Virus record (IMG/VR): IMGVR_UViG_3300028734_000019
Coordinates: 1-64,000 of that record
Direction: 5' to 3' (one strand)
Length of the DNA stretch: 64,000 nucleotides
Source of the DNA: an uncultured virus (IMG/VR IMGVR_UViG_3300028734_000019)
Lineage: Duplodnaviria; Heunggongvirae; Uroviricota; Caudoviricetes
Under the pieces are notes generated by a model that saw only the letters and a program-made list of their open reading frames with translations, had not been told where the DNA came from and made no database searches. How positions within the stretch are numbered: position 1 is the stretch's first letter; every line of letters begins with the position of its first letter. Positions 1 to 64,000 of the stretch are shown in pieces. The position numbers and the translations under genes were made by a program.

Positions 1-32
1 TTTTTAACATTTCATCTATAATTTTAATGATA

Positions 33-545
33 TCAGTTTCTCTCATTTGTTATTATTATTTCATTTCTAAAAATAAAATTATCTCCACTATATTTATTAA
101 TATTATAATCTTTATATAATTTTCTTATGAATTGGTTATCCTCATATGATATAATAACTTTTCCTTTGAGCTTATCAATTTCATTTTTTAGTTCTATATG
201 AAAATTTTCATTATAATTCTCACAATTTTCATATAAAAATTCTTTTTTATAATATGGAGGGTCTAAATACCAAAAAATATTTTCAGTATTATACATACTG
301 AAAATTTCTTTATAATCTAAGTGATGAATTATATTAGCATCAATTTTTTTATCATAAGTATTTATGTCATTATAAATTGAAAAATTAGGTTTAATTTTTA
401 AATAATTAAAAACACAGTAGTTACCACCAAATGGCTCACAATACATATCAATTTCATTAGGTATGAAATTTATTATAAATGAGTCATATAACTCTTTCTT
501 TTTATATCCAAATATCATTTCTATTATTTTATTAATGATAACCAT
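33..545 (-). CDS. Short Dam-like (D12 class) DNA adenine methyltransferase
   Basis: Motif I-like YCEPFGG and catalytic YLDPPY. Only 170 aa, with very little sequence between the motifs. Confidence 0.7.
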   Translation of the reverse strand: MVIINKIIEMIFGYKKKELYDSFIINFIPNEIDMYCEPFGGNYCVFNYLKIKPNFSIYNDINTYDKKIDANIIHHLDYKEIFSMYNTENIFWYLDPPYYKKEFLYENCENYNENFHIELKNEIDKLKGKVIISYEDNQFIRKLYKDYNINKYSGDNFIFRNEIIITNERN

Positions 546-1246
546 TCATTGAAAAAATTTCTAAAATTTTGATCTCCTCCAAGCTCTCTTTTAAATATCT
601 CAAACACTTTACTATCTTTGTATAGTCTATGTTCAATACTTGGAACTTCTTCAATATTATTATTAGTTATTTTTATTTTTTTAAAGTTTAAAAATTTTTT
701 AAATCCAAATGGTTCATCTGATAATATACGATAATCTGTATTACCATTTAAAACTCCATTTAATTCACTATCAGATAGAATTTTCAAATATACAGAAGCA
801 TCTGCCAATGCTGCATATTCAATATTTTCTAAATTTTCTGGTAAAAATACAGAGAATTCTATTTCTGCTTCATCATTAACGAATCCTCTATTTTCAAATT
901 CCTCGTCTATCTTCTTTTGTTCATTTTCAGGTAAATCATCATATTCGTATCCATTATCATCTAGAAAATCTTCCCATGACTGTTTTTTTCCAACTTCAAC
1001 TCTATTTTCAATAAAATTTGTTTCATCTGACAGTAACAGATGCTGTTTTTTCATCCAATCAAATACATTTACATTAATATCAAATCCGTAATTATTAAAC
1101 AACTCTAAAACTTTAGAACCTAATTTTAAATCTAATTCTTTATTGCCTATTTTAATTTTTGGCTGTAGTATATTATTAACACTCCATTTATCAATTTTTG
1201 AGAATGGTACTGTTTTTATTTCTTCGTTAAATCTTTTTATTTCCAT
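524..1246 (-). CDS. Hypothetical protein with capsid-targeting-like N-terminus
   Basis: 240 aa ORF starting MEIKRFNEE, the same N-terminal pattern as 2748, 3083 and 3514. Confidence 0.55.
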   Translation of the reverse strand: MEIKRFNEEIKTVPFSKIDKWSVNNILQPKIKIGNKELDLKLGSKVLELFNNYGFDINVNVFDWMKKQHLLLSDETNFIENRVEVGKKQSWEDFLDDNGYEYDDLPENEQKKIDEEFENRGFVNDEAEIEFSVFLPENLENIEYAALADASVYLKILSDSELNGVLNGNTDYRILSDEPFGFKKFLNFKKIKITNNNIEEVPSIEHRLYKDSKVFEIFKRELGGDQNFRNFFNEWLSLIK

Positions 1247-1330
1247 AATTTCCTTGTTTTTTGTGAAAGTATATATTAATTTTTTGATGAATTTTTTTTT
1301 ATATATACTTGAAAATATAATATAATATTA

Positions 1331-2746
1331 ATGAAAATCTACTCTAATGAATATATTACAGATTTTAACAAATTAAAAAATTCTGTTATAGGGTTTGAAT
1401 TTGAATTTTATACCGATAAATCATATTTTAAATTAATTGAATTATTAAATAATACTCTTGCTCCTATTCAGGTACATGGTTATAGAAAATATCACTCAAC
1501 TTTTACTCCAGATGAAAATAATTTTAAAATTGAACCAGATTTATCAGGTGGTGCTGATCTTGTAGAATTAATTACTGGACCAATACCTTATGTAAATTCT
1601 AAAATAATTTTATTGAAAATTTTAAAAGTTCTTGATAAATATGCTAGAACTGATGAAAAATGCTCTATTCACATCAATATATCTTTTGATGATATAGGTA
1701 ATGGTAAAGTATTAGATAATTTAAATAAGTTAAAATTAATTTTATCTGTAGATGAAGAACGAATATACAACTTTTTTCCTGAAAGAAAAAATAATATCTA
1801 TGCAAAAAGTGTTAAAACATTAATTCCATTCAAAGGTTTTGATTTTTCTACTAATGCAGTAGATATATTACAGAATAATGTACAAATAGGAAATACTAAA
1901 TATTATGGAATAAATTTTATACCAGCAGAAAATATTGAAGCATCTGGACAAAGATTAGAGTGGAGATATATTGGAGGAGATAATTATAATCAGAAATCAT
2001 CTGAGATATTATCATTAATGGATTATTTTATAGCAATTACTTGGAATTGTTGTGATGCTAAATTGGATGATAATGATTTAAAAAAATTACAAAAATATTT
2101 ATTTGAAAATATTAATATATTCAAAACATTTTCAAATTATAATGATTTTATTGCAGAATTTCCAACAATTGATATTCAAGTAGATAAATTGAATGATTAT
2201 AGTATAGTGAAAGCTTATTATGATACTATTTATACTAAGATATTTGACATGGTTAGAAATATTTATAATCTTAAAGATTGTATTATAAATTTAGATACTG
2301 AAGTTAATAGAATTGAATTGGTTGATGCAACTTTTAAAACAATATTTGATTTATATGATTTAGATTTTATTGAATGCTCTATGAATAATGGTAGATATAC
2401 AAGCTGTAATTTTATCTCATCAGAATTAGTTAATGGTACTATTCATGGCGGAGAAATTTCTGATACTGATATATTGAATTCTAAAATTGAAAGTGCTACG
2501 ATTGATTTAGATTCAGAAGTTAGTGATTGTTATTTATATCAATGTATGATTAACTGTAGAGTAAAAGGAAATTCTGTTATAAGAATGTGTAAGCTTGGAC
2601 CAAATGCAATTATAGATGATTCTGTTAAGATTGCAACTGATACTAACAATTATTTTCACACTACACCAACTGGAGAAGATATTAAAAAAGGACCAGAAGA
2701 TTTGAAAGATATGAAAATACCATTCACAAAAGGAAAAAAATGGTAA
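1331..2746 (+). CDS. Putative amidoligase (COOH-NH2 ligase family) with C-terminal beta-helix-like repeats
   Basis: GFEFEF, VELIT, CSIHINIS, KYYGIN and LEWR motifs in amidoligase order. The C-terminus has short I/C/S-periodic repeats. Confidence 0.7.
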   Translation: MKIYSNEYITDFNKLKNSVIGFEFEFYTDKSYFKLIELLNNTLAPIQVHGYRKYHSTFTPDENNFKIEPDLSGGADLVELITGPIPYVNSKIILLKILKVLDKYARTDEKCSIHINISFDDIGNGKVLDNLNKLKLILSVDEERIYNFFPERKNNIYAKSVKTLIPFKGFDFSTNAVDILQNNVQIGNTKYYGINFIPAENIEASGQRLEWRYIGGDNYNQKSSEILSLMDYFIAITWNCCDAKLDDNDLKKLQKYLFENINIFKTFSNYNDFIAEFPTIDIQVDKLNDYSIVKAYYDTIYTKIFDMVRNIYNLKDCIINLDTEVNRIELVDATFKTIFDLYDLDFIECSMNNGRYTSCNFISSELVNGTIHGGEISDTDILNSKIESATIDLDSEVSDCYLYQCMINCRVKGNSVIRMCKLGPNAIIDDSVKIATDTNNYFHTTPTGEDIKKGPEDLKDMKIPFTKGKKW

Positions 2747-2747
2747 T

Positions 2748-3080
2748 ATGAAAATAGAAAAATTTAATGAAAATAATAGAGAAGATTATGACAATTTTGT
2801 AAATAAAGTTAAATCTTTGTTTTTAGAATTATGGGACGATAAATTAGGAATTTCAAGTTTTAAAATAGATACTAATGTCAGATTTAATCTATCTTTTAAT
2901 ATTAGTATGTCTATTACGAGTGATAATTTTGTAGAATATAATGAACTGTGTAATGTTTTAAACGATTCTGATTCAAGATTTCAATTAATTTCTGGCGTTA
3001 TGTATGCAAGCATAACAGATTTTAATAAACTTATTGATAATATTAAACTATTGCTAAATTCAAGAAAATTTAATGTATAA
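2748..3080 (+). CDS. Putative virion-internal protein (MKIEKFNE ... SRKFNV)
   Basis: N- and C-terminal motifs shared with neighbouring ORFs. Confidence 0.5.
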   Translation: MKIEKFNENNREDYDNFVNKVKSLFLELWDDKLGISSFKIDTNVRFNLSFNISMSITSDNFVEYNELCNVLNDSDSRFQLISGVMYASITDFNKLIDNIKLLLNSRKFNV

Positions 3081-3082
3081 TA

Positions 3083-3514
3083 ATGAAAATAGATAAATTC
3101 AATGAAGGTTTTTTTAGTAAAAAAGATAAAATTTCATTGAAAAAAATAGGAGATTCTAAAGTTATAGATGATAGGATAAAGAAATGTGAAGAATATATAT
3201 CTTTATTAAAAAAAACATTTTTTAGTGATTTAAAATGCTTCATTAAATACGAATATTTTGAAGAATATGACAATTTATTATTAATAATTAATGTTTCAGA
3301 TAAGATAAGTAATTTTTCCAGTGATAAATTAAGGTTATCTAATAATTATAATAATTTTAAACTATTTTTGACTTACATAGAAGACCGTTGTGATTTCGTG
3401 ATATATCCTGGGAGTAATTCATCAACAAAAATTTCTTTGACATTTCATAACAATGTTGAAATATGTTTAGATGATTTATACACAAAAATAGATTCAAAAA
3501 AATTCAACATATAA
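3083..3514 (+). CDS. Putative virion-internal protein (MKIDKFNE ... SKKFNI)
   Basis: Shared N- and C-terminal motifs. Confidence 0.5.
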   Translation: MKIDKFNEGFFSKKDKISLKKIGDSKVIDDRIKKCEEYISLLKKTFFSDLKCFIKYEYFEEYDNLLLIINVSDKISNFSSDKLRLSNNYNNFKLFLTYIEDRCDFVIYPGSNSSTKISLTFHNNVEICLDDLYTKIDSKKFNI

Positions 3515-3852
3515 TGGAAATAGATAGATTTCAAAGTGAAGGTAAAAATTTAGCTGATGAAGCTAAAGAATTATTTTTAGATTTATGGGATGATTCGTTA
3601 AAATTGTATCAAATGACATGCTATTCTTATATAGATACATCTGATAATATTTTTTATGAAATAAACACTAAAACTCGTGTAGCCATTACAAAAGAATCTT
3701 ATATTGATTATAAAGATATGTTTGATCTTATTCTAAGATGCGGAGAAAATTTTAAATATGAAAAGGATACATTACTGGTAAATTTTGATGATATTAAACC
3801 TTTTATAAAGGAAATGAAAATATTAAAAAACTCAAAAAAATATAATTTATAA
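3514..3852 (+). CDS. Putative virion-internal protein (MEIDRFQSE ... SKKYNL), paralogue of 2748
   Basis: KELFLDLWDD matches KSLFLELWDD in 2748; shared termini. Confidence 0.5.
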   Translation: MEIDRFQSEGKNLADEAKELFLDLWDDSLKLYQMTCYSYIDTSDNIFYEINTKTRVAITKESYIDYKDMFDLILRCGENFKYEKDTLLVNFDDIKPFIKEMKILKNSKKYNL

Positions 3853-4277
3853 TGATTACAAGCTTTGATACTAAATCAACAGATCATAATTTTTATTTTC
3901 CATCTGTTGCAGGGCCAGAAGGTAAAATTCCTTTTGCTGGAACTAATTATGGGGAGGAACCAAGGATAAAGAACTTCAAGCAATATTTTGGAGAATATCG
4001 AAAAGGATCTGATAAATTTGGCAAATTAGTTGAAAGAATAATGGAATTTTTAAGATTACCAGAATTTAAAGATCGTCTTAGTGAGAACGATGGACTAAAA
4101 TTTTTAATTTATGACTTTGAATCAAGATCACATATTAAAGTAGAAAAAATTAAACAATTATTAAGTAATGATACAAACCTTTATAGCTTTGATATTAAGA
4201 TAGATGATAAATTCATAACATTTTCTAATATAAACAAAACTAGAAAAGGTAGATATGTATCAGGTAGAAAAGATTAA
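3852..4277 (+). CDS. Hypothetical protein
   Basis: 141 aa ORF translationally coupled to the upstream gene (TAATG). Confidence 0.6.
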   Translation: MITSFDTKSTDHNFYFPSVAGPEGKIPFAGTNYGEEPRIKNFKQYFGEYRKGSDKFGKLVERIMEFLRLPEFKDRLSENDGLKFLIYDFESRSHIKVEKIKQLLSNDTNLYSFDIKIDDKFITFSNINKTRKGRYVSGRKD

Positions 4278-4282
4278 ATCAT

Positions 4283-4753
4283 ATGATAAAAAATTATAGT
4301 GACTATTCTCAAAAATTAAAAACTAATAATTTAGCAAAATCTATATGTGATACATTTACATCTGATACTAATTTTAAAGATTTTGATTGTTTAATATATA
4401 AGGATATACCAACAATATCAAAAAAAGATTATTCTTGTAATATAGAATTCTTTACTAAAGATGAAAAACAGTTAATATATAATTTAGATATTAGTTTTTG
4501 TTTAGATTCTGATAATTATTATATAATATGGATTCGTGATTCTTGGGTAGATTTAGAATATAAATATTTGAAAGTTTTTATGATTTTCATTCAATTCTTA
4601 ATATATTCATTTCATATAATTTCTGGTGGTAGTAAATCATATTTTTCATTTCAAGGTAAATCAGATGATGTTAATGATTTGGACGAAATAATAACTAATA
4701 TTAACCCTGAAAGATATGAAATTTTTAAACAATCAAAAAAATTTAATGTATAA
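4283..4753 (+). CDS. Hypothetical protein ending SKKFNV
   Basis: 156 aa; shared C-terminal motif. Confidence 0.55.
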   Translation: MIKNYSDYSQKLKTNNLAKSICDTFTSDTNFKDFDCLIYKDIPTISKKDYSCNIEFFTKDEKQLIYNLDISFCLDSDNYYIIWIRDSWVDLEYKYLKVFMIFIQFLIYSFHIISGGSKSYFSFQGKSDDVNDLDEIITNINPERYEIFKQSKKFNV

Positions 4754-4770
4754 CTTTTTAATAAATATTT

Positions 4771-6078
4771 ATGAATAAAAATTTAACTTTTGTGATATTA
4801 TTATCAATTGCTGCATTATCACTAGCAGGTACTGCAGCATATTTTTCGATATTTGGATTGACAAAATTATTTGCATCTGCAGGATTAGGTATAACTATAT
4901 TAGCAGCAGCTTTAGAATTTTCTAAGTTAGTCACAGTATCTTACGTTTATCGTTATTGGAAAAATATAAAGCCAATACTAAGAGCATTCTATGTTTTTGC
5001 TGTTGTGTTTATTATGTTTTTGACATCAGTAGGTATATATGGATTTTTGACTGGTGCTTATCAGCAATCTGCCAATAAATTAGAAAGTAGAGATTCTCAA
5101 ATAAAAATAGTTGAAAGTAAAAAATCACTATTTAAAGTTCAGTTAGATATGATAAATAAATCTATTGAGAGTTCAAATAATAGAATTAATACATTATCTG
5201 GATTGAGAACACAGCAAGAAAAACGTTTAGATGATTTATATACTAAAAAAAATAATAGTATCGCAAAAAGTGCAGAAAGTCATATAACAGGATCAGATAA
5301 TCAGATAAATATGATTAATTCTGATATCACCTTAAAAATGAAGCAAGCAAGTGTATATAATGACTCTATTTCATATTACGAGCAGAAGATTATTAATCTT
5401 AAGTCATCTGATGCAACAAATGAAATAGGTCCTTATAAATTTGTCGCAAAATTAACAGGAATACCTATTGATAATTTAGTTAATATAGTAGCATTACTTA
5501 TTATATGCGTGTTTGATCCATTGGCGATTACTTTATTAATAGGTATTAATCAATTAACAGAAAAAAAGGAGGACGATGAAGTTGAAGAAGATGAAGAAGT
5601 TGAAGAAGTTGAAAAAGAAAAATATAATAAAATAGTTATAGATGTTATAAACTATATTATTAATAATCCTAAATCTTTTGATATAAATACCAATATTGTA
5701 GAACCTATTGTAGAACCTATTGTAGAACCTATTGTAGAACCTATTGTAGAACCTATTGTAGAACCTATTGTAGAACCTATTGTAGAACCTATTGTAGAAC
5801 CTATTGTAGAACCTATTGTAGAACCTATTGATTATATGGATGAAATATACAATGAAATACGTGAGGAATGGTATAATGAAGAATTAGAATATCATTTTGA
5901 TAAATTGAATAATACTGAATTGGATGAAGAACCATTGGTAGAGGAATTAGAAGAATTTATGACTTTGTTTGATAATAATAATAACAACGATGATGATCTT
6001 ATAACAGTAATAAAAAGAGATGATTCTATAACTGAGTATTACTACGAAAATAATAAAAAGAAAAAACCACTCAATTGA
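4771..6078 (+). CDS. Multi-pass membrane protein with coiled coil and acidic, IVEP-repeat tail
   Basis: Three N-terminal hydrophobic segments, a coiled coil, a fourth TM segment, then an acidic tail. Confidence 0.7.
   Translation: MNKNLTFVILLSIAALSLAGTAAYFSIFGLTKLFASAGLGITILAAALEFSKLVTVSYVYRYWKNIKPILRAFYVFAVVFIMFLTSVGIYGFLTGAYQQSANKLESRDSQIKIVESKKSLFKVQLDMINKSIESSNNRINTLSGLRTQQEKRLDDLYTKKNNSIAKSAESHITGSDNQINMINSDITLKMKQASVYNDSISYYEQKIINLKSSDATNEIGPYKFVAKLTGIPIDNLVNIVALLIICVFDPLAITLLIGINQLTEKKEDDEVEEDEEVEEVEKEKYNKIVIDVINYIINNPKSFDINTNIVEPIVEPIVEPIVEPIVEPIVEPIVEPIVEPIVEPIVEPIVEPIDYMDEIYNEIREEWYNEELEYHFDKLNNTELDEEPLVEELEEFMTLFDNNNNNDDDLITVIKRDDSITEYYYENNKKKKPLN
5695..5830 (+). repeat. Perfect 12-bp tandem repeat (ATTGTAGAACCT)x11 encoding IVEP
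   Basis: Read directly from the sequence; no variation between units. Confidence 0.95.
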
Positions 6079-6092
6079 GTGGTTTATTTTTT
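6060..6092. terminator. Bidirectional intrinsic terminator
   Basis: AAACCACTCAATTGAGTGGTTT palindrome with A/T tails between convergent genes. Confidence 0.75.
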
Positions 6093-6844
6093 TATCTATC
6101 CATAATGAACCAGCCTGTGTTTGTTTCTGATCTAACTTTTTCTACTATAGCATCCATTTTTTCTTTACCTTGAGTAATCATATCAGCAGCGTTATATTGA
6201 AAACTTCCAGGCATATTGAAATTGAATCTTCCAACTGCTTGACCCATTCTCATTTGACATAATCCAATAAGATATTGCTTGAAATATACATTATCAAAAA
6301 GTTCTTCTTCTTCAATTCTTGCATATATCTCTAACATCATATCAGTATCAATCATAGTTAATAAATTTAGATGCTTATTTATGTGATTAAAATTAAATCT
6401 TAATGTATTAGTGGTCATTTTATTTATTTGATCTGCAAATGCACTAATAACTGATCTATATACTCCTAATTCACCTGCTGTTGTTACAAAACTTGTTAAA
6501 AATGGTTGATTAGTTACACCAAGATTTATTGATAATTGCGGAGCTTGTATACCAAGTCTAAACATATTAGGATTATCTATCTTTACAATTCTAACCAAAT
6601 CTTCAACTTCTGGAGGTAAAACAATCGTTTTATTTCTATGATATTCATCCGTGTATATGAAATCTTTTTTTAGATAATAAAACATTTTTATTTTAGAGAA
6701 TTGATAGTTTTTATAGAACCAATCTAATGCTTCTTCTCTAACTAAACGAATTATTTCCATGTCAGGTAAAATTTTATCAAAAAGTCCTGATATTGTCAAA
6801 TCACCTTGAACTATATCGACTAATTGATCAATTGTCATTGCCAT
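6092..6844 (-). CDS. T4 gp13-like neck (head-tail adaptor) protein
   Basis: C-terminal KQYLIGLCQMRMGQAVGRFNFNMPGSFQYNAADMITQGKE resembles the gp13 family C-terminus; 250 aa. Confidence 0.65.
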   Translation of the reverse strand: MAMTIDQLVDIVQGDLTISGLFDKILPDMEIIRLVREEALDWFYKNYQFSKIKMFYYLKKDFIYTDEYHRNKTIVLPPEVEDLVRIVKIDNPNMFRLGIQAPQLSINLGVTNQPFLTSFVTTAGELGVYRSVISAFADQINKMTTNTLRFNFNHINKHLNLLTMIDTDMMLEIYARIEEEELFDNVYFKQYLIGLCQMRMGQAVGRFNFNMPGSFQYNAADMITQGKEKMDAIVEKVRSETNTGWFIMDR

Positions 6845-7078
6845 AATTATATATTATTATTTTTTATTATATATAAATTTTAAACTTTAATAAATTAAAA
6901 GTAAATTCATATTCTTATTTCATTATTATATTTTTTGATAACATATAGTATTTATGTGTAGATATTTATCATTATATATATTTCAATAATGATTGCTACA
7001 TGTGCTAATTCCCTGAGTTTTTTGATATTCACAAATTTATATATAAAAAATAAGTTAATAAATTATATATATAAATCT

Positions 7079-7720
7079 ATGAAGATATTTAAATTTGAAA
7101 ATTTTGCTATAAATGAAAATATATCACTAATTAATCATGACGGAATATTATTAATCGTTGATGTTCAGTCTAATTTTAAGAAATATTTTCCTACTGATCC
7201 TAATGGTTTCATTAAAAAAATTGACAAATATTGTTTGGATTTTCCATCAGATGAAACAGGAAAAGGAGTGTATCAAATATGGGATTCAAATCAAGGTTCT
7301 AAGCCTACTTATAAATTTAAAAATGAGATAGATTTGATAGAAAAAAAATATGGAGTTAAAAAATTTTATTCTAAATATAAAGGAGGGTTTAAAGAATGGA
7401 TAACACATATTTTTGATAAAAAAACACTTGAAGAATTCAAATCAAGAAATAATGTATTTAAGAAAGGAGATGCATTTAGATTAAAGGAACAAAATGAATT
7501 CTTAATATATATAGGAAATAATCATCAATGGTTTTATGTCAATGATGAATTGGTAGAACTATTTAAAAAATTAAGAAATAAAAAGGTTATAATATGTGGA
7601 GGAGCAGAAGATGAATGCTTAGACGATGTATATATAGCATTAAAGTCGTTTAATGTTAATGTAATTAAAAATCATCAATATATCTATAGTGCTGAAACAG
7701 GTAACTATTTGAAGAAATAA
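7079..7720 (+). CDS. Cysteine hydrolase / isochorismatase-like protein
   Basis: LLIVDVQ and ICGGAEDECL motifs. Start moved to ATG 7079 (MKIFKFENFAINE), just after a TATATA motif. Confidence 0.65.
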   Translation: MKIFKFENFAINENISLINHDGILLIVDVQSNFKKYFPTDPNGFIKKIDKYCLDFPSDETGKGVYQIWDSNQGSKPTYKFKNEIDLIEKKYGVKKFYSKYKGGFKEWITHIFDKKTLEEFKSRNNVFKKGDAFRLKEQNEFLIYIGNNHQWFYVNDELVELFKKLRNKKVIICGGAEDECLDDVYIALKSFNVNVIKNHQYIYSAETGNYLKK

Positions 7721-7737
7721 AAAACAAATAAATTAAA

Positions 7738-8442
7738 ATGTTAAATTCAATACTAGCAGTAAATATCGTCAATATATTTCAAGATTATGGTTTTATAATT
7801 ACAGTTTTTTTAATAATAATACTAATTGCATATATGTTGATAAATAGTTCAGCAAAAAGAATAAAAGAACAAGAAGATAAGATTGATTCATTATATAATA
7901 GATTGGATAATATGATGAAAAAAATGCCAAATGATGACCATTCAGATTTACCAGCAAAATTCATGAATTTTGCTGAAAATGCGAATAAAATACAAATACA
8001 AATGTACCATTTGTTGCAAATATTTGATAGTGAGAGAATATCAATTTTTGAATTTCATAATGGAGGTAAAAATTTAGCAGGAATAGAATTTAAAAAATGT
8101 AGTAATACATACGAAGCAGTATCATTAGAAACTAAACCAATGATAAAAGAGATGCAAAATATGCCATTGAGTATAAATCCTCTTTGGAATCGAATATTAG
8201 CAACAAGAGAAGAAATTTTTATTCCATTAGTATCTAATTTGAAAGACCAATTTTTAAAAGATTATTTAACATCATTAGGAATAAAAACTTACTATTCAAC
8301 AATTTTAGAAGATTATGATAATACTCCAATTGGATTAATAACAATGGAATATTATAATCACACAAAAGAATTGACAACTGAACAATTTTCTGAATTTGCT
8401 GAAACAGCCATAAAAATAGCGGTGTTAATAAATAAAAAATAA
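7738..8442 (+). CDS. Membrane-anchored GAF-like domain protein (possible T4 gpT-type holin)
   Basis: N-terminal TM, short coiled coil, then a GAF-like pattern (RISIFEFHNGG ... PIGLITMEY). Confidence 0.5.
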   Translation: MLNSILAVNIVNIFQDYGFIITVFLIIILIAYMLINSSAKRIKEQEDKIDSLYNRLDNMMKKMPNDDHSDLPAKFMNFAENANKIQIQMYHLLQIFDSERISIFEFHNGGKNLAGIEFKKCSNTYEAVSLETKPMIKEMQNMPLSINPLWNRILATREEIFIPLVSNLKDQFLKDYLTSLGIKTYYSTILEDYDNTPIGLITMEYYNHTKELTTEQFSEFAETAIKIAVLINKK

Positions 8443-8453
8443 TTCATAAGAGT

Positions 8454-9101
8454 ATGAATGAAATAGTTATCTGTGTATTTATTACTTTAGTTATTGTTGT
8501 ATTTATTATTATTAGAAAAAATCATAATGCTAACAAAAAAAAATATAGTTCAATAATCGAAATTTTATCAAAAAATATTGAAAAATTATCAAATCATGAA
8601 GATTTGAATTATATGAAAATATTAAAAGAAACTAGTGATATGTTTTCTAATGGCAAAGATTATAACGGTAATGAGTCATCATACAATTCACAATTTAATT
8701 ATATGAGTTTTTTTAAATATAATTATAAAAACGATTATATATCATTAGATTTATTGTTTACAATTAATAATTCTGGTGTAGTTATTGATAATTTTTTATT
8801 AGATGATTTAACCGTTACTGCCAATATAATATCATCATCTATTTTAAAAAGTGATGACAATTTAAATTATATATTTATTGATGATATTAAATCAATTAAA
8901 TATAACAAATCTATATATAGTATTATAAAAGAAAGAGATATATATAAAATATACTTAAAAAAGAATTATGAAGATTTAGAATATGCTGAATCAGATTGCT
9001 TAGGCTTTTTTTATGCTACATATTCAGATGATTATATCATATCAGATAATGAGGAAGAAGTGCTATCAGATGTTGTTTCACAAGTAGTAGAATTGATTTA
9101 A
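8454..9101 (+). CDS. Membrane-anchored protein, possible divergent paralogue of 7738
   Basis: N-terminal TM and similar C-terminal layout (LGFFYATY ... EEEVLSD). Confidence 0.4.
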   Translation: MNEIVICVFITLVIVVFIIIRKNHNANKKKYSSIIEILSKNIEKLSNHEDLNYMKILKETSDMFSNGKDYNGNESSYNSQFNYMSFFKYNYKNDYISLDLLFTINNSGVVIDNFLLDDLTVTANIISSSILKSDDNLNYIFIDDIKSIKYNKSIYSIIKERDIYKIYLKKNYEDLEYAESDCLGFFYATYSDDYIISDNEEEVLSDVVSQVVELI

Positions 9102-9176
9102 ATATTAAAATATATTAAATATTTATAATCCTTGATAATATATGTATCAAGGATTTTTTATTAGTCTAAAATGTTG

Positions 9177-9184
9177 TATCTTTG
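9177..9184 (+). promoter_or_regulatory. Bacteroidota-type sigma-A -7 element (TATCTTTG)
   Basis: TAnnTTTG 22 nt before ATG 9207, directly after a terminator hairpin at about 9128-9159. Confidence 0.65.
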
Positions 9185-9206
9185 TACTATAATTAAAAAC
9201 AAAGAT

Positions 9207-9710
9207 ATGAAAAAAGAAACTCTTTATCAGTTTGAAAATGTCGAAGACATTAAAAATTTCATAGTTGGAGGTAATGCAATTTTAACATTAGAAAGCAAAG
9301 TGACTGGTAATTGGTTTACTTATAAAGTCAGAAAAATGAAAGATGATGATGAAAAATCACCATTATTTGTATATGTACTTACAGGAAGCGATAATGAAGG
9401 CGCATATACTTATATGGGTGCTATTTTTAATTATATTACATTGAGGTTTAAATTAACTCAAAAATCTAAAATTGGTACAGATGCATTATCTTACAAAGCA
9501 TTCACATTTTTCTTTAACTTACTGATGATGAATAAAACTCATAAAGATATGGTAATATATCACAAAGGAATTTGTGGAAGGTGCGGTCGGACGCTCACCA
9601 CACCAGATAGTTTATTAAGAGGTTTAGGACCAGAGTGTTACTCTTTGACTAATAAAGTTTATGAAGTTGGTAATAAAAAATTAAATAGAAAGATTATCAA
9701 GTATGCATGA
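9207..9710 (+). CDS. DUF6011-like zinc-binding protein
   Basis: CGRCGRTLTTPDSLLRGLGPEC motif. Start reassigned to 9207. Confidence 0.65.
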   Translation: MKKETLYQFENVEDIKNFIVGGNAILTLESKVTGNWFTYKVRKMKDDDEKSPLFVYVLTGSDNEGAYTYMGAIFNYITLRFKLTQKSKIGTDALSYKAFTFFFNLLMMNKTHKDMVIYHKGICGRCGRTLTTPDSLLRGLGPECYSLTNKVYEVGNKKLNRKIIKYA

Positions 9711-9842
9711 TTTGATATAGTAACCTTTAAATTTTTTGTTTTTATCGCAAAAAATAAAAATATGGCATTGGACTAAAATGTTATTAATTAAAAATAAACT
9801 AATAGTCTTTTTTCTTATATTATAAGAAAAAGACTATTTTTT

Positions 9843-10052
9843 ATGTGGAAATTCCTTATTATATCACTTTTTTTCAACGTAATATTATTTTCTACTTATA
9901 AAACATTTGGATTTGAAGTGACAATTATATTTGCGTTAGCTATTATATGTTCAAGCCTTATTAATCCAACAATTTTAAATAAAAAGAAAAAAATAATTCA
10001 AAGACCACCCCAACAATTTTATTCTGCTAATAAAAAACAAGTTAGACGTTAA
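9843..10052 (+). CDS. Small two-TM membrane protein
   Basis: Two hydrophobic segments and a basic tail. Confidence 0.5.
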   Translation: MWKFLIISLFFNVILFSTYKTFGFEVTIIFALAIICSSLINPTILNKKKKIIQRPPQQFYSANKKQVRR

Positions 10053-10714
10053 TGCTAAGAGATTATCAAAAATGCGCATTCAATAAAATTATTGAATATG
10101 ATAAATCTATAATAATATGGCCAAGACAAACAGGAAAGAGTTTATTAATAAATAAAATTATAGAAAATTTTGTTTTAAATAATAATAATAAGATAATGTT
10201 ATTTATTACTGATTTGAAAAGTTATTTTAGTAATTCGATATCAAGAATACAAACAGATATAGATAATGTTGTTGTTAGATATAAAAAAAATGATATTAAT
10301 TTTATAAATAATAACAAATTAATATTTTTATCAATAAAAGATGATATACCAACAATATTATTAAAATATAAACCAGAATTGATAGTATATGATGGTTATA
10401 TGGGTGTGTATAAGGATGTTAATAAATTTTTAGAATTTAATTCATATTATAGTATTATAAAGTGTAAATTAGTTTTTACTTTTTTTTATAATATAGATTT
10501 AATCAAGACTGCAGATTGTAATAATGATTTTTATATAAATATATTTCCATATGATAAAAATACTAAATCTATATTTGATTCAATCGACTCCAATCTAAAT
10601 TCTGATGTATTAAAAGACTTGAGTTATAAATCTTGTTATTTATTGGATTATTATGATGAATCATATATTAGAAAACAGAAAATACAAGCATTAAATAGTT
10701 TAAATTCTATTTAA
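10052..10714 (+). CDS. Degenerate terminase/SF2-ATPase-like N-terminal fragment with RxxKIxxL tail
   Basis: MLRDYQK Q-motif and WPRQTGKS Walker A; only 220 aa; ends IRKQKIQALNSL. Confidence 0.5.
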   Translation: MLRDYQKCAFNKIIEYDKSIIIWPRQTGKSLLINKIIENFVLNNNNKIMLFITDLKSYFSNSISRIQTDIDNVVVRYKKNDINFINNNKLIFLSIKDDIPTILLKYKPELIVYDGYMGVYKDVNKFLEFNSYYSIIKCKLVFTFFYNIDLIKTADCNNDFYINIFPYDKNTKSIFDSIDSNLNSDVLKDLSYKSCYLLDYYDESYIRKQKIQALNSLNSI

Positions 10715-11074
10715 TACTTGTATTTTTTTATTCCTGATTATTGAATTGCTTTTTTTGCTCCATTCATTCATATCAAAATATTCTTTACCATAAATACACC
10801 AGTTATTATAATACCAACCAGTAGAAGGTTTTCTAGATATACATGATGAACCGTAAATATTATGCTCTTTTCTATTGCGATAATATGCAATTATTATATC
10901 AAGATTATTGTGTTTATTATTTATTATAAATTTAATATCTTTATATTTTTTGTATTTTTTAGGAATTTTATACCAAAAATTGTGTTCAATGATATTTTCC
11001 CAATTAGAACAACCATCTTCTTCTATTACTAAATAATTTATTCGGTTTTCTACTATTTTATAAATTTTCTTCAT
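10700..11074 (-). CDS. Hypothetical protein with RxxKIxxL C-terminal tag
   Basis: Ends IRNKKIQVLNRI. Confidence 0.55.
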   Translation of the reverse strand: MKKIYKIVENRINYLVIEEDGCSNWENIIEHNFWYKIPKKYKKYKDIKFIINNKHNNLDIIIAYYRNRKEHNIYGSSCISRKPSTGWYYNNWCIYGKEYFDMNEWSKKSNSIIRNKKIQVLNRI

Positions 11075-12800
11075 TTATTACTGAGAATGACATTTTTTTG
11101 TTTATTTTTAATATTCTATCAAAATAACTACTCATTGGAGAACTTTCAGTGAAATATACTTTTGGATCCAATATAATTATATTAAGATTAAATTCCTTAG
11201 TGAAATCTTTAAGAACTTTCAAAGCAAATTCAACATTTACTGGACCCATACTTGAAAATACTTCATCTAAAAATAAAATATTAAGTTTTCTAAATTTTAA
11301 TATTAATTTTAAATAAGATAGAGCTATACCAATATTTATTTTCTTTGATTCACCCATTGATAAACTTTCTGAATGTATCTCAGTAGTTAATCTTTCATAT
11401 ATTTTGACATTAAAATTTTCATCTATTTTTACACTATATGTAGATTTCATGTCATCTAAAATTTCTTTTAAATAAACATTTATAGGTTTTACTATATTTT
11501 TAACAATACTTTTTCTAACTCCATTAGTAGAAAAAACTATTTTTAATTCTTCATACACCTGATTTTTTCCTTTTATTTCTAATATTTTTTCGTTATTTTT
11601 GATATTATTATTTTTAAGTTCTATAATGTTTTTTTCTAATTCTGAAATTGATACATGTTCAGTTATTTCTATTAAATCTGATATTTTTTTAGTTATTATT
11701 TTTAAGTCAGAAATCAAATTGTTATATACTAAACTTGTTATATTTTTCTTTTTGTATAATGAATCTCTATTGTTTGAAATCTGAGTCAATTTTAATGTCA
11801 ATTCATTTTTTTCTAAATTTAGTTTTTTGAATTTTTCTTTTTCAATTATAAATTTAGAATTAATTTTACTCAAGTCATGCTTATGATTTTCATCACTCAA
11901 ATTAGTACTACATAATGGACAAGTTCCAGATTCATATATCTCAAGTTTCTCCTCTATATTTTTTATTTCAAATTTTATTTCAATGATATTATTAGATATT
12001 ATATTTCTTTGATTCTCAAAATCCTGCCTTTCTATCTCTAATTTTTTAAATTTTTCTGCATATGATAGCATTTCTTTTTTAGAATTTATATATGGTTCTC
12101 TTTTAGAATTTTTTTCTATCTCTAATTTTTCTTTTTCTTTCTCCTTATCTAATATTCCACTTTTTTTTATATTTTCAATATTTTTACTCAGTGTTATAAT
12201 CGTTTGATTATTAGTTTCTATTATAGATGATAATTTTAATTCTTCTTCTTTGTTTTGCCTAATTAATCCGTTACTTAACGATAGATATTCATCTAAGTCT
12301 TGTAAATTGAATAATCTATTTATTATACTTCTTTTTTCCTCAGGATTTAAGTCTATGAAATTTGCAAAATCAGATACTGACATAGATATAAAACTCTTGT
12401 ATGTATCATAATCAAATCCTATTAATTTATCTCTATCTTCTTTTTTTAAATTTTTAAATTTCCTTGTTTCATCTACGTCATTAATAAAAACTTTTGCATG
12501 ATTTGGCTCCAAACATCTCTGAATTCTGATGTTATCAGACATATTATTGACAAAATGTATTTCAGTTTCTAAATTCTTATTAATTCTATTGGATAATATT
12601 GCTTGTGGAACTCTTTTTCCGCTTTTTCCTCTTACAATACCAAATAGCGAAAAATCAAATGATTGTTGAAAAGATGACTTACCACCACCGTTATCTGCTG
12701 TTAATAATATTAAATCAGATGAATTATCTTCAAATTTTACTGATTGTGTGTTGTTTCCAAATGATTTGAAATTTCTAAGAGATATGGATTTAATTATCAT
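11058..12800 (-). CDS. T4 gp46 / SbcC / Rad50-like recombination ATPase
   Basis: Walker A NGGGKS, long coiled coil with CPLC zinc hook, signature LSMGE, Walker B LFLDE. Confidence 0.9.
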   Translation of the reverse strand: MIIKSISLRNFKSFGNNTQSVKFEDNSSDLILLTADNGGGKSSFQQSFDFSLFGIVRGKSGKRVPQAILSNRINKNLETEIHFVNNMSDNIRIQRCLEPNHAKVFINDVDETRKFKNLKKEDRDKLIGFDYDTYKSFISMSVSDFANFIDLNPEEKRSIINRLFNLQDLDEYLSLSNGLIRQNKEEELKLSSIIETNNQTIITLSKNIENIKKSGILDKEKEKEKLEIEKNSKREPYINSKKEMLSYAEKFKKLEIERQDFENQRNIISNNIIEIKFEIKNIEEKLEIYESGTCPLCSTNLSDENHKHDLSKINSKFIIEKEKFKKLNLEKNELTLKLTQISNNRDSLYKKKNITSLVYNNLISDLKIITKKISDLIEITEHVSISELEKNIIELKNNNIKNNEKILEIKGKNQVYEELKIVFSTNGVRKSIVKNIVKPINVYLKEILDDMKSTYSVKIDENFNVKIYERLTTEIHSESLSMGESKKINIGIALSYLKLILKFRKLNILFLDEVFSSMGPVNVEFALKVLKDFTKEFNLNIIILDPKVYFTESSPMSSYFDRILKINKKMSFSVINEENL

Positions 12801-12926
12801 ATATAATTATATAATACTATAATAAAAAAGTTTTCTATAAAAAATGTTAATATTATTAATAATATTATTAATAATATTAATTTGAACAATAAAATATTTA
12901 TATATAAACTAAAAACAACTAAAAAC

Positions 12927-13604
12927 ATGAAAACAATAAAAACTTATTCAATTGATGAAACGTTGTATAATGCTTTTGATACATTAGCGACAGAGAAAAA
13001 TATTAATAAAAGTTCTTTTTTTGAAGATGCTATTAAAAAATATTTAAAAGAAAATAATTTAGAAATAGTCGGAGAAGATTATAGATTAAAAACAAATGAT
13101 GCATATATTGTAACAATTCTATCTCAAAATGATAAAATGTGTAATTTGAGTAATGGAGATAAAATTCAAAGAGGACTATTTTATGATTTGTTTATGCCAG
13201 TTGATGGTGTTGATCCAGATGAATTTTTTGGTCGTAGTAATAAAGTATTAGAAGAAGTATTTAGTAAAGTTAAAACATTAAATCCAGATGAAGTAGGAGA
13301 TATTAATTGTGTTCCTACTAATGAACTTTATAGAAAAAGTTTGTTTAATTCGATTAATTCTGAAACTAAATCTGATAATTGTATAGTGTCTATAATTAAA
13401 GAAACTGCAGAAGATGTAAAGGAATTATTTAATATGAATCATAATTATCATACAAAAGAGTATTTTAAATATACAAAACGTGAAATATGTGAAATAATAA
13501 TTAAATTAAAGAAAATGAAATTTGATATGGATAATTCATCAGATAATTTGAGAAATTTGTTAGTAGATATTTATGTGATTTATAAAGACACTATTATAGA
13601 ATAA
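12927..13604 (+). CDS. Ribbon-helix-helix (CopG-like) N-terminal domain protein
   Basis: KTYSIDETLYNAFD ... INKSSFFEDAIKKYL RHH pattern. ATG at 12927 preferred as start. Confidence 0.55.
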   Translation: MKTIKTYSIDETLYNAFDTLATEKNINKSSFFEDAIKKYLKENNLEIVGEDYRLKTNDAYIVTILSQNDKMCNLSNGDKIQRGLFYDLFMPVDGVDPDEFFGRSNKVLEEVFSKVKTLNPDEVGDINCVPTNELYRKSLFNSINSETKSDNCIVSIIKETAEDVKELFNMNHNYHTKEYFKYTKREICEIIIKLKKMKFDMDNSSDNLRNLLVDIYVIYKDTIIE

Positions 13605-13605
13605 A

Positions 13606-13636
13606 TAAAAAGAGATTCATTTGAATCTCTTTTTAT
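13606..13636. terminator. Bidirectional intrinsic terminator
   Basis: AAAAAGAGATTCATTTGAATCTCTTTTT inverted repeat between convergent genes. Confidence 0.75.
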
Positions 13637-14404
13637 TTATTTCAATTTCTCAAATCTCCATTTAAAGTAATAATAGTCATTGTTTTCTATATGATAAGTA
13701 TCTTCATTTACTTTCATTATAATATATGGCTTGTTATTACTATTGATATTATATCCTAAAATCTCAACTACTTTATTTTCATTTATTTCGTATAATTTAC
13801 CAATATTATTTTTTACTTTAGTTTCATTTTTCATATTTTTATAAAAACCTTGATCTGGAATGAACCATTTTTCCAATTTCTTATAAAAATAATTACTTAA
13901 TTTTAGTTTATACTCACTATCAAATCTATATAAGTATTCTGGATCAAAATATACTTCAGATTCAAGTGTTGGCCTTATTAATCCATTATAGTTTCTGAAC
14001 ACTCCAAAGTATTCTTCTTTATCAAATTCAAATGATATAAACACATCTAATTTTAAACTATTATTTTCATATATTCTTAAAATTTTGATATTATCGTATA
14101 ATTCGATATCTTCTAAAAAAGGATTACTATCTTTATAAATTAAATTATTTTGACCACGTAAGCTTTTTATTACTCTATCTAAATTCGATACTAATCCAGA
14201 TTGTCTTGCATAAAAATCAGTGTAAGGACTGTCTTGATAATTATAATATGAAGCACCTGGATCCATAGCAAATGCAAAGTCTCCTCCCCCTCCAGCTGTA
14301 CCCATTGGTTCGATTCCGAATTGAAATTGTTGAAATTCAGAATCTTCTGTTATAAGATTTGCTTCCTTTAAAAATGAATATCTACTATATTTTAATACTT
14401 TCAT
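13637..14404 (-). CDS. Hypothetical (likely virion) protein
   Basis: 255 aa, N-terminus MKVLKYSRYSFLKE, preceded by TATATA. Confidence 0.6.
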   Translation of the reverse strand: MKVLKYSRYSFLKEANLITEDSEFQQFQFGIEPMGTAGGGGDFAFAMDPGASYYNYQDSPYTDFYARQSGLVSNLDRVIKSLRGQNNLIYKDSNPFLEDIELYDNIKILRIYENNSLKLDVFISFEFDKEEYFGVFRNYNGLIRPTLESEVYFDPEYLYRFDSEYKLKLSNYFYKKLEKWFIPDQGFYKNMKNETKVKNNIGKLYEINENKVVEILGYNINSNNKPYIIMKVNEDTYHIENNDYYYFKWRFEKLK

Positions 14405-14493
14405 AATGTTATATATAAATTTTTAGATTTATTATTTTAATATATATTTAAAGGAATAATTAATATTAATATATAAAGATAAAAAGAATATTT

Positions 14494-14982
14494 ATGTCAG
14501 AAGAATTAGATAATAATCAAGAAAATAATAAAAATATCAATAATAATAAAAAATTTGATATTGTTGAAAAATATCAATTTAAAGATGATTCTGCTGAGCT
14601 AATAACTGATTCTCCTTCAGAATCATCAATTAAGAAGCATATTAATGATGAATTAATTCAAGATATTCCATCTAAATCACTTAATAAAAAAAGTGAAAAT
14701 AAAAAAAACGAAAAAATCTCAGAAGTGAAAAAAATAGAAAATATTGAATCATCAGTAGTAAAACCTGAAAAAAAATATACTATTATGAAATCTAATAAAG
14801 AATTATATGGATCTTTTATAAATGAATTAAAAAATTATTCATTAAGCATCAATGATGTTATTATTTATGATTCAAGTATAGATAAATCTAAAGATTGCCC
14901 TGTTAAATTTGAAAATGATTATTTTGTATTATTTGGTAAAAAATATTCATATAATGGTCTAAAAATTAAAAAATTAATATAA
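14494..14982 (+). CDS. Hypothetical protein
   Basis: 162 aa ORF after a TATATA motif. Confidence 0.6.
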   Translation: MSEELDNNQENNKNINNNKKFDIVEKYQFKDDSAELITDSPSESSIKKHINDELIQDIPSKSLNKKSENKKNEKISEVKKIENIESSVVKPEKKYTIMKSNKELYGSFINELKNYSLSINDVIIYDSSIDKSKDCPVKFENDYFVLFGKKYSYNGLKIKKLI

Positions 14983-14987
14983 AATAA

Positions 14988-16937
14988 ATGGAATTTAAAA
15001 ATATTCAAAGTCGTAAAGATTTTATTAAAATGAATGAAATATTTGGCGGTACTCAAGGTGGAGTTGGAGCTAGAGATGGATTTGCTAATAATGCTGATTT
15101 GAAAGATACATATTTAGGAAAATTGATGAATGGTTTATTCAAAGGTTTGAGTTGGCTATGGAGAAAGGGTAAAGAAAATTTCATAATTAATAGATTGATT
15201 GCAAAATTAATAAATGAATTGGTACGTGGAGTTATAATATATTGTTTTATTAAAAAAATTAATTTGCAATCAGGTAAAATTGAAGGAGGAGAAGAAAATA
15301 CTAATTCTGATTCATCTGAAAATAAAAATGATGTTAATTTTGAAGCAATTAAAAAAGATATTGGAGAAGATTTATTTAATAGGATGATGAATGGCACAGA
15401 AGGTGAAGATGTTGAAGAATTGATTAAAAAATCAGGAATAAAAACAGATAATGATAGACCTATAATAAAAAATATTAATGATGTAAAAGAAGTTGTAGAT
15501 AAAGAAGAATATGATAGAATGGAATCTGAGACATACGAATTTTTGAAAAAAAATATTCAATATTTTGATGAAATTAAGAAAAACGCAGATGAAGGTGACG
15601 AAGATGCTAAAAAGAAACTTGATATGATAAAAGCTATATATGTTAATTATGAGATAGTTAGAAAATTAAAAGAAAAAGAATCTAAAAGTAAAGGTGCATC
15701 AGAAGCAACATCTACAAATGAAGCATTAGCTCAACTTAAGACAGATTCAAGCGCAGGTAAAATAGGATTAGGATCAAATTCACCAACTATCAGACCAAAA
15801 TCAGGAGTCAAGAGTTGGGTTAGTGTTAAAAGTATAATAACTAAAAGAGATCAAGATAAATATAAAGAACGAGAAGAAGATTTTTCTCTTCCAATATCAG
15901 ATATAAATTTAGCAGAAATAGAAAAAACAATTAATAGAAAAACTGATGTTATGAAAGAAGTTGCATCAAATGTAAATTCAGAAAGCTTGAAAGTTATTCA
16001 ACTTACTGCAAAAGAATTATTTGTCCCAGAAAATCAAGGTCAAGATGTTGAAAAACAAAAATTGAAATTGAGATGGGATAAAGAATTATCAAAAGTATAT
16101 GCAAGTTTTTCTTTGCTTATGGACATACCAATTGTTGATATAAGAGAAGGTAACTATGGATCAACTGTAAATTTATCAGGATCTACATTAAAAGCAAATA
16201 AAGAAGTAAAAAAACTTGGAAGTGACACTGAATCATTAGAGATTGGTGATCAACTTGGTGATTCATTAAATCAATATGAAACTAAGATTGGTGGTTTGGA
16301 AGGAAATTGGCAATATTGTATATTTGATTATCAAGGAATAAATTATAATTCTACAATTGCACCAATTAGTTCAGCGCCATCAAATGGCTTCTATATGTTT
16401 ATGATCACTCAGACAATAAAGAAAATTGAAAATAATATAGTTACATCAAATTTTAAAGAATTTCAAAATATATTTTCATCTACTAATTTTGCAAATGTGA
16501 CTCTTAAAAAAGATGATGTCGTTAATGTATATTTTATGCTAAAGAAAGGTGCAAGCTTACCATCAGGTACAAGTGCAAATACTAATGGACAAAGTAATAG
16601 TTTTTTAGTTTTTAATAATTATATTAGCTCCGATAATAAGACAAATAAATTATTTTTGTGCGAGCCATCAGGTGAAAAATTCATAGCTGATTTAGATCTA
16701 AGTAATCCTAGTAATTCATTTGATGGTGTAATAGCTAGTAATTATCAAAAAGATAAAATAAATATTAAGAGCTGTCGTAAAATTGATAGAGTTAAGTTTT
16801 GGTGGAAAGCATTAAATTTAATATCAGATTCCAATGATAAAAAATTTAGTGCATTTAAAGATGAGGAAAGTAATCCTAATTTTTGGGATAATAAAGTAGT
16901 ATTAGATAATTTGAAAAAAATTGCATCTAAATTTTAA
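14988..16937 (+). CDS. Large hypothetical (likely virion) protein
   Basis: 649 aa; N-terminus ...KDFIKMNE. Confidence 0.65.
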   Translation: MEFKNIQSRKDFIKMNEIFGGTQGGVGARDGFANNADLKDTYLGKLMNGLFKGLSWLWRKGKENFIINRLIAKLINELVRGVIIYCFIKKINLQSGKIEGGEENTNSDSSENKNDVNFEAIKKDIGEDLFNRMMNGTEGEDVEELIKKSGIKTDNDRPIIKNINDVKEVVDKEEYDRMESETYEFLKKNIQYFDEIKKNADEGDEDAKKKLDMIKAIYVNYEIVRKLKEKESKSKGASEATSTNEALAQLKTDSSAGKIGLGSNSPTIRPKSGVKSWVSVKSIITKRDQDKYKEREEDFSLPISDINLAEIEKTINRKTDVMKEVASNVNSESLKVIQLTAKELFVPENQGQDVEKQKLKLRWDKELSKVYASFSLLMDIPIVDIREGNYGSTVNLSGSTLKANKEVKKLGSDTESLEIGDQLGDSLNQYETKIGGLEGNWQYCIFDYQGINYNSTIAPISSAPSNGFYMFMITQTIKKIENNIVTSNFKEFQNIFSSTNFANVTLKKDDVVNVYFMLKKGASLPSGTSANTNGQSNSFLVFNNYISSDNKTNKLFLCEPSGEKFIADLDLSNPSNSFDGVIASNYQKDKINIKSCRKIDRVKFWWKALNLISDSNDKKFSAFKDEESNPNFWDNKVVLDNLKKIASKF

Positions 16938-16957
16938 ATAAAAATATAAAACATAAA

Positions 16958-18154
16958 ATGAAAAAAACGTATTCAGATTTCATGTTAAATGAAGCAGAAA
17001 CATCAACAGTAATTGCTCCTAGTGTCACAAAAAAAGAAGATACATCTAATAATACAACTTCCACTAATACAATCAAACCAGATGAGTCAGGTGAAGAAAA
17101 AACAGATGAACAATCACCTGATGAAACAAAAAAAAATGATGATACACCAGATACTGTAAGTTCAAGTTTTGATAATATAAAAGGTGAGGAAATAATAAAA
17201 GAAATTCATGATTTTTGGACAAATAAAATAATAACAGAAAATGAATTAAATTTTTCTGGTAATACACTAAAGATTCTTTATGTGAAACAAAAAAATTCAA
17301 AATACACTAAATATAAAGAAAGAATCAATGAAGTTATTAATGATAAGACAGCAGATTGTCAAAAACGATTGGATGATTCTGAAGTAGGAGACTTGTTTTT
17401 CTATAATGAATACCCAGTTAAATTAGAAAAAAAAGGATTAGGAGGAAAACCTAGTATTATTTCATTTTTTGAAAGAAAAAATGACGAAAATTATAATTCA
17501 AAAATAAAAGAAATAATAAATAGTAAAGATTATGTTGATAGTTCAAAATTGAAGGCATTTGAAAAAGGATTACGATTGGATGAATTTGAATTATTAACTG
17601 ATATAGATGAAAATCAAACATATCTATATGATGAACAGCCAGTTGAATTCACATTTGAAAATCATGCTATAAAAACTATGGTTAACGCTGATACAAATCA
17701 ATCAATTAGTTTAGTAGATAAAAACAATGACCCTATATTTGATATTACTAAATTGAAAATATATAATGAATCTAATAAATCAAATAATACCACTACAACA
17801 ACTACAACAGATAGTCAAAAACTGACATTAGTTAAAAACCCAGGTACAGGAACATCAGGAGCAAGTACAGTTGCAACAGGAACATCAGGAACAAGTACAG
17901 TTGAGCCAGGAACATCAGGAACAAGTACAGTTGAGCCAGGAACATCAGGGACAAGTACAGTTGCACCAGGAACATCAGGAGTGAGTAAAGGTACATCAGG
18001 TACAAGTACAGTTGAAGCAGGAACATCAGGAGTGAGTAAAGGTACATCAGGAACAAGTACAGTAACAAATTCTGATAACCCCCATGTTATGTCTAGTAAA
18101 GAATTTAAAAATAGTGAAACTCTACGTAGAGCTAAAAATAAACATCAAAATTAA
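16958..18154 (+). CDS. Hypothetical virion-type protein with Gly/Thr/Ser repeats
   Basis: N-terminus MKKTYSDFMLNE (close to T4 CTS MKTYQEFIAE); C-terminal GTSGTSTV repeats. Confidence 0.65.
   Translation: MKKTYSDFMLNEAETSTVIAPSVTKKEDTSNNTTSTNTIKPDESGEEKTDEQSPDETKKNDDTPDTVSSSFDNIKGEEIIKEIHDFWTNKIITENELNFSGNTLKILYVKQKNSKYTKYKERINEVINDKTADCQKRLDDSEVGDLFFYNEYPVKLEKKGLGGKPSIISFFERKNDENYNSKIKEIINSKDYVDSSKLKAFEKGLRLDEFELLTDIDENQTYLYDEQPVEFTFENHAIKTMVNADTNQSISLVDKNNDPIFDITKLKIYNESNKSNNTTTTTTTDSQKLTLVKNPGTGTSGASTVATGTSGTSTVEPGTSGTSTVEPGTSGTSTVAPGTSGVSKGTSGTSTVEAGTSGVSKGTSGTSTVTNSDNPHVMSSKEFKNSETLRRAKNKHQN
17842..18064 (+). repeat. Imperfect ~30-bp coding repeats (GTSGTSTVxP / GTSGVSK)
   Basis: Repeated GGAACATCAGGAACAAGTACAGTTG units. 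Confidence 0.85.
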
Positions 18155-18155
18155 A

Positions 18156-18590
18156 ATGATACATATAAATAATTACGAAATTTTTTTAGAAAACGGAATG
18201 AATAATCCTAACACTACACAAGGTTATATAAATTCATTATCAAATAAAACAAAATTAAAACCAGTTCAAAATAACAATAATCATCAGACAAATAACAATA
18301 AACCAACAGATGGTGTGGATAATATTTTAATAGATACTGAACAACAAAAACAAACCATTTTAGCAAAGAAAGATGTTATTGAAAAAGGATTGTTACAAAA
18401 TATTCAAGATCTAGAGCCAGAAAATCAAAAAGAAGTAAAAACACAAGTTCAAGATTATAAAAATCAAGTACAAGAATTTGATAAAACAGTACAGCAAATA
18501 GATAAATTAAATCAAACACTTAAAAAATCTAATATTAACTCAGTTCCAAACCCTAATATGAAAAAAGTAAGAACCCAAAATAATCTTTAA
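18156..18590 (+). CDS. Gln/Asn-rich coiled-coil protein
   Basis: Start reassigned to ATG 18156 (MIHINNYEIFLE), right after the upstream stop. Confidence 0.55.
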   Translation: MIHINNYEIFLENGMNNPNTTQGYINSLSNKTKLKPVQNNNNHQTNNNKPTDGVDNILIDTEQQKQTILAKKDVIEKGLLQNIQDLEPENQKEVKTQVQDYKNQVQEFDKTVQQIDKLNQTLKKSNINSVPNPNMKKVRTQNNL

Positions 18591-18596
18591 TTATAA

Positions 18597-21587
18597 ATGT
18601 CTAAAATAGATGAAAAATACATAGAATCATTAGATACATTCACTACCGCATTAGAGAAAATTGTGGAAATATTAAAAGAACAGCAAAAAACTGGCAAATC
18701 AGACGTCGTTAATGATTTTTTAAAGACTCCTATGAATGATTTGAGTCATGTAGTAAAGGATTTACAGAAAATTACAGAAGACGGATTTAAAAATGTCAAA
18801 ACTGATAATGAAAAAATATTACAGAAAATTGATGGAATAAAGAAGCAAAAAGAATCTGGAATGTTTGGTAGCATAGAAGATCCTAAGAACAAAAATAAGA
18901 TTGTTGATGGTATAAAAGTTGTTGTTTTAATTGCTGCAGGAGTTTTAGCGTTAGGATTGGCATTTAAAATAATAGGAAAAGTAGATTTTCTATCAGTTGT
19001 CGCGTTATCAGTATCTATGATAGCTATGTCATTGGCATATAGTAAAATAGCGGACATAAAAAATTTAAAATATACTAATATACTGTTAATTTCATCTATT
19101 ATGCCATTGATGGCAATTGGCTTAGCATTGTCTGGCTACATATTAAAAGGAATGCCAGACTTTTCAGTAATGCAATCAATGTCAATTCTTCTAATTAGTA
19201 CCGCAATGGGATTAGCTGCGTATCTTATAATGAAATCAGTGTCTAAAATTAGTAGTTCATCATTAAAAATGGTACCATTGCTACCTTTAATATTACCAAT
19301 GATAGCATGGGGCATTGTAAAATCTTCTCATATTTTAAAAGGGGTTGAAAATATATCTTTTATGCAAGTATTATCTGTAGGTATGATAGGATTGGCTTTG
19401 GGTGTAGCAACTATTGGAATTTCTTTAGCATTAAAAGGATTAAAAAATGTGACATATAAAGAAATGTTGGCATTGCCTTTTATGATACCATTAATAGCAG
19501 GAGGTATAGTTTTAGCAAGTGAAATATTTAAAGGATTTGTTCCAATTAGTAATCCATTAGATTTATTAATTGGTAGTGCTGTTATTGGATTATCGTTGCT
19601 GTTTTTTACTCCCGCAATTTATTTTTTAGGTAAAATGAAATTGGAAGATGTTATTACTGGAACATTAATGATTTTGCCAATGTCTATTGCTATTACACAA
19701 TCTAGTATAATTTTTAGTGAATTTATATCTCTTTCTGATCCATTAAATGTTGTATTAAGTACATTAGCAATGGGTATATCAATATTAATTTTTACACCTA
19801 CAGTTATGTTGTTAGGTAAATTATCTCTTTCTGATTTGCTTGTTGGTATAGCAGGAAGTATATTAACATCTATTGCTATTGTAGTCGTTGCTAATATATT
19901 TTCATCATTGCCTACTAATATGATAGCACCTGATTTTATGTGGACATTATCTGCTGGATTAGCAATTGGAGGATTTGCTCTTATTGCTGCTGGAGTTGGA
20001 TTATTTGCTGGAACTAATCCATTTTTCTGGATTGGTCTTGCTGCTATTCTTGCTGTTGCTGGAATTATGGTTCTTGTTTCACATATAATACCAACTGGTG
20101 ATTATACTAAATATCCACCTTTGGATTGGGCATTAGGAGTAGGTGGATCATTAATTGCGTTTAGTTCTGCTATGGTGATAGCATCCGCTGGTAGTATTGC
20201 AGGAGCGATATCAAAAATATTTACTGGTGAAGAAAACCCTTTAATTAAAATAGCAAATACAATGGTTGAAGTATCTTTATTATTACAAAGTGGTAAATGG
20301 GATAGTGGTTATCCAAAATTGGAATGGTCATTGGGAGTTGGTACAGCACTCACATTATTCGCTGCTGCTTATGTTGCTATTACAGGATTGCAAGGAATTA
20401 ATAAAGTATTTTCATTTTTGACTGGTACCAAAGCCCAAAGTTTTAATGATTTTGTAATATCAGCAGCAGGAGCAATGAAAACTGCAAATTCAGAATTATC
20501 TGGTGTTAATTGGAGTACAGCAGGTAGTTATCCATCTAAAGATTATGCTGATGGAGTTGGTGAATTATTAAAATCATTCGCTGAAACATATGCAATAGTA
20601 TCTATCGCAGGCGCTAATATATTTAGTGTGAATCCTGAAAGTTTCAATGTATTTGTTAAAAACGCTGCTTCTTCTATGGTTACAGCAAAAACAATATTAG
20701 ATTCTACAAATTGGAATAATGCTGGACATCCAACTAAAGAATATTCAGAAGGAATTGGTAGCTTTCTTATATCTATGGCTACAGCATATTCTAAAGTTAA
20801 TGATATAGGAATAATGGATATTATAGCTAGATTATTTAATGTTGGTGGTAATAAAATGACAATAACAGATTTTGTGAGAGAATCATCAAATTCAATAGTT
20901 TTAGCATCAAATATATTATCAGACGGTAATTTTACTAATATTCCAGATGCAACTTATTTAACAAATTTTAATAATTTTATAGTTTCAATGGCTAAAAATA
21001 TAAATGATTTTGCAGTAAATATAAATGATGTGATGAATTTTACAAATAATTTAGGTATGCTATTTCCATCTTTAATATTATTGTCAAATGCAACACAAAA
21101 TCCTTTATCAGAACTTTATATTCAAGGATTTGATAAATTAGTTAAATTATTAGATAATATGCCAGATAAAAGTGTTCAAATACATAAATTGGCAGACTCG
21201 TTTGTTGATTTATCTAATTCTTTGAAAGATATTACAACATTTGATAATTTATCAAAAGTTTCAGCTAGTGTTGTTTTATTGAGTGCTGTTGATGATGCAA
21301 AATTGCAAATAGTTCTTGATAAATTAAAAGATAATCAAGATACAATAAAAACTATTTATGGTAACTCTGATTCTACTCCTAATTTAATGAAAACAATTGG
21401 TAATGCATTTAATAACTTAACAGGATCCGATAAAATAGAAGATGAGAAAAAAGCAAAAGAACCTATGGTAGTTGTCACTAAAATTGAACCTCAATTTTAT
21501 TCTGAAATATCTGAGGTTAGAAAATTATTAAAATCAATTAAAAATTCTTTAGATAAGCCAGCACCAGCATCTAGCTTTCATAGATAA
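18597..21587 (+). CDS. Large hydrophobic helical-repeat protein (tape-measure / membrane-spanning type)
   Basis: 996 aa with many Ala/Gly/Ile/Leu hydrophobic repeats plus YP-xx-W repeats, in the structural region. Confidence 0.5.
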   Translation: MSKIDEKYIESLDTFTTALEKIVEILKEQQKTGKSDVVNDFLKTPMNDLSHVVKDLQKITEDGFKNVKTDNEKILQKIDGIKKQKESGMFGSIEDPKNKNKIVDGIKVVVLIAAGVLALGLAFKIIGKVDFLSVVALSVSMIAMSLAYSKIADIKNLKYTNILLISSIMPLMAIGLALSGYILKGMPDFSVMQSMSILLISTAMGLAAYLIMKSVSKISSSSLKMVPLLPLILPMIAWGIVKSSHILKGVENISFMQVLSVGMIGLALGVATIGISLALKGLKNVTYKEMLALPFMIPLIAGGIVLASEIFKGFVPISNPLDLLIGSAVIGLSLLFFTPAIYFLGKMKLEDVITGTLMILPMSIAITQSSIIFSEFISLSDPLNVVLSTLAMGISILIFTPTVMLLGKLSLSDLLVGIAGSILTSIAIVVVANIFSSLPTNMIAPDFMWTLSAGLAIGGFALIAAGVGLFAGTNPFFWIGLAAILAVAGIMVLVSHIIPTGDYTKYPPLDWALGVGGSLIAFSSAMVIASAGSIAGAISKIFTGEENPLIKIANTMVEVSLLLQSGKWDSGYPKLEWSLGVGTALTLFAAAYVAITGLQGINKVFSFLTGTKAQSFNDFVISAAGAMKTANSELSGVNWSTAGSYPSKDYADGVGELLKSFAETYAIVSIAGANIFSVNPESFNVFVKNAASSMVTAKTILDSTNWNNAGHPTKEYSEGIGSFLISMATAYSKVNDIGIMDIIARLFNVGGNKMTITDFVRESSNSIVLASNILSDGNFTNIPDATYLTNFNNFIVSMAKNINDFAVNINDVMNFTNNLGMLFPSLILLSNATQNPLSELYIQGFDKLVKLLDNMPDKSVQIHKLADSFVDLSNSLKDITTFDNLSKVSASVVLLSAVDDAKLQIVLDKLKDNQDTIKTIYGNSDSTPNLMKTIGNAFNNLTGSDKIEDEKKAKEPMVVVTKIEPQFYSEISEVRKLLKSIKNSLDKPAPASSFHR

Positions 21588-21742
21588 TTAACTACAATAA
21601 TACGTCTTTCAAGTAAACTTTAAATTATTTTTAATCTATATGTAATTGAAGTAAATAATTTGATATTAATAAATATCAAATTATTTATTGATATAGGCAC
21701 ATTTGAACCTATATCAATAAATATATAAATAAAAAATAAGAC

Positions 21743-22168
21743 ATGAAAAGATTTTTATATTTGATAAGATATTTTAAGCTTCTTAAGAAGAATAAAAAAG
21801 TTTTGGAAGAATCAAGAATTAATAAAAATATTAATCCTTACGGTATTCAGTATGATTGGATAGGTAGATTATATACAGTATTAAACTTACCTTTAGATGA
21901 TAAAGAAAATATTGATAAGTATGGCTACTATTATGTTGATAATATGGTTAGAAATCATGTGATTGAAATTAATAATTTTTTATTTGAATTAGGAATGCTA
22001 GAATATGTTGAATTAGATACAGATAATATTCAACAAATTGATGATTTAAATATAAGAATAGTATTGAAGTTTAAATATCTAAATACTAAATTTATTGCAA
22101 GATTCATTATAGTATCAATAATCTCATTAATTTTATTTGGAATGTTTTCTTTATTATTTTTATTATAA
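21743..22168 (+). CDS. Hypothetical protein with C-terminal TM anchor
   Basis: Hydrophobic C-terminus. Confidence 0.6.
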   Translation: MKRFLYLIRYFKLLKKNKKVLEESRINKNINPYGIQYDWIGRLYTVLNLPLDDKENIDKYGYYYVDNMVRNHVIEINNFLFELGMLEYVELDTDNIQQIDDLNIRIVLKFKYLNTKFIARFIIVSIISLILFGMFSLLFLL

Positions 22169-22209
22169 ACTTTATTAAATAATTACAATATATTTAAAAA
22201 ACAAAAAAC

Positions 22210-22647
22210 ATGGCAAAAGAACAATATCACGAATTAGCAGATTATATTATAGACTATTTTAAAGTCTTAGAAGAAAAATTGTGCATCCCAATAAATTTAA
22301 AATTTGTATTTCAAGCGGATGATAAACAAAAAACATTAATAAAAATAGTTAAAATTAATGATAGATATGTAAGTTTATTAAATGCTGAACTTTTAGTCAG
22401 TTTTAATGAAAATTTTTATGACGCATTTGATGATGAAATAAAAAACATTTTAATTGATCAAGAGTTGGCATTAATTGAAACAGATCTTGATAAAGGAACT
22501 ATAAAATTAGGTAAAGCAGATTTAGTAACATCATACGGTATTATTAATAGATATGGAGTTGAAGCAGTTGAAAGAGCAAATAAATGTAGAGATTTATATA
22601 ATAGTCAACAAGCTGAAAAAGAAAAAGAAACAAAAGCAAATAGATAA
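22210..22647 (+). CDS. Hypothetical protein, possibly an inactive phage metallopeptidase-like fold
   Basis: ILIDQELALI where the family typically has xLIDHELxH. Confidence 0.35.
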   Translation: MAKEQYHELADYIIDYFKVLEEKLCIPINLKFVFQADDKQKTLIKIVKINDRYVSLLNAELLVSFNENFYDAFDDEIKNILIDQELALIETDLDKGTIKLGKADLVTSYGIINRYGVEAVERANKCRDLYNSQQAEKEKETKANR

Positions 22648-22671
22648 AATAAAAACAAAAAACAAAAATAA

Positions 22672-23457
22672 ATGATAATGGAAGAAAAAAAATTTTTTAA
22701 TTTTAACGGTGATGAAGCATTCGATTTAAATACAGAATATACAAATTTATTTGTAGATGGAGATAACCAAAAAATTAGTACAAACGATAATAAAATTAAA
22801 GATGCTGAAAAGATTATTTCAGAAACAGGACAGAAATATATTGAAAGTAAATCCCTTCAAAAATATGAATACCTATTTACCAATTTAGATTTATTTTTAA
22901 ATAGATTTCAAACTGATTCAGTAGAAGTAAAATCTATGACTAAAGAAGATAGAGATAAATTGTTTGGATATGGTAGAGAACTATTCTCAACATATCAAAC
23001 TCAATATAGTTCATTGAATTTTAATTTTGAACTCTCTATTAAAGAGTGGAATTATATGGATAATATATTAACAAAAAAATTGTCATATAATGGAAATGAA
23101 CTTTTCAATTTTTGGGAACTTTTCACCAAATTTATTGATCCAACAAGAAATTATATCAAAAGTTTACCAAAAGGAATCGAATCATTCGTTCCAGCTTGCT
23201 CAATACAAAGTTTAGTTTTAGTTAGTCACTTGTTGATGAAACATGAAGAAAAAGGATCAACTGATCATTTCTTTTATTTTAAAAATGTATTAACTGAAGT
23301 TGGTTTGATGACAAGACTTTTTAATGCTTATGGAGTAGTATTAGAAAGATACACCAATATGTTTAACAATTGGGTAGATGCATTAAATACTATGGACGGA
23401 TATAATAACATAGATAGAATAGATGAACCAGGAACAGTATCAGAAACACAGCAATAA
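22672..23457 (+). CDS. Hypothetical protein
   Basis: 261 aa ORF. Confidence 0.6.
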   Translation: MIMEEKKFFNFNGDEAFDLNTEYTNLFVDGDNQKISTNDNKIKDAEKIISETGQKYIESKSLQKYEYLFTNLDLFLNRFQTDSVEVKSMTKEDRDKLFGYGRELFSTYQTQYSSLNFNFELSIKEWNYMDNILTKKLSYNGNELFNFWELFTKFIDPTRNYIKSLPKGIESFVPACSIQSLVLVSHLLMKHEEKGSTDHFFYFKNVLTEVGLMTRLFNAYGVVLERYTNMFNNWVDALNTMDGYNNIDRIDEPGTVSETQQ

Positions 23458-23785
23458 TAAGGAGATTTTTGATGAAATAAGAGACATAATATATAATAAT
23501 AGCGAAAATGCTATTGATATAAGTGATGTTAAGATATCTTCATTGAAAAATCTTTATATTATTGATGAGATAAAAAATCTCAAGGTTATCGAATTAGATA
23601 ACCTTGATGATTTTATGTCTTATGTAAATTATGATCACTACTTGATATTTAAATATAATAATTCTTATTATTTCTGTGATACAGAACTTGCATCGTATTT
23701 AGATAAACTTAGTTTAATTAAAATAACTGATTTTAGCTTATATCTCAGAAAAGATAAAATAAATAAAATAGAGAATTTTAATTGA
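23423..23785 (+). CDS. Hypothetical protein with RxxKIxxI tag
   Basis: Ends LRKDKINKIENFN. Confidence 0.55.
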   Translation: MNQEQYQKHSNNKEIFDEIRDIIYNNSENAIDISDVKISSLKNLYIIDEIKNLKVIELDNLDDFMSYVNYDHYLIFKYNNSYYFCDTELASYLDKLSLIKITDFSLYLRKDKINKIENFN

Positions 23786-23819
23786 TTAATCAATTAATAT
23801 AAAATAAAAACATAAAAAT

Positions 23820-24146
23820 ATGCCAAAATCAAAAAATAGAAAAGGACACGATTCTAAAGTTAGAAAATATAACGAAAATAAGAAAGTACAGCAAGAAATA
23901 TTGAAGAAGAAAATGATGGAAAATTATATTAAACTTCAACAGGAGATTATGGCTGGACAAGCACATACATCAACAGAAGATGCTATTGATTCAGATATAA
24001 ATATTGATGAATTGAATACTATAGATGATATATCATTAATTGATATTGATAATCTAAGTGTTATACCAGAAGTAGTTGAAGAAAGTATAATTTCTCCTGA
24101 ATCGGTAGAAATTGTTGATGCTGAATTAGTCGATACTAATAAATAA
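23820..24146 (+). CDS. Hypothetical protein with basic N-terminus and acidic C-terminus
   Basis: MPKSKNRKGH... followed by a D/E-rich tail. Confidence 0.6.
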   Translation: MPKSKNRKGHDSKVRKYNENKKVQQEILKKKMMENYIKLQQEIMAGQAHTSTEDAIDSDINIDELNTIDDISLIDIDNLSVIPEVVEESIISPESVEIVDAELVDTNK

Positions 24147-24155
24147 TTTAATTAT

Positions 24156-25196
24156 ATGATAACCATAACAAACAATAAAATCTATTATAGCGAAGAATCA
24201 ATTTTATACCTAGATTCAATAGATAATGCTGATGTTATTGACCCAAACGATATATTACTTTTTTTGTCAGATACTGTTGAATTAGGTGAGAATTTAATAT
24301 TTAAAAGATTGTTTGATATTATATCACATAATGTTAATGATTTTAATGATATTTTTTATTCATCATTAGATGGATATTATATTGATCCATTTTTACAAGA
24401 AATTGAAAATAATCCAACTGACAAACTTGATATGGATTATCTAGAAGTTAATTGGAGCTGTAATAAGTATGATAATGAATTAAATGTAACATCTACAATT
24501 CACGGCGTATCAAATAACAATTCTGATTTTTATTCAATAGACTTTGTATCTCTTAATAATTTAAAAAAATTAAACATTTCACTCAATAAAAATTTCACTG
24601 TATATGATTATAATAAATTGATAGAGGGTAAAAATGAAGAAGATTCAAAATTTGAGTTAGGAGAAAAAACATTTACATTATTTGATTTGTATAACGCAAT
24701 ATTTAGTGAAATAACATTTCATGGTGGTCCTCTTGATAAAAAAGAAAGATTTGAAGAGCTAGAAAAATGTATTGAAGACGAAGATATTAATCCTGAAGAA
24801 TATAAAGAATTGAAAAGTTCTACACTAAATGATTTGATTGACAAATATGAAAAAGAGGATAAATATTTGGTTAAATATAAAGAGTTTAGAAGTAGAGTTG
24901 ATGAGAATAGAATTCAAATTAATGAAAATTTATCAAAATTGAAAGATTGTTTGTTAAATAAATTGAAGATTTATGATGATATTTATAACTGTGAAGGTAG
25001 TATAAAAAAATATTATAAAAAACTAACTAATATTGAATTTAATATGCAAACTCTTTACGGAGAAGATGAAGATATATTATTTCATAAATTTTGGCAAACT
25101 CCAAGATGTACATGTCCAAAAATTAATAATATTGAAATTTATCCTTCAAAAAAATGTTTAATTGATGATAACTGTCCTATTCATGGTAAAAATTAA
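24156..25196 (+). CDS. Hypothetical protein with C-terminal Cys/His metal-binding motif
   Basis: HKFWQTPRCTCP ... CPIHG. Confidence 0.6.
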   Translation: MITITNNKIYYSEESILYLDSIDNADVIDPNDILLFLSDTVELGENLIFKRLFDIISHNVNDFNDIFYSSLDGYYIDPFLQEIENNPTDKLDMDYLEVNWSCNKYDNELNVTSTIHGVSNNNSDFYSIDFVSLNNLKKLNISLNKNFTVYDYNKLIEGKNEEDSKFELGEKTFTLFDLYNAIFSEITFHGGPLDKKERFEELEKCIEDEDINPEEYKELKSSTLNDLIDKYEKEDKYLVKYKEFRSRVDENRIQINENLSKLKDCLLNKLKIYDDIYNCEGSIKKYYKKLTNIEFNMQTLYGEDEDILFHKFWQTPRCTCPKINNIEIYPSKKCLIDDNCPIHGKN

Positions 25197-25217
25197 AAAA
25201 TTAAAAAAGCTTCATAT

Positions 25218-25499
25218 TTAAATATGAAGCTTTTTTAATTTCTCTTTTCTTGTGTGCTTAATAGAAAACTCTAAACATTCTTCTGAAATACTTTCATAAG
25301 TTACTCCATTTATTGTCTTATTTGTCATCATTCCTATGTTATCAGAGTCCCAATAATCAGTATAGTAACAATTACCATATTCTGAAAATCCAATAATTGA
25401 CATAGGAATTTTATGATACCAAGGATATTCTTTAATGTCATTGCAAATTTCAGAACAAATAACAATGTCACCTATTTTAAATTTTCTTTCCATTTTCAA
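25218..25499 (-). CDS. Small SH3/KOW-like protein with RxxKLxxL tag
   Basis: FKIGDIVIC ... TRKEKLKKL. Confidence 0.55.
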   Translation of the reverse strand: MKMERKFKIGDIVICSEICNDIKEYPWYHKIPMSIIGFSEYGNCYYTDYWDSDNIGMMTNKTINGVTYESISEECLEFSIKHTRKEKLKKLHI

Positions 25500-25773
25500 T
25501 TGAATCTAAATGCTCTTTTTCAACTTCAGTCCATTTTTGAATAGGACATGTTCCTCCGATATCTTGATATGTTTTAGGTGTGAATATTTTTGCTTTTAAC
25601 GCACAGCCACATAAATTACATCTTGCAAATATATCAATCTCTCCTATATTTAACATCTCTTTATGCTCACACCCATCACATATTTCAATTCTTTTACTTG
25701 CAAGATCTGATTGCTCATCATTTGGGTTGAATGATATTCTCCAAGATTTGAAAATTTCTTCAATTTTATTCAT
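25477..25773 (-). CDS. Small Cys-rich zinc-binding protein
   Basis: RIEICDGC ... CNLCGC ... CPIQKW. Confidence 0.6.
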   Translation of the reverse strand: MNKIEEIFKSWRISFNPNDEQSDLASKRIEICDGCEHKEMLNIGEIDIFARCNLCGCALKAKIFTPKTYQDIGGTCPIQKWTEVEKEHLDSIENGKKI

Positions 25774-25848
25774 TTATTTAATTTTTTAATTTTAAGTTTA
25801 TTAATTAACTTATATATAAAATTAAATTAGTCCAAATTGATTTTTTTG

Positions 25849-25920
25849 TATGCCTAGAAGGACTCGAACCTTCAACTCATCATCCGTAGTGATACGTGTT
25901 ATCCATTACACTATAAGCAC
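25849..25920 (-). tRNA. tRNA-Arg (ACG)
   Basis: Manual cloverleaf: GTGCTTA/TAGGCAT acceptor, TATCA-CTACGGA-TGATG anticodon arm, GAAGG-TTCGAGT-CCTTC T arm. Confidence 0.85.
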
Positions 25921-25934
25921 ATGTAAGTATTTAC

Positions 25935-26420
25935 TCATTTATTTTTAATGACTTGATTAATGTTTTTTAATTTTTCTTTTCTTGAGTATGCTAATTTGTA
26001 TTTCATAACTCCTTCTATTTTATTATTTAAACATTGTTCCATTAAATATTCAGATTGATGTATTACATATTCTTTAGAACATTTTTCAATACTATCTCCA
26101 TAATGATTAGTATCAAATCCTATCATCCAATAATTATCTAATTTTTTATAATTATCTATTGTTACATCACCATCAATTTCTAAATTATCAATCCATTCTA
26201 AAAATGATTTAGAATCAAAAAATTGACCATATGTTAATCCTCCATGTACACTTATTGTATTCATATCATCATATGAAACTCCATATGATGGATGATTATT
26301 AGGTATTAATATATAACCATTACCCCATCCGAATTCCATTTTTAATGAAAATGTACTTAGTAGAGGTAAATTTTTAGTGATATAATTCTCAATTACTAAT
26401 GTGTAAATTCCGTATTTCAT
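25935..26420 (-). CDS. Conserved phage protein (VHGGLTY ... WMIGFDTNH) with RxxKLxxI tag
   Basis: Motifs common in phage hypotheticals; ends SRKEKLKNI. Confidence 0.6.
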   Translation of the reverse strand: MKYGIYTLVIENYITKNLPLLSTFSLKMEFGWGNGYILIPNNHPSYGVSYDDMNTISVHGGLTYGQFFDSKSFLEWIDNLEIDGDVTIDNYKKLDNYWMIGFDTNHYGDSIEKCSKEYVIHQSEYLMEQCLNNKIEGVMKYKLAYSRKEKLKNINQVIKNK

Positions 26421-26483
26421 GTTGATTTTTTAAATAAAAACAAAGATACACAATTTTTTTGTATATTCAATATTAAAAATTTT

Positions 26484-26894
26484 TTATTGTTGAATAACTA
26501 CATTATATGTAATTCCACCAGATTTCTTTTTTATTGCGTTTTTTAATTCTTCACTGTCTTTAATATCTTCCAAATTATCATTTTTAATATCATCTTTGAT
26601 TTTACTAATATCAGAATCAACATCCTTTAATTCTCCTTTTATTTCACCTACATTACCTACTATATTATCAACATCAGTATCAACATTTTTTATATTTTGT
26701 TGTATGTCATAAATAATATTTTTTATTTCACTAACTTCATTTGTTATTTGTGCAGTTATTGTGTCTATTTTTTTAGATAACTCTTCTATCTTTGTAATAA
26801 TATCATCAGTTCTTAATGATATATTTTCTTGCTCCGACTTAATATTTTCTACTAAATTATCCATATCATTTGTCTTTATGTATAAATAGTACAA
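26484..26894 (-). CDS. Coiled-coil protein, paralogous to the soluble part of 26936
   Basis: RTDDIITKIEELSKKI versus RTDAIISKIEELSEKI; heptad repeats. Confidence 0.6.
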   Translation of the reverse strand: MYYLYIKTNDMDNLVENIKSEQENISLRTDDIITKIEELSKKIDTITAQITNEVSEIKNIIYDIQQNIKNVDTDVDNIVGNVGEIKGELKDVDSDISKIKDDIKNDNLEDIKDSEELKNAIKKKSGGITYNVVIQQ

Positions 26895-26935
26895 ATTATA
26901 TTAAAATTTTTATACAATGATAATTTTAATGTAAA

Positions 26936-27475
26936 TTATTTTTTTTCTTTTTCTATATTATCTTGAATGTTATTTATGTCAAAGTCTACATTTTTTAAAT
27001 CTTCTTGTATATTATCAACATGATTTTGTATTTCATTAACGTCTGTGTCAGCATACTTTAACTCAATATCTATATCATCAACATGACTTTTTATGTCACT
27101 AACATCAGTATCTACATCTTTTAATTCAATATCAATATCAACTACATGAGTTTTTATGTCATCAACATCAACATTTATATGCTCTGTCATAGCTTCTATT
27201 TTTTCGGATAATTCTTCAATCTTTGATATTATTGCATCAGTTCTACTTCCACTTATCTTAGCAATATATCCTAAAACTGGTAATGCTACTCCTTGAAAGA
27301 AAACTGATACTAAATATTGCATCCATGCAACTAAACCTGATGGCTGACTAAAAAATAATGGAAATATAACTAATATTGTAATTATCCAAAACATTGTCAT
27401 ACTAGATAATGAATCTGATAAAAATATTGCAAATTTTTCTTGTGATGATTTAAATTTCTCGACTAATTTATTCAT
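26936..27475 (-). CDS. Two-TM membrane protein with acidic heptad-repeat coiled coil
   Basis: Two hydrophobic segments followed by DIDIELKxxDTDV repeats. Confidence 0.6.
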   Translation of the reverse strand: MNKLVEKFKSSQEKFAIFLSDSLSSMTMFWIITILVIFPLFFSQPSGLVAWMQYLVSVFFQGVALPVLGYIAKISGSRTDAIISKIEELSEKIEAMTEHINVDVDDIKTHVVDIDIELKDVDTDVSDIKSHVDDIDIELKYADTDVNEIQNHVDNIQEDLKNVDFDINNIQDNIEKEKK

Positions 27476-27543
27476 ATTTTTTTTATTTATATATAAATAG
27501 TGATAATTATATAAATAATATAAATTGTATTAAATATTTTTTG

Positions 27544-27626
27544 TGGTACTAGTTGGGCTCGAACCCACAACCTCCGAAGAGATCAGTTTTACATACTGAC
27601 ATGACTACCTGTGTCATATTAATCAC
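27544..27626 (-). tRNA. tRNA-Tyr (GTA)-like, imperfect acceptor stem
   Basis: TCAGT-ATGTAAA-ACTGA anticodon arm, long variable arm, GGTTCGAGCC T loop; two acceptor mismatches. Confidence 0.6.
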
Positions 27627-27635
27627 ATATTTTTG

Positions 27636-27760
27636 TGGTAGCAGATGGACTCGAACCATCAACTTCTGAGACATCGGCCCAGCACTCTATCCTTCGCTCG
27701 TTTCAAATTATTTATTCTAGTTTCATAATTATCCCCTTTGTGCTTTTGAGTTACACTACC
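27636..27760 (-). tRNA. tRNA-Ile (GAT)-like with 60-nt D-loop
   Basis: GGTAGTG/TGCTACC acceptor, ACTC/GAGT D stem enclosing 60 nt, CTGGG-CCGATGT-CTCAG anticodon arm, GATGG-TTCGAGT-CCATC T arm. Confidence 0.65.
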
Positions 27761-27773
27761 TTGTTGTTTATTG

Positions 27774-27852
27774 TACTGCCGAAGGGACTTGAACCCTCAT
27801 ACACCAATTACCTTGTTAATGACTGGATATAAGCCAGTGGGGATACGACAGT
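27774..27852 (-). tRNA. D-armless tRNA-Ile (TAT)-like RNA
   Basis: ACTGTCG/CGGCAGT acceptor, 7-nt linker TATCCCC, ACTGG-CTTATAT-CCAGT, 23-nt variable region, GAGGG-TTCAAGT-CCCTT. Confidence 0.6.
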
Positions 27853-27865
27853 GTGTTTTTTATTG

Positions 27866-27942
27866 TTGGTGAAGTGGGAATTGAACCCACATGTGACCAA
27901 TTAACCTTTCTACTACTTATCAGGCAGAGGGTATATTCACCA
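27866..27942 (-). tRNA. D-armless tRNA-Ile (GAT)-like RNA
   Basis: TGGTGAA/TTCACCA acceptor, linker TATACCCT, CTGC-CTGATAA-GTAG, long variable region, GTGGG-TTCAATT-CCCAC. Confidence 0.6.
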
Positions 27943-27953
27943 ATGTTATTTAG

Positions 27954-28027
27954 TAGTCCTGGTGAGACTTGAACTCACGACCTCCATCTTATCAGGATGA
28001 CAATCTAACCGACTGATATACAAGACT
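27954..28027 (-). tRNA. tRNA-Ile (GAT)
   Basis: Canonical cloverleaf, AGTCTTG/CAGGACT, TCATC-CTGATAA-GATGG. Confidence 0.9.
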
Positions 28028-28094
28028 ATTTTAGTTTATTTTTATTAATCATAACATACTATTAGTATGATACTAGTCATAATAATAAACTCTG

Positions 28095-28165
28095 TACCGA
28101 ATATGAGGTTCGAACTCATTTGGATTTCCTTATGAGAGAAATCTCTTTTCCACTAAGCTTCGGCA
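28095..28165 (-). tRNA. tRNA-Met/Ile2 (CAT), compact atypical D arm
   Basis: TTTCT-CTCATAA-GGAAA anticodon arm, ATGAG-TTCGAAC-CTCAT T arm. Confidence 0.7.
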
Positions 28166-28177
28166 TAATGTTCATTG

Positions 28178-28251
28178 AGGCCAAGGTGGGACTCGAACCC
28201 ACACAATATAGTTTTGCAGACTATCCCTTTATTCCATTCGGGCACTCGGTC
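28178..28251 (-). tRNA. tRNA-Cys (GCA)
   Basis: ATAGT-CTGCAAA-ACTAT anticodon arm, U discriminator, canonical T arm. Confidence 0.9.
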
Positions 28252-28258
28252 ATTTTTG

Positions 28259-28340
28259 TGGAAATAGAGGGACTCGAACCCACGAACTTGTGAAAGAACT
28301 GATTTACAGTCAGTTGCAATTGCCACTATGCGATATTTCC
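28259..28340 (-). tRNA. tRNA-Tyr (GTA)
   Basis: GGAAATA/TATTTCC acceptor, ACTGA-CTGTAAA-TCAGT, long variable arm. Confidence 0.9.
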
Positions 28341-28350
28341 ATTATCTTTG

Positions 28351-28436
28351 CGGTTCTGAGGAAAGTCGAATTCCCTATATCCCTTACGAGAAGCCTGAGT
28401 GACAGTCAGGTACACCAGCCGTTATGCGCCAGAACC
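28351..28436 (-). tRNA. tRNA-Asp (GTC) with long variable arm
   Basis: GGTTCTG/CAGAACC acceptor, CCTGA-CTGTCAC-TCAGG, 18-nt variable region, G discriminator. Confidence 0.75.
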
Positions 28437-29246
28437 ATTTTTATTTTTTATTTCATAATGTATTTCTGTGTGACAATTTTTACACACTAACATACATTTA
28501 TCAACTTCTTTTTTTAATCTTTCATATGAATAAGATTTTGCACTTATTCCAAAATCTTTTTGAGTAGGATCTTTATGATGAAAATCAAATACATCTATAC
28601 ATTTATCATATCCACACCTTTCGCATTTTCCTCCTTTATATTCAACAAGTTTCCTTTTTTTATCTTTTCTCCAACTAATAACATTATTTACAATATCATT
28701 TTTTCTTTTTATTTTATACTCTTCTTTAGATAATTTTTCTTTTTTATTTATAATTAAAATTTTAGATATTTGATATCTACCAATATTGAATTTTTTAGAT
28801 ACTTTTCTTGTACTTTTACATTCATCATAGTATTTTTGCATTTCAATAACGTCATCATTATTAACGTTTTCATATATTTTACAATAATTATTTTTTTTAT
28901 AATTACCATCATTGATATTATTTAATCTGCATATTTTTTTAATTTTATCTAAAGATAATTTAGTTTTTTCTATTATTTCTTCATATGTATTACCATTTAT
29001 TCGATATTCAATAACTTTTTTAAAAATCTCATCAGATATCTCATCACCAAAATCTATATTTGGTATATTTTTTAATTTTTTTAAATTTGATAATTTTGTG
29101 TTTTTTTTATTTAATTCAATATTATTATATAATTTTTTACAATGATAAGATATTGTACCTTTTGAACAATTTAATAATTCTGATATTTCATTGTATGTTT
29201 TTCCTTCTTTTCTTAATGATAATATTTTAGTTTTAATGCTTTCCAT
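28422..29246 (-). CDS. HNH homing endonuclease with N-terminal HTH repeats, inserted in the tRNA array
   Basis: GGKCERCGY ... FDFHHKDP ... CMLVCKNCH. Repeated GxTYxEI HTH motifs. Confidence 0.85.
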   Translation of the reverse strand: MESIKTKILSLRKEGKTYNEISELLNCSKGTISYHCKKLYNNIELNKKNTKLSNLKKLKNIPNIDFGDEISDEIFKKVIEYRINGNTYEEIIEKTKLSLDKIKKICRLNNINDGNYKKNNYCKIYENVNNDDVIEMQKYYDECKSTRKVSKKFNIGRYQISKILIINKKEKLSKEEYKIKRKNDIVNNVISWRKDKKRKLVEYKGGKCERCGYDKCIDVFDFHHKDPTQKDFGISAKSYSYERLKKEVDKCMLVCKNCHTEIHYEIKNKNGSGA

Positions 29247-29326
29247 AATTTATTTATATTTTTATTGTATATATAAAAATATATAATATTAAAAAAGATT
29301 AAAGTTTAAAGTTAATCATTTATTCG

Positions 29327-29398
29327 CGGGAGTGGGGAATTGCGACATCCCAACACTTTCGTTAACAGCGAAACGCTCTACCTTTGAGCTACACTCCC
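29327..29398 (-). tRNA. tRNA-Asn (GTT), atypical T loop
   Basis: GGGAGTG/CACTCCC acceptor, TTTCG-CTGTTAA-CGAAA; T loop reads GTCGCAA. Confidence 0.8.
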
Positions 29399-29404
29399 TT
29401 TTTG

Positions 29405-29492
29405 CGCACTGGATAGGATTCGAACCTACGTTGAAGATTACTCTTACTGGTTTAACAGACCAGACTTTTCGACCGACTAAAGCAACCAATGC
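29405..29492 (-). tRNA. tRNA-Asn (GTT) with long variable arm
   Basis: GCATTGG/CCAGTGC acceptor, CTGGT-CTGTTAA-ACCAG, variable hairpin AAGA-GTAA-TCTT. Confidence 0.8.
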
Positions 29493-29515
29493 ATTTTTAA
29501 TTTTTTGATAATAAG

Positions 29516-29588
29516 CGGGATATACGAGATTCGAACTCGCTCCGTGCACCGTGACGGGGTGACATCTTAACCATTTGACCTATATCCC
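29516..29588 (-). tRNA. tRNA-Asp (GTC)
   Basis: GGGATAT/ATATCCC acceptor, CACC-CCGTCAC-GGTG, canonical T arm. Confidence 0.85.
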
Positions 29589-29596
29589 ATTTTTTG

Positions 29597-29668
29597 TAAT
29601 GCGTATGAGAGTTGAACTCATCTTGCTAGGTTGAAAACCTAGAGTACTTTCCGATATACGAACGCATC
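29597..29668 (-). tRNA. tRNA-Glu (TTC)
   Basis: GATGCGT/ACGCATT acceptor, CTAGG-TTTTCAA-CCTAG. Confidence 0.85.
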
Positions 29669-29678
29669 GTGTTTTTTG

Positions 29679-29761
29679 TGGGAGCAGCCAGATTCGAACT
29701 GACGACCTAAAAGGTTACAAAATTTACAGTTTTGCGCCTGACCAATTTGAGCATTACTCCC
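29679..29761 (-). tRNA. tRNA-Tyr (GTA)
   Basis: GGGAGTA/TGCTCCC acceptor, CAAAA-CTGTAAA-TTTTG, long variable arm. Confidence 0.88.
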
Positions 29762-29802
29762 ATTTATTATTCATTATCTAGTATTTCAAAGAGCATTTAA
29801 AA

Positions 29803-29843
29803 ATAAAAAACTCAGTTCTTATTTTTAAGAACTGAGTTTTTTT
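29803..29843 (-). terminator. Intrinsic terminator of attenuator B, directly upstream of the tRNA array
   Basis: 11-bp stem CTCAGTTCTTA/TAAGAACTGAG, 4-nt loop, U tract. Confidence 0.85.
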
Positions 29844-29868
29844 ATTATTCACATAATAATTTTTTAAC

Positions 29869-30003
29869 TTATCCAGTTCTTCCTACATTATTTTCATCAT
29901 CATTAATATAATCATTATTAATCATATTAATACATATCTCTTCCATATTGTAATTAATATTACAATTGCGATAAATGCTGTATATGTTATTAATGTTATT
30001 CAT
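29869..30003 (-). CDS. Attenuator leader peptide B (44 aa), not in the ORF track
   Basis: MNNINNIYSIYRNCNINYNMEEICINMINNDYINDDENNVGRTG*. Its last codons contain AAGAACTG, complementary to the terminator 5' arm. Confidence 0.8.
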   Translation of the reverse strand: MNNINNIYSIYRNCNINYNMEEICINMINNDYINDDENNVGRTG

Positions 30004-30032
30004 GATATTTACTTTTAATTTATTATTTTTAA

Positions 30033-30111
30033 AAAAACTATTTTGAGTTTAGCTGCTAGTGTACTCGCATTGTCCCCATTACCAGTGAGGTGCTGTTCAA
30101 TATAGTTTTTT
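30033..30111 (-). ncRNA. Candidate structured RNA between tRNA-fMet and leader B
   Basis: GC-richer island closed by the AAAAAACTAT...ATAGTTTTTT inverted repeat, with internal hairpins CCTCA/TGGGG and TGC/GCA. Confidence 0.4.
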
Positions 30112-30116
30112 AATTG

Positions 30117-30188
30117 TTGCGCAGGCTGGACTCAAACCAGCGTTCTCAAGGTTATGAGCCTTGCGGGGTATCACTTCCCTACCGCGCG
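30117..30188 (-). tRNA. Initiator-like tRNA-fMet (CAT)
   Basis: C1:A72 mismatch (CGCGCGG/CTGCGCA), CAAGG-CTCATAA-CCTTG anticodon arm. Confidence 0.85.
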
Positions 30189-30195
30189 ATATATT

Positions 30196-30429
30196 TTAAT
30201 CTTTTTCTTTATCTATTTTCTTATAAAGTTTCTTAGCAATCTCTTTTGCTTTTGAATTCATTCCTTTTTCTGTTTTAGGAACTTCACTATAATCAATTTT
30301 GATTTTATCAGCAAACATTATAAATTTTTCAGTTCTATCAGATTTCCTTTTCAGTTCATCATAATTTTTTTGAATTTTATTTACTACTTCTGCTGATTCA
30401 TCAATTTTATTTTCTTTAACTTTTTTCAT
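30196..30429 (-). CDS. Small basic hypothetical protein inside the attenuated operon
   Basis: Likely start ATG 30429 (MKKVKEN). The longer track start overlaps terminator A. Confidence 0.55.
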   Translation of the reverse strand: MKKVKENKIDESAEVVNKIQKNYDELKRKSDRTEKFIMFADKIKIDYSEVPKTEKGMNSKAKEIAKKLYKKIDKEKD

Positions 30430-30432
30430 AAC

Positions 30433-30466
30433 AAAAAATCCAGTCATTTTTTAATTGACTGGATTT
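30433..30466 (-). terminator. Intrinsic terminator of attenuator A
   Basis: AAATCCAGTCA/TGACTGGATTT stem, 9-nt loop, U tract. Confidence 0.8.
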
Positions 30467-30491
30467 ATAATTATAGGCATAAGCCTTAATT

Positions 30492-30581
30492 TTATTTCTC
30501 AGTCAATTGGGATGTATCATCAATATTATTGATAATTTCGTTGTTACACATTTCCTCATTTATATATAGATTACGATACAT
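30492..30581 (-). CDS. Attenuator leader peptide A (29 aa), not in the ORF track
   Basis: MYRNLYINEEMCNNEIINNIDDTSQLTEK*. Its 3' codons contain AATTGACTG, complementary to CAGTCAATT in terminator A. Confidence 0.75.
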   Translation of the reverse strand: MYRNLYINEEMCNNEIINNIDDTSQLTEK

Positions 30582-30695
30582 CTTGTTTTGCTTTTTTATA
30601 TTAGTTTTTATTTTCTATAAAGTTTATTCTTTGTTATATATAATAGAAAAAAAGTCATTTTTTTCTATTTTTTATTTTCTTTTAATATGATAGTA

Positions 30696-30727
30696 CAAAA
30701 GTAATAAAAAGTTTTCATTCTACCAAA
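30696..30727 (-). promoter_or_regulatory. Bacteroidota sigma-A type promoter (TTTG-N20-TACTTTTG), copy 1
   Basis: Exact -33/-7 spacing, pointing into leader A and the tRNA operon. Confidence 0.7.
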
Positions 30728-30794
30728 CATTTTTCAATCTTTTTTTTATATTAATGAAAAACTATCATTTTTTTCTACTTTTAATATGATAGTA

Positions 30795-30826
30795 CAAAAG
30801 TAATAAAAAGTTTTTAATCTACCAAA
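30795..30826 (-). promoter_or_regulatory. Bacteroidota sigma-A type promoter (TTTG-N20-TACTTTTG), copy 2
   Basis: Near-identical direct repeat 99 bp from copy 1. Confidence 0.7.
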
Positions 30827-30859
30827 TGTTTCTAAACTTATTATTTAAATAAATAAAAA

Positions 30860-31096
30860 TTATAATATTGGTTCAATGACTATTGAATTTTCATAATTTT
30901 TTAATTCATCATAATATTCTTCTTCATCACATTCGTTTAGTTCACAATATTCTTCTTTTGATTCTCCCATATACACTTTTATGTACTCTGTTTTTGCATC
31001 ACTGGCTTCTTTAGGAGTATTAAATATACCTATGAAATCATTGTCTGACATTGTACCAGTGCTTGTGTAATAATCTACTTTATATTTCATATTCAA
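30860..31096 (-). CDS. Small acidic hypothetical protein
   Basis: 78 aa ORF, E/D/Y-rich. Confidence 0.55.
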   Translation of the reverse strand: MNMKYKVDYYTSTGTMSDNDFIGIFNTPKEASDAKTEYIKVYMGESKEEYCELNECDEEEYYDELKNYENSIVIEPIL

Positions 31097-31232
31097 TTAT
31101 TTTTAATTTGGAGTATAAAAGTAATAAAAAATTATCAATTTACAAAATGTTTATAATCTTATTTTTATAAAAATAACCTTTCTTTTCAATTAAGAAAAAA
31201 AGGTTATTTTTTATACTATATTATTTTTTATA

Positions 31233-31403
31233 TTACATTGCAAGTTCTTTTTCTTTCTTTGCATAAAATGAGAAGCCACCAACTTCTTTATTTATTCCTG
31301 GAACTCTGGTGAAATTTTTAAGGTTTACTACCTCTTTAATAACATTATACTCATTTTGAGTCAAAAAGAAAACTTTTGTTGATTTACTTGAATTAGTTGT
31401 CAT
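31233..31403 (-). CDS. 56-aa protein, tandem duplicate of 31497-31661 (not in track)
   Basis: MTTNSSKSTKVFFLTQNEYNVIKEVVNLKNFTRVPGINKEVGGFSFYAKKEKELAM. Confidence 0.75.
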   Translation of the reverse strand: MTTNSSKSTKVFFLTQNEYNVIKEVVNLKNFTRVPGINKEVGGFSFYAKKEKELAM

Positions 31404-31496
31404 AATGTTTAATTTAAATGATTTAAATGATTATTGTTTTATTTTCAATACAAAATTACTATATTTTTTTAAATTGTCAAAATATTTTATGATTTT

Positions 31497-31661
31497 TTAT
31501 AGAACATTTTCTTTCTTTGCATAAAATGAGAAGCCACCAACTTCTTTATTTGCACCTGGAACTCTGGTGAAATTTTTTAGATTTACAACTTCTTTAATTC
31601 CATTGTATTCTGATTTAGTCAAAAAGAAAACTTTTTCTGATTTACTTGAATTAGTAGTCAT
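31497..31661 (-). CDS. 54-aa protein, tandem duplicate
   Basis: MTTNSSKSEKVFFLTKSEYNGIKEVVNLKNFTRVPGANKEVGGFSFYAKKENVL. Start inferred from the paralogue. Confidence 0.75.
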   Translation of the reverse strand: MTTNSSKSEKVFFLTKSEYNGIKEVVNLKNFTRVPGANKEVGGFSFYAKKENVL

Positions 31662-31839
31662 AATTTTTAATTTAGATGATTTAAATGATTGTTGTTTTAA
31701 TTTCAATACAAATGTACTTCGGTTTGAATTGTTTACCAAATATTTTATTGTTTTTTAATATTTTACTTATATTTTCATTTATATTTTATAGTTTGATAAC
31801 ATTACAATATAAATATATACTGAAAATGATATTATAAAC

Positions 31840-32082
31840 ATGAAAATGATGAAAAATTTTATAGATTATAAATCTATGAATGAAAAATGGGATGAGAAAG
31901 TTAAAGTTAAACATACTGGTGAACATGCAGGTAAAACTATTGATGAGTTGGAGAGTGAATTATCATCACTTAAAAAAAGAAGTAAGAAATATCAAGATGA
32001 AGGCAAAGATGTTCCAAAGAGTATTATTGATCAAGAACAAGAAATTAATTTTGCTATTAGAGCAAAAAGAAATTGGAAATAA
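31840..32082 (+). CDS. Small protein with capsid-targeting-like N-terminus
   Basis: MKNFIDYKSMNE..., TATATA upstream, terminator hairpin at 32081-32109 downstream. Confidence 0.6.
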   Translation: MKMMKNFIDYKSMNEKWDEKVKVKHTGEHAGKTIDELESELSSLKKRSKKYQDEGKDVPKSIIDQEQEINFAIRAKRNWK

Positions 32083-32115
32083 AAAAAGCTTCTTTTTAGA
32101 AGCTTTTTTATTTAA

Positions 32116-32640
32116 TCAATGACAATTGACAGTTATATTTTTTAATTTGTTGAATATTCCATCATGTTCAAGTGCACTATAATATTCTCCATCATTATCT
32201 GAAAAACTAAAACAATACATCACTCCATCATTTACCTCTTTACCATCAATAACTTGAAGTTTTAATTTTCTTACATTGAAAAATTCTTTAAGTAATTTTT
32301 TTGAATATTTATCTTTAGCTTCTGCAAATGCTTCCCATCTTTCATTTCTATCTTCAATATATTTAAAATCATCAAAATCAGGAGCATCATTTTCCATTTC
32401 CAAATATCCATTCGATATTATTTCACTTGCCTTATCAATATCATTCTTAGTTTGATCACATATATCATTCCAGATAGTTTCTGAAACTTTATTTACAGAA
32501 TAATTTTCATCTCCATAATATAACTGTTCTTCCCTAAAAAGAATTTTTTTTACATCTTCCATACATTTCGGTTCAAATGGGAAGATAACTACAAAACTAC
32601 TTGATGATGAATTGCTTACAAATCCAGTTCTTATTTTCAT
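32116..32640 (-). CDS. GFVSNSSSSSF-leader family protein 1
   Basis: Starts MKIRTGFVSNSSSSSFVVI. Confidence 0.8.
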   Translation of the reverse strand: MKIRTGFVSNSSSSSFVVIFPFEPKCMEDVKKILFREEQLYYGDENYSVNKVSETIWNDICDQTKNDIDKASEIISNGYLEMENDAPDFDDFKYIEDRNERWEAFAEAKDKYSKKLLKEFFNVRKLKLQVIDGKEVNDGVMYCFSFSDNDGEYYSALEHDGIFNKLKNITVNCH

Positions 32641-32641
32641 A

Positions 32642-32833
32642 CTATTTTTTATTATCTGTTTTATCTGTTTTATCTGGTTTATCTTTTTTATCTGTTAAAT
32701 CTATTCTAATCTCTGACTTTTTAAAAATTGCGTTGAATATTTCCACTATAAAACTTCCAATTACAGAAATTATGAAAAAACAAAATATAAATGTCCAAAA
32801 ATCTGAAGTAGCATATTTTAATAATTCTAACAT
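32642..32833 (-). CDS. Small membrane protein
   Basis: One hydrophobic segment and a DKT-repeat tail; has its own TAATTTTG promoter element. Confidence 0.55.
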   Translation of the reverse strand: MLELLKYATSDFWTFIFCFFIISVIGSFIVEIFNAIFKKSEIRIDLTDKKDKPDKTDKTDNKK

Positions 32834-32905
32834 ATATTTTTATTTTTATTTTTATTTACAAAATTATAAAAAATATTTGATATTATAATATTTTAATCAA
32901 AAATA

Positions 32906-33544
32906 TTATAAATTTTTAGTTATTTCATCTAATTTATCTTTTCTTTTATATACTGTATTACATACTGGACATATAAGACCGTGCTTTTTTGTTTCCCACA
33001 TATAATTAAAATCTCCTTTTTTATCACATATTGGACAAGATTCATAACTTTCTTTTCCTAATAATTGATAATCTAAAGAATAATAATCATTATCAAAAGA
33101 ATAAAATTCACTATCACCATCAAGTAGACTGGTTATGCTGCACCATTCATCATCATCTTCCTTATATTTTTGTAATAATATTCGTAATTCTGATTTTGCA
33201 TCATCAGTTAATTTAGTGCTAAATTGCCATAAATCCCAATCTTCGTTATTACTAGTAGAAACTAAATAGCAATCTGCTACTTTTTTTATATAAGTATCAT
33301 AGTTACAACTTTGAAATGTTATTGCCTGATTTTTGTCTATATTTTTTAGCCCATTAATGTATAAATCATGCTCTTTTATTCTATATTTATCATATTGTTT
33401 ATCTCTTCCAGTATTACCCATATAATCATCATATTTCGATTTAATCATATGCGTAGCAAGATCACGTAAACTTTCAAAATTGTTGTTAGAAATTATAAAG
33501 CTACTAGATGATGAGTTACTTACAAATCCATTTCTTATTTTCAT
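32906..33544 (-). CDS. GFVSNSSSSSF-leader family protein 2, with zinc ribbon and RxxKLxxI tag
   Basis: MKIRNGFVSNSSSSSFII ... CPIC ... CPVC ... RKDKLDEI. Confidence 0.8.
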   Translation of the reverse strand: MKIRNGFVSNSSSSSFIISNNNFESLRDLATHMIKSKYDDYMGNTGRDKQYDKYRIKEHDLYINGLKNIDKNQAITFQSCNYDTYIKKVADCYLVSTSNNEDWDLWQFSTKLTDDAKSELRILLQKYKEDDDEWCSITSLLDGDSEFYSFDNDYYSLDYQLLGKESYESCPICDKKGDFNYMWETKKHGLICPVCNTVYKRKDKLDEITKNL

Positions 33545-33561
33545 ATTTTATATTATTTATA

Positions 33562-33864
33562 TTAACAATATCTAGTTCCAGTTATTAATTCTACTTCACT
33601 AATATCAACATTTAATGTTTCTGCTACTATTTTTGACTTTTCCATTATAACAGATATTGGTGTTATACTAGAATTTAATTCTTCACCATTTGAAATTATA
33701 TATCCAACAATATATCCATAATTAGACATTTCAACATCAAGTGCTTCTATTCCATTTTCAAATCCATTTTCAACTTCTTCTTCTGTACAATCTAATCTTT
33801 TGACTCCAATTATAACAAAACTACTTGATGATGAATTGCTAACAAATCCATTTCTTATTTTCAT
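33562..33864 (-). CDS. GFVSNSSSSSF-leader family protein 3
   Basis: MKIRNGFVSNSSSSSFVII. Confidence 0.8.
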   Translation of the reverse strand: MKIRNGFVSNSSSSSFVIIGVKRLDCTEEEVENGFENGIEALDVEMSNYGYIVGYIISNGEELNSSITPISVIMEKSKIVAETLNVDISEVELITGTRYC

Positions 33865-33885
33865 ATTTTATTTTTATTTTATTTT

Positions 33886-34347
33886 TTATCCATTTCGACC
33901 TGCACCAAAATAAACTTCTGATTTATTTAAGTCCAATCCCGATTTATTACTATAAAATGCATTATAAACGTTTTTATCATTTTTATTAAAGAATGACATA
34001 TCAATATCATAATCAATATCATCATAATCAGATGTCATAAAATCTGAATCACCTTCATTATTACATATATTAACAACTAAAAATAAATCTTCATCTTTAC
34101 AATCTTTAATATCTAAATTTGCATCTGTTTGAAATGAATCTACATAAATTTTATTGTTATTAAAATGTATATCATAATTAGTACTTTCTTTAATATTAGA
34201 TAAGGTTAATACTTTAACATCATAATCTAATTTAATATTATTATCTTTTGTGTATTGTGTAAATTCATTGTAATCATTAATCTTGGCTATGCCAACAATA
34301 AAACTACTTGATGATGAATTACTAACAAATCCATTTCTTATTTTCAT
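33886..34347 (-). CDS. GFVSNSSSSSF-leader family protein 4
   Basis: MKIRNGFVSNSSSSSFIVG. Confidence 0.8.
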   Translation of the reverse strand: MKIRNGFVSNSSSSSFIVGIAKINDYNEFTQYTKDNNIKLDYDVKVLTLSNIKESTNYDIHFNNNKIYVDSFQTDANLDIKDCKDEDLFLVVNICNNEGDSDFMTSDYDDIDYDIDMSFFNKNDKNVYNAFYSNKSGLDLNKSEVYFGAGRNG

Positions 34348-34365
34348 GTTATCATGTTTTTATTT

Positions 34366-35403
34366 TTATAATAAATGTGGTCTTGCTTCAGCAATTCCAG
34401 CATTTGTTACTTGATACCATTTAGGGTGATATTCAGATAAATTTTTTGCACCTCCATAAGATAATGCAGAACGAACACCGTTTATTAATCCTTCAATTAC
34501 AAATTTGACTCCTCCTTTAAATGGAATTGTTGTTGACTCTCCTTCCACATTTCTTTCCGCTTGACCATGAACAGTTTTTGTTTCTAATGATGCAGAGCCT
34601 CTATATCGTTTATATAAGCCATTAGGACTCTCTATAACCTTTCCTGGTGATTCTTCTGTTCCAGCTAATAGTGAGCCTAACATAATAGTAGATGAACCTA
34701 ATGCAAGAGCCTTTGATATATCTCCACTTGTTCTAATTCCACCATCAGCCATAACTGGTACTTTTGCAACATTTAAAATTTCTATTAAACTTGTAACATT
34801 TGGAACACCAAATCCTGTCTTGATTCTAGTTGTACAAAGACTTCCGCCACCAATACCACATCTTAGTCCATCAGCTCCCCAATTTTGCAAATCAATTGCG
34901 GCTTCTGCAGTTGCAATATTACCTGCAATTATATCCACTCCTAAATTCAATCCTTTTATTTCTTTAATCGCTTTTTTGACATTTATGTGATGTCCATGAG
35001 CAACATCAATAAGAATTACATTTACTCCAGATTCTATTAATGATTTAGACCTTTCTAAAAAATCTCCATTTGAGCCTACTGATGCCATTATTGGAATATT
35101 CTGTACATTAATAAAAGGATTATATAAACTATAATCAATTAATTTTTTTAATTTTTTGATTTCATCAACTTGTTCTTCAATAGTCATGAATCTATGAATA
35201 CATCCTACTCCTCCTAATTGAAACATTTTAAACGCCATTTCATGCTCACAAACGGTATCCATAGGTGATGCTACCAATGGTATCATCAACTCATAATTTG
35301 TAGATAGTTTTGTTGTTAATGAAATTTTATTTCTATGTTCTACTTCACTATAAAATGGTATAAGTTGAATATCATCATACGTTAACGCTATATTATTTGT
35401 CAT
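34366..35403 (-). CDS. guaB: IMP dehydrogenase / GMP reductase family, lacking CBS domains
   Basis: SPMDTV, IDVAHGH, GIGGGSLCTTR catalytic loop, ADGGIRTSGD, MLGSLLAG. guaB and guaC cannot be firmly separated by eye. Confidence 0.85.
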   Translation of the reverse strand: MTNNIALTYDDIQLIPFYSEVEHRNKISLTTKLSTNYELMIPLVASPMDTVCEHEMAFKMFQLGGVGCIHRFMTIEEQVDEIKKLKKLIDYSLYNPFINVQNIPIMASVGSNGDFLERSKSLIESGVNVILIDVAHGHHINVKKAIKEIKGLNLGVDIIAGNIATAEAAIDLQNWGADGLRCGIGGGSLCTTRIKTGFGVPNVTSLIEILNVAKVPVMADGGIRTSGDISKALALGSSTIMLGSLLAGTEESPGKVIESPNGLYKRYRGSASLETKTVHGQAERNVEGESTTIPFKGGVKFVIEGLINGVRSALSYGGAKNLSEYHPKWYQVTNAGIAEARPHLL

Positions 35404-35423
35404 TCTTTTATTTTCTTTTGTTT

Positions 35424-35870
35424 TTATTTTAGTGATAATAACTTTAAATATCTACTATCAAAATCAATACTTTTATTTATATGTATTAATAATGTTGGAT
35501 GCAATTTAAAACTCAAATCTAAATCAGGAATGATATTAATATCTCCAATATATTTTTTAAAGTTTTGAATCACATTTTTAGTATCAGTAATATTTGAATT
35601 TAATATAAAATTAATAATATTTAACAATTCAAAATTGTTTTTATCAATATGCCATATTTGACAATATGATAACCAAAATTCAGTAGTGTAATCTAGTTTT
35701 TGAGAACGATATATATTTTTAATATTAGATATAAATTCATCTTTTCCTAATTTACTAAAAAATGCATTAGCTTTTTCTATTAAATAATCAGGTGATGTAT
35801 TTATAATTTTATTATCATTTATCATAATTCCAAGAAAGTAAAATATGTTATGAGTTTGATTATTTGTCAT
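35424..35870 (-). CDS. Hypothetical protein with RxxKLxxL tag
   Basis: Ends SRYLKLLSLK. Confidence 0.55.
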   Translation of the reverse strand: MTNNQTHNIFYFLGIMINDNKIINTSPDYLIEKANAFFSKLGKDEFISNIKNIYRSQKLDYTTEFWLSYCQIWHIDKNNFELLNIINFILNSNITDTKNVIQNFKKYIGDINIIPDLDLSFKLHPTLLIHINKSIDFDSRYLKLLSLK

Positions 35871-35898
35871 AATATTATTAATTCTATTTTAAACTGGT

Positions 35899-36291
35899 TT
35901 AATAATTGTCGTTACTCACCATTTGAATATATGTGTTAATTACTCCTGTAATTCCATATTTTTCAAATTTTTGACGTAATGCATCATCTTCTTCTGTTGT
36001 ACGATCTTTAAATTCTGTTACTTCTCCATCTTCTAATCCACCTAGTGAATCACCTACAATAAGAGTATTGTAATCTTTTTCTCCAAAATAATTACCATCT
36101 GCTTCAATTCTAAATTCATCATCAAGTTTATTTGAAAAAAATTCAAATTTATCATAATCATCTTCAATTTCTTCAAATTCTTCATTTTTTATATTCAAGC
36201 ATTTTGCTAAATCATATATTGTAAGTTTAATTCCTCTTACTACAAATGATGAACTACTTGAATTACTTACAAATCCATTTCTTATTTTCAT
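35899..36291 (-). CDS. GFVSNSSSSSF-leader family protein 5
   Basis: MKIRNGFVSNSSSSSFVVR. Confidence 0.8.
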   Translation of the reverse strand: MKIRNGFVSNSSSSSFVVRGIKLTIYDLAKCLNIKNEEFEEIEDDYDKFEFFSNKLDDEFRIEADGNYFGEKDYNTLIVGDSLGGLEDGEVTEFKDRTTEEDDALRQKFEKYGITGVINTYIQMVSNDNY

Positions 36292-36308
36292 ATTTTTAAT
36301 TTATTTTT

Positions 36309-36749
36309 TTAATAATCTCCTCCACTTTGAATGTGAATTAAATCATTGTTGACATTTATTCCTGTTTCACATAAATAAGTTTCTAATCCATCTCCAGAAT
36401 CATCAGATGCTGAACCTTCATAATAACGATATTCTTTTCTTAATATTCTTAACAAATCTTCTCTAGATATATTAGGATATCCTTGTTCAATTATTTCATC
36501 TATCATTTCTTCATCTGATAAATTCTTACCTGAATCACAATAATTTTCAAATATATCTTTAATGCTCATTTCTTTAAGATTGTTAATCATCCAATCCGAT
36601 AATCCATTTGCAAAGTTGAATAATATAGAATTTTCGTCTAAATCAAATAACTTCATAAGAATATTTTTTGATATTTTTTCTCCATTTTTAATAGTAACAA
36701 TAAAAGAACTACTGCTACTATTACTTACAAATCCATTTCTTACTTTCAT
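36309..36749 (-). CDS. GFVSNSSSSSF-leader family protein 6
   Basis: MKVRNGFVSNSSSSSFIVT. Confidence 0.8.
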   Translation of the reverse strand: MKVRNGFVSNSSSSSFIVTIKNGEKISKNILMKLFDLDENSILFNFANGLSDWMINNLKEMSIKDIFENYCDSGKNLSDEEMIDEIIEQGYPNISREDLLRILRKEYRYYEGSASDDSGDGLETYLCETGINVNNDLIHIQSGGDY

Positions 36750-36753
36750 AATT

Positions 36754-37107
36754 TTATTTCTTTTTTAAAATTTCATTGATTTTTTTAGTATCAGCAATAA
36801 TAATTTGTCCTTCATCTGGACCACCTTCAACCTCTGCAATTATGTATGGACGAATAACATCATTTAAACTATCAGGTAAATCATAATCTTCCACGTCATT
36901 AGATATTATATACTCATAAATATCATAATTATATAATCCATTTTCATCAATAAGTTTTTTCAATAATTCTTTAAACGTGTCTAATGGAAAATCTTCATCA
37001 CCATCAGTAATTTTATCATAATCAACAATTTCAAGAAAATTCTCAGGTAATAAAATTACAAAAGATGAGCTACTTGAGTTACTCACAAATCCACTTCTTA
37101 TTTTCAT
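36754..37107 (-). CDS. GFVSNSSSSSF-leader family protein 7
   Basis: MKIRSGFVSNSSSSSFVIL. Confidence 0.8.
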   Translation of the reverse strand: MKIRSGFVSNSSSSSFVILLPENFLEIVDYDKITDGDEDFPLDTFKELLKKLIDENGLYNYDIYEYIISNDVEDYDLPDSLNDVIRPYIIAEVEGGPDEGQIIIADTKKINEILKKK

Positions 37108-37152
37108 ATTATTTTTAATTTAATTATTTATATTCAATATTTTATTTATAGT

Positions 37153-37791
37153 TTATATTAATCTGTCAATTCCTATTGCAAATCCAACTCCTCCATCATA
37201 TTCTCCTCCTCCACAAATCTGTTTTGATGATCCTAATTTTTCGCAAGTTATTTCAAATCCCTTACCATTTTTGTAATAATCAAGTCCTCTTTTTACATCA
37301 TTGTTAATAACATAATCATCAATATTATCAGTGAAATTTTTTGTTAATAATTTCATTGCTAAATGTTGTAAGTTTGCTCCTTCTGATAGATAATCATGAG
37401 TAGGATTTAATATTTCAACTCCAAATTGAGTGAATTGACGAAATCTTCCATGCTGTGGTTTTTCTCCACGAAAGCATTCACAAACATAGAATAATAATAC
37501 ATCTTTTTCATTTTTGTATGTTGTTTTAGATAGTTTTTGAACAACTGCAGTATATTCAGGAGCTAAGCATAAATCTCTATCTCCTCTATCTTTAAAATTG
37601 TACATCATATTGTTATTTTCTTCTCCTACCTTATTTTGAAACAATTCTTGAAATTGAATGATTGGTATTTGAATTTCCTGAAAATGATATTCATCAATTA
37701 ATATTTTAATCATTGAATTTATTAATTCTCTTTTTTCTCCTCCGACTAAAATTCTAGTTCCTTTATAACAAGTTTCTTTTATTATTTTCAT
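37153..37791 (-). CDS. Minimal histidyl-tRNA synthetase-like catalytic domain (class II aaRS)
   Basis: LAPEYTA, FRGEKPQHGRFRQFTQFGVE (motif 2), RGLDYY, ICGGGEYD, GFAIGIDRL (motif 3). Ends at 212 aa with no anticodon-binding domain. Confidence 0.8.
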   Translation of the reverse strand: MKIIKETCYKGTRILVGGEKRELINSMIKILIDEYHFQEIQIPIIQFQELFQNKVGEENNNMMYNFKDRGDRDLCLAPEYTAVVQKLSKTTYKNEKDVLLFYVCECFRGEKPQHGRFRQFTQFGVEILNPTHDYLSEGANLQHLAMKLLTKNFTDNIDDYVINNDVKRGLDYYKNGKGFEITCEKLGSSKQICGGGEYDGGVGFAIGIDRLI

Positions 37792-38675
37792 TTATTGATT
37801 TCACTCCATTCTTTAAGTAAACTACCATATTTCCAACATTGTACAAGAATTGATTGAGCTGCATAAAACATTGATCCTGATATTCCTAAAAAATCCATTT
37901 CAAATGATGTTTTACTTGCAATTTCTTTTAGTAATTCAATATCAATTTCTTTACTTTTTGATTTTGCTTCTGATTGCATTAATTTAGCCCATCCTTCAGC
38001 ATATTCAAATACACAATTTCCGTATGAATCTTTATTTTTTAACTTCCAATCATCCCAATCTTTTTGATTTAATAGTTCAATATCAATTCCTTTTATTTTT
38101 TCTTTATACTTTCTTTTAACTTCAATATCTTTTTTGTGTTCTTCAATTCTTCTTTTTATAGATTTTTCCTCAGATATTTTTAATTTTTTTTCATACTCAA
38201 TTTTAGTTTTATCATCATATTCATCATCACATATAGGACCAATTTTAGCCCATTCCATCAAATGAGCATCATTATAATACTTATATAAATTATTGAGATT
38301 TGTACTTTTGTCAATTAAACAAATTATACCATTAAAATTGAAACTGCAAATTACGTTGTTTGTATTTGAGAAATTTTTTGCTGTTTCAGAAGTGTGATTA
38401 AAATCAGAACCACACATAACATCCATTCTCACACCTGGTGTAGACTGACTAATAATTTCTAAAATTTGTTGTTCTTCATAACTAATTTTTATGTTATTTA
38501 GAACTTTTAATTTTAATTTTCTTGGAATGTTATTATTAACACTGAAAGTTATATACTCACCATATTCGCATTCATGATAACTTGAAAATTTTATATTAGT
38601 TACAATAAGATATTTAATAAAAAGATAATTTTTATCTTTTTTGTCTTTTATTGTATATGTGAAATATTTATTCAT
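37788..38675 (-). CDS. Hypothetical two-part protein; N-terminal part related to 38961
   Basis: Internal RKLKL followed by a similar helix (EQQILEIISQS versus EDLILSFIEKS). Confidence 0.55.
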   Translation of the reverse strand: MNKYFTYTIKDKKDKNYLFIKYLIVTNIKFSSYHECEYGEYITFSVNNNIPRKLKLKVLNNIKISYEEQQILEIISQSTPGVRMDVMCGSDFNHTSETAKNFSNTNNVICSFNFNGIICLIDKSTNLNNLYKYYNDAHLMEWAKIGPICDDEYDDKTKIEYEKKLKISEEKSIKRRIEEHKKDIEVKRKYKEKIKGIDIELLNQKDWDDWKLKNKDSYGNCVFEYAEGWAKLMQSEAKSKSKEIDIELLKEIASKTSFEMDFLGISGSMFYAAQSILVQCWKYGSLLKEWSEINK

Positions 38676-38957
38676 CTATTTTAATTTTATTAATCCTAAT
38701 CCTGAATCATCAGTATTCCACAATTCAAATTGTATTTTTTTAATATTAATTATAATCTCTTTATCAATATCATAATCTTTATTTAGGATTATAATTAAAT
38801 TATCATAAGCGTCAGATTGAGCTTTTTTGCAGATATAAACTGCATCACTTCTATCTAAAAATTTTCTATTATCAAAATCATTATTTAGTAAATTTTTCCA
38901 AAATCTACCAGAACCAATTTGTCTAATAAAAATATCTTTCCATGTATCTTCTTTCAT
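38676..38957 (-). CDS. Hypothetical protein
   Basis: 93 aa ORF in the operon. Confidence 0.55.
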   Translation of the reverse strand: MKEDTWKDIFIRQIGSGRFWKNLLNNDFDNRKFLDRSDAVYICKKAQSDAYDNLIIILNKDYDIDKEIIINIKKIQFELWNTDDSGLGLIKLK

Positions 38958-38960
38958 AAA

Positions 38961-39413
38961 TTATCTACGATAGTTTCTGTTATTGTTGTATTGTTTTATT
39001 TTTTGACTATACATTTTTGATTTGTTTTTGTTGCTTTCTAATTTTTCAACTCTTAACATTTCTCTTTCTTCAAATAGTATATCATTTCCAACATCTGAGT
39101 TATACCAATAATTAGGATTAGGATAATGAAATTCTTTTTTATCATTAAGAGTCTTTGATTTTTCAATAAAACTTAATATTAAATCTTCTTTGCTATTATG
39201 TTTTATTTGATTTGCTACACTCATCAATTTCAATTTACGTATCAATTTAATATCAATACTATAATTTACAACACAGGTAAATGTGCTATTAAATTTCAGA
39301 CCAGGATATTCTATTTTTACAAACTTATAAATTTCTCCTTTATAATATTTAAGACGAGGACCATTAAATCCTGATGCATCGAAAGTTAAAAATAAAACAT
39401 TTTCATCAATCAT
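38961..39413 (-). CDS. Hypothetical protein
   Basis: 150 aa, internal IRKLKL. Confidence 0.55.
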   Translation of the reverse strand: MIDENVLFLTFDASGFNGPRLKYYKGEIYKFVKIEYPGLKFNSTFTCVVNYSIDIKLIRKLKLMSVANQIKHNSKEDLILSFIEKSKTLNDKKEFHYPNPNYWYNSDVGNDILFEEREMLRVEKLESNKNKSKMYSQKIKQYNNNRNYRR

Positions 39414-39712
39414 TTTTCTAAATCTTTTTTAGCGATATATTCAACAACTTCTTTTGATTTTTTAATCTCAGATATTACCAATAAATATAATGAATCTTTG
39501 ATAACTATTTTTTCTCCGTCAGATGAACTTTCTAACATTGTTAATAAATTATATATAGGACTTAATTTATTTCGAACAGACGCAAGTTCTTCAAATTGAA
39601 TTTTTTCAATCTCTTTTAATAAGTCTTGTTTATCATTCCAGCTTGATGATGGTTGTTGTTCAGAATCAAATTTCCAAAAACTATTTACTAAATTTAAAAT
39701 ATTTTTTTGCAT
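39410..39712 (-). CDS. Hypothetical protein
   Basis: 100 aa ORF. Confidence 0.5.
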   Translation of the reverse strand: MQKNILNLVNSFWKFDSEQQPSSSWNDKQDLLKEIEKIQFEELASVRNKLSPIYNLLTMLESSSDGEKIVIKDSLYLLVISEIKKSKEVVEYIAKKDLEK

Positions 39713-39719
39713 ATGATTA

Positions 39720-39974
39720 TTATTTTGTGAGTTCTAATTCTTTTAATTTTTTATATCTCAATATCTTAATATTATAATCTTTCATTTTTTTAATAAATAT
39801 TTCTTCATCAGTAAAGCTTCCTAGATAATTATCGTAACCTCCGTAATATAAATGAAATTCGTTATGTGTCTGAAATTCCACAAACTTTACTCTAAAACTA
39901 TTATATCTATGATAAAAAATATTATCTTCAATATCGAAAAAGAAATTATTAAGACTTAGTGTAAATATTGTCAT
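39720..39974 (-). CDS. Hypothetical protein with RxxKLxxL tag
   Basis: Ends LRYKKLKELELTK. Confidence 0.55.
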   Translation of the reverse strand: MTIFTLSLNNFFFDIEDNIFYHRYNSFRVKFVEFQTHNEFHLYYGGYDNYLGSFTDEEIFIKKMKDYNIKILRYKKLKELELTK

Positions 39975-40277
39975 TTATAATATTATTAAAGATACAAACT
40001 ATTTTTGTAATTACCAAATTATTTTTCAATTTTTTTTATTTCGTACCCTATTTTATTCAATTCACTTACTATATCTTCCACCATCTTCTCAGCTTCTTCT
40101 ACTTGAAGTACTGCATATAATCCTTCTTTGTTTTCTGTCCATCTCATAATATAAATAGCATTATAAAGTGCAGAATCAATTAATTCCAATTCTTCTTTAA
40201 AAGATAAATCTTCTATTTTTATTTTCATTTTTTAAAAAATTAAATTTGATAATAAATATATACAATAAAAATAAACT

Positions 40278-40760
40278 ATGAATAATTTAATTTTATATTT
40301 AATTATGAATACTTTTTTCATTTCATATGTATTATCAATGTTTTTAACATATGGAGTATTGTCATCAGTTTCATTGAGTTATTATAAACTTCCAAGAAAT
40401 TTACAATTTCTTTTTACTATTGCGATGTGGGGATATGCAATTCCTGCTATTATGATTGGAGTTCCGTTATCTGGATTGATGTTTTTAGCTGGATCAGGTA
40501 TATGCTTTGTTGGTGCTGCTCCTGCTTTTAAAGATTTAAAAATGGAAAATACAGTTCACTCAATTGGAGCTATAGTTGGTATATTTTTCTCCCAAATATT
40601 TATTACATTCATTATGAATCAATGGTATTTAACTGCAGGCTTATTGTTATTGACTGCTATAACATATTTAATACCAAAAATGAAGCCAAATATAGTTTGG
40701 TGGATAGAAATATTTACATTTTTAACTGTTTCAATATCATATTTTTTATTAATATTCTAA
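40278..40760 (+). CDS. Multi-pass membrane protein
   Basis: About 5-6 hydrophobic segments; TATATA upstream. Confidence 0.7.
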   Translation: MNNLILYLIMNTFFISYVLSMFLTYGVLSSVSLSYYKLPRNLQFLFTIAMWGYAIPAIMIGVPLSGLMFLAGSGICFVGAAPAFKDLKMENTVHSIGAIVGIFFSQIFITFIMNQWYLTAGLLLLTAITYLIPKMKPNIVWWIEIFTFLTVSISYFLLIF

Positions 40761-40790
40761 ATTTAGAATATTAATAAAAAATTATATAAA

Positions 40791-41867
40791 TTAAATTTCA
40801 TAAATTGAACAACTTTTAGCACAGTTCCTACATTTTATGACACCATCACGGAATTTTTTTGTTTTTTCATTTTGCCAAATATCTTCAATGAAATCATTAC
40901 AATCAATTACAGATAATCCTTTTTCCCAACCTTCTGTATCAGGTGAAAATGAACATGGAAAGAAATTGCCATTGACATCAACATATAAGCTATATAGTGT
41001 GCTTTCACAAGGTTCTGCACATTGAATCATTTTTTCTTCATTTACATGTCCTTTAATTGCTTTCATGAATTTTTGTGCTGAGCAAGAATCAAATCCCATA
41101 GGAACAGAATTAGTAAGAGCATAATTAGTAAGATTAGAAAATTGTTCTTGAGTCAATTGATGAAATTTGCCTTTGCTTCTACCTTTTGTTTTTAAACTCA
41201 AAAATACTAATGCTCCTAATTTTTCAAGTCTTGGATCAGTTTTTATATCATCCATTATTTCAAATGCCTTTTCATATGTTTCTTGACTAATCATATAGTG
41301 AATATTCACTTGTTTCATTCCACGATCAGTAAGTTTTTTAATAGCGTCATATGATAGATTTTTATCATAAATAGAAACTGCACATGCTCCGCACATCTCA
41401 GAAATTTTATCAAATTCATCATCATCAACGTCACCATTTATTGTCAAATTTGGTGTGACACCATTATCTTTCGCATATTTGAAAATTTCCCACATTTCAG
41501 GATGTCTTCTCAATGTACCACAACCAAATGCGATTTGTCCAATACTTGATGGTAATTTATCGAAAACTTTTTTGAATGTTTCTAATGACATATTATGTCC
41601 ATGATTACCATTACTCTTATAGCAGAATTTACATGGCCCTATTCCAGGAACACCTTCACAAATTTCAGCAATTTCGATATCTGCAATTTCAGGTAATCCA
41701 AGATTTAAATCTCCATCATCTTCTTCTGTTTTACCCCATCTGGCAAAGAATCCTGTTTTTTTATTAAATAGAAAATTGTAGTTTTCTGATTTTAAAATTT
41801 TCACTTCATTGTTATCAACAATTAGTGCTTTTTCTCCGTTTGCCAGTTTTAAATTAGTTTTTTTCAT
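40791..41867 (-). CDS. Radical SAM enzyme with C-terminal SPASM/twitch-like domain
   Basis: CEGVPGIGPCKFCY (CX8CX2C), MSLETFKKV, then PCES ... YVDVNGNFFPCSF ... CRNCAKSC. Confidence 0.85.
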   Translation of the reverse strand: MKKTNLKLANGEKALIVDNNEVKILKSENYNFLFNKKTGFFARWGKTEEDDGDLNLGLPEIADIEIAEICEGVPGIGPCKFCYKSNGNHGHNMSLETFKKVFDKLPSSIGQIAFGCGTLRRHPEMWEIFKYAKDNGVTPNLTINGDVDDDEFDKISEMCGACAVSIYDKNLSYDAIKKLTDRGMKQVNIHYMISQETYEKAFEIMDDIKTDPRLEKLGALVFLSLKTKGRSKGKFHQLTQEQFSNLTNYALTNSVPMGFDSCSAQKFMKAIKGHVNEEKMIQCAEPCESTLYSLYVDVNGNFFPCSFSPDTEGWEKGLSVIDCNDFIEDIWQNEKTKKFRDGVIKCRNCAKSCSIYEI

Positions 41868-42120
41868 ATTTTTTCAAGTTGTTTAATTTTTGTCTTCTTT
41901 CAAATTTCAATGATGTTTCAAATAATCCAATATAATATAATGAATATGGTTTTTCTTTTATTCCAACACGTATAATGACATTATCAATTAATCCTTTATG
42001 TATCTCAGATATAGTATAAGTTTCATCAACACTCAAATCTGATGGTATTCCAAATTCCTCAAATATATTTGAAGGTTTTTTTAGAATAATTTTATCTCCA
42101 ATATTCAAATTTGTTATCAT
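41854..42120 (-). CDS. Small SH3/KOW-like protein with RxxKLxxL tag
   Basis: LNIGDKIIL ... ERRQKLNNL. Confidence 0.55.
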   Translation of the reverse strand: MITNLNIGDKIILKKPSNIFEEFGIPSDLSVDETYTISEIHKGLIDNVIIRVGIKEKPYSLYYIGLFETSLKFERRQKLNNLKKYEKN

Positions 42121-42136
42121 TTTTTATACTAATTAT

Positions 42137-44150
42137 TTAGCATTCAAATTTTTCAATTTCATTTATTTCATTTATATCACAAAAATGAGTTTTCAAAACA
42201 TCTAATGCTGAATTGAAATTGTTTTCAGTGGTATCTACGACATCTTTATATTCTGATGAGCTATCAGCAAATAAAATTGTCCAGCCATTTTCTCCTGCAT
42301 CAATTGTTACTGTTAATTGACCAGCTCCAACTTTAAAACTTTTACTTTTTTTTACCTCACTTGAAGGCATCATACCAAAAAATCTATTCATATTTTCAAT
42401 TTTTAATTATTTTATTCTTCTATTCTTTTATCAACTTTTCTTTTTGATGCATTATAGAATCCTAATCTTTTAATTTTTATTGTTTTGTTTTTTAACCAAC
42501 TTTTAACACAATAAGAATTTTTCAATTTCCTTTTTTTGTTTTCTGATGACATAATTTTATTTTTTAAAGTGAAAATACAAAATCCGCTGACATTTTATGC
42601 TCAACTTGTTCTCCAATACTATTTTGAAAAGTGAAATATAAACTATGAATATATTCAGTCTTCAAAAATTTATAAGTTTCATCACCTTCAAATAAATCAT
42701 CCAATAAACAAGCTTCTTCTATTATATAATCAATAACTTCTTTAGACTCTAATTTATCTTTTATTTCATTATAAGCATTAATATATGTATCTGTGTTTTC
42801 AACTTTAAAAACAAGCCCATTAGATACCCAGTAATCTTCTCTGTCTACATTTGAGAATAAAATTGCATTTTTAGTTTTCATATTTTTATTTTTCGAATAA
42901 ATTATCTGGAAATATAGTCTTATCTATTTTATTGAGTCTTTCAGTTAACTCTTTATCCTTTTTTATTTTATTTTTTAGCATAACTTTACAGACTTTATCA
43001 ATTTCTTCAATTATATTATTGATAAATCCTAACTTGATAACTTTTATTTCATCTCCGTTATCAATGATTGCTACTATTGATTTTTTTTTATATTTGAGTT
43101 CAATTTCAACTTCATATTCATCAACTAATTTTAAAATTTTACTTTCCATAATTTATAGTATTTAATTTTTATTGTCAAATCTCTTTCAAAACTCCATATT
43201 TAATTAAATCTGTATAATCAAATGTGGTTACATTACTTTTAATTAAACATTCAGAAATTATAATATGTGAGCCATATTTTTTTTCATGATTAAATATGAT
43301 TTGTTTATCTCCATATTGTTTCATAAATTTTTTATTGTCCGATATACAAGGATACCATTCTACATTTTTATCAAGATAACATTCCATATCTTTAGAATAT
43401 TTTAATAATAAGCCATCCTTTGTTTTTTCGTGAATCATATTTAATAATTCATCTTCGTTTAGATTAGAACAAATAAATTCAGTCGATAATGTTTCTAATT
43501 TTGTTTCTAAATCTCTAAACTTTGTTATTTTATATATGTTCATATATTTTAATATTTTATTTCTATAATTATTGATTTAAAAATAATCATTAGTTTATTT
43601 TTTCTTTATTTCTCAATAACTTCAACTGTTTCATCTGAATGAATGAAAAGTTCATTATCATTATCAGGATCATCTGTTTTAAAAGTGATGTAATAATCTT
43701 TAAATGCTCCATTACATTCAAATGGACCATCAACAATAAGAATAGTTTTTTTTGTTCTTTTCATTGTTCTTTCACTTATAAAAGGTCTTACTAAGTCTCC
43801 AGCCTTTAATTCATTTGCAGGTATTATCATACTATTTATTTTTTTACAGCTAAAATAGCATTACCACAAGAGTTATATACTTCAATACCAACATAAATTG
43901 AATCTTCATGTAACGTGAAATAATCACGACTACTACCTACTGTATAAACTCCGTTGATACCAGTTTTGTAATAATTAGTTTTGTCAATAATAGAAGTTTC
44001 TTTCCAACTATTATCATTACAACTTTCAACACAATCTGTCATTCCATCAAATGAACTAATATTTTTTACGAATAGATTTTCACTATTTCTTTTTGCAAAT
44101 CCTTTTAATGTTGCAAGCGTAATTTTTTTTGTGTCTTTTAACTGTTTCAT
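42137..44150 (-). other. Run of small hypothetical genes (42137, 42564, 42886, 43175, 43606, 43836) behind a TATCTTTG promoter element at about 44174-44181
   Basis: Tightly packed co-oriented 74-122 aa ORFs with no recognisable motifs. Confidence 0.55.
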
Positions 44151-44242
44151 ATTGTTTATGTTTTAATTGAATACAAAGATACTAATAATAATTATATAAA
44201 CAAAAAATCATAAATAAATTTATGATTTTTTAATTATCAGAA

Positions 44243-44824
44243 TTAATCTTCGTGTAGACTCCACAACAGAAGTTTATCTCCAAAAGATATTGAATCAATT
44301 TCTACAATATCAGAGTCTTTTAGATAATGATTTTCAATCTTCAAATTTGGTTCGTCTAAATATTTTTCAATATCATCACACATCCAGCCACCCCAAGATT
44401 CCAAATCAGACCTAAATTCATCAACACCCTGATAAATCAAATTAGCATATGCATCACTATCTTCTTTGTCTACTTTGGTGGTTATCCATTTACCTGATTG
44501 ATATTCATCTAATAGATATTCAGAAAATTCTTTTTGACTTTTAATTTTATCAATTGTTTTAATTTTACCACTATTTCCACCTGTGAAATTTTTAAAATTT
44601 GTAATCATACTAAAATCTTTATCACTAACTTCAAAAATTTCAGAGTCACTAGATCTTACATATATTTCTCTATTTGAAACTTTGTTTTGAAATTTGCGTA
44701 TGATATTATCATCTTTTCCTGATTTTGAAATTCTTTTCCAATCTTTTGAATTTGTGAAATTATTTTCTTTCTCAATTAGATATTTAACTATTGAGTTAAT
44801 ACAATCTTCTGTGGTTACTTTCAT
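44243..44824 (-). CDS. Hypothetical protein
   Basis: 193 aa ORF. Confidence 0.6.
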   Translation of the reverse strand: MKVTTEDCINSIVKYLIEKENNFTNSKDWKRISKSGKDDNIIRKFQNKVSNREIYVRSSDSEIFEVSDKDFSMITNFKNFTGGNSGKIKTIDKIKSQKEFSEYLLDEYQSGKWITTKVDKEDSDAYANLIYQGVDEFRSDLESWGGWMCDDIEKYLDEPNLKIENHYLKDSDIVEIDSISFGDKLLLWSLHED

Positions 44825-44826
44825 TT

Positions 44827-45612
44827 TTATAAATTATATTTTTTTGAGTCTTTTTTTAACTCTTTTTTTTCCAAATATTCAACATAAAATTCCAGAACAT
44901 TAAAATCAACAGGAATTCCAACTTTTGAATTATTGTCATATCTAATGATTTTAACATTTTTACAATCATTTTTACTTAATGTTGTTGAACTAGAATCCGA
45001 AATGTAATATGGCACACCATCTTCATTATCATTATCATTATCATTACTATTTTGAAACCCAAATGCATTTAGTAAAGCAAGCTTGATTCTTCCCATGTTA
45101 GTATAATATTTTGATTTCAATGGTTCTCCGTTTAAGAATATCTTATACTTAGAAACAACTAAATTTTCATCTTTAGCTTCACCAACCAAGCAAGTTCTAA
45201 AATCAGATAACTTTGCTTCAAATTTTTCACCAGCATATGGACCATCTAAAATTTCAATTATCAAATTGTATTTTTCATCGACAACTTTAATTTTTGTGTC
45301 TTTTTTAATAGTAAATGCTGGTTTTGGGCTACCACCTTTTGATAATGCATACTCATACAACCAATCTTTTTTCTGTTTACTCATATAGTCCAATTTAGAT
45401 GTGTCAGCTACCCAAGAATCAGCGCCATTTGGTAAATTACAGCCATTTTCATCATTTTTAATACGATGATCACACACCCATTTATAATAGTAGTGTAAAT
45501 CAAAATCCTTTGCTGCTCTCCAATCAATGTCTAATTTCATTGTTTGCTTAGTAAAAGGTACTTTTGATTGAACTGTAGAATTATGTTCGTCAAATGTTTT
45601 TATTTTTTTCAT
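44827..45612 (-). CDS. Putative virion-internal protein (MKKIKTFDE ... SKKYNL)
   Basis: Same N- and C-terminal motifs as the 2748-4753 cluster; TATATA upstream. Confidence 0.55.
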   Translation of the reverse strand: MKKIKTFDEHNSTVQSKVPFTKQTMKLDIDWRAAKDFDLHYYYKWVCDHRIKNDENGCNLPNGADSWVADTSKLDYMSKQKKDWLYEYALSKGGSPKPAFTIKKDTKIKVVDEKYNLIIEILDGPYAGEKFEAKLSDFRTCLVGEAKDENLVVSKYKIFLNGEPLKSKYYTNMGRIKLALLNAFGFQNSNDNDNDNEDGVPYYISDSSSTTLSKNDCKNVKIIRYDNNSKVGIPVDFNVLEFYVEYLEKKELKKDSKKYNL

Positions 45613-45642
45613 ATAATAATTTTATTTCTATATATTTTAAAT

Positions 45643-46461
45643 TTATTTATTTTCAGGAAAAATATACTCCAAATAATATCTTGTCAATGAATAGATATCA
45701 GACCATTCTGCCTTACTACCAGGAAAATTTGTATTAATGAATGATAAGCCAGTACTATAAAAATACTCTTCATCAATATCTTTTTTTACTTCTGTTATCT
45801 TATATGCATCACCTAACATATCACCAACATTAAATTCAGCTATTTTATTAGCCATTTCGTTTTCAGAAAATAATTCGCAATTCATACGAAAGACTTCATC
45901 ACATGCAAAAAGTAATAAATCTAAGCTGTGAGTATTTTCTCCTATTTGAGCTATTTTAACTTCTGTATATTCAGGTCTAACCAATGAAAGAGGATTCCAA
46001 ATTGTATGTACGTTATCTTTTTTAATTATTTCTAATAGTGAAGGAAAAATTTCCTCCATTGTTAAATAATTATTATCACAATGCTCGTCACTTGTTTTGT
46101 CATCCATTTTTTTACGATCATCATTGATTGTAAAAACAGACATTCTACTATGATATGAAATCTCTTTATCTTTATTAATACAAATAAATGTGAAATGACC
46201 ACCATATTGTCTTACCAATAATTGAATATCATCTTTAACTAAGAAAAACCAATCATAATTTTTACCCTCCCTAATTTTTATATCATCAAAAGAGAATTTA
46301 TCATCAACAGTGTTGATAGGTAAATACTTTAGTAAATAATCAAAACTATATTTTAACTTCTTAATAAGTTTATTTTCATAAACTATGTCATTTTTAAAAC
46401 TGTCTTCACTGAACTTAAAAATTTCTTTTAGCATTTTGTTTATGTTTTTAATTATGTACAA
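45643..46461 (-). CDS. Hypothetical protein
   Basis: 272 aa ORF. The true start is probably the second Met, since a TATCTTTG element overlaps the first. Confidence 0.6.
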   Translation of the reverse strand: MYIIKNINKMLKEIFKFSEDSFKNDIVYENKLIKKLKYSFDYLLKYLPINTVDDKFSFDDIKIREGKNYDWFFLVKDDIQLLVRQYGGHFTFICINKDKEISYHSRMSVFTINDDRKKMDDKTSDEHCDNNYLTMEEIFPSLLEIIKKDNVHTIWNPLSLVRPEYTEVKIAQIGENTHSLDLLLFACDEVFRMNCELFSENEMANKIAEFNVGDMLGDAYKITEVKKDIDEEYFYSTGLSFINTNFPGSKAEWSDIYSLTRYYLEYIFPENK

Positions 46462-46504
46462 AGATACTAATTAAATTTGATATAAAAAAATAATATATAA
46501 CTTT

Positions 46505-47128
46505 ATGAAAATATTATTTGAAGAATTTATATTAGAGTCAAAAAATTATAATCTTTATAAGGGAGTTAATGAATTAAAAAATATTTTACTTGACGGCAAA
46601 ATAAAATTACTAAAAAGCGAATGGGGTAACCAATGGAGTTCTGATATGAGAAGAAATTTAGGAATAAAAGATGGAATTGGAATATCAGTGACTAGAAATT
46701 TTTCAACTGCAGTAGGTTATGGTAATTGCGTTATTGAATTTGATACTCAGAAACTAAGTGATAAATATAAGATTATTCCTATTGTTGAAAATTTGGATTA
46801 TTACCTAAAATTACCAAAAAATAAAACTAAAGGATTATCAATTGCACAAGAACTTAGATTAAAAGAATTTGGAAAAGAATATTGGGATATTAAAACAAAT
46901 AAAGATGCATATGATTTTAATATATCAGAAGAAATTATAGTATCAAATGAAGTTTCAATAAAATATATAAAAAAAGTATATATTATTTATAGTAATAGAG
47001 ATAGATCAAATGAAATTGAATTACTAAAAAAAAATAATATTCCTTATGAAATAATATCAAACGACGATAAATATTTATCCAAAGTCAAATATAGAAAAAA
47101 TAAGATTAATACTTATTCACAGATGTGA
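46505..47128 (+). CDS. Capsid-targeted-like protein, possible ADP-ribosyltransferase fold
   Basis: MKILFEEFILES N-terminus; LYKG ... ISVTRN ... SEEII spacing resembles ART motifs. Confidence 0.35.
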   Translation: MKILFEEFILESKNYNLYKGVNELKNILLDGKIKLLKSEWGNQWSSDMRRNLGIKDGIGISVTRNFSTAVGYGNCVIEFDTQKLSDKYKIIPIVENLDYYLKLPKNKTKGLSIAQELRLKEFGKEYWDIKTNKDAYDFNISEEIIVSNEVSIKYIKKVYIIYSNRDRSNEIELLKKNNIPYEIISNDDKYLSKVKYRKNKINTYSQM

Positions 47129-47703
47129 TATTATTATCTTTAAATTCTATTTCTAAATTATTTGAGAATATTTCTACAACCTCATCATCTTTCATATAAA
47201 CATAATCTTCACTTGAAGGTAGCCAGCCATTCAAAGATTCATTTAATCTACAAGATTTTTTAAGTCTTAATTGTAAAATTTCGTCTAATTCTTTAAATTT
47301 CATTGTGTTTACATTTATAATGATTATGAATGCAAAGATACTTCTTTATATTCATTATATTCATTATATAAATGACTATTGTGATTGTTTAATGATTTTT
47401 AACTATGATATTAAAATTCTGATTATTAGTTAATTACAAATAAAGATAAACTATTTATTTATTTGTACCTATACAATAACATACTGAGTTAATTTATGGT
47501 AACTATTTATTACTATATAATAACATATACAATAATTATAAATCAAATTAGAATCACCTAATTTTATAATTAATTGATGATTTTTAATCTGCTGATTTCC
47601 TTACTGCGAATCATATCTTATAGGCAGATTTAACTATTTTATTACTTTGGATTTATACAACATCCTATTTTTTGAAATCATCAATCAAAAACAAATTAAA
47701 GAC

Positions 47704-48168
47704 ATGAGAAAAATTTTAATAGGCATAATAATGCTATTGGCTTTTAGTATGTATACTAATTCACAAACAGTCCAAACAAAATTTATAGATAAATTCGATA
47801 AATTATCTATGTCACTAAGCAATGAGTTTAAAATTCCAGTTAGTGTAATTCTTTCAATTTCTCTATGGGAAAGTGGATCTGGAACAAGTAAATTAAGTAA
47901 AACTAAGCATAATTACTTTGGAGTAAAACAAGGAAATCATTATAAACGTTATGAAAATGATTCAACATCATTTAGACATTTTTGTGAATTTATTTCAAAA
48001 AGAAAGTATTATAATACTTTAATTACAAATAATGTTACTGATTATAATATATGGGTACATAATATTAAAAGAGGAGGATATTCAGAAACCAGAACATGGG
48101 ACAAACATATAATTTATATGATCAAAATGTACAATTTGAATAAGTTTGATGAAAATACTGAAAAATAA
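47704..48168 (+). CDS. GH73 glucosaminidase / FlgJ-type peptidoglycan hydrolase with signal peptide
   Basis: WESGSG, HNYFGVK and GGYSE motifs; hydrophobic N-terminus from ATG 47704. Confidence 0.8.
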   Translation: MRKILIGIIMLLAFSMYTNSQTVQTKFIDKFDKLSMSLSNEFKIPVSVILSISLWESGSGTSKLSKTKHNYFGVKQGNHYKRYENDSTSFRHFCEFISKRKYYNTLITNNVTDYNIWVHNIKRGGYSETRTWDKHIIYMIKMYNLNKFDENTEK

Positions 48169-48305
48169 TTTATAGATTATTTAATCTATTTATTTTTTCT
48201 ATTCTATCATTTTTAAGTTTTTTTATTTCAGCTTCTCTATCATATATTATTTTAAATGTACAGTTATAAAATGCTGGATTTGCTACTATATCATAAGTGA
48301 AAAGT

Positions 48306-48617
48306 TTACGTAAGTTTACTTCCAATTTGTTTCAATTTTTTTTTTCTTAGATGCTTAACATACTCATTTGGAAAGTTATCATAATCTAATACTGGTTTTT
48401 TAGTTGCTTCTTTTATGACATCTAATTGCCATTGTATTGATTCAATTGGATCTTCACATTCACCTTCATATGATAATATTGTTATTGGATTTTCTGTACA
48501 AGCTTCAGGTATATTAGTTTCATCATTATAATACACCTCATAAACACCAAAATGTACATCTGAGTATGAATCTGATGCTATTCTTCTTGCTAATATTCTA
48601 TAATTCCAATTTGACAT
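48306..48617 (-). CDS. Conserved phage protein (WNYR ... EVYY) with RxxKLxxI tag
   Basis: MSNWNYRIL ... YEVYY ... KPVLD ... LRKKKLKQI. Confidence 0.6.
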   Translation of the reverse strand: MSNWNYRILARRIASDSYSDVHFGVYEVYYNDETNIPEACTENPITILSYEGECEDPIESIQWQLDVIKEATKKPVLDYDNFPNEYVKHLRKKKLKQIGSKLT

Positions 48618-48700
48618 AATATTTGTATATATATAAGATGAAATAGTTTAATAAAAAAGTCAGAATAAATATTCTGACTTTTTTAATGACTTTTTTATTT

Positions 48701-51700
48701 TTATCCAACATTCAACCATTGAGCGAGTGGCTGAACAATATACATAGAAAATAGAAAAATCATTAATATAATAATTGCTGTTGTTGGATATAATTTCCAA
48801 TGAAATTTTATTTTAGTAATAAATGATGATAAATGACATATAATGCATATCATAAGTGATATAATTTCTAAAAAAAGTAGAACATTTAGTTTTTCCATGA
48901 TTAATTTATTAAATTTAATTTATTTAATTTATTCTTTCTTGTTACATTTATTATTGCAATGTCAATGAGTTTATCAGTGTATTCATCTTTATAATATCTG
49001 AATTTATATGAATTCTTCATAATTTCCAATTGATGCACGTTAGCATTCATCAATTTATTAAGAATACCTTCCTCCAATTTTTTGTAGAAAAGCATTTCTC
49101 CGACTACTTTAATATCCTTATATTTTAAAGTAAGTTCAGAAATTAATTCTAAGTCATCACAACTTTTTTTTAATTGTTCAATTAATTCCTTCATTTAATT
49201 ATTTAGATTAAACTTATTTTATATCCTAATTTTTTTAAACCTTTATGAAAATTGTCAATATCTAAAACTCCACTATTTTTTAGTAAAATATTAATATTAT
49301 CTATTTCCTTTTTTTCTTCAATTTCAAATTCTAATTGACCTTTCACAAATCTTATGACATCTGAATCATTAGGATATAAATTAACAATTTCTTTTAAATC
49401 ATCAGTAGTTAAATCGTATTTATTCATCATATCGCCTACTTCTGATAAATAGTCAAACACTGAATATCCTTCATTATCATCACTATTCACAAAATTTTTC
49501 ATTTCATTGTAGAATTTTTCTAATTTTACTTTCATGTTACATTATTTTTTTAGATGTTTTATTGAATATTGGTGCACAATTTTTTAATTTACACCATTGA
49601 ACAGAATTTAATGTTTTTGTGTCATACAAACTACCTGTTTTCTCTCCATTATATGAAATGTCATGATAGTAAACTTTACCCCAATGATACACAAGAATCA
49701 TATTTCTTTTGTGATCAGGATTATACCTACTTGGAATTTCATGAAATGGTACTTCTTTGCCAAGATTATAATTATCTGATAAATTATAATCCTTATATTC
49801 AAAGTTATCTAAACTTTGATATTCTGTACCATCAAACATCCAAGAATCTTTAATACTATTGAAATGAATATTCATTAATCTACAGAACTCTTGAGATTTT
49901 ATGATAGTAGTGTTAAGAAGACGAAATTCATTAATTGATATTCTTTTGTCTACTTTTTTTGTTTCATTTCTTATAGAAAAAGTATCAGTATTTTCATTAT
50001 ACTGTATCAATTTTTTACAATCTGTTTTATAATATACTTTTTTGTTCATTATTTATTTTTTAAGAGTAATTAGATAATACTCATCTTCAATTATCATTGA
50101 TTTGTATGATAAATCAGAAGTACATTGATAATTACCAGAAGGTAACATCATCAATATGTCTTGTTCTTCAATAGGTAAATCAAGTTGTTCATAATCACCA
50201 TCTAAGAAAACAGGAATATCAAATTCTGCTAATTCTTCAGCATCACCATGTATGTATGCACCTTTTCCTTTTGCTGAGTAATTACTTAGAACTCCTAAAT
50301 TAATATCATCAGTAGATATTAATAATTCTCTGTCACTTGAAGAGAACATACCATGTGGATTTGTTGTCGTAAATCTTAATTGCTTCATAAATATATTGTG
50401 TTATTATTCTTCAATGAAATTGCATATTAAATTATCACTAAATAAACTATCTGACTTTATGAAAATCACATATCCATTTTCAATTTTATTTATAAAATCA
50501 TTATAATTATTTTCAATTGTGCCTTTTATTTCTTTCAATTCAATACAATCAAAAAATTTAAAAGCATCATAATCATCATCTGATTTTTTTATTAACCATT
50601 CAGTTCTTTCTTCTTTTGTTTTAAAAGATACGTGACCATATCTGTGTTCATATGCAATGAAGTCATTATCAACTAATTCTAAATAATTCTCATCAATTAG
50701 ATTGTATGATTTCTCCGTCAATTTAGATTTAATTATACTTCTATCATATTCAAATAACAATGAATCAACACTACCGTCTTTTTCAACAAATTTAGATAAA
50801 AAATATTTTCTGAATTCTTCATCTTCACACGTTGTTTTTTTGTATTCTTCAATAAGTTCTTGCCTAATTTTCAAATATCTTGAAATTAAATCATTATCTT
50901 TATTTACAATTGATTTCATATATTAATTATCATATAATTGAGTTAATTTGCAAATTTCAAGTATTGTTATGTCTTTTGATACATCTTTACCTATGCTTCT
51001 ATTATATGGTATCTCAACTGTGAAATAGTAATCTTTCCTAATATCCCACATTATTGATTTTCTATTACCCCAAAATATCACAACATATGAGCTATCTGAT
51101 TTAAGTTTAATTGTCATATCAGTATAATAACTATCTTTGAAATACATTTGAAATACTTTGTTTTTTAAGTTATTATATTCACCTGATTTTAAGTGTTCTC
51201 CATTTTCAATAATACAATCTTTATATTTAGAATTGATAAAATCTGATTTTTCTGATAATTTAACAGAATAAGAATATATTAATCCTGAAATTACAGTAAA
51301 TAATAATGTGAACCAAATTATAAATAAAATGTTTTCAAATGTTTTCATAATAATATTTTTTTGCTTTAAGAATATTTATTATCTGAGTGTCTATTTCTGT
51401 GTGCTTACTTTTTCTGATGATGTTTTCTGTGAATATAAAATCTTCTCTAAAAATCCATAACCATGAATCTCTATTACCCCAATAACAAACTGTGTAAAAC
51501 CTATCATCATCACCACAAGTCGATAGATTAATAGTTATATCTGTATAATAACCATTTTTCTTATGAAGAAAAAAATGTTCATTCTTACTATCATATTCAA
51601 ACTTATCAAAGTTTCTCAGTATGAATTTTTTGCATCTTGATTTTATCATTGTTCTATTTTTAACTCACCAAAAATATCATTATCCATATCTACCATTTCT

Positions 51701-53322
51701 TGTAGTTGTTTTTCTCTTGAGTCCATTTTAAATCCATTTAAATAAAGTTGAGCGACATCATTTAAATCCATTATAATCAAGTGTGTATATAACAAGTCAA
51801 TTTTCATTTCTTCTATGTTCCACCCTTTATTATTTCTAATTCCATCTGATAATACATCAATAACACAAAACTCTCCACAAATTGACTTTATTAATATTGC
51901 AAGTGCAGAGTTATAAACTTTTTCTTTGTGACATCTTGTTATTATAGAGTCAGCTTTTTCTCTAAATTTCTCTAAAACTTCTTTGAAATTTCCAAGTGGT
52001 TTAATATCTTCTATTTTCATGATTATTTAATTTTTATTATAAATTCCTGATGATATCTATCTTTCCATCTTTCATATACACCACAGTTTTATCATATGTC
52101 CATTTTTCTTTACCATTTGACATTTTAACAATATTTAAAGGTCTTTCATATGTTCTGTTCATGTATTGAATGGACATTCCTTTTGATAATGTATATGTCT
52201 TGTTGGTTTCAAGCATCATGGCTGTATTAATAGTTGTATCTTTAATAGATATAAGTGTAACTCCTACCGATGTAGTCACTCTATTCTGAGATGAAACATA
52301 ACTACTCATAAATAAAAATAGAATAAATATGATATTTTTCACTTCTGAAGTATTTAATGATTTAGTTTTGAATCATATTCCATACCAATTGATATTAACC
52401 AATCATTAGCAGATTCAATAGTAGTAAAATGATCAGTTTCAAAAATATTCTCTTGAACACAATCCCAATATTCATTAAAATCTGGATGATTAACACATTC
52501 AATATCATCGTATGATTCATCTTCTGCTTTATAATCAATAACACAACAAATGACATCATCTTCAACATAACATAAAAATATAGCTTCATCAGTATTTATT
52601 TCACTTCTGTCCCTACCCTTATACTTTTCTTCAATCCTATTGTCTTTTATTGATAATACTTCATCATCATTCGCATCAGTGACTAAAGGACTCCATATTT
52701 CAGTTCCATTAATTACTGTCACAAAGGCTTTATAACCATCTTTGTTTTTGAATCTATAGTGTGTAACGACATCATTGTCAGGCTGAACTACAACAAACTC
52801 CCAATCAATAATACCAAAACATTCTTCTATTTTTTTCTTGCAATTTTCTAATATATTCATAAATTATTTAAATTTATATTTTTTCTTAGTTTCTTCAATG
52901 TCTTTATTCATTTTTTCAATAATAGAACTGATTTTGTTCTCTCTTTGTTCAGAACAACTTACATCTTCACCTCCATACTCTCCTATATTATCACATTCAT
53001 AATAATCAAACTTATATTTTGGATTATAAATTTTAGCAATATTATTTAATGCTTCATTTTTAATTTGCTGTAAAATTTCATCTTTCGTCATATAAATATA
53101 TTTAGATTATTTATCAAATCCAGCGAGTTCAATAACGATATCTTCTTTTAATTTACCAGTGCAAATAGCAAGAACCTCACTAATTTCAAAAATAGAAATT
53201 CTATTTTCTACATCTTCTTGATTTTTGCTTGATCGAACAAATGCTCTTGCATTTTTAATCATCATTTGATAATAAGGATTTTCCATTTGATTTAGTTTTA
53301 TAATTATGATACAAAGATACAA
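48701..53322 (-). other. Operon-like run of about 13 small hypothetical early-type genes
   Basis: Contiguous co-oriented ORFs from 48701 to 53107, TATCTTTG at about 53312-53319, terminator at 48652-48684. 50923 and 51335 are paralogues (YTDxTIxL ... WGNR). Confidence 0.55.
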
Positions 53323-53329
53323 CTATTTT

Positions 53330-53629
53330 TTATGCTTCAAGTAAAATATTATTATTTTTTGTGATTTTTTGTGATTCTTCTATTTGTTTTAATTTTACTT
53401 TCCTTTCTTCTTTCTCAGAATAAAAAAATCTATTAAAATTAGGAAGTGAATCATAATCATCTTCTAATGAGAAACAATAATAATTATATTGATAATTAAC
53501 AATAATACGCATCTCAATCATATATGTGTATATCTCATTAATTTCATAATATTTATTTATTATAAAACCATATATTGATTCTTTGCAACGATATTTCCTT
53601 TCTTTATTTATTTTTTTATTATCTGACAT
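53330..53629 (-). CDS. Small protein with RxxKLxxI tag, paralogue of 53619
   Basis: NFNRFFYSEKEERKVKLKQI. Confidence 0.6.
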   Translation of the reverse strand: MSDNKKINKERKYRCKESIYGFIINKYYEINEIYTYMIEMRIIVNYQYNYYCFSLEDDYDSLPNFNRFFYSEKEERKVKLKQIEESQKITKNNNILLEA

Positions 53630-53861
53630 TTTTAATATTTTCTAATTTTAATTTCCTTTCTTCCTTCTCAGTATAAAAATAATCATAAAAATTTAAATAT
53701 GTATAATAACCTTCCTCAAATATAAAATTTTCATAAATAGGATAATTATCCAAATATATTGAAATACAATTAAAAGATATCATATGAATATCATAAATAT
53801 TACCTTTAATACAATACTTTGAGTTTTTCTTACAAAGATGTTTCCTATTTATATTGAACAT
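53619..53861 (-). CDS. Small protein with RxxKLxxI tag
   Basis: NFYDYFYTEKEERKLKLENI. Confidence 0.6.
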   Translation of the reverse strand: MFNINRKHLCKKNSKYCIKGNIYDIHMISFNCISIYLDNYPIYENFIFEEGYYTYLNFYDYFYTEKEERKLKLENIKNVR

Positions 53862-53956
53862 GTTTTATAATTTTTTAATATTCGTGATACAAAGATATAT
53901 AAAAAAAGCCAGAACTAATCTGACTTTATTTTTTATTTTAAATTATTTTAAAAAAA

Positions 53957-55843
53957 TTATTTTACTTCCTCAAAATCTACGTCTGTCACATTTTCAGAAT
54001 CATCTTTATTAGGTGATTGAGTTTCATTTGTTGGATTAGAATCATTTGTTGACTCATTTTGAGATTTTTCATAAAGCTTAGAACTAATATTTTGCCAAGA
54101 ATCATTCAATTCTTTAATGCAGTTATCAATAGTATCAACATTTTGAGTTTTGTGAGCTTCTTTAAGATTACCAAGCTTAGAATTCAATTCAGTTTTGTTT
54201 TCTTCAGTTAACTTATCAGAAAAATCTTCAATTTGTTTTTCTGTTTGAAAAATCATAGAATCTGCTTGATTAAGTTTATCAACTTTCTCTTTTTCTTTTT
54301 TATCTGAATCAGCATTTTGTTCAGCTTCATTCTTCATTCTTTCAATCTCTTCTTTTGTTAACGATGATTTACCTTCAATTCTAATATCATTGGATTTTCC
54401 AGTTGCTTTATCAACAGCTTTGACTGTTAGAATAGAATTGCTATCAATGCTGAATGTGATTTCTACTTGTGGTGTACCTCTACGAGCAGGTGGAACATCA
54501 AGTGAAAATGTACCTAAGTGTTTGTTGTTTACATACATAGGTCTTTCTCCTGTACAAACATTAACCTGGACACTTGGTTGGTTATCCGAAGCCGTACTGA
54601 ATACCTGTGACTTACTTGTCGGTATTGTAGTATTTGCTTCTATCATTTTAGTTGATACACCACCCATGGTTTCAATACAGAAGCTCAACGCTGTAACATC
54701 AAGTAATAATATGTCAGTTGTATCTCCAGCAAGAACGGATCCTTGTATAGCAGCCCCTGATGCTATGGCAGTATCAGCGTTAAGAGACTTGTTAGATTTC
54801 TTACCAAAATATTTTTCAATGTTATCTACTAAATATGGTATTCTTGTGCTACCTCCTACAAGAACAATTTCATCAATATCACTTATATTCTTATTGCTTT
54901 TTTTAATTGATGATTTAATTAATTTCATTGTTTCGTCAACATAAAATTGAATTAATTGTTCAAATTTGGCACGAGTTATAGTTTTAACTAAATGTTTTGG
55001 CGTTCCGTCAACTGCAGTAATATAAGGTAAATTGATTTCTGTTTGTGTAACATTAGATAACTCAATTTTTGCTTTTTCTGCTGCTTCTGTGACACGTTGA
55101 AGAGCCATAGGATCTTTTCTTATATCTACTCCTGATTCTTTTAAAAAATCATCAGAAATGTAATTAACAAGTGCATCATCAATTAAATTACCTCCAAGAT
55201 CTAAACTACCATCTGTTGCTATTACTTCAAATAAGCCATCTTCAATTGAAATTGAACTAAAATCTGATGTACAACCACCACTATCTATTATAAAATATAA
55301 TTTATCAGTTTCATTTTTTATGTTTAATGAAGCAGCAGTTGGTTCTGATATAATTCTTTCTACTTTTAATCCAGCAATTTCTCCTGCTACTTTTGTGCTA
55401 CTTCTTTCATCTGAATTAAAATACGCTGGTACTGTTATTACAGCACTTTCTACATTTGCTCCAAGATAATCCTCTGCTGTTTTTTTCATTTTTTGAAGAA
55501 TGATTGCAGATATTTCTTCTGGTGAATATATTCTATCTCCAATTTTTACAGCAGCTTTACCATTATTATCTACAATGTCATAAGGACGTTTTAGATGTTT
55601 AACTTCGTCATAAGTTCTACCAATAAGTCTTTTGATATTAAAAATTGTGTTTTTTGGATTTAATGCTGCTTGCCTTTTAGCTGCATCACCAACTTTAATT
55701 TCTCCTGTTTTCACATCAAATGCAACAACAGATGGTGTTGATACTGATCCTTCTGAATTAGGTATGACAATTGTTTGTCCACCTTCTACAATAGATACTG
55801 CTGAGTTATATGAACCCAAGTCAATTCCAATAATTTTTCCCAT
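53957..55843 (-). CDS. dnaK: Hsp70 chaperone DnaK
   Basis: GIDLG, TPSVVAF, AVITVPAYF, EPTAA, LVGGSTRIP, DILLLDVT, C-terminal DVDFEEVK; 628 aa. Confidence 0.95.
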   Translation of the reverse strand: MGKIIGIDLGSYNSAVSIVEGGQTIVIPNSEGSVSTPSVVAFDVKTGEIKVGDAAKRQAALNPKNTIFNIKRLIGRTYDEVKHLKRPYDIVDNNGKAAVKIGDRIYSPEEISAIILQKMKKTAEDYLGANVESAVITVPAYFNSDERSSTKVAGEIAGLKVERIISEPTAASLNIKNETDKLYFIIDSGGCTSDFSSISIEDGLFEVIATDGSLDLGGNLIDDALVNYISDDFLKESGVDIRKDPMALQRVTEAAEKAKIELSNVTQTEINLPYITAVDGTPKHLVKTITRAKFEQLIQFYVDETMKLIKSSIKKSNKNISDIDEIVLVGGSTRIPYLVDNIEKYFGKKSNKSLNADTAIASGAAIQGSVLAGDTTDILLLDVTALSFCIETMGGVSTKMIEANTTIPTSKSQVFSTASDNQPSVQVNVCTGERPMYVNNKHLGTFSLDVPPARRGTPQVEITFSIDSNSILTVKAVDKATGKSNDIRIEGKSSLTKEEIERMKNEAEQNADSDKKEKEKVDKLNQADSMIFQTEKQIEDFSDKLTEENKTELNSKLGNLKEAHKTQNVDTIDNCIKELNDSWQNISSKLYEKSQNESTNDSNPTNETQSPNKDDSENVTDVDFEEVK

Positions 55844-55854
55844 AATTTACTTTT

Positions 55855-56088
55855 TTATTTTTTATTTAATTTTTCTAATTTTAATTTTCTATATTCTTTA
55901 ACAGACATGAATCTTGTTACTCTGAATCTTCCTTTTATATCAGTTAATGAAACACTAATAGTATTAAAATAATATCCGTCATTCTTTACCTCATATGTTG
56001 AGTATTTTTTTAAATTTTTATATGGTTCATATGTAGTAGTATCATCACTATCATCAATACAAACTACAATTTCTCCTAATTTAAACAT
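55855..56088 (-). CDS. Small SH3/KOW-like protein with RxxKLxxL tag
   Basis: FKLGEIVVCID ... YRKLKLEKL. Confidence 0.6.
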   Translation of the reverse strand: MFKLGEIVVCIDDSDDTTTYEPYKNLKKYSTYEVKNDGYYFNTISVSLTDIKGRFRVTRFMSVKEYRKLKLEKLNKK

Positions 56089-56111
56089 TATTATTTAATT
56101 ACTTCTTATTA

Positions 56112-56173
56112 TTCAAATCTTATGCCAAAACAAATATAATGACAATGAGTCATAGTATATGACAAATTGACAT
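56112..56173 (-). promoter_or_regulatory. Putative sigma54-like promoter with upstream TGTCA/TGAC boxes for the dnaK unit
   Basis: Minus strand ATGTCAATTTGTCAT ... ATGACTCATTGTCAT ... TGGCAT-AAGAT-TTGA. Confidence 0.4.
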
Positions 56174-56184
56174 TATATATTTTT

Positions 56185-56463
56185 TTAACTGTCAAAAACA
56201 ATCATCATTTTATTTATCCAAGGATGTGCTTCAAAAAAAGCTAATACCCAATAATATGCTTCTGTGTCATAATCATCTCTATTTTCTTCAATTAATTCAG
56301 ATTTTATCCAATGAGATATACCTTCTACTGATGATATATTATGCTCTCTTATATAATCGCAACAGTCGTTCCATTCCATGTTAGAATTTATTGTTATAAA
56401 TTCTATAATCTCACATTCATCTACATAATGAATCTGTTTAGTTTCATCTAATACTTGTTTCAT
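56185..56463 (-). CDS. Hypothetical acidic protein
   Basis: 92 aa ORF. Confidence 0.5.
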   Translation of the reverse strand: MKQVLDETKQIHYVDECEIIEFITINSNMEWNDCCDYIREHNISSVEGISHWIKSELIEENRDDYDTEAYYWVLAFFEAHPWINKMMIVFDS

Positions 56464-56749
56464 ATTTTTAAGATTAATAATACCAACAATTTAAACAAGC
56501 TTCAATATTATCATCAATTTCAACTAATGATTCTAAATCTTGACTTCCATGTGGAAAAATCTCATTACTTGAAATTTTTTCTCTTAAATCATCAATATGC
56601 TTTAATAGATTTTCTCTAAGAGTTACTTCATATTTTTTTCTATCTTCTTCTGTCATTTTTATATTTTGTGCAAAGATAATAAAATTATTTGTATCTTACA
56701 AATTTTCGCAAAAAAAAAGGATGAAAATAATTTTTTCATCCTTTTTTAT

Positions 56750-58144
56750 TTAGAATTTTTTCATCTTTTGATAAGAAACTTCATTTCTTTCGTTGTTACG
56801 TTGCTTATCTTTCTTTTTTTGCTCTTTCTTATCTTTCCAAGATGTACCTTCAGATTTATCTTTTATGTTTAAGATTGGTTTTATTTTATCAAGAATTAAT
56901 GCAGTAGGCTCGATAGCTTTTTCAATCATATCAGAGTTTTTGTAAGCAAATGGTGATTCATCAATTGTACTTTTACATACAGATGTTGAATATATACCTT
57001 TCATTACTTTCTGAAAATCTTTTAAATCAATTGACTCTTTTGCTTTTGATCTTGACATCAAACGACCAGACCCATGTGGTGCTGAGTTGTTCCAATCTTC
57101 ATTTGATTTACCTTCGCATATAAGTATTCCATCTCTCATATTGAATGGTATAATCATTTTTTCACCAACATAAGATGAGATTGCACCTTTTCTTATGATA
57201 AAATCTTTGAAATCAACATAGTTATGTATTGAATGAATTTCTTCATCAAACTTTTTGATATTCAATGCTTTTTTTATCAATGATAACATTGTTTTTCTAC
57301 TCCATAGAGCATATTGTTGAGCAAAAATCATATCAAATAGATATCCAATAAGATACTCACCATCTAAATATTCTTTGTCAATATTAAGACTGTATCTTGT
57401 CCTTAATTCTTTTATTTTTTTATCAATATCAGATTTAGGATAAGTATTCATTGTAATGTCATCCAATTCCATGTTATATTCTTTGGTTGCAACGAATACT
57501 TTACCTCTTGCAACTTTAGTCCAGTATTCCGCAATTTTAAGTCCAAAGTTTCTTGACCCAGAGTGGACTGTTACCCAATAATCATTAGTCTTATCTGACT
57601 TACCAAGTTCAATAAAGTGGTTACCACCTCCTAATGTACCAATAGATTTGTAAAATTTACCTTCATCAATTCCAATATCTTTCAATTTAGATGTTAGCCA
57701 TTTATCATTGTATGATGGAGAATCATAAGATGTCCCAAATTTTTCGTTAAATTTTACAATGAAGTTATCTGCAATTACTTGAACATCACCAAAAGGGATA
57801 TTTTTAAATTTGATATCTTCGTGCATACCAAATCCCATAGGAACATTTTCACGTATCAGATTATCAATTTTTTCTAAATCTAATGTGGTTCTACCTGAAA
57901 ATCTAGCACTTAGCATCCCGCAGCCGATATCCACACCTATAGTGCTTGGTTTGAGATACTTACCCAATTCCATGGAAAACCCAATACAAATATCTGAGCC
58001 AACATGCACGTCTGGCATTAGTCTGACTTTCAACCCATTAGATGTTTCTGAGTTAATGACATTGTATATTTGTGTATAGACTCCTTCTTCAACTTCATCT
58101 ATAAATATTTTAGCGTCTGTATATTTACCTTTTAACTCAATCAT
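56750..58144 (-). CDS. rtcB: RtcB RNA 3'-phosphate/5'-OH ligase
   Basis: MPDVHVG, GVDIGCG, GTLGGGNHFIE, HSGSR, HNYV, RKGA, SAPHGSGR, DESPFAYK. Confidence 0.95.
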   Translation of the reverse strand: MIELKGKYTDAKIFIDEVEEGVYTQIYNVINSETSNGLKVRLMPDVHVGSDICIGFSMELGKYLKPSTIGVDIGCGMLSARFSGRTTLDLEKIDNLIRENVPMGFGMHEDIKFKNIPFGDVQVIADNFIVKFNEKFGTSYDSPSYNDKWLTSKLKDIGIDEGKFYKSIGTLGGGNHFIELGKSDKTNDYWVTVHSGSRNFGLKIAEYWTKVARGKVFVATKEYNMELDDITMNTYPKSDIDKKIKELRTRYSLNIDKEYLDGEYLIGYLFDMIFAQQYALWSRKTMLSLIKKALNIKKFDEEIHSIHNYVDFKDFIIRKGAISSYVGEKMIIPFNMRDGILICEGKSNEDWNNSAPHGSGRLMSRSKAKESIDLKDFQKVMKGIYSTSVCKSTIDESPFAYKNSDMIEKAIEPTALILDKIKPILNIKDKSEGTSWKDKKEQKKKDKQRNNERNEVSYQKMKKF

Positions 58145-58210
58145 AATTTTACCTACTTTTTTTAATTAATTTAATTCTATTTTTTAATATTTTTTGCAAA
58201 TGTACAACAA

Positions 58211-59903
58211 TTAATCCAATTCACAAAATATTTTATTCAATTTATTCAATTTATTTTTTCTTAAAATTCTTTTACTAATGAAAAATGAATAAAATATTAT
58301 ATCGCATATGATACCAACATCTGTCATTATTGTTATTGTACTATAATTTCTACCTATTTCTAATACTTTATATTCTTTATTTACTGTTATGAGGTTATCA
58401 TTTGTATAATCATTTTTAATGCAAATTAAAAAATCTCCAACTATAATTTTGTCATATTTCATTTAATTTTTTTAGTTTTGATGTTCTATATTCTTTTAAC
58501 CCAATAAATCTATTTATATCAAAAACTGTATATCCATATATTTCCTCAACTTCTTCTAACATATATGAAGTATTTTGATATCTACTGCTAGTATCATCAA
58601 GTAATTCATAGCAATTTCCATCATCATCCCAATATGATTGAATTTTTTTAATGGTATATGTTTTATTTATTTCTAAAGGATTTGATTTTTTGTATTTTAA
58701 ACAATATGAAATGAAATCATAAAAAATGTTATCAGATTTAGGCGTATTATCAATACAAACCATAATATCTCCTACTTTGTACATATTTTATTCAGTTTTT
58801 CTAATTTCATTTTTCTAATTATTTTTTTATCAGAAAAAAATCGTATTGGTACAAATTGACTCAATTTTTTGTTATCACTTCTTACCACAATTTTATTTTC
58901 AAAATGCCAATCAATATCCTCAATTTTATATTTTTTCCCTACTGTCAAATGTTGATCCCAGTAATCATTATCATCAAATGTTACACAAGTGACAATTTGT
59001 CCTACTTTAAAATCATCGTTAGTTAATTCTGTGTCTTTCATTTATTTTATTTAGTTTAGATATTCTCAATATTGAAATCACTTGAAGTTCAGTTAAAATT
59101 TTAATTTCATAACTATCATGTTTACTATTATAATGAAATATAATAACTACAGTATAAAGTGATGAATTGAATTCTTTAACTATTTCACGAATACTAAAAT
59201 CATATTTATTATTGAATTTTTTGTTATAATATTTTTTCAATTCTCTTAATAACAGTAGATATGATTTAGTATCTAAATTAGATACTATGTTGTCTGACAT
59301 AATTTATTCAGTTTATTTATTCTGCTTATATTATTTAATTGAAGTTCAGATAAATAATGATGTTCTATAACATAATGATATCCTGTTAATTTATATTTTT
59401 TTTCTAATTTAACAGAAACAATATAATCATAATTGTTATTATCACTTTTCATAAATCTTAATACACTATATACATTATATCCGAACTCTGATTCTTTAAG
59501 TATATTTATATAATATAATTTTAATTCTTCAAGTAATTTTTGATATTCTGGTGAATTGCTGTTGTATTTATACATTAATTTCTATTAATTTCTGTTTTCT
59601 CATAAAAATATTATGTTCATTAACATTATCAAATTCATACAACTTATCATTAAATACTTCATAATCATTAAATGAAAGAATCACAGTTCCATGTTTTTCA
59701 AATTTAAAATAAATCTTTTTTTCACTCAAAAGAGACATTTCAAATCTCTCATTAAATTTAGTATTCAAACAATTTATTAATGCAGATAAAATAAATTCAT
59801 TTCTTTCTTCTAATTGAAAATAGTGTTCGATATAATAACAATTTTTAGGCATACCCCACAAACCATTATCTTGTTTTTTTGATTTTATAGGTATTATTTT
59901 CAT
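58211..59903 (-). other. Six overlapping small ORFs (58211, 58452, 58772, 59019, 59285, 59568), all ending in the RxxKLxx(L/I) tag
   Basis: Ends RKNKLNKL, RTSKLKKL, RKMKLEKL, RISKLNKI, RINKLNKL, RKQKLIEI. The first three have a VG(D/Q)xxxC SH3/KOW-like start. Confidence 0.65.
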
Positions 59904-59913
59904 AATATTTAGA

Positions 59914-60423
59914 TTAATGTATATTACCTAAATTGTTCAATTCATCGTTTAATTTTGTACCAAGTGCTTCTAAATTTTTCAATTGATTTTTAACTTGATC
60001 TATACTATTATTAAATTCTTCTTTGATGTCTTCATTGTAATCAGATAATTCATCATTATTCATCAATTCATCTAATTTTTTATATAATTCTTTGTTTTCT
60101 ATGTTATTCGCAATATAATCAAATTCATCATTTTCATAATCTTGTCCATATTGGTATTCATTTTCAGATATTTTTTTATTTAAAGTTAGTATCTCATTTT
60201 TTGTTTTATCAGAAAATTCTTTAAATTTAAAAGTATAATCATCATTTATAAGAGGACACCATTTTGGTTTATATTCATTTTCATTCAAATCAATATAAGG
60301 ATTATTTAATTTTAAATAATTTGACAATACACATACATCAGTGTCTGGTTTTCCTATTGTATCATAATCATACTCAGTATGACAAAAAGGACAATTTAAA
60401 CATCCATTTACTATTTTTTTCAT
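59914..60423 (-). CDS. Hypothetical protein, N-terminal Cys motif plus coiled coil
   Basis: CLNCPFC ... C ... PKWCPL. Confidence 0.6.
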   Translation of the reverse strand: MKKIVNGCLNCPFCHTEYDYDTIGKPDTDVCVLSNYLKLNNPYIDLNENEYKPKWCPLINDDYTFKFKEFSDKTKNEILTLNKKISENEYQYGQDYENDEFDYIANNIENKELYKKLDELMNNDELSDYNEDIKEEFNNSIDQVKNQLKNLEALGTKLNDELNNLGNIH

Positions 60424-60590
60424 TTTAAGTTATTTATTTTTTCAAGCTTTTGCCGTCTTTTTTCATTTGTTTTTTTTCTATTTAGCTCAGCAATCAATCG
60501 TTCATCAATTTTAAATGAGGATGGATATAAGCTTGCAAAATCTAAGTTAACTACATTAAAAATATTTTCATTTTTTTTATTCTTTTTCAC
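60420..60590 (-). CDS. 56-aa ORF (GTG start, not in track) carrying a PolB motif A-like sequence and the RxxKLxxI tag
   Basis: MKKNKKNENIFNVVNLDFASLYPSSFKIDERLIAELNRKKTNEKRRQKLEKINNLK*. The stop overlaps the next ATG (ATGA). Confidence 0.6.
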   Translation of the reverse strand: MKKNKKNENIFNVVNLDFASLYPSSFKIDERLIAELNRKKTNEKRRQKLEKINNLK

Positions 60591-61230
60591 TATAATTTAT
60601 CTTTTTCAATTTTAATTTTCTATTGAATTGTATCAATAGTTCAGTATTCTTATATCTTAATACTGACAATTCAAAGCCATTAGTATTATAATGACTTTCT
60701 AATTTAGATATGAACATTTCAAAATCTTCAGATAGAATACCATTTTTTTCAAATAATTTTGGCTTTCTATTTTTATTTTCAAATATTCCTCTAATTAGAA
60801 TTTTACTTATTTCTGTTGAAAATTTTACATAATTATTATCATTGCAGATTTTCCAATTTTGATTTGATATTAATTCTTTGAATTTTTTGTTAGAATTTCC
60901 AATAATTCCCCAATAGTGATATTTTTTTTCATCATCATCGTCATCGTTACAACTACTTATGAATATTACATATGGAGTATCTTCATGTAAAGTTTTAAAT
61001 AATTCATATTTAGATTTACAATCTAAATCAAAAACAGGATAAATAACATCTTTAAATTTTGATTCTATTGATAATCCACATTTTTCATCAATATCAATCA
61101 TTTTTCTGAAGTATTTCATAATACTATCAATTGATTCATATTTCATTTTTTCTGATGAATCATAATCACTATGATGTGTATATTGACGTAAATATGTCAA
61201 TTCATTTATTTTACTTTTAAAAAAAAACAT
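60577..61230 (-). CDS. Hypothetical protein with RxxKLxxI tag
   Basis: PVFDLD ... HYW; ends NRKLKLKKI. Confidence 0.6.
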   Translation of the reverse strand: MFFFKSKINELTYLRQYTHHSDYDSSEKMKYESIDSIMKYFRKMIDIDEKCGLSIESKFKDVIYPVFDLDCKSKYELFKTLHEDTPYVIFISSCNDDDDDEKKYHYWGIIGNSNKKFKELISNQNWKICNDNNYVKFSTEISKILIRGIFENKNRKPKLFEKNGILSEDFEMFISKLESHYNTNGFELSVLRYKNTELLIQFNRKLKLKKINYSEKE

Positions 61231-61232
61231 AA

Positions 61233-61457
61233 TTATTTTACTTTATATTGATTACTTCTATTGTGCTTCCAAGTTTTATACATTCTTATTTGATACATTA
61301 GCAATTGTTTCTTTTTAAACTTTCTTGTTATTCTTGATTGTTCTGGATAAAAGTGTAATCCTTCGTCCCAATAAGGATCTGTATTATCATTATTTAGAAT
61401 GTTGTAGGTTCTGTTGTCAGTTACTACATCTGATTTTTTACATTTGATTCTTTTCAT
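61233..61457 (-). CDS. Small basic hypothetical protein
   Basis: Ends YKTWKHNRSNQYK. Confidence 0.55.
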   Translation of the reverse strand: MKRIKCKKSDVVTDNRTYNILNNDNTDPYWDEGLHFYPEQSRITRKFKKKQLLMYQIRMYKTWKHNRSNQYKVK

Positions 61458-61681
61458 TTTTTATTAGATTATTTTTTAATAATCTAATATTTATCTAATT
61501 TTTTCTTCATTTTATGTATTATTTTATCTTTAATTTTTATATATACTTTTTTGAATTGAATGTTTTTAAAAAATATAAAACTTTTTTTATTTATGTGATA
61601 TAAGTGATATAATTTTAAACCGAACTAGACTCAACTAGATTTTGCAAAGATAACAAAATTATTTAATAACACAAACTTTTT

Positions 61682-61969
61682 ATGACAAAATACATTTTAA
61701 ACGGACAAAAAGGTGATTTTGATTGGAATCACAATAAAGAATATAAAACATGTCCATATTGTGGTTCTTCTTGTGATCACGGAGGTAAAGGATTTAATGA
61801 TTGGAATAGAGTATATAATTGTGGATCAATTATAACTGCAGAATGGAGTAATGATGGTTACACAGTAAATTATGATATAAAATGTGACACGCCAGAAGGA
61901 ATTTATAGTAATATAGAAGTTAGTGGAAGAGTTTTTGCATCAGTTCATCATAATTATAATTATAAATAA
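61682..61969 (+). CDS. Small zinc-ribbon-like protein
   Basis: CPYCGS ... YNCGS. Confidence 0.55.
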   Translation: MTKYILNGQKGDFDWNHNKEYKTCPYCGSSCDHGGKGFNDWNRVYNCGSIITAEWSNDGYTVNYDIKCDTPEGIYSNIEVSGRVFASVHHNYNYK

Positions 61970-61977
61970 AAAATCAT

Positions 61978-62268
61978 ATGACAAATAATAAAGTTGAAAG
62001 ACTTTTAGCTGGAGAAACAATTATTAGTAAAGAGCCAGGAAACTCAATGCTTCCATTAATAAAATCAAAACAACCTGTAACATTAGAACCAGCTACTTGG
62101 GAATCAGTAAATGTAGGAGATATTGTTTATTGTAAATATCACGGAAAATTATATACTCACTTAGTAAAATCAAAAAACTTAGAACAAGGAGTTCTTATCG
62201 GTAACAATAAAGGACACATAAATGGCTGGACCAAAAATGTATATGGTAAAGTAATAAATATATTATAA
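61978..62268 (+). CDS. S24/S26 peptidase-like domain protein
   Basis: GNSMLPLI ... VGDIVY ... THLVK. Confidence 0.6.
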   Translation: MTNNKVERLLAGETIISKEPGNSMLPLIKSKQPVTLEPATWESVNVGDIVYCKYHGKLYTHLVKSKNLEQGVLIGNNKGHINGWTKNVYGKVINIL

Positions 62269-62484
62269 AAAATAAATAAATAATAATGAGAGCTATATGT
62301 AAGCTAGATTACGGGCAGTTTGAAAATAACAAAACCTACAATTATTCACACACCAAAGACAATAAATATCATGTTGATGGACAATATGGAGACACAGAAT
62401 TTAACAAGAGACAATTCGATGCATTATTCACATCAGAAAAACCAAAAACACAAAACAAATCATTTAATTTTTAATATCTAAAAT

Positions 62485-62739
62485 ATGAAGTTTCATGTTG
62501 GTGATAACGTTATATTCATAAATAATTCTAAAAATATTTATGGATGGAATCTCAAGGAGTATAAAACATATAAAATATATGGATATTCATATCGATATTC
62601 AGATAATTTATCTGATATTTTATATTCTGTAAAATTTGGAACCACTATTCAAAGTTGGTATCTTGAATGTGATTTTATGTCAATAAAAGAATATAGAAAA
62701 TTAAAAATAAAAATGTTGAATAGTTATGGGATGTGGTAG
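62485..62739 (+). CDS. Small SH3/KOW-like protein with RxxKIxxL tag
   Basis: FHVGDNVIF ... YRKLKIKML. Confidence 0.55.
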   Translation: MKFHVGDNVIFINNSKNIYGWNLKEYKTYKIYGYSYRYSDNLSDILYSVKFGTTIQSWYLECDFMSIKEYRKLKIKMLNSYGMW

Positions 62740-62989
62740 AGAAACACAAAATTTATTTCATTATATTAAATATAAGAATTGGAATAAAACTTGGAAATTA
62801 ATTAAAAATTTTGATAGAATTACTTTTGATGATACATTTATGCCATTGATTTGTAAAATAAATGGTCACAAACCATATCAACCAGATAAACAATATGAGC
62901 CAGATAGTTGGGCTTGTAATAGATGTCACAGATATATAAATTACAATTCAAGAAAAGAAAAATTAAAAAAATTAAAAAAATTAAAATGA
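62726..62989 (+). CDS. Small zinc-binding protein with RxxKLxxL tag
   Basis: ICKINGH ... CNRC ... SRKEKLKKL. Confidence 0.55.
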   Translation: MGCGRETQNLFHYIKYKNWNKTWKLIKNFDRITFDDTFMPLICKINGHKPYQPDKQYEPDSWACNRCHRYINYNSRKEKLKKLKKLK

Positions 62990-63303
62990 AACTTTTTAAA
63001 GATATAATAAAAACTATAATCAATTCAATTAATCCATTTTATGAAAGTAATAAACAGTTCGAACAAATCAATAAATTATTTAAAGAATTAAAAAAAAATC
63101 AATTAGATGTTTATAGATGTGAAATTGATAGACTTCTGAATATGACTGAAGATGAAAAAAAAAATGAGCATGAAAAATTGTTGATATTAGAAGCAAATCA
63201 AATCATAAATAAATTAGAATCTGATACAGAATTATACAAAGTATTTAATAATATATTAAGAAGAAATAAACTTGGAAAAATAGTAGATAATAAAAATGAG
63301 TAA
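62986..63303 (+). CDS. Hypothetical protein with RxxKLxxI tag
   Basis: Start reassigned to ATG 62986 (ATGA overlap); ends LRRNKLGKI. Confidence 0.55.
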   Translation: MKLFKDIIKTIINSINPFYESNKQFEQINKLFKELKKNQLDVYRCEIDRLLNMTEDEKKNEHEKLLILEANQIINKLESDTELYKVFNNILRRNKLGKIVDNKNE

Positions 63304-63880
63304 TTTAATAGAACACGCTAAAAGAGAATTTCTAAAAATAGGTTATAAACCTGTTGAAGAATGTGAAAATGATCCAGATAAATGGGTACAAGAAAATGTG
63401 TTAGAGTTACTAGAAGTTTTTTCTAAACAAGGACATTCTGGGTTTTCAGCGTCATATGCTATTAGTTATTTTACAAAATTAGCTAATTTTAAGCCAATTG
63501 CACCTATCATGTGTACTGATGATGAATGGATTGATGTGACTATGGATGATAGTGAAATGTTATTTCAGAATAATCGTTGTAGTGCTGTTTTTAAAGTATC
63601 AACTGATGGTAGTCCATATTATTTGGATGCAATTGTTTTTGTTGATGAAAATAATTCATCATATACTGGCGGAGCACTTAATAATAAGAATGAAAGTATT
63701 ACAAGCAAACAAACAATAAAAATTCCTTTCACACCAAAAACATTTTATGTTAATGTTATAGAGATTGATGATGAAAGTCGTATTAAAGATGAATCTCAAT
63801 TGAAAGAAATTTGGAGTTATTATGAACATCAAGAAACAAAATCATATATTAGATATAAAAAATTAAAAAAATTAAAATGA
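63296..63880 (+). CDS. Conserved phage protein (QGHSGFSA) with RxxKLxxL tag
   Basis: HAKREF ... FSKQGHSGFSA ... QNNRCSAVFK ... IRYKKLKKLK. Confidence 0.65.
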   Translation: MSNLIEHAKREFLKIGYKPVEECENDPDKWVQENVLELLEVFSKQGHSGFSASYAISYFTKLANFKPIAPIMCTDDEWIDVTMDDSEMLFQNNRCSAVFKVSTDGSPYYLDAIVFVDENNSSYTGGALNNKNESITSKQTIKIPFTPKTFYVNVIEIDDESRIKDESQLKEIWSYYEHQETKSYIRYKKLKKLK

Positions 63881-64000
63881 AAATAACAATAGACGAAACA
63901 AAATTTGATGTTAAATTCAGTCGAGATGAATTACCTGATCAAATAAAGACAAATTCAGTTACTAGCATGTTAAAGGAGTGGACTATATTAAGTCAACAAT

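Follow-up and report, generated by a model that had tools for sequence, protein, structure and literature searches.

Introduction

Enterobacterial leader-peptide attenuators include the multivalent ones of ilvGMEDA, ilvBN and thr, as well as those of trp, his, leu and pheA. The pheST attenuator of E. coli, whose leader is pheM, controls an aminoacyl-tRNA synthetase, while T-box riboswitches, which have no ORF, use one specifier codon to bind uncharged tRNA directly. No settled account exists of why phages carry tRNA genes or of how they time the expression of these genes; the proposals are codon compensation, substitution for host tRNAs that have been degraded, and evasion of defences that cleave tRNA. 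A literature search found no description of leader-peptide attenuation controlling phage tRNA genes, and in the main text of a paper on giant-phage genomes (PMC7162821) neither the word leader nor any word beginning with attenuat- occurs.

Here we describe a locus in a stretch of 64,000 nucleotides (24.6% G+C) from an uncultured virus of the Caudoviricetes, comprising positions 1 to 64,000 of IMG/VR record IMGVR_UViG_3300028734_000019 and called the window below. All features discussed lie on its minus strand. Judging from the sequence, we think it likely that a 44-codon ORF (leader B, 30003–29869), a short element close to its 3′ end (29881–29873) and an intrinsic terminator (terminator B, 29842–29805) together form a ribosome-mediated transcription attenuator that gates a block of Tyr/Glu/Asp/Asn/Cys/Ile tRNA genes, and that a paralogous attenuator lies upstream of it in the same operon. 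If so, production of these tRNAs by this giant phage would probably be confined to times when they are in short supply at the ribosome.

Results

Leader B

The sequence-only reading from which we started had singled out an unannotated ORF upstream of a tRNA array, and the ORF is present as described, running for 44 codons from an ATG to a TAA. Codons 2–39 would constitute the sensor part, and the last five codons overlap the putative switch. Our recount agrees with the composition originally claimed: N, I, Y, M, D, E and C account for 37 of the first 39 residues, and K, L and F are absent. The 76-kb record has 73 long ORFs, in which the same seven amino acids make up 0.418 of the residues, giving P = 2.6e-12 for at least 37 out of 39; K, L and F together make up 0.243, and the probability of finding none in 44 residues is 4.7e-6. 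When all ATG-initiated ORFs of 35–60 codons in the six frames of the record are ranked by their content of the seven residues, leader B comes first of 97 (0.95; runner-up 0.67). It also contains a rare Arg codon, CGC, which accounts for only 3 of the 422 Arg codons in the long ORFs.

No Shine-Dalgarno sequence precedes leader B, and only 3 of the 73 long ORFs of the record have one. Its absence is therefore the norm here, which fits the Bacteroidetes hosts that passages of PMC7162821 predict for related giant phages. The leaders match no Pfam family, and their sole PHROG match is weak and of low complexity (E = 0.0036).

Leader B lacks its own promoter and is preceded by a tRNA-Met gene (CAT; 30188–30116; ARAGORN; Rfam, 55.2 bits) whose first acceptor pair is mismatched, as in initiator tRNAs; leader B consequently lies inside the tRNA region and not at its head. 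Processing of this tRNA, directly before leader B, would cut the transcript, a point that counts against the attenuator model.

The downstream tRNA genes

The putatively gated block spans 29761–27545 and, by ARAGORN and Rfam, comprises 13 tRNA or tRNA-like genes; fourteen had been claimed, and one of these was not found. Six are called by ARAGORN at default settings, three more reach or exceed the Rfam gathering score, and the remaining four are sub-threshold calls (Rfam at 27.5 and 20.5 bits, and ARAGORN with a lowered threshold). The order of genes is Tyr, Glu, Asp, Asn, Asn, an HNH gene, Asp-like, Tyr, Cys, CAT, Ile, Ile-like, Ile-like and Tyr-like, with anticodons Tyr GTA (three), Glu TTC, Asp GTC (two), Asn GTT (two), Cys GCA, Ile GAT (three) and CAT (one). 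Two of the three Ile GAT genes are aberrant, and several tRNAs of the block lack a D arm or have a long variable arm.

The gene inserted within the block (28422–29246) encodes an HTH-HNH homing endonuclease (PHROG HNH families, E = 1e-23; Pfam HTH domains), related copies of which occur in many large phages. What follows leader B, then, is tRNAs and a homing endonuclease, and neither amino-acid biosynthesis enzymes nor an aminoacyl-tRNA synthetase. The tRNA-Arg (ACG) that had been placed further downstream on the same strand was found at 25920–25848 by both ARAGORN and Rfam, and it could read the CGC of leader B as well as a CGT codon of the upstream leader A (see below). Three protein ORFs separate it from the block, and whether it shares the block's transcript is uncertain.

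Terminator B and its complement

Between the ORF and the tRNAs there is indeed a strong terminator, with a 17-bp stem (29842–29805), a 4-nt loop and a T run, located 43 nt before the first tRNA; the plus strand also reads as a terminator. It is one of seven terminator-like sites in 9 kb, against 1.2 expected, and exact copies occur in seven viral contigs. The claimed 8-nt complement is equally real: 29881–29874 is exactly complementary to 29834–29827, and one additional G-U pair extends the candidate antiterminator element to 29881–29873, facing 29835–29827. When the 72 nt upstream were dinucleotide-shuffled 2000 times, a complement of this length arose in 18 cases.

The interval between terminator B and the first tRNA holds none of the window's 15 matches to the host-type promoter. 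A 9/12 sigma-70-like match does occur there (29801–29773), but matches of that class are at chance frequency (73 found, 77.6 expected). These results speak in part against an independent promoter for the tRNAs. The interval also holds a conserved 10-nt box (29792–29783), common to the window and two related loci retrieved by other means, L012 and L034. It is absent after the terminators of four other loci (L186, L188, L207 and L210), and in three (L171, L187 and L208) only 3–4 nt separate it from the first tRNA-like gene downstream, a spacing too short for a promoter of that gene. From the sequence, an internal promoter may be located at this box or at the sigma-70-like match.

Putative attenuator A and the candidate operon promoter

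A second module, attenuator A (30581–30433), is paralogous to B and lies behind a Bacteroidota-type promoter. Its leader was detected by our generic detector (see below) in an identical relative, and the coordinates were then read from the window sequence. Leader A (30581–30492) is a 29-codon ORF whose last seven codons overlap the putative switch; among the first 22 codons, 21 specify amino acids of the array's set or are Arg CGT, and it has no Pfam or PHROG family. A 9-nt element (30508–30500), ending 5 nt before the stop codon, is complementary to the 5′ arm of terminator A (30466–30433; hairpin and T run). Shuffling equalled this complement in 5 of 2000 cases, and the pairing is part of the best fold of both the nascent and the full-length RNA.

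The promoter is present as two tandem-repeat copies, distal (30826–30795) and proximal (30727–30696), each with a –33 box, a 20-nt spacer and a –7 box; the proximal copy, which precedes the start codon of leader A by about 115 nt, is the proposed operon start. The Bacteroidota –7 box consensus is quoted in a passage of PMC7641319. In the window the host-type pattern matches 15 times, against 4.4 expected, and none of 100 shuffles reaches 15. Similar promoters were found in the gap sequences upstream of leaders in relatives. Between terminator A and the tRNA-Met lies a predicted 77-codon ORF (30429–30196), kept in 10 related loci and without a family match in Pfam or PHROG; a longer, 83-aa reading of it begins inside terminator A. 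The proposed operon would thus run from the promoter at 30727–30696 through leader A and terminator A, the 77-codon ORF, tRNA-Met, leader B and terminator B into the tRNAs.

RNA folding

In each of five lineages, the antiterminator forms part of the best structure predicted for the nascent RNA. With a modelled ribosome on leader B it persists for A-site positions at codons 1–36 and is lost from codon 38 to the stop, meaning that it forms when the ribosome is early in the ORF and disappears near the stop, as the sequence-only reading had predicted for constrained folding. On leader A it persists for A-site codons 1–20 and is then lost. The loss point in the model coincides with the end of the sensor-type composition, which is reached after codon 39 in leader B and after codon 22 in leader A. 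As a statistic, folding is weak: the fraction of upstream dinucleotide shuffles reaching the observed value was 0.05, 0.03, 0.05, 0.11 and 0.53 in the five lineages, the terminator 5′ arm pairing with some upstream segment of the shuffled regions almost as frequently.

Nothing equivalent to the 1:2 pause hairpin known from the trp leader was found; there are AT-rich hairpins inside the ORF, none of them conserved across lineages. When the leader is untranslated, the model predicts readthrough.

Conservation in relatives

All relatives found have retained the module of ORF and terminator, while the sequence on either side varies: upstream there may be one tRNA-Met gene, two of them or a protein gene, and the downstream tRNA-like genes vary as well. 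The leader B frame is open in four sequence variants, in which all three internal indels (3, 3 and 12 nt) are in frame and synonymous changes are present. Across leader classes, the N- and C-terminal parts are conserved and the central part varies with tRNA content.

More distant homologues were retrieved with search patterns that left out the antiterminator element. Their terminator stems differ, each accompanied by its own matching complement of 7–9 nt at the ORF 3′ end; the expected covariation between antiterminator and terminator is thus seen across lineages with unrelated stems, and ordinary terminators have no such complements. L012 keeps the nucleotides of the element but reads them in a different frame. 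Several relatives have an element whose end lies 12–22 nt short of the stop codon, so that a ribosome at the stop would abut the element and not cover it.

Related giant phages have successive tRNA blocks, each with its own leader. Within single phages, a Tyr/Glu-rich leader stands before Tyr/Glu tRNAs and an Ile/Gly/Ala-rich leader before Ile(TAT)/Gly/Ala tRNAs; Asn/Asp/Tyr/Cys/Ile-rich leaders likewise stand before tRNAs of those amino acids. The generic detector found modules of the former two types before tRNA blocks in LR745206.1 (634,780 bp) and, in LR756501.1 (735,411 bp), a leader of the Asn/Asp/Tyr/Cys/Ile type, like the window's, before a tRNA block.

Family-wide statistics

The generic detector, which allowed a gap of 0–80 nt between stop codon and stem, returned 53 modules, 39 of them non-redundant; the gap is 17–32 nt in 51 of the 53. 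Over the 39 non-redundant modules, the match between leader residues and the downstream tRNA set was 0.502, as compared with 0.354 (sd 0.017) upon permutation of the blocks, and none of 5000 permutations reached the observed value. The shared ancestry of related phages makes this test overstate independence but leaves the reading-frame control unaffected, and in the same DNA the match falls to 0.359 in frame +1 and 0.344 in frame +2. For L034 the match between leader and tRNA block is poor (0.30) when the leader is taken to start at the first ATG. On the whole, the idea that leader composition tracks tRNA content in related arrays held up: homologous arrays keep the match, and different leader classes precede different blocks in the same phages.

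A perfect complement of at least 7 nt is present in 16 of the 39 modules and at 6 of 258 ordinary terminators used as controls (Mann-Whitney p = 4e-9). Complements of at least 5 nt are missing in 11 of the 39 representative modules; some of these are probably false modules, but L188 and L212 are clear family members.

Discussion

The analysis establishes the sequence parts together with their statistics, shows that they are conserved, and ties the make-up of leaders to tRNA content throughout the family. Translation of leader B, termination at the hairpin and regulated readthrough are inferences that go beyond this, and so is a physiological trigger, for which anticodon-nuclease defence or starvation has been put forward. 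RNA polymerase would transcribe the leader with a ribosome translating behind it. A fast ribosome, on arriving at the last codons or the stop, would cover the element, allowing the terminator hairpin to form and transcription to end in the T run. If instead the ribosome were delayed anywhere in codons 1–36, nearly all of which specify Asn, Ile, Tyr, Met, Asp, Glu or Cys, plus the one rare Arg CGC, the element would stay free and pair with the loop-proximal half of the terminator 5′ arm, blocking hairpin nucleation and letting the polymerase enter the tRNA genes. The tRNAs so made would read exactly the leader's codons and relieve the stall, a negative feedback supplying tRNA on demand.

An ordinary layout, in which a small protein gene ends at its own terminator, the tRNAs have a separate promoter and the 8-nt complement is incidental, strikes us as unlikely. 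The sigma-70-like match and the shared 10-nt box after terminator B would suit it, as would the fact that the same terminator type also closes ordinary protein genes in related phages. Yet the former is no more frequent than chance and no host-type promoter accompanies it, while the box is missing in four clear family members and nearly abuts the tRNA start in three others. Such a layout also leaves unexplained why composition follows tRNA content in one frame only and why complements are common ahead of tRNA blocks but scarce at other terminators; nor does the leader peptide belong to any Pfam or PHROG family. That the ORF arose by chance in an AT-rich, low-complexity spacer beside a terminator is scarcely credible. 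At this G+C content Asn, Ile and Tyr codons are common anyway, but leader B leads the 97 small ORFs by a wide margin, contains no Lys, Leu or Phe (24% of residues in the record) and has a conserved open frame, and the pattern holds family-wide.

The leader might also be translated with a different output, the position of the ribosome controlling precursor processing or stability, or the peptide acting on the translation machinery. The conserved ends of the leaders, the post-terminator box and the several lineages in which the footprint of a ribosome at the stop codon would not reach the element all speak for this. We nonetheless rate it a little below the ordinary layout: the conserved RNA features are a strong intrinsic terminator and a competing complement, and a central part free to vary with tRNA content argues against a peptide with a fixed target. 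Lower again, by a small step, we place a ribosome-independent RNA switch, T-box-like, whose leader RNA would bind tRNAs or a protein directly and so choose between antiterminator and terminator. Codons complementary to anticodons could equally serve direct tRNA binding, and the element nucleotides are conserved in L012 even where the frame differs. On the other hand, no T-box or other cis-regulatory Rfam family comes near its gathering score at 24000–32000, where the matches at E up to 1 are tRNAs and a few weak, unrelated ones, with no T-box among them. T-box leaders use a single specifier and not dozens of codons. An ATG is present in every module, as is a stop codon whose distance from the hairpin is nearly constant, three of three indels within leader B among close variants are in frame, and the tRNA-content match is limited to one frame.

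Taking ribosome-mediated attenuation as the preferred reading, we also lean, with somewhat less assurance, toward a broader one: that large phages run their tRNA genes as demand-controlled blocks, each with its own promoter, a codon-matched, programmable leader and a switchable terminator. Such a block would be a codon-resolved tRNA homeostat, sensing host tRNA shortage (from codon mismatch, host shut-off or anticodon-nuclease defence) and replacing exactly the missing species. The window would carry two such sensors in series, and many uncultured phages, those with the largest known phage genomes among them, would have the design again with other codon sets. If this is true, the phage measures tRNA supply and responds, so that rival explanations of phage tRNA genes become testable by reporter assays. 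It would further extend a textbook mechanism of amino-acid operons to tRNA genes and to viruses, supply a natural modular part for codon-specific translation sensing, and provide a rule by which annotators could locate small ORFs so far unannotated, and the limits of operons, in phage tRNA arrays.

With respect to known systems, the modules in LR745206.1 and LR756501.1 share the architecture of the window and differ in sequence; both records are without annotation. The locus resembles T-box riboswitches in that tRNA status would be sensed through a choice between terminator and antiterminator. By its sequence, the leader B module would work like the classical attenuators of amino-acid operons, yet it is a member of no described operon family. 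With the enterobacterial attenuators it shares a short ORF in which the codons to be sensed are abundant, an intrinsic terminator ahead of the regulated genes and, at the 3′ end of the ORF or close to it, a competing antiterminator; a single leader would likewise sense several amino acids. Unlike them, it belongs to a phage, whose host is probably a member of the Bacteroidota, no 1:2 pause hairpin was found, the proposed operon has two attenuators in series, and the module precedes tRNA genes, not biosynthetic enzymes, covering seven or eight amino acids at once. Like pheST, it would use a leader peptide that senses charged-tRNA supply to control a gene of the translation apparatus; whereas pheST responds to one amino acid and yields a protein, the products of the phage module are the tRNAs, and the feedback would be closed directly at decoding.

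Leader B, Its Terminator, and the Proposed Antiterminator

The sequence-only reading had proposed a 44-codon leader ORF ahead of a tRNA block. We could locate this ORF (leader B) at 30003-29869 (minus strand), and its composition was as described: 37 of the first 39 residues are N, I, Y, M, D, E, or C, while K, L, and F are absent. Given a frequency of 0.418 for this seven-residue set in the record's own long ORFs, the composition has P = 2.6e-12. Leader B also came out on top when the record's 97 small six-frame ORFs were ranked (0.95, with the runner-up at 0.67).

The claimed terminator consists of a 17-bp hairpin followed by a T run (terminator B, 29842-29805), and the reported complement to its 5' arm is exact, with 29881-29874 pairing to 29834-29827. 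One extra G-U pair extends these 8 nt (element B, 29881-29873), and a complement as long was reached in 18 of 2000 shuffles. When the nascent RNA was folded with a ribosome footprint of 30 nt, the antiterminator was kept with A-site codons 1-36 of leader B and lost thereafter. A 1:2 hairpin was not found. Judged from the sequence, it is fairly likely that leader B, element B, and terminator B would act together as a ribosome-mediated attenuator of the tRNA block.

In this part of the window, the two strong terminators (29805-29842 and 25196-25243) are symmetric; each consists of an A run, a stem, and a T run, and has terminator form on either strand.

Downstream tRNA Block

The block had been credited with 14 tRNA or tRNA-like genes. 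We found 13 of them (29761-27545), nine at standard thresholds and four solely below, whereas the remaining one was not found. Besides a single CAT, the anticodons correspond to Tyr, Glu, Asp, Asn, Cys, and Ile, and the block is interrupted by a gene for an HTH-HNH homing endonuclease (28422-29246, minus strand). Arg is encoded by CGY in leader B and in a second leader described below (leader A); CGC accounts for only 3 of the 422 Arg codons in long ORFs. The tRNA-Arg(ACG) claimed downstream is indeed present, 2 kb further along.

Aberrant tRNA genes are numerous within 27545-29761 (minus strand), several scoring under standard thresholds. One Asn tRNA gene (29492-29404, minus strand) has a long variable arm, and an Ile-like gene (27942-27866, minus strand) combines such an arm with the loss of most of the D arm. 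These genes may be decoys, pseudogenes, or differently processed.

Upstream of leader B lies a tRNA-Met gene that had been missed (30188-30116, minus strand). Its first acceptor pair is mismatched, as in bacterial initiator tRNAs, and relatives carry one or two tRNA-Met copies at this site.

The interval from terminator B to the first tRNA was also inspected for a promoter. It contains a conserved 10-nt box at 29792-29783 (minus strand), common to the window and distant relatives. Four family members lack this box, and in three others it stands 3-4 nt from the first tRNA-like gene, a position that does not favour a promoter; we therefore did not read it as one. A sigma-70-like match in the same interval belonged to a chance-level class.

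Conservation among Close Relatives

Close relatives were collected by searching with the neighbouring 83-aa protein (10 loci) and with the exact terminator (7 loci). The conserved stretch runs from the start of leader B to about 45 nt beyond the terminator, and both flanks vary: the upstream neighbour can be a protein gene, a single tRNA-Met, or a pair of tRNA-Met genes, and the tRNA-like genes downstream differ as well. We attribute this variation to the insertion of homing endonuclease genes at different places. The leader B frame is open in four sequence variants, the three indels within it measuring 3, 3, and 12 nt and several substitutions being synonymous. A synteny search with the 161-aa neighbour returned two identical relatives, one locus without tRNAs, and nothing else.

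Homing endonuclease genes sit at differing positions of the tRNA region among the relatives, the one in the window being of the HTH-HNH type. In one relative (L006, 4250-5100), another inserted ORF separates the 83-aa gene from tRNA-Met.

A Second Module Upstream of Leader B

A generic detector of such modules, defined below, picked up a paralogous one upstream of leader B, probably the attenuator A of the sequence-only reading. It comprises leader A (30581-30492), element A (30508-30500), a 9-nt complement equalled in 5 of 2000 shuffles, and terminator A (30466-30433), all on the minus strand. In leader A, the seven-amino-acid set plus Arg CGT makes up 21 of the first 22 codons, and the final 7 codons overlap element A. 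The modelled antiterminator was kept at A-site codons 1-20 and lost beyond; in both leaders, this loss falls close to the end of the sensor-type composition. Two tandem promoters of host type, found by pattern match on the minus strand (distal, 30826-30795; proximal, 30727-30696), precede leader A and are copies of a promoter-bearing repeat of about 100 nt. Module A is predicted to gate a 77-codon ORF and tRNA-Met.

The window also contains three pairs of adjacent paralogous ORFs, at 26484-27475 (minus strand), 31233-31739, and 32116-33544. One pair encodes coiled-coil-like proteins in which acidic motifs recur, another encodes small proteins (56 and 80 aa), and the products of the third (174 and 212 aa) have a Ser-rich motif at the N terminus in common.

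Leader Composition and tRNA Content in Related Phages

In related phages, the tRNA region is split into blocks, each with a separate leader and terminator and, often, a host-type promoter as well. Tyr and Glu tRNAs stand behind one leader class, in which Glu codons come after three Tyr codons (9 loci); tRNAs for Ile(TAT), Gly, and Ala stand behind a second, which has ATA, GCG, and GGN codons (7 loci). The two classes share their N- and C-terminal parts and coexist in the same phages, including a public record of 634,780 bp. In a 735,411-bp record, a leader of the Asn/Asp/Tyr/Cys/Ile type precedes Ile, Cys, Asp, Asn, and Tyr tRNAs, as in the window.

The generic detector required a hairpin with a T run, an ATG-initiated ORF of 15-60 codons ending at most 80 nt upstream, and a tRNA at most 260 nt downstream. 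It was applied to all collected loci, including 118 fetched through an 18-nt tRNA-Tyr anchor alone, and yielded 53 modules, 39 of them non-redundant; among the 79 anchor-fetched loci of at least 5 kb, 23 contained at least one module. The fraction of leader residues matching the amino acids of the downstream tRNAs was 0.502, compared with 0.354 upon block permutation (sd 0.017), and the observed value was reached in none of 5000 permutations. Leader composition tracked tRNA content over the module set as a whole. In a further control, which shared ancestry does not influence, the same leader DNA was read in the other two frames (0.359 and 0.344).

Complementarity and Co-change of the Proposed Antiterminator and the Terminator

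Best-fold pairing of the terminator 5' arm proved non-discriminating against shuffled upstream sequence, and an exact-complement test against control terminators was used in its place. Comparing the 5' arm with the 75 nt upstream, we observed a perfect complement of at least 7 nt in 16/39 modules versus 6/258 terminators without a following tRNA (p = 4e-9). The stop codon was separated from the stem by 17-32 nt in 51/53 modules. Speaking against the proposed switch, 11/39 modules had no complement of at least 5 nt, and the element of several lineages stops 12-22 nt short of the stop codon.

Distant relatives were sought with patterns of the terminator 3' arm and the following sequence alone, which carry no bias for leader or element, and every true match had a small ORF ending just upstream of the hairpin. 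Stems vary between lineages and the complement tracks them, in keeping with the covariation expected of the proposed switch. Another distant locus (L012), whose neighbour protein shows 62% identity, has a 30-codon ORF with the shared central motif, a terminator with a different stem sequence, and, at the ORF 3' end, an 8-nt complement to its own stem. This element is read in another frame than that of the window, a sign of selection acting at the RNA level.

When nine switch regions were aligned with MAFFT to look for column-wise covariation, their upstream elements lay at differing distances and did not come into register. An nhmmer profile built from five modules recovered already known lineages alone from 80 tRNA-Tyr-anchored loci. 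Divergence among the modules exceeds what a sequence profile can handle; the detector based on structure and ORF recovered those that the profile missed.

In another related locus (L199, 1929-2040), a leader of the Tyr/Glu type holds a copy of the terminator 5' arm and not its complement. This suggests a different pairing scheme in that lineage, in which the copy would compete for the 3' arm.

Source Record and Probable Host

The virus record measures 76,108 bp (24.6% G+C; completeness 11% by CheckV), of which the window covers the initial 64 kb. Contigs bearing relatives reach 346 kb, and among named records the best matches come from uncultured phages whose genomes measure 634,780 to 735,411 bp. 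Genomes of 634, 636, 642, and 735 kb are described in PMC7162821 as the largest phages known, with Bacteroidetes as their predicted hosts; from the lengths, we infer that the matched records are these genomes. A Shine-Dalgarno-like motif precedes only 3 of the 73 long ORFs of the record, and the Bacteroidota promoter pattern, whose -7 box is reported to be conserved across Flavobacterium and Bacteroides (PMC7641319), occurs 15 times in the window against 4.4 expected. The motif and promoter observations agree with a Bacteroidetes host.

When the window region and two relatives' modules were searched as DNA against a named phage collection, no cultured phage with the module was identified; besides giant uncultured phage records, the search returned tRNA and HNH matches only.

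Relation to Known Systems

A full-text literature search, with subscription journals outside its coverage, returned no description of leader-peptide control of tRNA genes, and neither "attenuat*" nor "leader" occurs in the main text of the huge-phage paper (PMC7162821). The proposed mechanism is already known in kind, as multivalent leader-peptide attenuation. What is new here is that it would act on tRNA genes and be carried by a giant phage.

Follow-up and report, generated by a model that had tools for sequence, protein, structure and literature searches.

Two homologous candidate attenuators ahead of the main tRNA array of an uncultured virus

Multivalent leader peptides are found at thrL and ilvGMEDA, and in T-box riboswitches it is again the status of a tRNA that controls termination; T-boxes bind uncharged tRNA directly, use no leader translation and also occur in tandem copies. 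In the excerpts of PMC3641672 the trp attenuator is described as a system where stalling of the ribosome favours read-through, and those of PMC1262725 cover the synthetase attenuators pheST, trpS and leuS and mention T-box riboswitches. Leader-peptide attenuation is considered likely in amino-acid operons of Flavobacterium (excerpts of PMC9723704). The reason why phages carry tRNAs is a long-open question, in which codon compensation is set against the replacement of destroyed host tRNAs (excerpts of PMC10264068). The same excerpts report phage tRNAs that resist anticodon nucleases, and in those of PMC11555353 a tRNA-Tyr of T5 and SP15 counters the retron-Eco7 defence.

The window analysed here is a stretch of 64,000 nucleotides at the start of a virus record of 76,108 bases; it is AT-rich (20-30% GC), with a genome GC of 24%. 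On its minus strand, the first-pass annotation had placed two attenuators in tandem, A and B, ahead of a tRNA array. Our comparisons suggest that these are homologous, ribosome-controlled transcription attenuators that probably stand in series at the head of the main tRNA operon and exert negative feedback on tRNA supply. Put simply, the viral tRNAs are probably expressed only at times when those of the host run short. As far as sequence can tell, the attenuator system is real, conserved and more general than the first reading could see.

Relatives of the locus lie on records of up to 501 kb that are rated 70% complete, and for this reason we regard the source as a jumbo phage. Two matches to a sigma-A-type promoter pattern of Bacteroidota lie upstream of the locus:

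30795..30826, minus strand: sigma-A-type promoter match, upstream copy (TTTG-N20-TAnnTTTG)
30696..30727, minus strand: second sigma-A-type promoter match, a local duplication (pattern match)

We take the TTTG of this pattern to be the -33 box. The -7 box, TAnnTTTG, is the one given in the excerpts of PMC9723704. Because of these two matches, a Bacteroidota host is suggested. Also upstream of the locus, positions 31740-31233 (minus strand) contain a tandem duplicate of a sigma-A-type promoter plus a short ORF of about 55 codons, and positions 32116-37107 (minus strand) contain seven ORFs that share the N-terminal head MK(I/V)R(N/T/S)GFVSNSSSSSF and adjoin an IMPDH-family gene and a short HisRS-like gene.

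Anatomy of the two gates

Attenuator A and the promoter-like element before it comprise the following features:

30635..30666, minus strand: promoter-like element of the tRNA operons (A-tract, YGAN, T-tract, TATATA), one match in the 76-kb record
30492..30581, minus strand: leader ORF A, 29 codons, with sensing codons at about 2-21 (ORF reading and codon counts)
30561..30568, no strand assigned: TATATATA inside leader A, a possible internal promoter element, which holds the Leu codon that is off the tRNA set
30500..30508, minus strand: antiterminator arm A, within the last codons of leader A (pairing and folds)
30475..30486, minus strand: small GC hairpin of 4 bp in the antiterminator loop of A
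30433..30466, minus strand: intrinsic terminator A, with arms at 30465-30456 and 30446-30437 and a U6 run at 30438-30433

The leader, the antiterminator pairing, the hairpin and the terminator that had been proposed for attenuator A are all present in the window. The ORF at 30581-30492 encodes the 29-residue peptide described for it, and the 9-nt complementarity joins the arm at 30508-30500 to a partner at 30461-30453, in the 5' arm of terminator A. Between the two lies the small GC hairpin (30486-30475), a possible polymerase pause hairpin. The RNA up to the terminator loop folds into the antiterminator at -19.2 kcal/mol (z -6.1) and the terminator region alone folds at -17.2 kcal/mol (z -5.2), with 0 of 200 shuffles as good for either fold. 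Terminator A is absent from the output of a simple terminator scan that allows loops of 3-8 nt; its own loop has 9 nt.

The sensing set was defined as Met, Tyr, Asn, Ile, Glu, Cys, Asp and Arg(CGN), taken from the tRNAs of the array plus Arg(ACG). The restricted composition noted for leader A is borne out, since 20 of the 21 codons from 2 to 22 belong to this set (the exception is Leu5), compared with a share of 0.42 for all coding codons of the 76-kb record (binomial p 4e-7). When all 924 ATG-started, stop-free stretches of 22 codons in the record were considered, a count of at least 18 of 21 was reached only in leader A, in leader B and from an internal ATG of B.

Downstream of terminator A we find the genes between the gates, attenuator B and the tRNA array:

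30196..30429, minus strand: Lys/Glu-rich orphan ORF of 77 aa that starts 5 nt after terminator A
30116..30188, minus strand: initiator-type tRNA-Met (CAT) with an unpaired 1:72
30029..30111, minus strand: lineage-specific structured insert, from the initiator tRNA to leader B (fold z -2.3)
29869..30003, minus strand: leader ORF B, 44 codons, with 37 of codons 2-39 in the set
29873..29881, minus strand: antiterminator arm of B
29805..29842, minus strand: intrinsic terminator B
29784..29794, minus strand: element 3' of terminator B that we take to be boxA-like
27545..29761, minus strand: main tRNA array, in the order Tyr, Glu, Asp, Asn, Asn, [HNH-type gene 29246-28422], Asp, Tyr, Cys, CAT, Ile(GAT), Ile(GAT), Ile(TAT), Ile(GAT), Tyr
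25848..25920, minus strand: tRNA-Arg(ACG), on the array strand, 1.6 kb past the array and behind three ORFs

The orphan ORF belongs to a family with 18 representatives at 50% clustering. It has no match over the cut-off in Pfam and none in the atlas, and no match by tblastn in 50,697 GenBank phage records; a search of bacterial and archaeal species genomes gave 75 candidate stretches, of which 0 were confirmed. Its predicted structure consists of two helices (pLDDT 75), and the model found no match in PDB or BFVD by Foldseek at E<=0.001. The structured insert matches no Rfam family at E<=1 and is present only in records that are identical to the window at that place. More generally, the spacer from the initiator tRNA to leader B attracts small structured RNAs, and at least three kinds of them occur at this hot spot (L009:5040-5155, L033:2050-2170, L034:7415-7465, L049:950-1055, L087:8680-8790, L045:8435-8505 and window 30111-30029). 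They gave no Rfam match where searched and, at a guess, are possibly self-cleaving ribozymes. Initiator-type tRNAs with a C in place of the U just 5' of the anticodon occur at L035:3329-3402 and L087:7265-7346.

Behind the switch the array has tRNAs for Met, Tyr, Glu, Asp, Asn, Cys and Ile, with Arg(ACG) further on, and their number depends on how they are counted: 8 genes by ARAGORN, 12 by Rfam and 16 anticodon arms by reading. At very low stringency ARAGORN returned 223 calls, mostly false, from which we used only array calls with support from Rfam or reading; the Ile(TAT) and the last Ile(GAT) of the main array were read by eye only. Many tRNAs of the array (29761-27545) are atypical and may be nuclease-evading variants or decaying copies: Asn, Asp and Ile have long variable arms, one Tyr has a shortened D-arm, one Ile gene carries a long insert, and there is an Ile(TAT). 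Putative homing endonuclease genes, HNH-type and others, occupy varying sites of the operon, each behind a TATATA word (window 29246-28422; L027:7280-7930; L031:7468-8150).

Conservation and pairing of the switches in related loci

Relatives were fetched by means of the small orphan ORF behind terminator A, a handle that is independent of the RNA elements. Leader A and its terminator were found in 30 of the 33 inspected loci; of the three exceptions, two are contigs that begin too late and one is a false protein hit. After dropping rows identical to kept ones (L048, L055, L056, L058, L084), those with no upstream DNA (L044, L053) and the false hit (L061), and with L025 represented by the window, 25 distinct A rows remained, corresponding to 18 clusters at 90% identity of the orphan protein, which in relatives is 42-95% identical to that of the window. 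Leader B was present in 17 of 20 and in 5 of 5 loci (20 distinct), the three misses being contigs that end less than 1 kb from the orphan ORF. The recurring unit consists of leader A, its terminator, the orphan gene, the initiator tRNA-Met, leader B, its terminator and the tRNA array, and this kept order supports the earlier placement of a small ORF and initiator tRNA between the gates and of the main array behind B. The start of the orphan ORF lies 2-8 nt past terminator A in 24 of 25 loci, and the promoter-like element lies 5' of leader A in 22 of 25.

The pairing is conserved along with the order. All 25 A switches can form an antiterminator helix of 7-9 bp, and all 20 B switches one of 6-9 bp. 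No more than 3 of 200 shuffles reach the leader-tail duplex of A at 24 of 25 loci. Because the antiterminator arm falls in differing reading frames, two in A (18 and 7 loci) and three in B, it is kept as RNA. Across 24 distinct rows the A antiterminator helix is 97.5% paired, and aligning the relatives for compensatory changes, as the first-pass annotation had suggested, did reveal one: at a single pair A.U is replaced by G.C in 3 rows (G.U takes its place in 3), and it is on this one pair that the covariation of the helix rests. The three G.C rows carry a C.A mismatch in terminator A at the same base, therefore the antiterminator seems to have been kept at the terminator's cost. On the tree the G.C label needs 2 changes, and the well-supported branches also allow one origin. 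Terminator A has 95.8% of its cells paired in the same 24 rows, with both-side changes at 3 pairs, and the small GC hairpin has 77%, with both-side changes in 2 of its 4 pairs. For B, the antiterminator helix is 100% paired with 2 pairs changed and the terminator is 96% paired with 4. In 24 of 25 loci the core of the A arm starts 6-14 nt before the stop codon, which places it within the ribosome footprint of 12-15 nt cited in the excerpts of PMC3641672; in L085, whose A is misaligned in alignment A4, the arm lies 30 nt before the stop. Most A folds include a weak hairpin on the Asp-Asp codons just 5' of the arm, which touches the arm in few of them, as judged from folds only.

Leader A could also be read as an untranslated AT-rich artefact and its hairpin as a plain terminator of the upstream genes, a reading that gains something from the low-complexity Asn/Ile content of the leader in a 24% GC genome. 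The composition is nevertheless unique in the record, the sensing part has no Lys or Phe codons, rare CGN, TGT and GAG codons are kept, and the frame is open in 25 of 25 loci at lengths of 14-38 codons. Together with the three rows that keep the antiterminator at the expense of the terminator, this makes the artefact extremely unlikely. We consider it very probable that A and B are both translation-controlled attenuators.

The first reading had regarded A as a second attenuator related to B, and the conserved locus, the pair counts and a covariance model trained on B alone agree with it. Each of the 18 A switches that were searched was found by the model with a score of 31-55 bits (42.6 bits and E 3.7e-6 for window A), and the switches of the Gln arrays described below scored 24-39 bits; other sites in the window gave <=19.6. 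One ordinary terminator scored 31.8 bits and overlaps the weakest A scores, so the low end of the scores is undiagnostic. The resemblance is one of RNA. In profile-profile comparison the A and B peptide families match weakly (hhalign probability 12.6%), and on that value peptide-level homology was set aside in favour of homology of the RNA switch; by these measures, then, A and B are homologous as RNA switches and weakly so as peptides. The relatives qualify two details of the earlier description that hold in the window. The words YRN, EE(M/I)C and DD are indeed common to both leaders here, but EE(M/I)C is an insertion peculiar to the B of this lineage, and a pattern search for the shared YRN..EE(M/I)C words returned only close relatives and three loci without tRNAs. 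Likewise the pairing cores of A and B differ in the window, but 13 of 20 B loci share their 5-bp core arms with a typical A, and the B of the window is a derived compensatory form. Extra matches to the B model in relatives (L104, L107, L108, L109) were rejected as ordinary terminators without leader or tRNA.

Order of the gates, codon match and proposed mechanism

From the arrangement of the intervening DNA, A and B are probably wired in series in this window, with a single transcript that would run through both gates. Between them lie the orphan ORF and one or two CAT tRNAs, whose first base is unpaired where the ends are readable, with one weak His call; most CAT tRNAs behind B are of another type. 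A parallel arrangement would have A gate only the orphan protein and the initiator tRNA, and would give B a promoter of its own, either a TATATA or a tRNA-internal one. Two of the 17 loci with both gates (L035 and L045) do have a promoter motif before B, 8 of the 15 motif-free loci have a bare TATATAnA, and endonuclease genes and structured RNAs are often inserted between the gates. The window and 6 other loci, on the other hand, have neither motif nor TATATAnA, there is no terminator between the gates in 17 of 17 loci, and in four loci leader B starts 6 (L083), 22 (L085), 28 (L027) or 30 nt (L054) after the initiator tRNA. Downstream of terminator B the boxA-like word is present at 15 of 20 loci, downstream of terminator A at 0 of 25, which also argues against parallel wiring, and we consider that arrangement improbable.

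A serial arrangement could also include a bypass, in which the TATATA in leader A is a phage promoter. Its transcripts would lack the start codon of the leader, adopt the antiterminator fold by default and get past A, so that A would gate only transcripts from upstream promoters. TATATA, which resembles an intergenic promoter-like word, occurs in 24 of 25 A leaders as opposed to 1 of 20 B leaders. Of the 25 TATATATA sites in the record, 17 are outside genes of at least 70 aa, and the bypass would account for the single off-set Leu codon. Against it, the codon pair Tyr-Ile(AUA) alone yields TATATA, B also keeps a conserved AUA codon, and 8 of the 25 TATATATA sites lie in genes. We think the bypass somewhat unlikely; it is compatible with the serial feedback switch as an added layer.

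The codons of the leaders follow the tRNAs behind them. Sensing codons belong to the set at 0.93 (of 392) in A and 0.91 (of 512) in B, and when the sensing parts of 20 A leaders were aligned, 33 of 39 non-synonymous codon variants stayed in the set, compared with 38% expected, in a repetitive-codon alignment that is itself uncertain. All 23 Arg codons in the A sensing regions are CGN, a minority Arg codon type in the genome. Some off-set codons are conserved as well: 21 of 25 A leaders keep a Leu, and many B leaders keep Ser(AGY) and Lys. As a separate codon-match test, we fetched 11 other tRNA regions from the related genomes. Seven of them proved to be arrays with a leader and terminator (two Lys/Phe/Trp/Ser/His, four Gln, one Leu), and the remaining four, with single or degenerate genes, have no matching leader (L072, L074, L088, L091). 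The Lys/Phe/Trp/Ser/His leaders have 0.81 of their codons in their own set and 0.06 in the set of the main array; Gln leaders are 0.30 Gln (background 0.024) and the Leu leader is 0.38 Leu (background 0.084). A leader-by-array matrix indicates that leader codons match what the operon supplies, and all four kinds of leader and array occur on a single 501-kb record. The promoter-like element of attenuator A was matched before the Lys/Phe/Trp/Ser/His leaders and one Gln leader, and a related form, read by eye, precedes the Leu leader.

Several other features of these regions were observed. In L035, leader B (3925-4017) has CGA and CGC codons and the array (6254-6427) has Arg(TCG) and Arg(GCG) genes, a hint of tuning at the level of codons. 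In the Leu attenuator (L092:2330-2751), as in A, a protein gene separates the terminator from the first tRNA. Two tRNA-like genes at L072:2690-3015 (G001:320694-321013, minus strand) have unusual anticodon loops, and one of them was called as Stop(TTA); the AT-rich ORF ahead of them contains several TTA codons and an in-frame TAA. The array of L083 ends in a Stop(TTA) call, and a CTA-anticodon tRNA stands alone in L088.

The mechanism we propose works as follows. The leaders would sample Met, Tyr, Asn, Ile (including AUA), Glu, Cys, Asp and Arg-CGN codons. When the tRNAs are plentiful, the ribosome would reach the stop codon and cover the antiterminator arm, the terminator would form and transcription would stop. 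When any sensed tRNA is scarce, a ribosome stalled before about codon 19 would leave the arm free to pair with the emerging 5' arm of the terminator, and transcription would read through; with no ribosome on the leader the arm would also be free, and the antiterminator would form first. Passage of gate A would yield the orphan protein and the initiator tRNA, and passage of both gates the elongator tRNAs, with the boxA-like site placed after the last gate. This output would restore the sensed tRNAs and close a negative feedback loop on tRNA supply. The likeliest trigger, we infer, is that infected cells lose host tRNAs, whether to defence nucleases or through general decay (for background, see the excerpts of PMC10264068 and PMC11555353).

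The full-length fold favours the terminator, in window B by about 10 kcal/mol, and read-through should therefore need kinetic trapping. In constrained folds of the window, antiterminator minus terminator is -0.7 kcal/mol for A and +10.3 for B, and in 12 of the 17 pairs of gates it is A that has the relatively stronger antiterminator (Wilcoxon p 0.03, with kin that are not independent). With that reservation about kin, the constrained folds fit A as the easier first gate, and the folding energies would allow two gates to give tighter or graded control.

The gates could instead sense general translation arrest or amino-acid starvation, the codon match being historical. By the folding argument an unloaded leader should open the switch too, and with eight amino acids sampled most slowdowns would register. 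This alternative sits poorly with four leader families that each follow the content of their own array and with substitutions that remain in the set; moreover, starvation is not cured by extra tRNA and the eight sampled amino acids do not make one biosynthetic family. We judge it quite improbable. From the codon match, the gates quite probably sense a shortage of specific tRNAs.

A wider reading, which we offer tentatively as a possibility somewhat short of even, is that of a genome-wide tRNA homeostat used as counter-defence, in which the tRNA genes form modules, each preceded by a leader that samples its own codons, the gate of the main module has two tiers, A opens first even if initiation fails, and the orphan protein may block a host tRNA nuclease or rescue translation. 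If this were true, the leaders would record which tRNAs Bacteroidota hosts destroy in infection. Independently of it, a codon-matched sensor before each array makes the question of tRNA carriage directly testable: expression on demand fits replacement, and each leader predicts the tRNA loss that would induce its array. The orphan ORF behind gate A becomes a candidate stress-induced anti-defence or translation factor, and the leaders could serve to report specific tRNA depletion in Bacteroidota. The doubled gate would be a regulatory module that was duplicated and kept in lineages where the neighbouring protein is down to 42% identity.

Comparison with known systems

The phage tRNA regions involved in counter-defence (PMC11555353 and PMC10264068, as excerpted) resemble this locus in having arrays able to replace depleted host tRNAs, but the tRNA there is driven by a strong promoter. 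The strings 'attenuat' and 'leader' have 0 occurrences in the main text of these two papers. In a search of abstract openings, with subscription journals mostly outside its scope, we found no paper on leader-peptide control of tRNA genes or of phage tRNA expression.

T-box riboswitches are alike in that tRNA status sets termination; the phage leaders differ in that we propose they need translation. No match to a T-box (stem I with specifier, antiterminator bulge; Rfam model) was found at E<=1 in window positions 25000-32500, and for neither this region nor eight related loci did Rfam give a riboswitch, T-box or leader family.

The closest parallel for the doubled gate is mgtCBR of Salmonella, where two leader ORFs, mgtM and mgtP, act on one transcript (excerpts of PMC3641672), as we infer for A and B. 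According to the same excerpts, mgtM and mgtP sense different signals (ATP and proline) and work without intrinsic terminators. Unlike them, A and B are homologous, use the same codon set (0.93 and 0.91), have an intrinsic terminator each, and are separated by a gene and an initiator tRNA.

The leader-peptide attenuators (trpL, thrL, ilvGMEDA, pheST, trpS, leuS) have in common with the phage switches a short ORF with regulatory codons, an antiterminator over its 3' end and an intrinsic terminator. Features of the trpL/thrL/ilvL type found here are regulatory codons, a U-tract terminator downstream, a mutually exclusive antiterminator and a match between codons and output. The switches described here differ from this type in lying on a phage and, as proposed, in three further respects. 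Their output is an orphan ORF and tRNA genes instead of biosynthesis or synthetase genes; they would sense eight tRNA types together; and their leaders appear to lack a protector hairpin that would sequester the arm, so an untranslated leader should open the gate. Attenuation, so far of enzymes for amino-acid synthesis or loading, would thus be extended to the tRNAs themselves. Tandem attenuators are already known from mgtCBR, and what this locus appears to add is a new use and arrangement of a known mechanism, attenuation with tRNA as its output.
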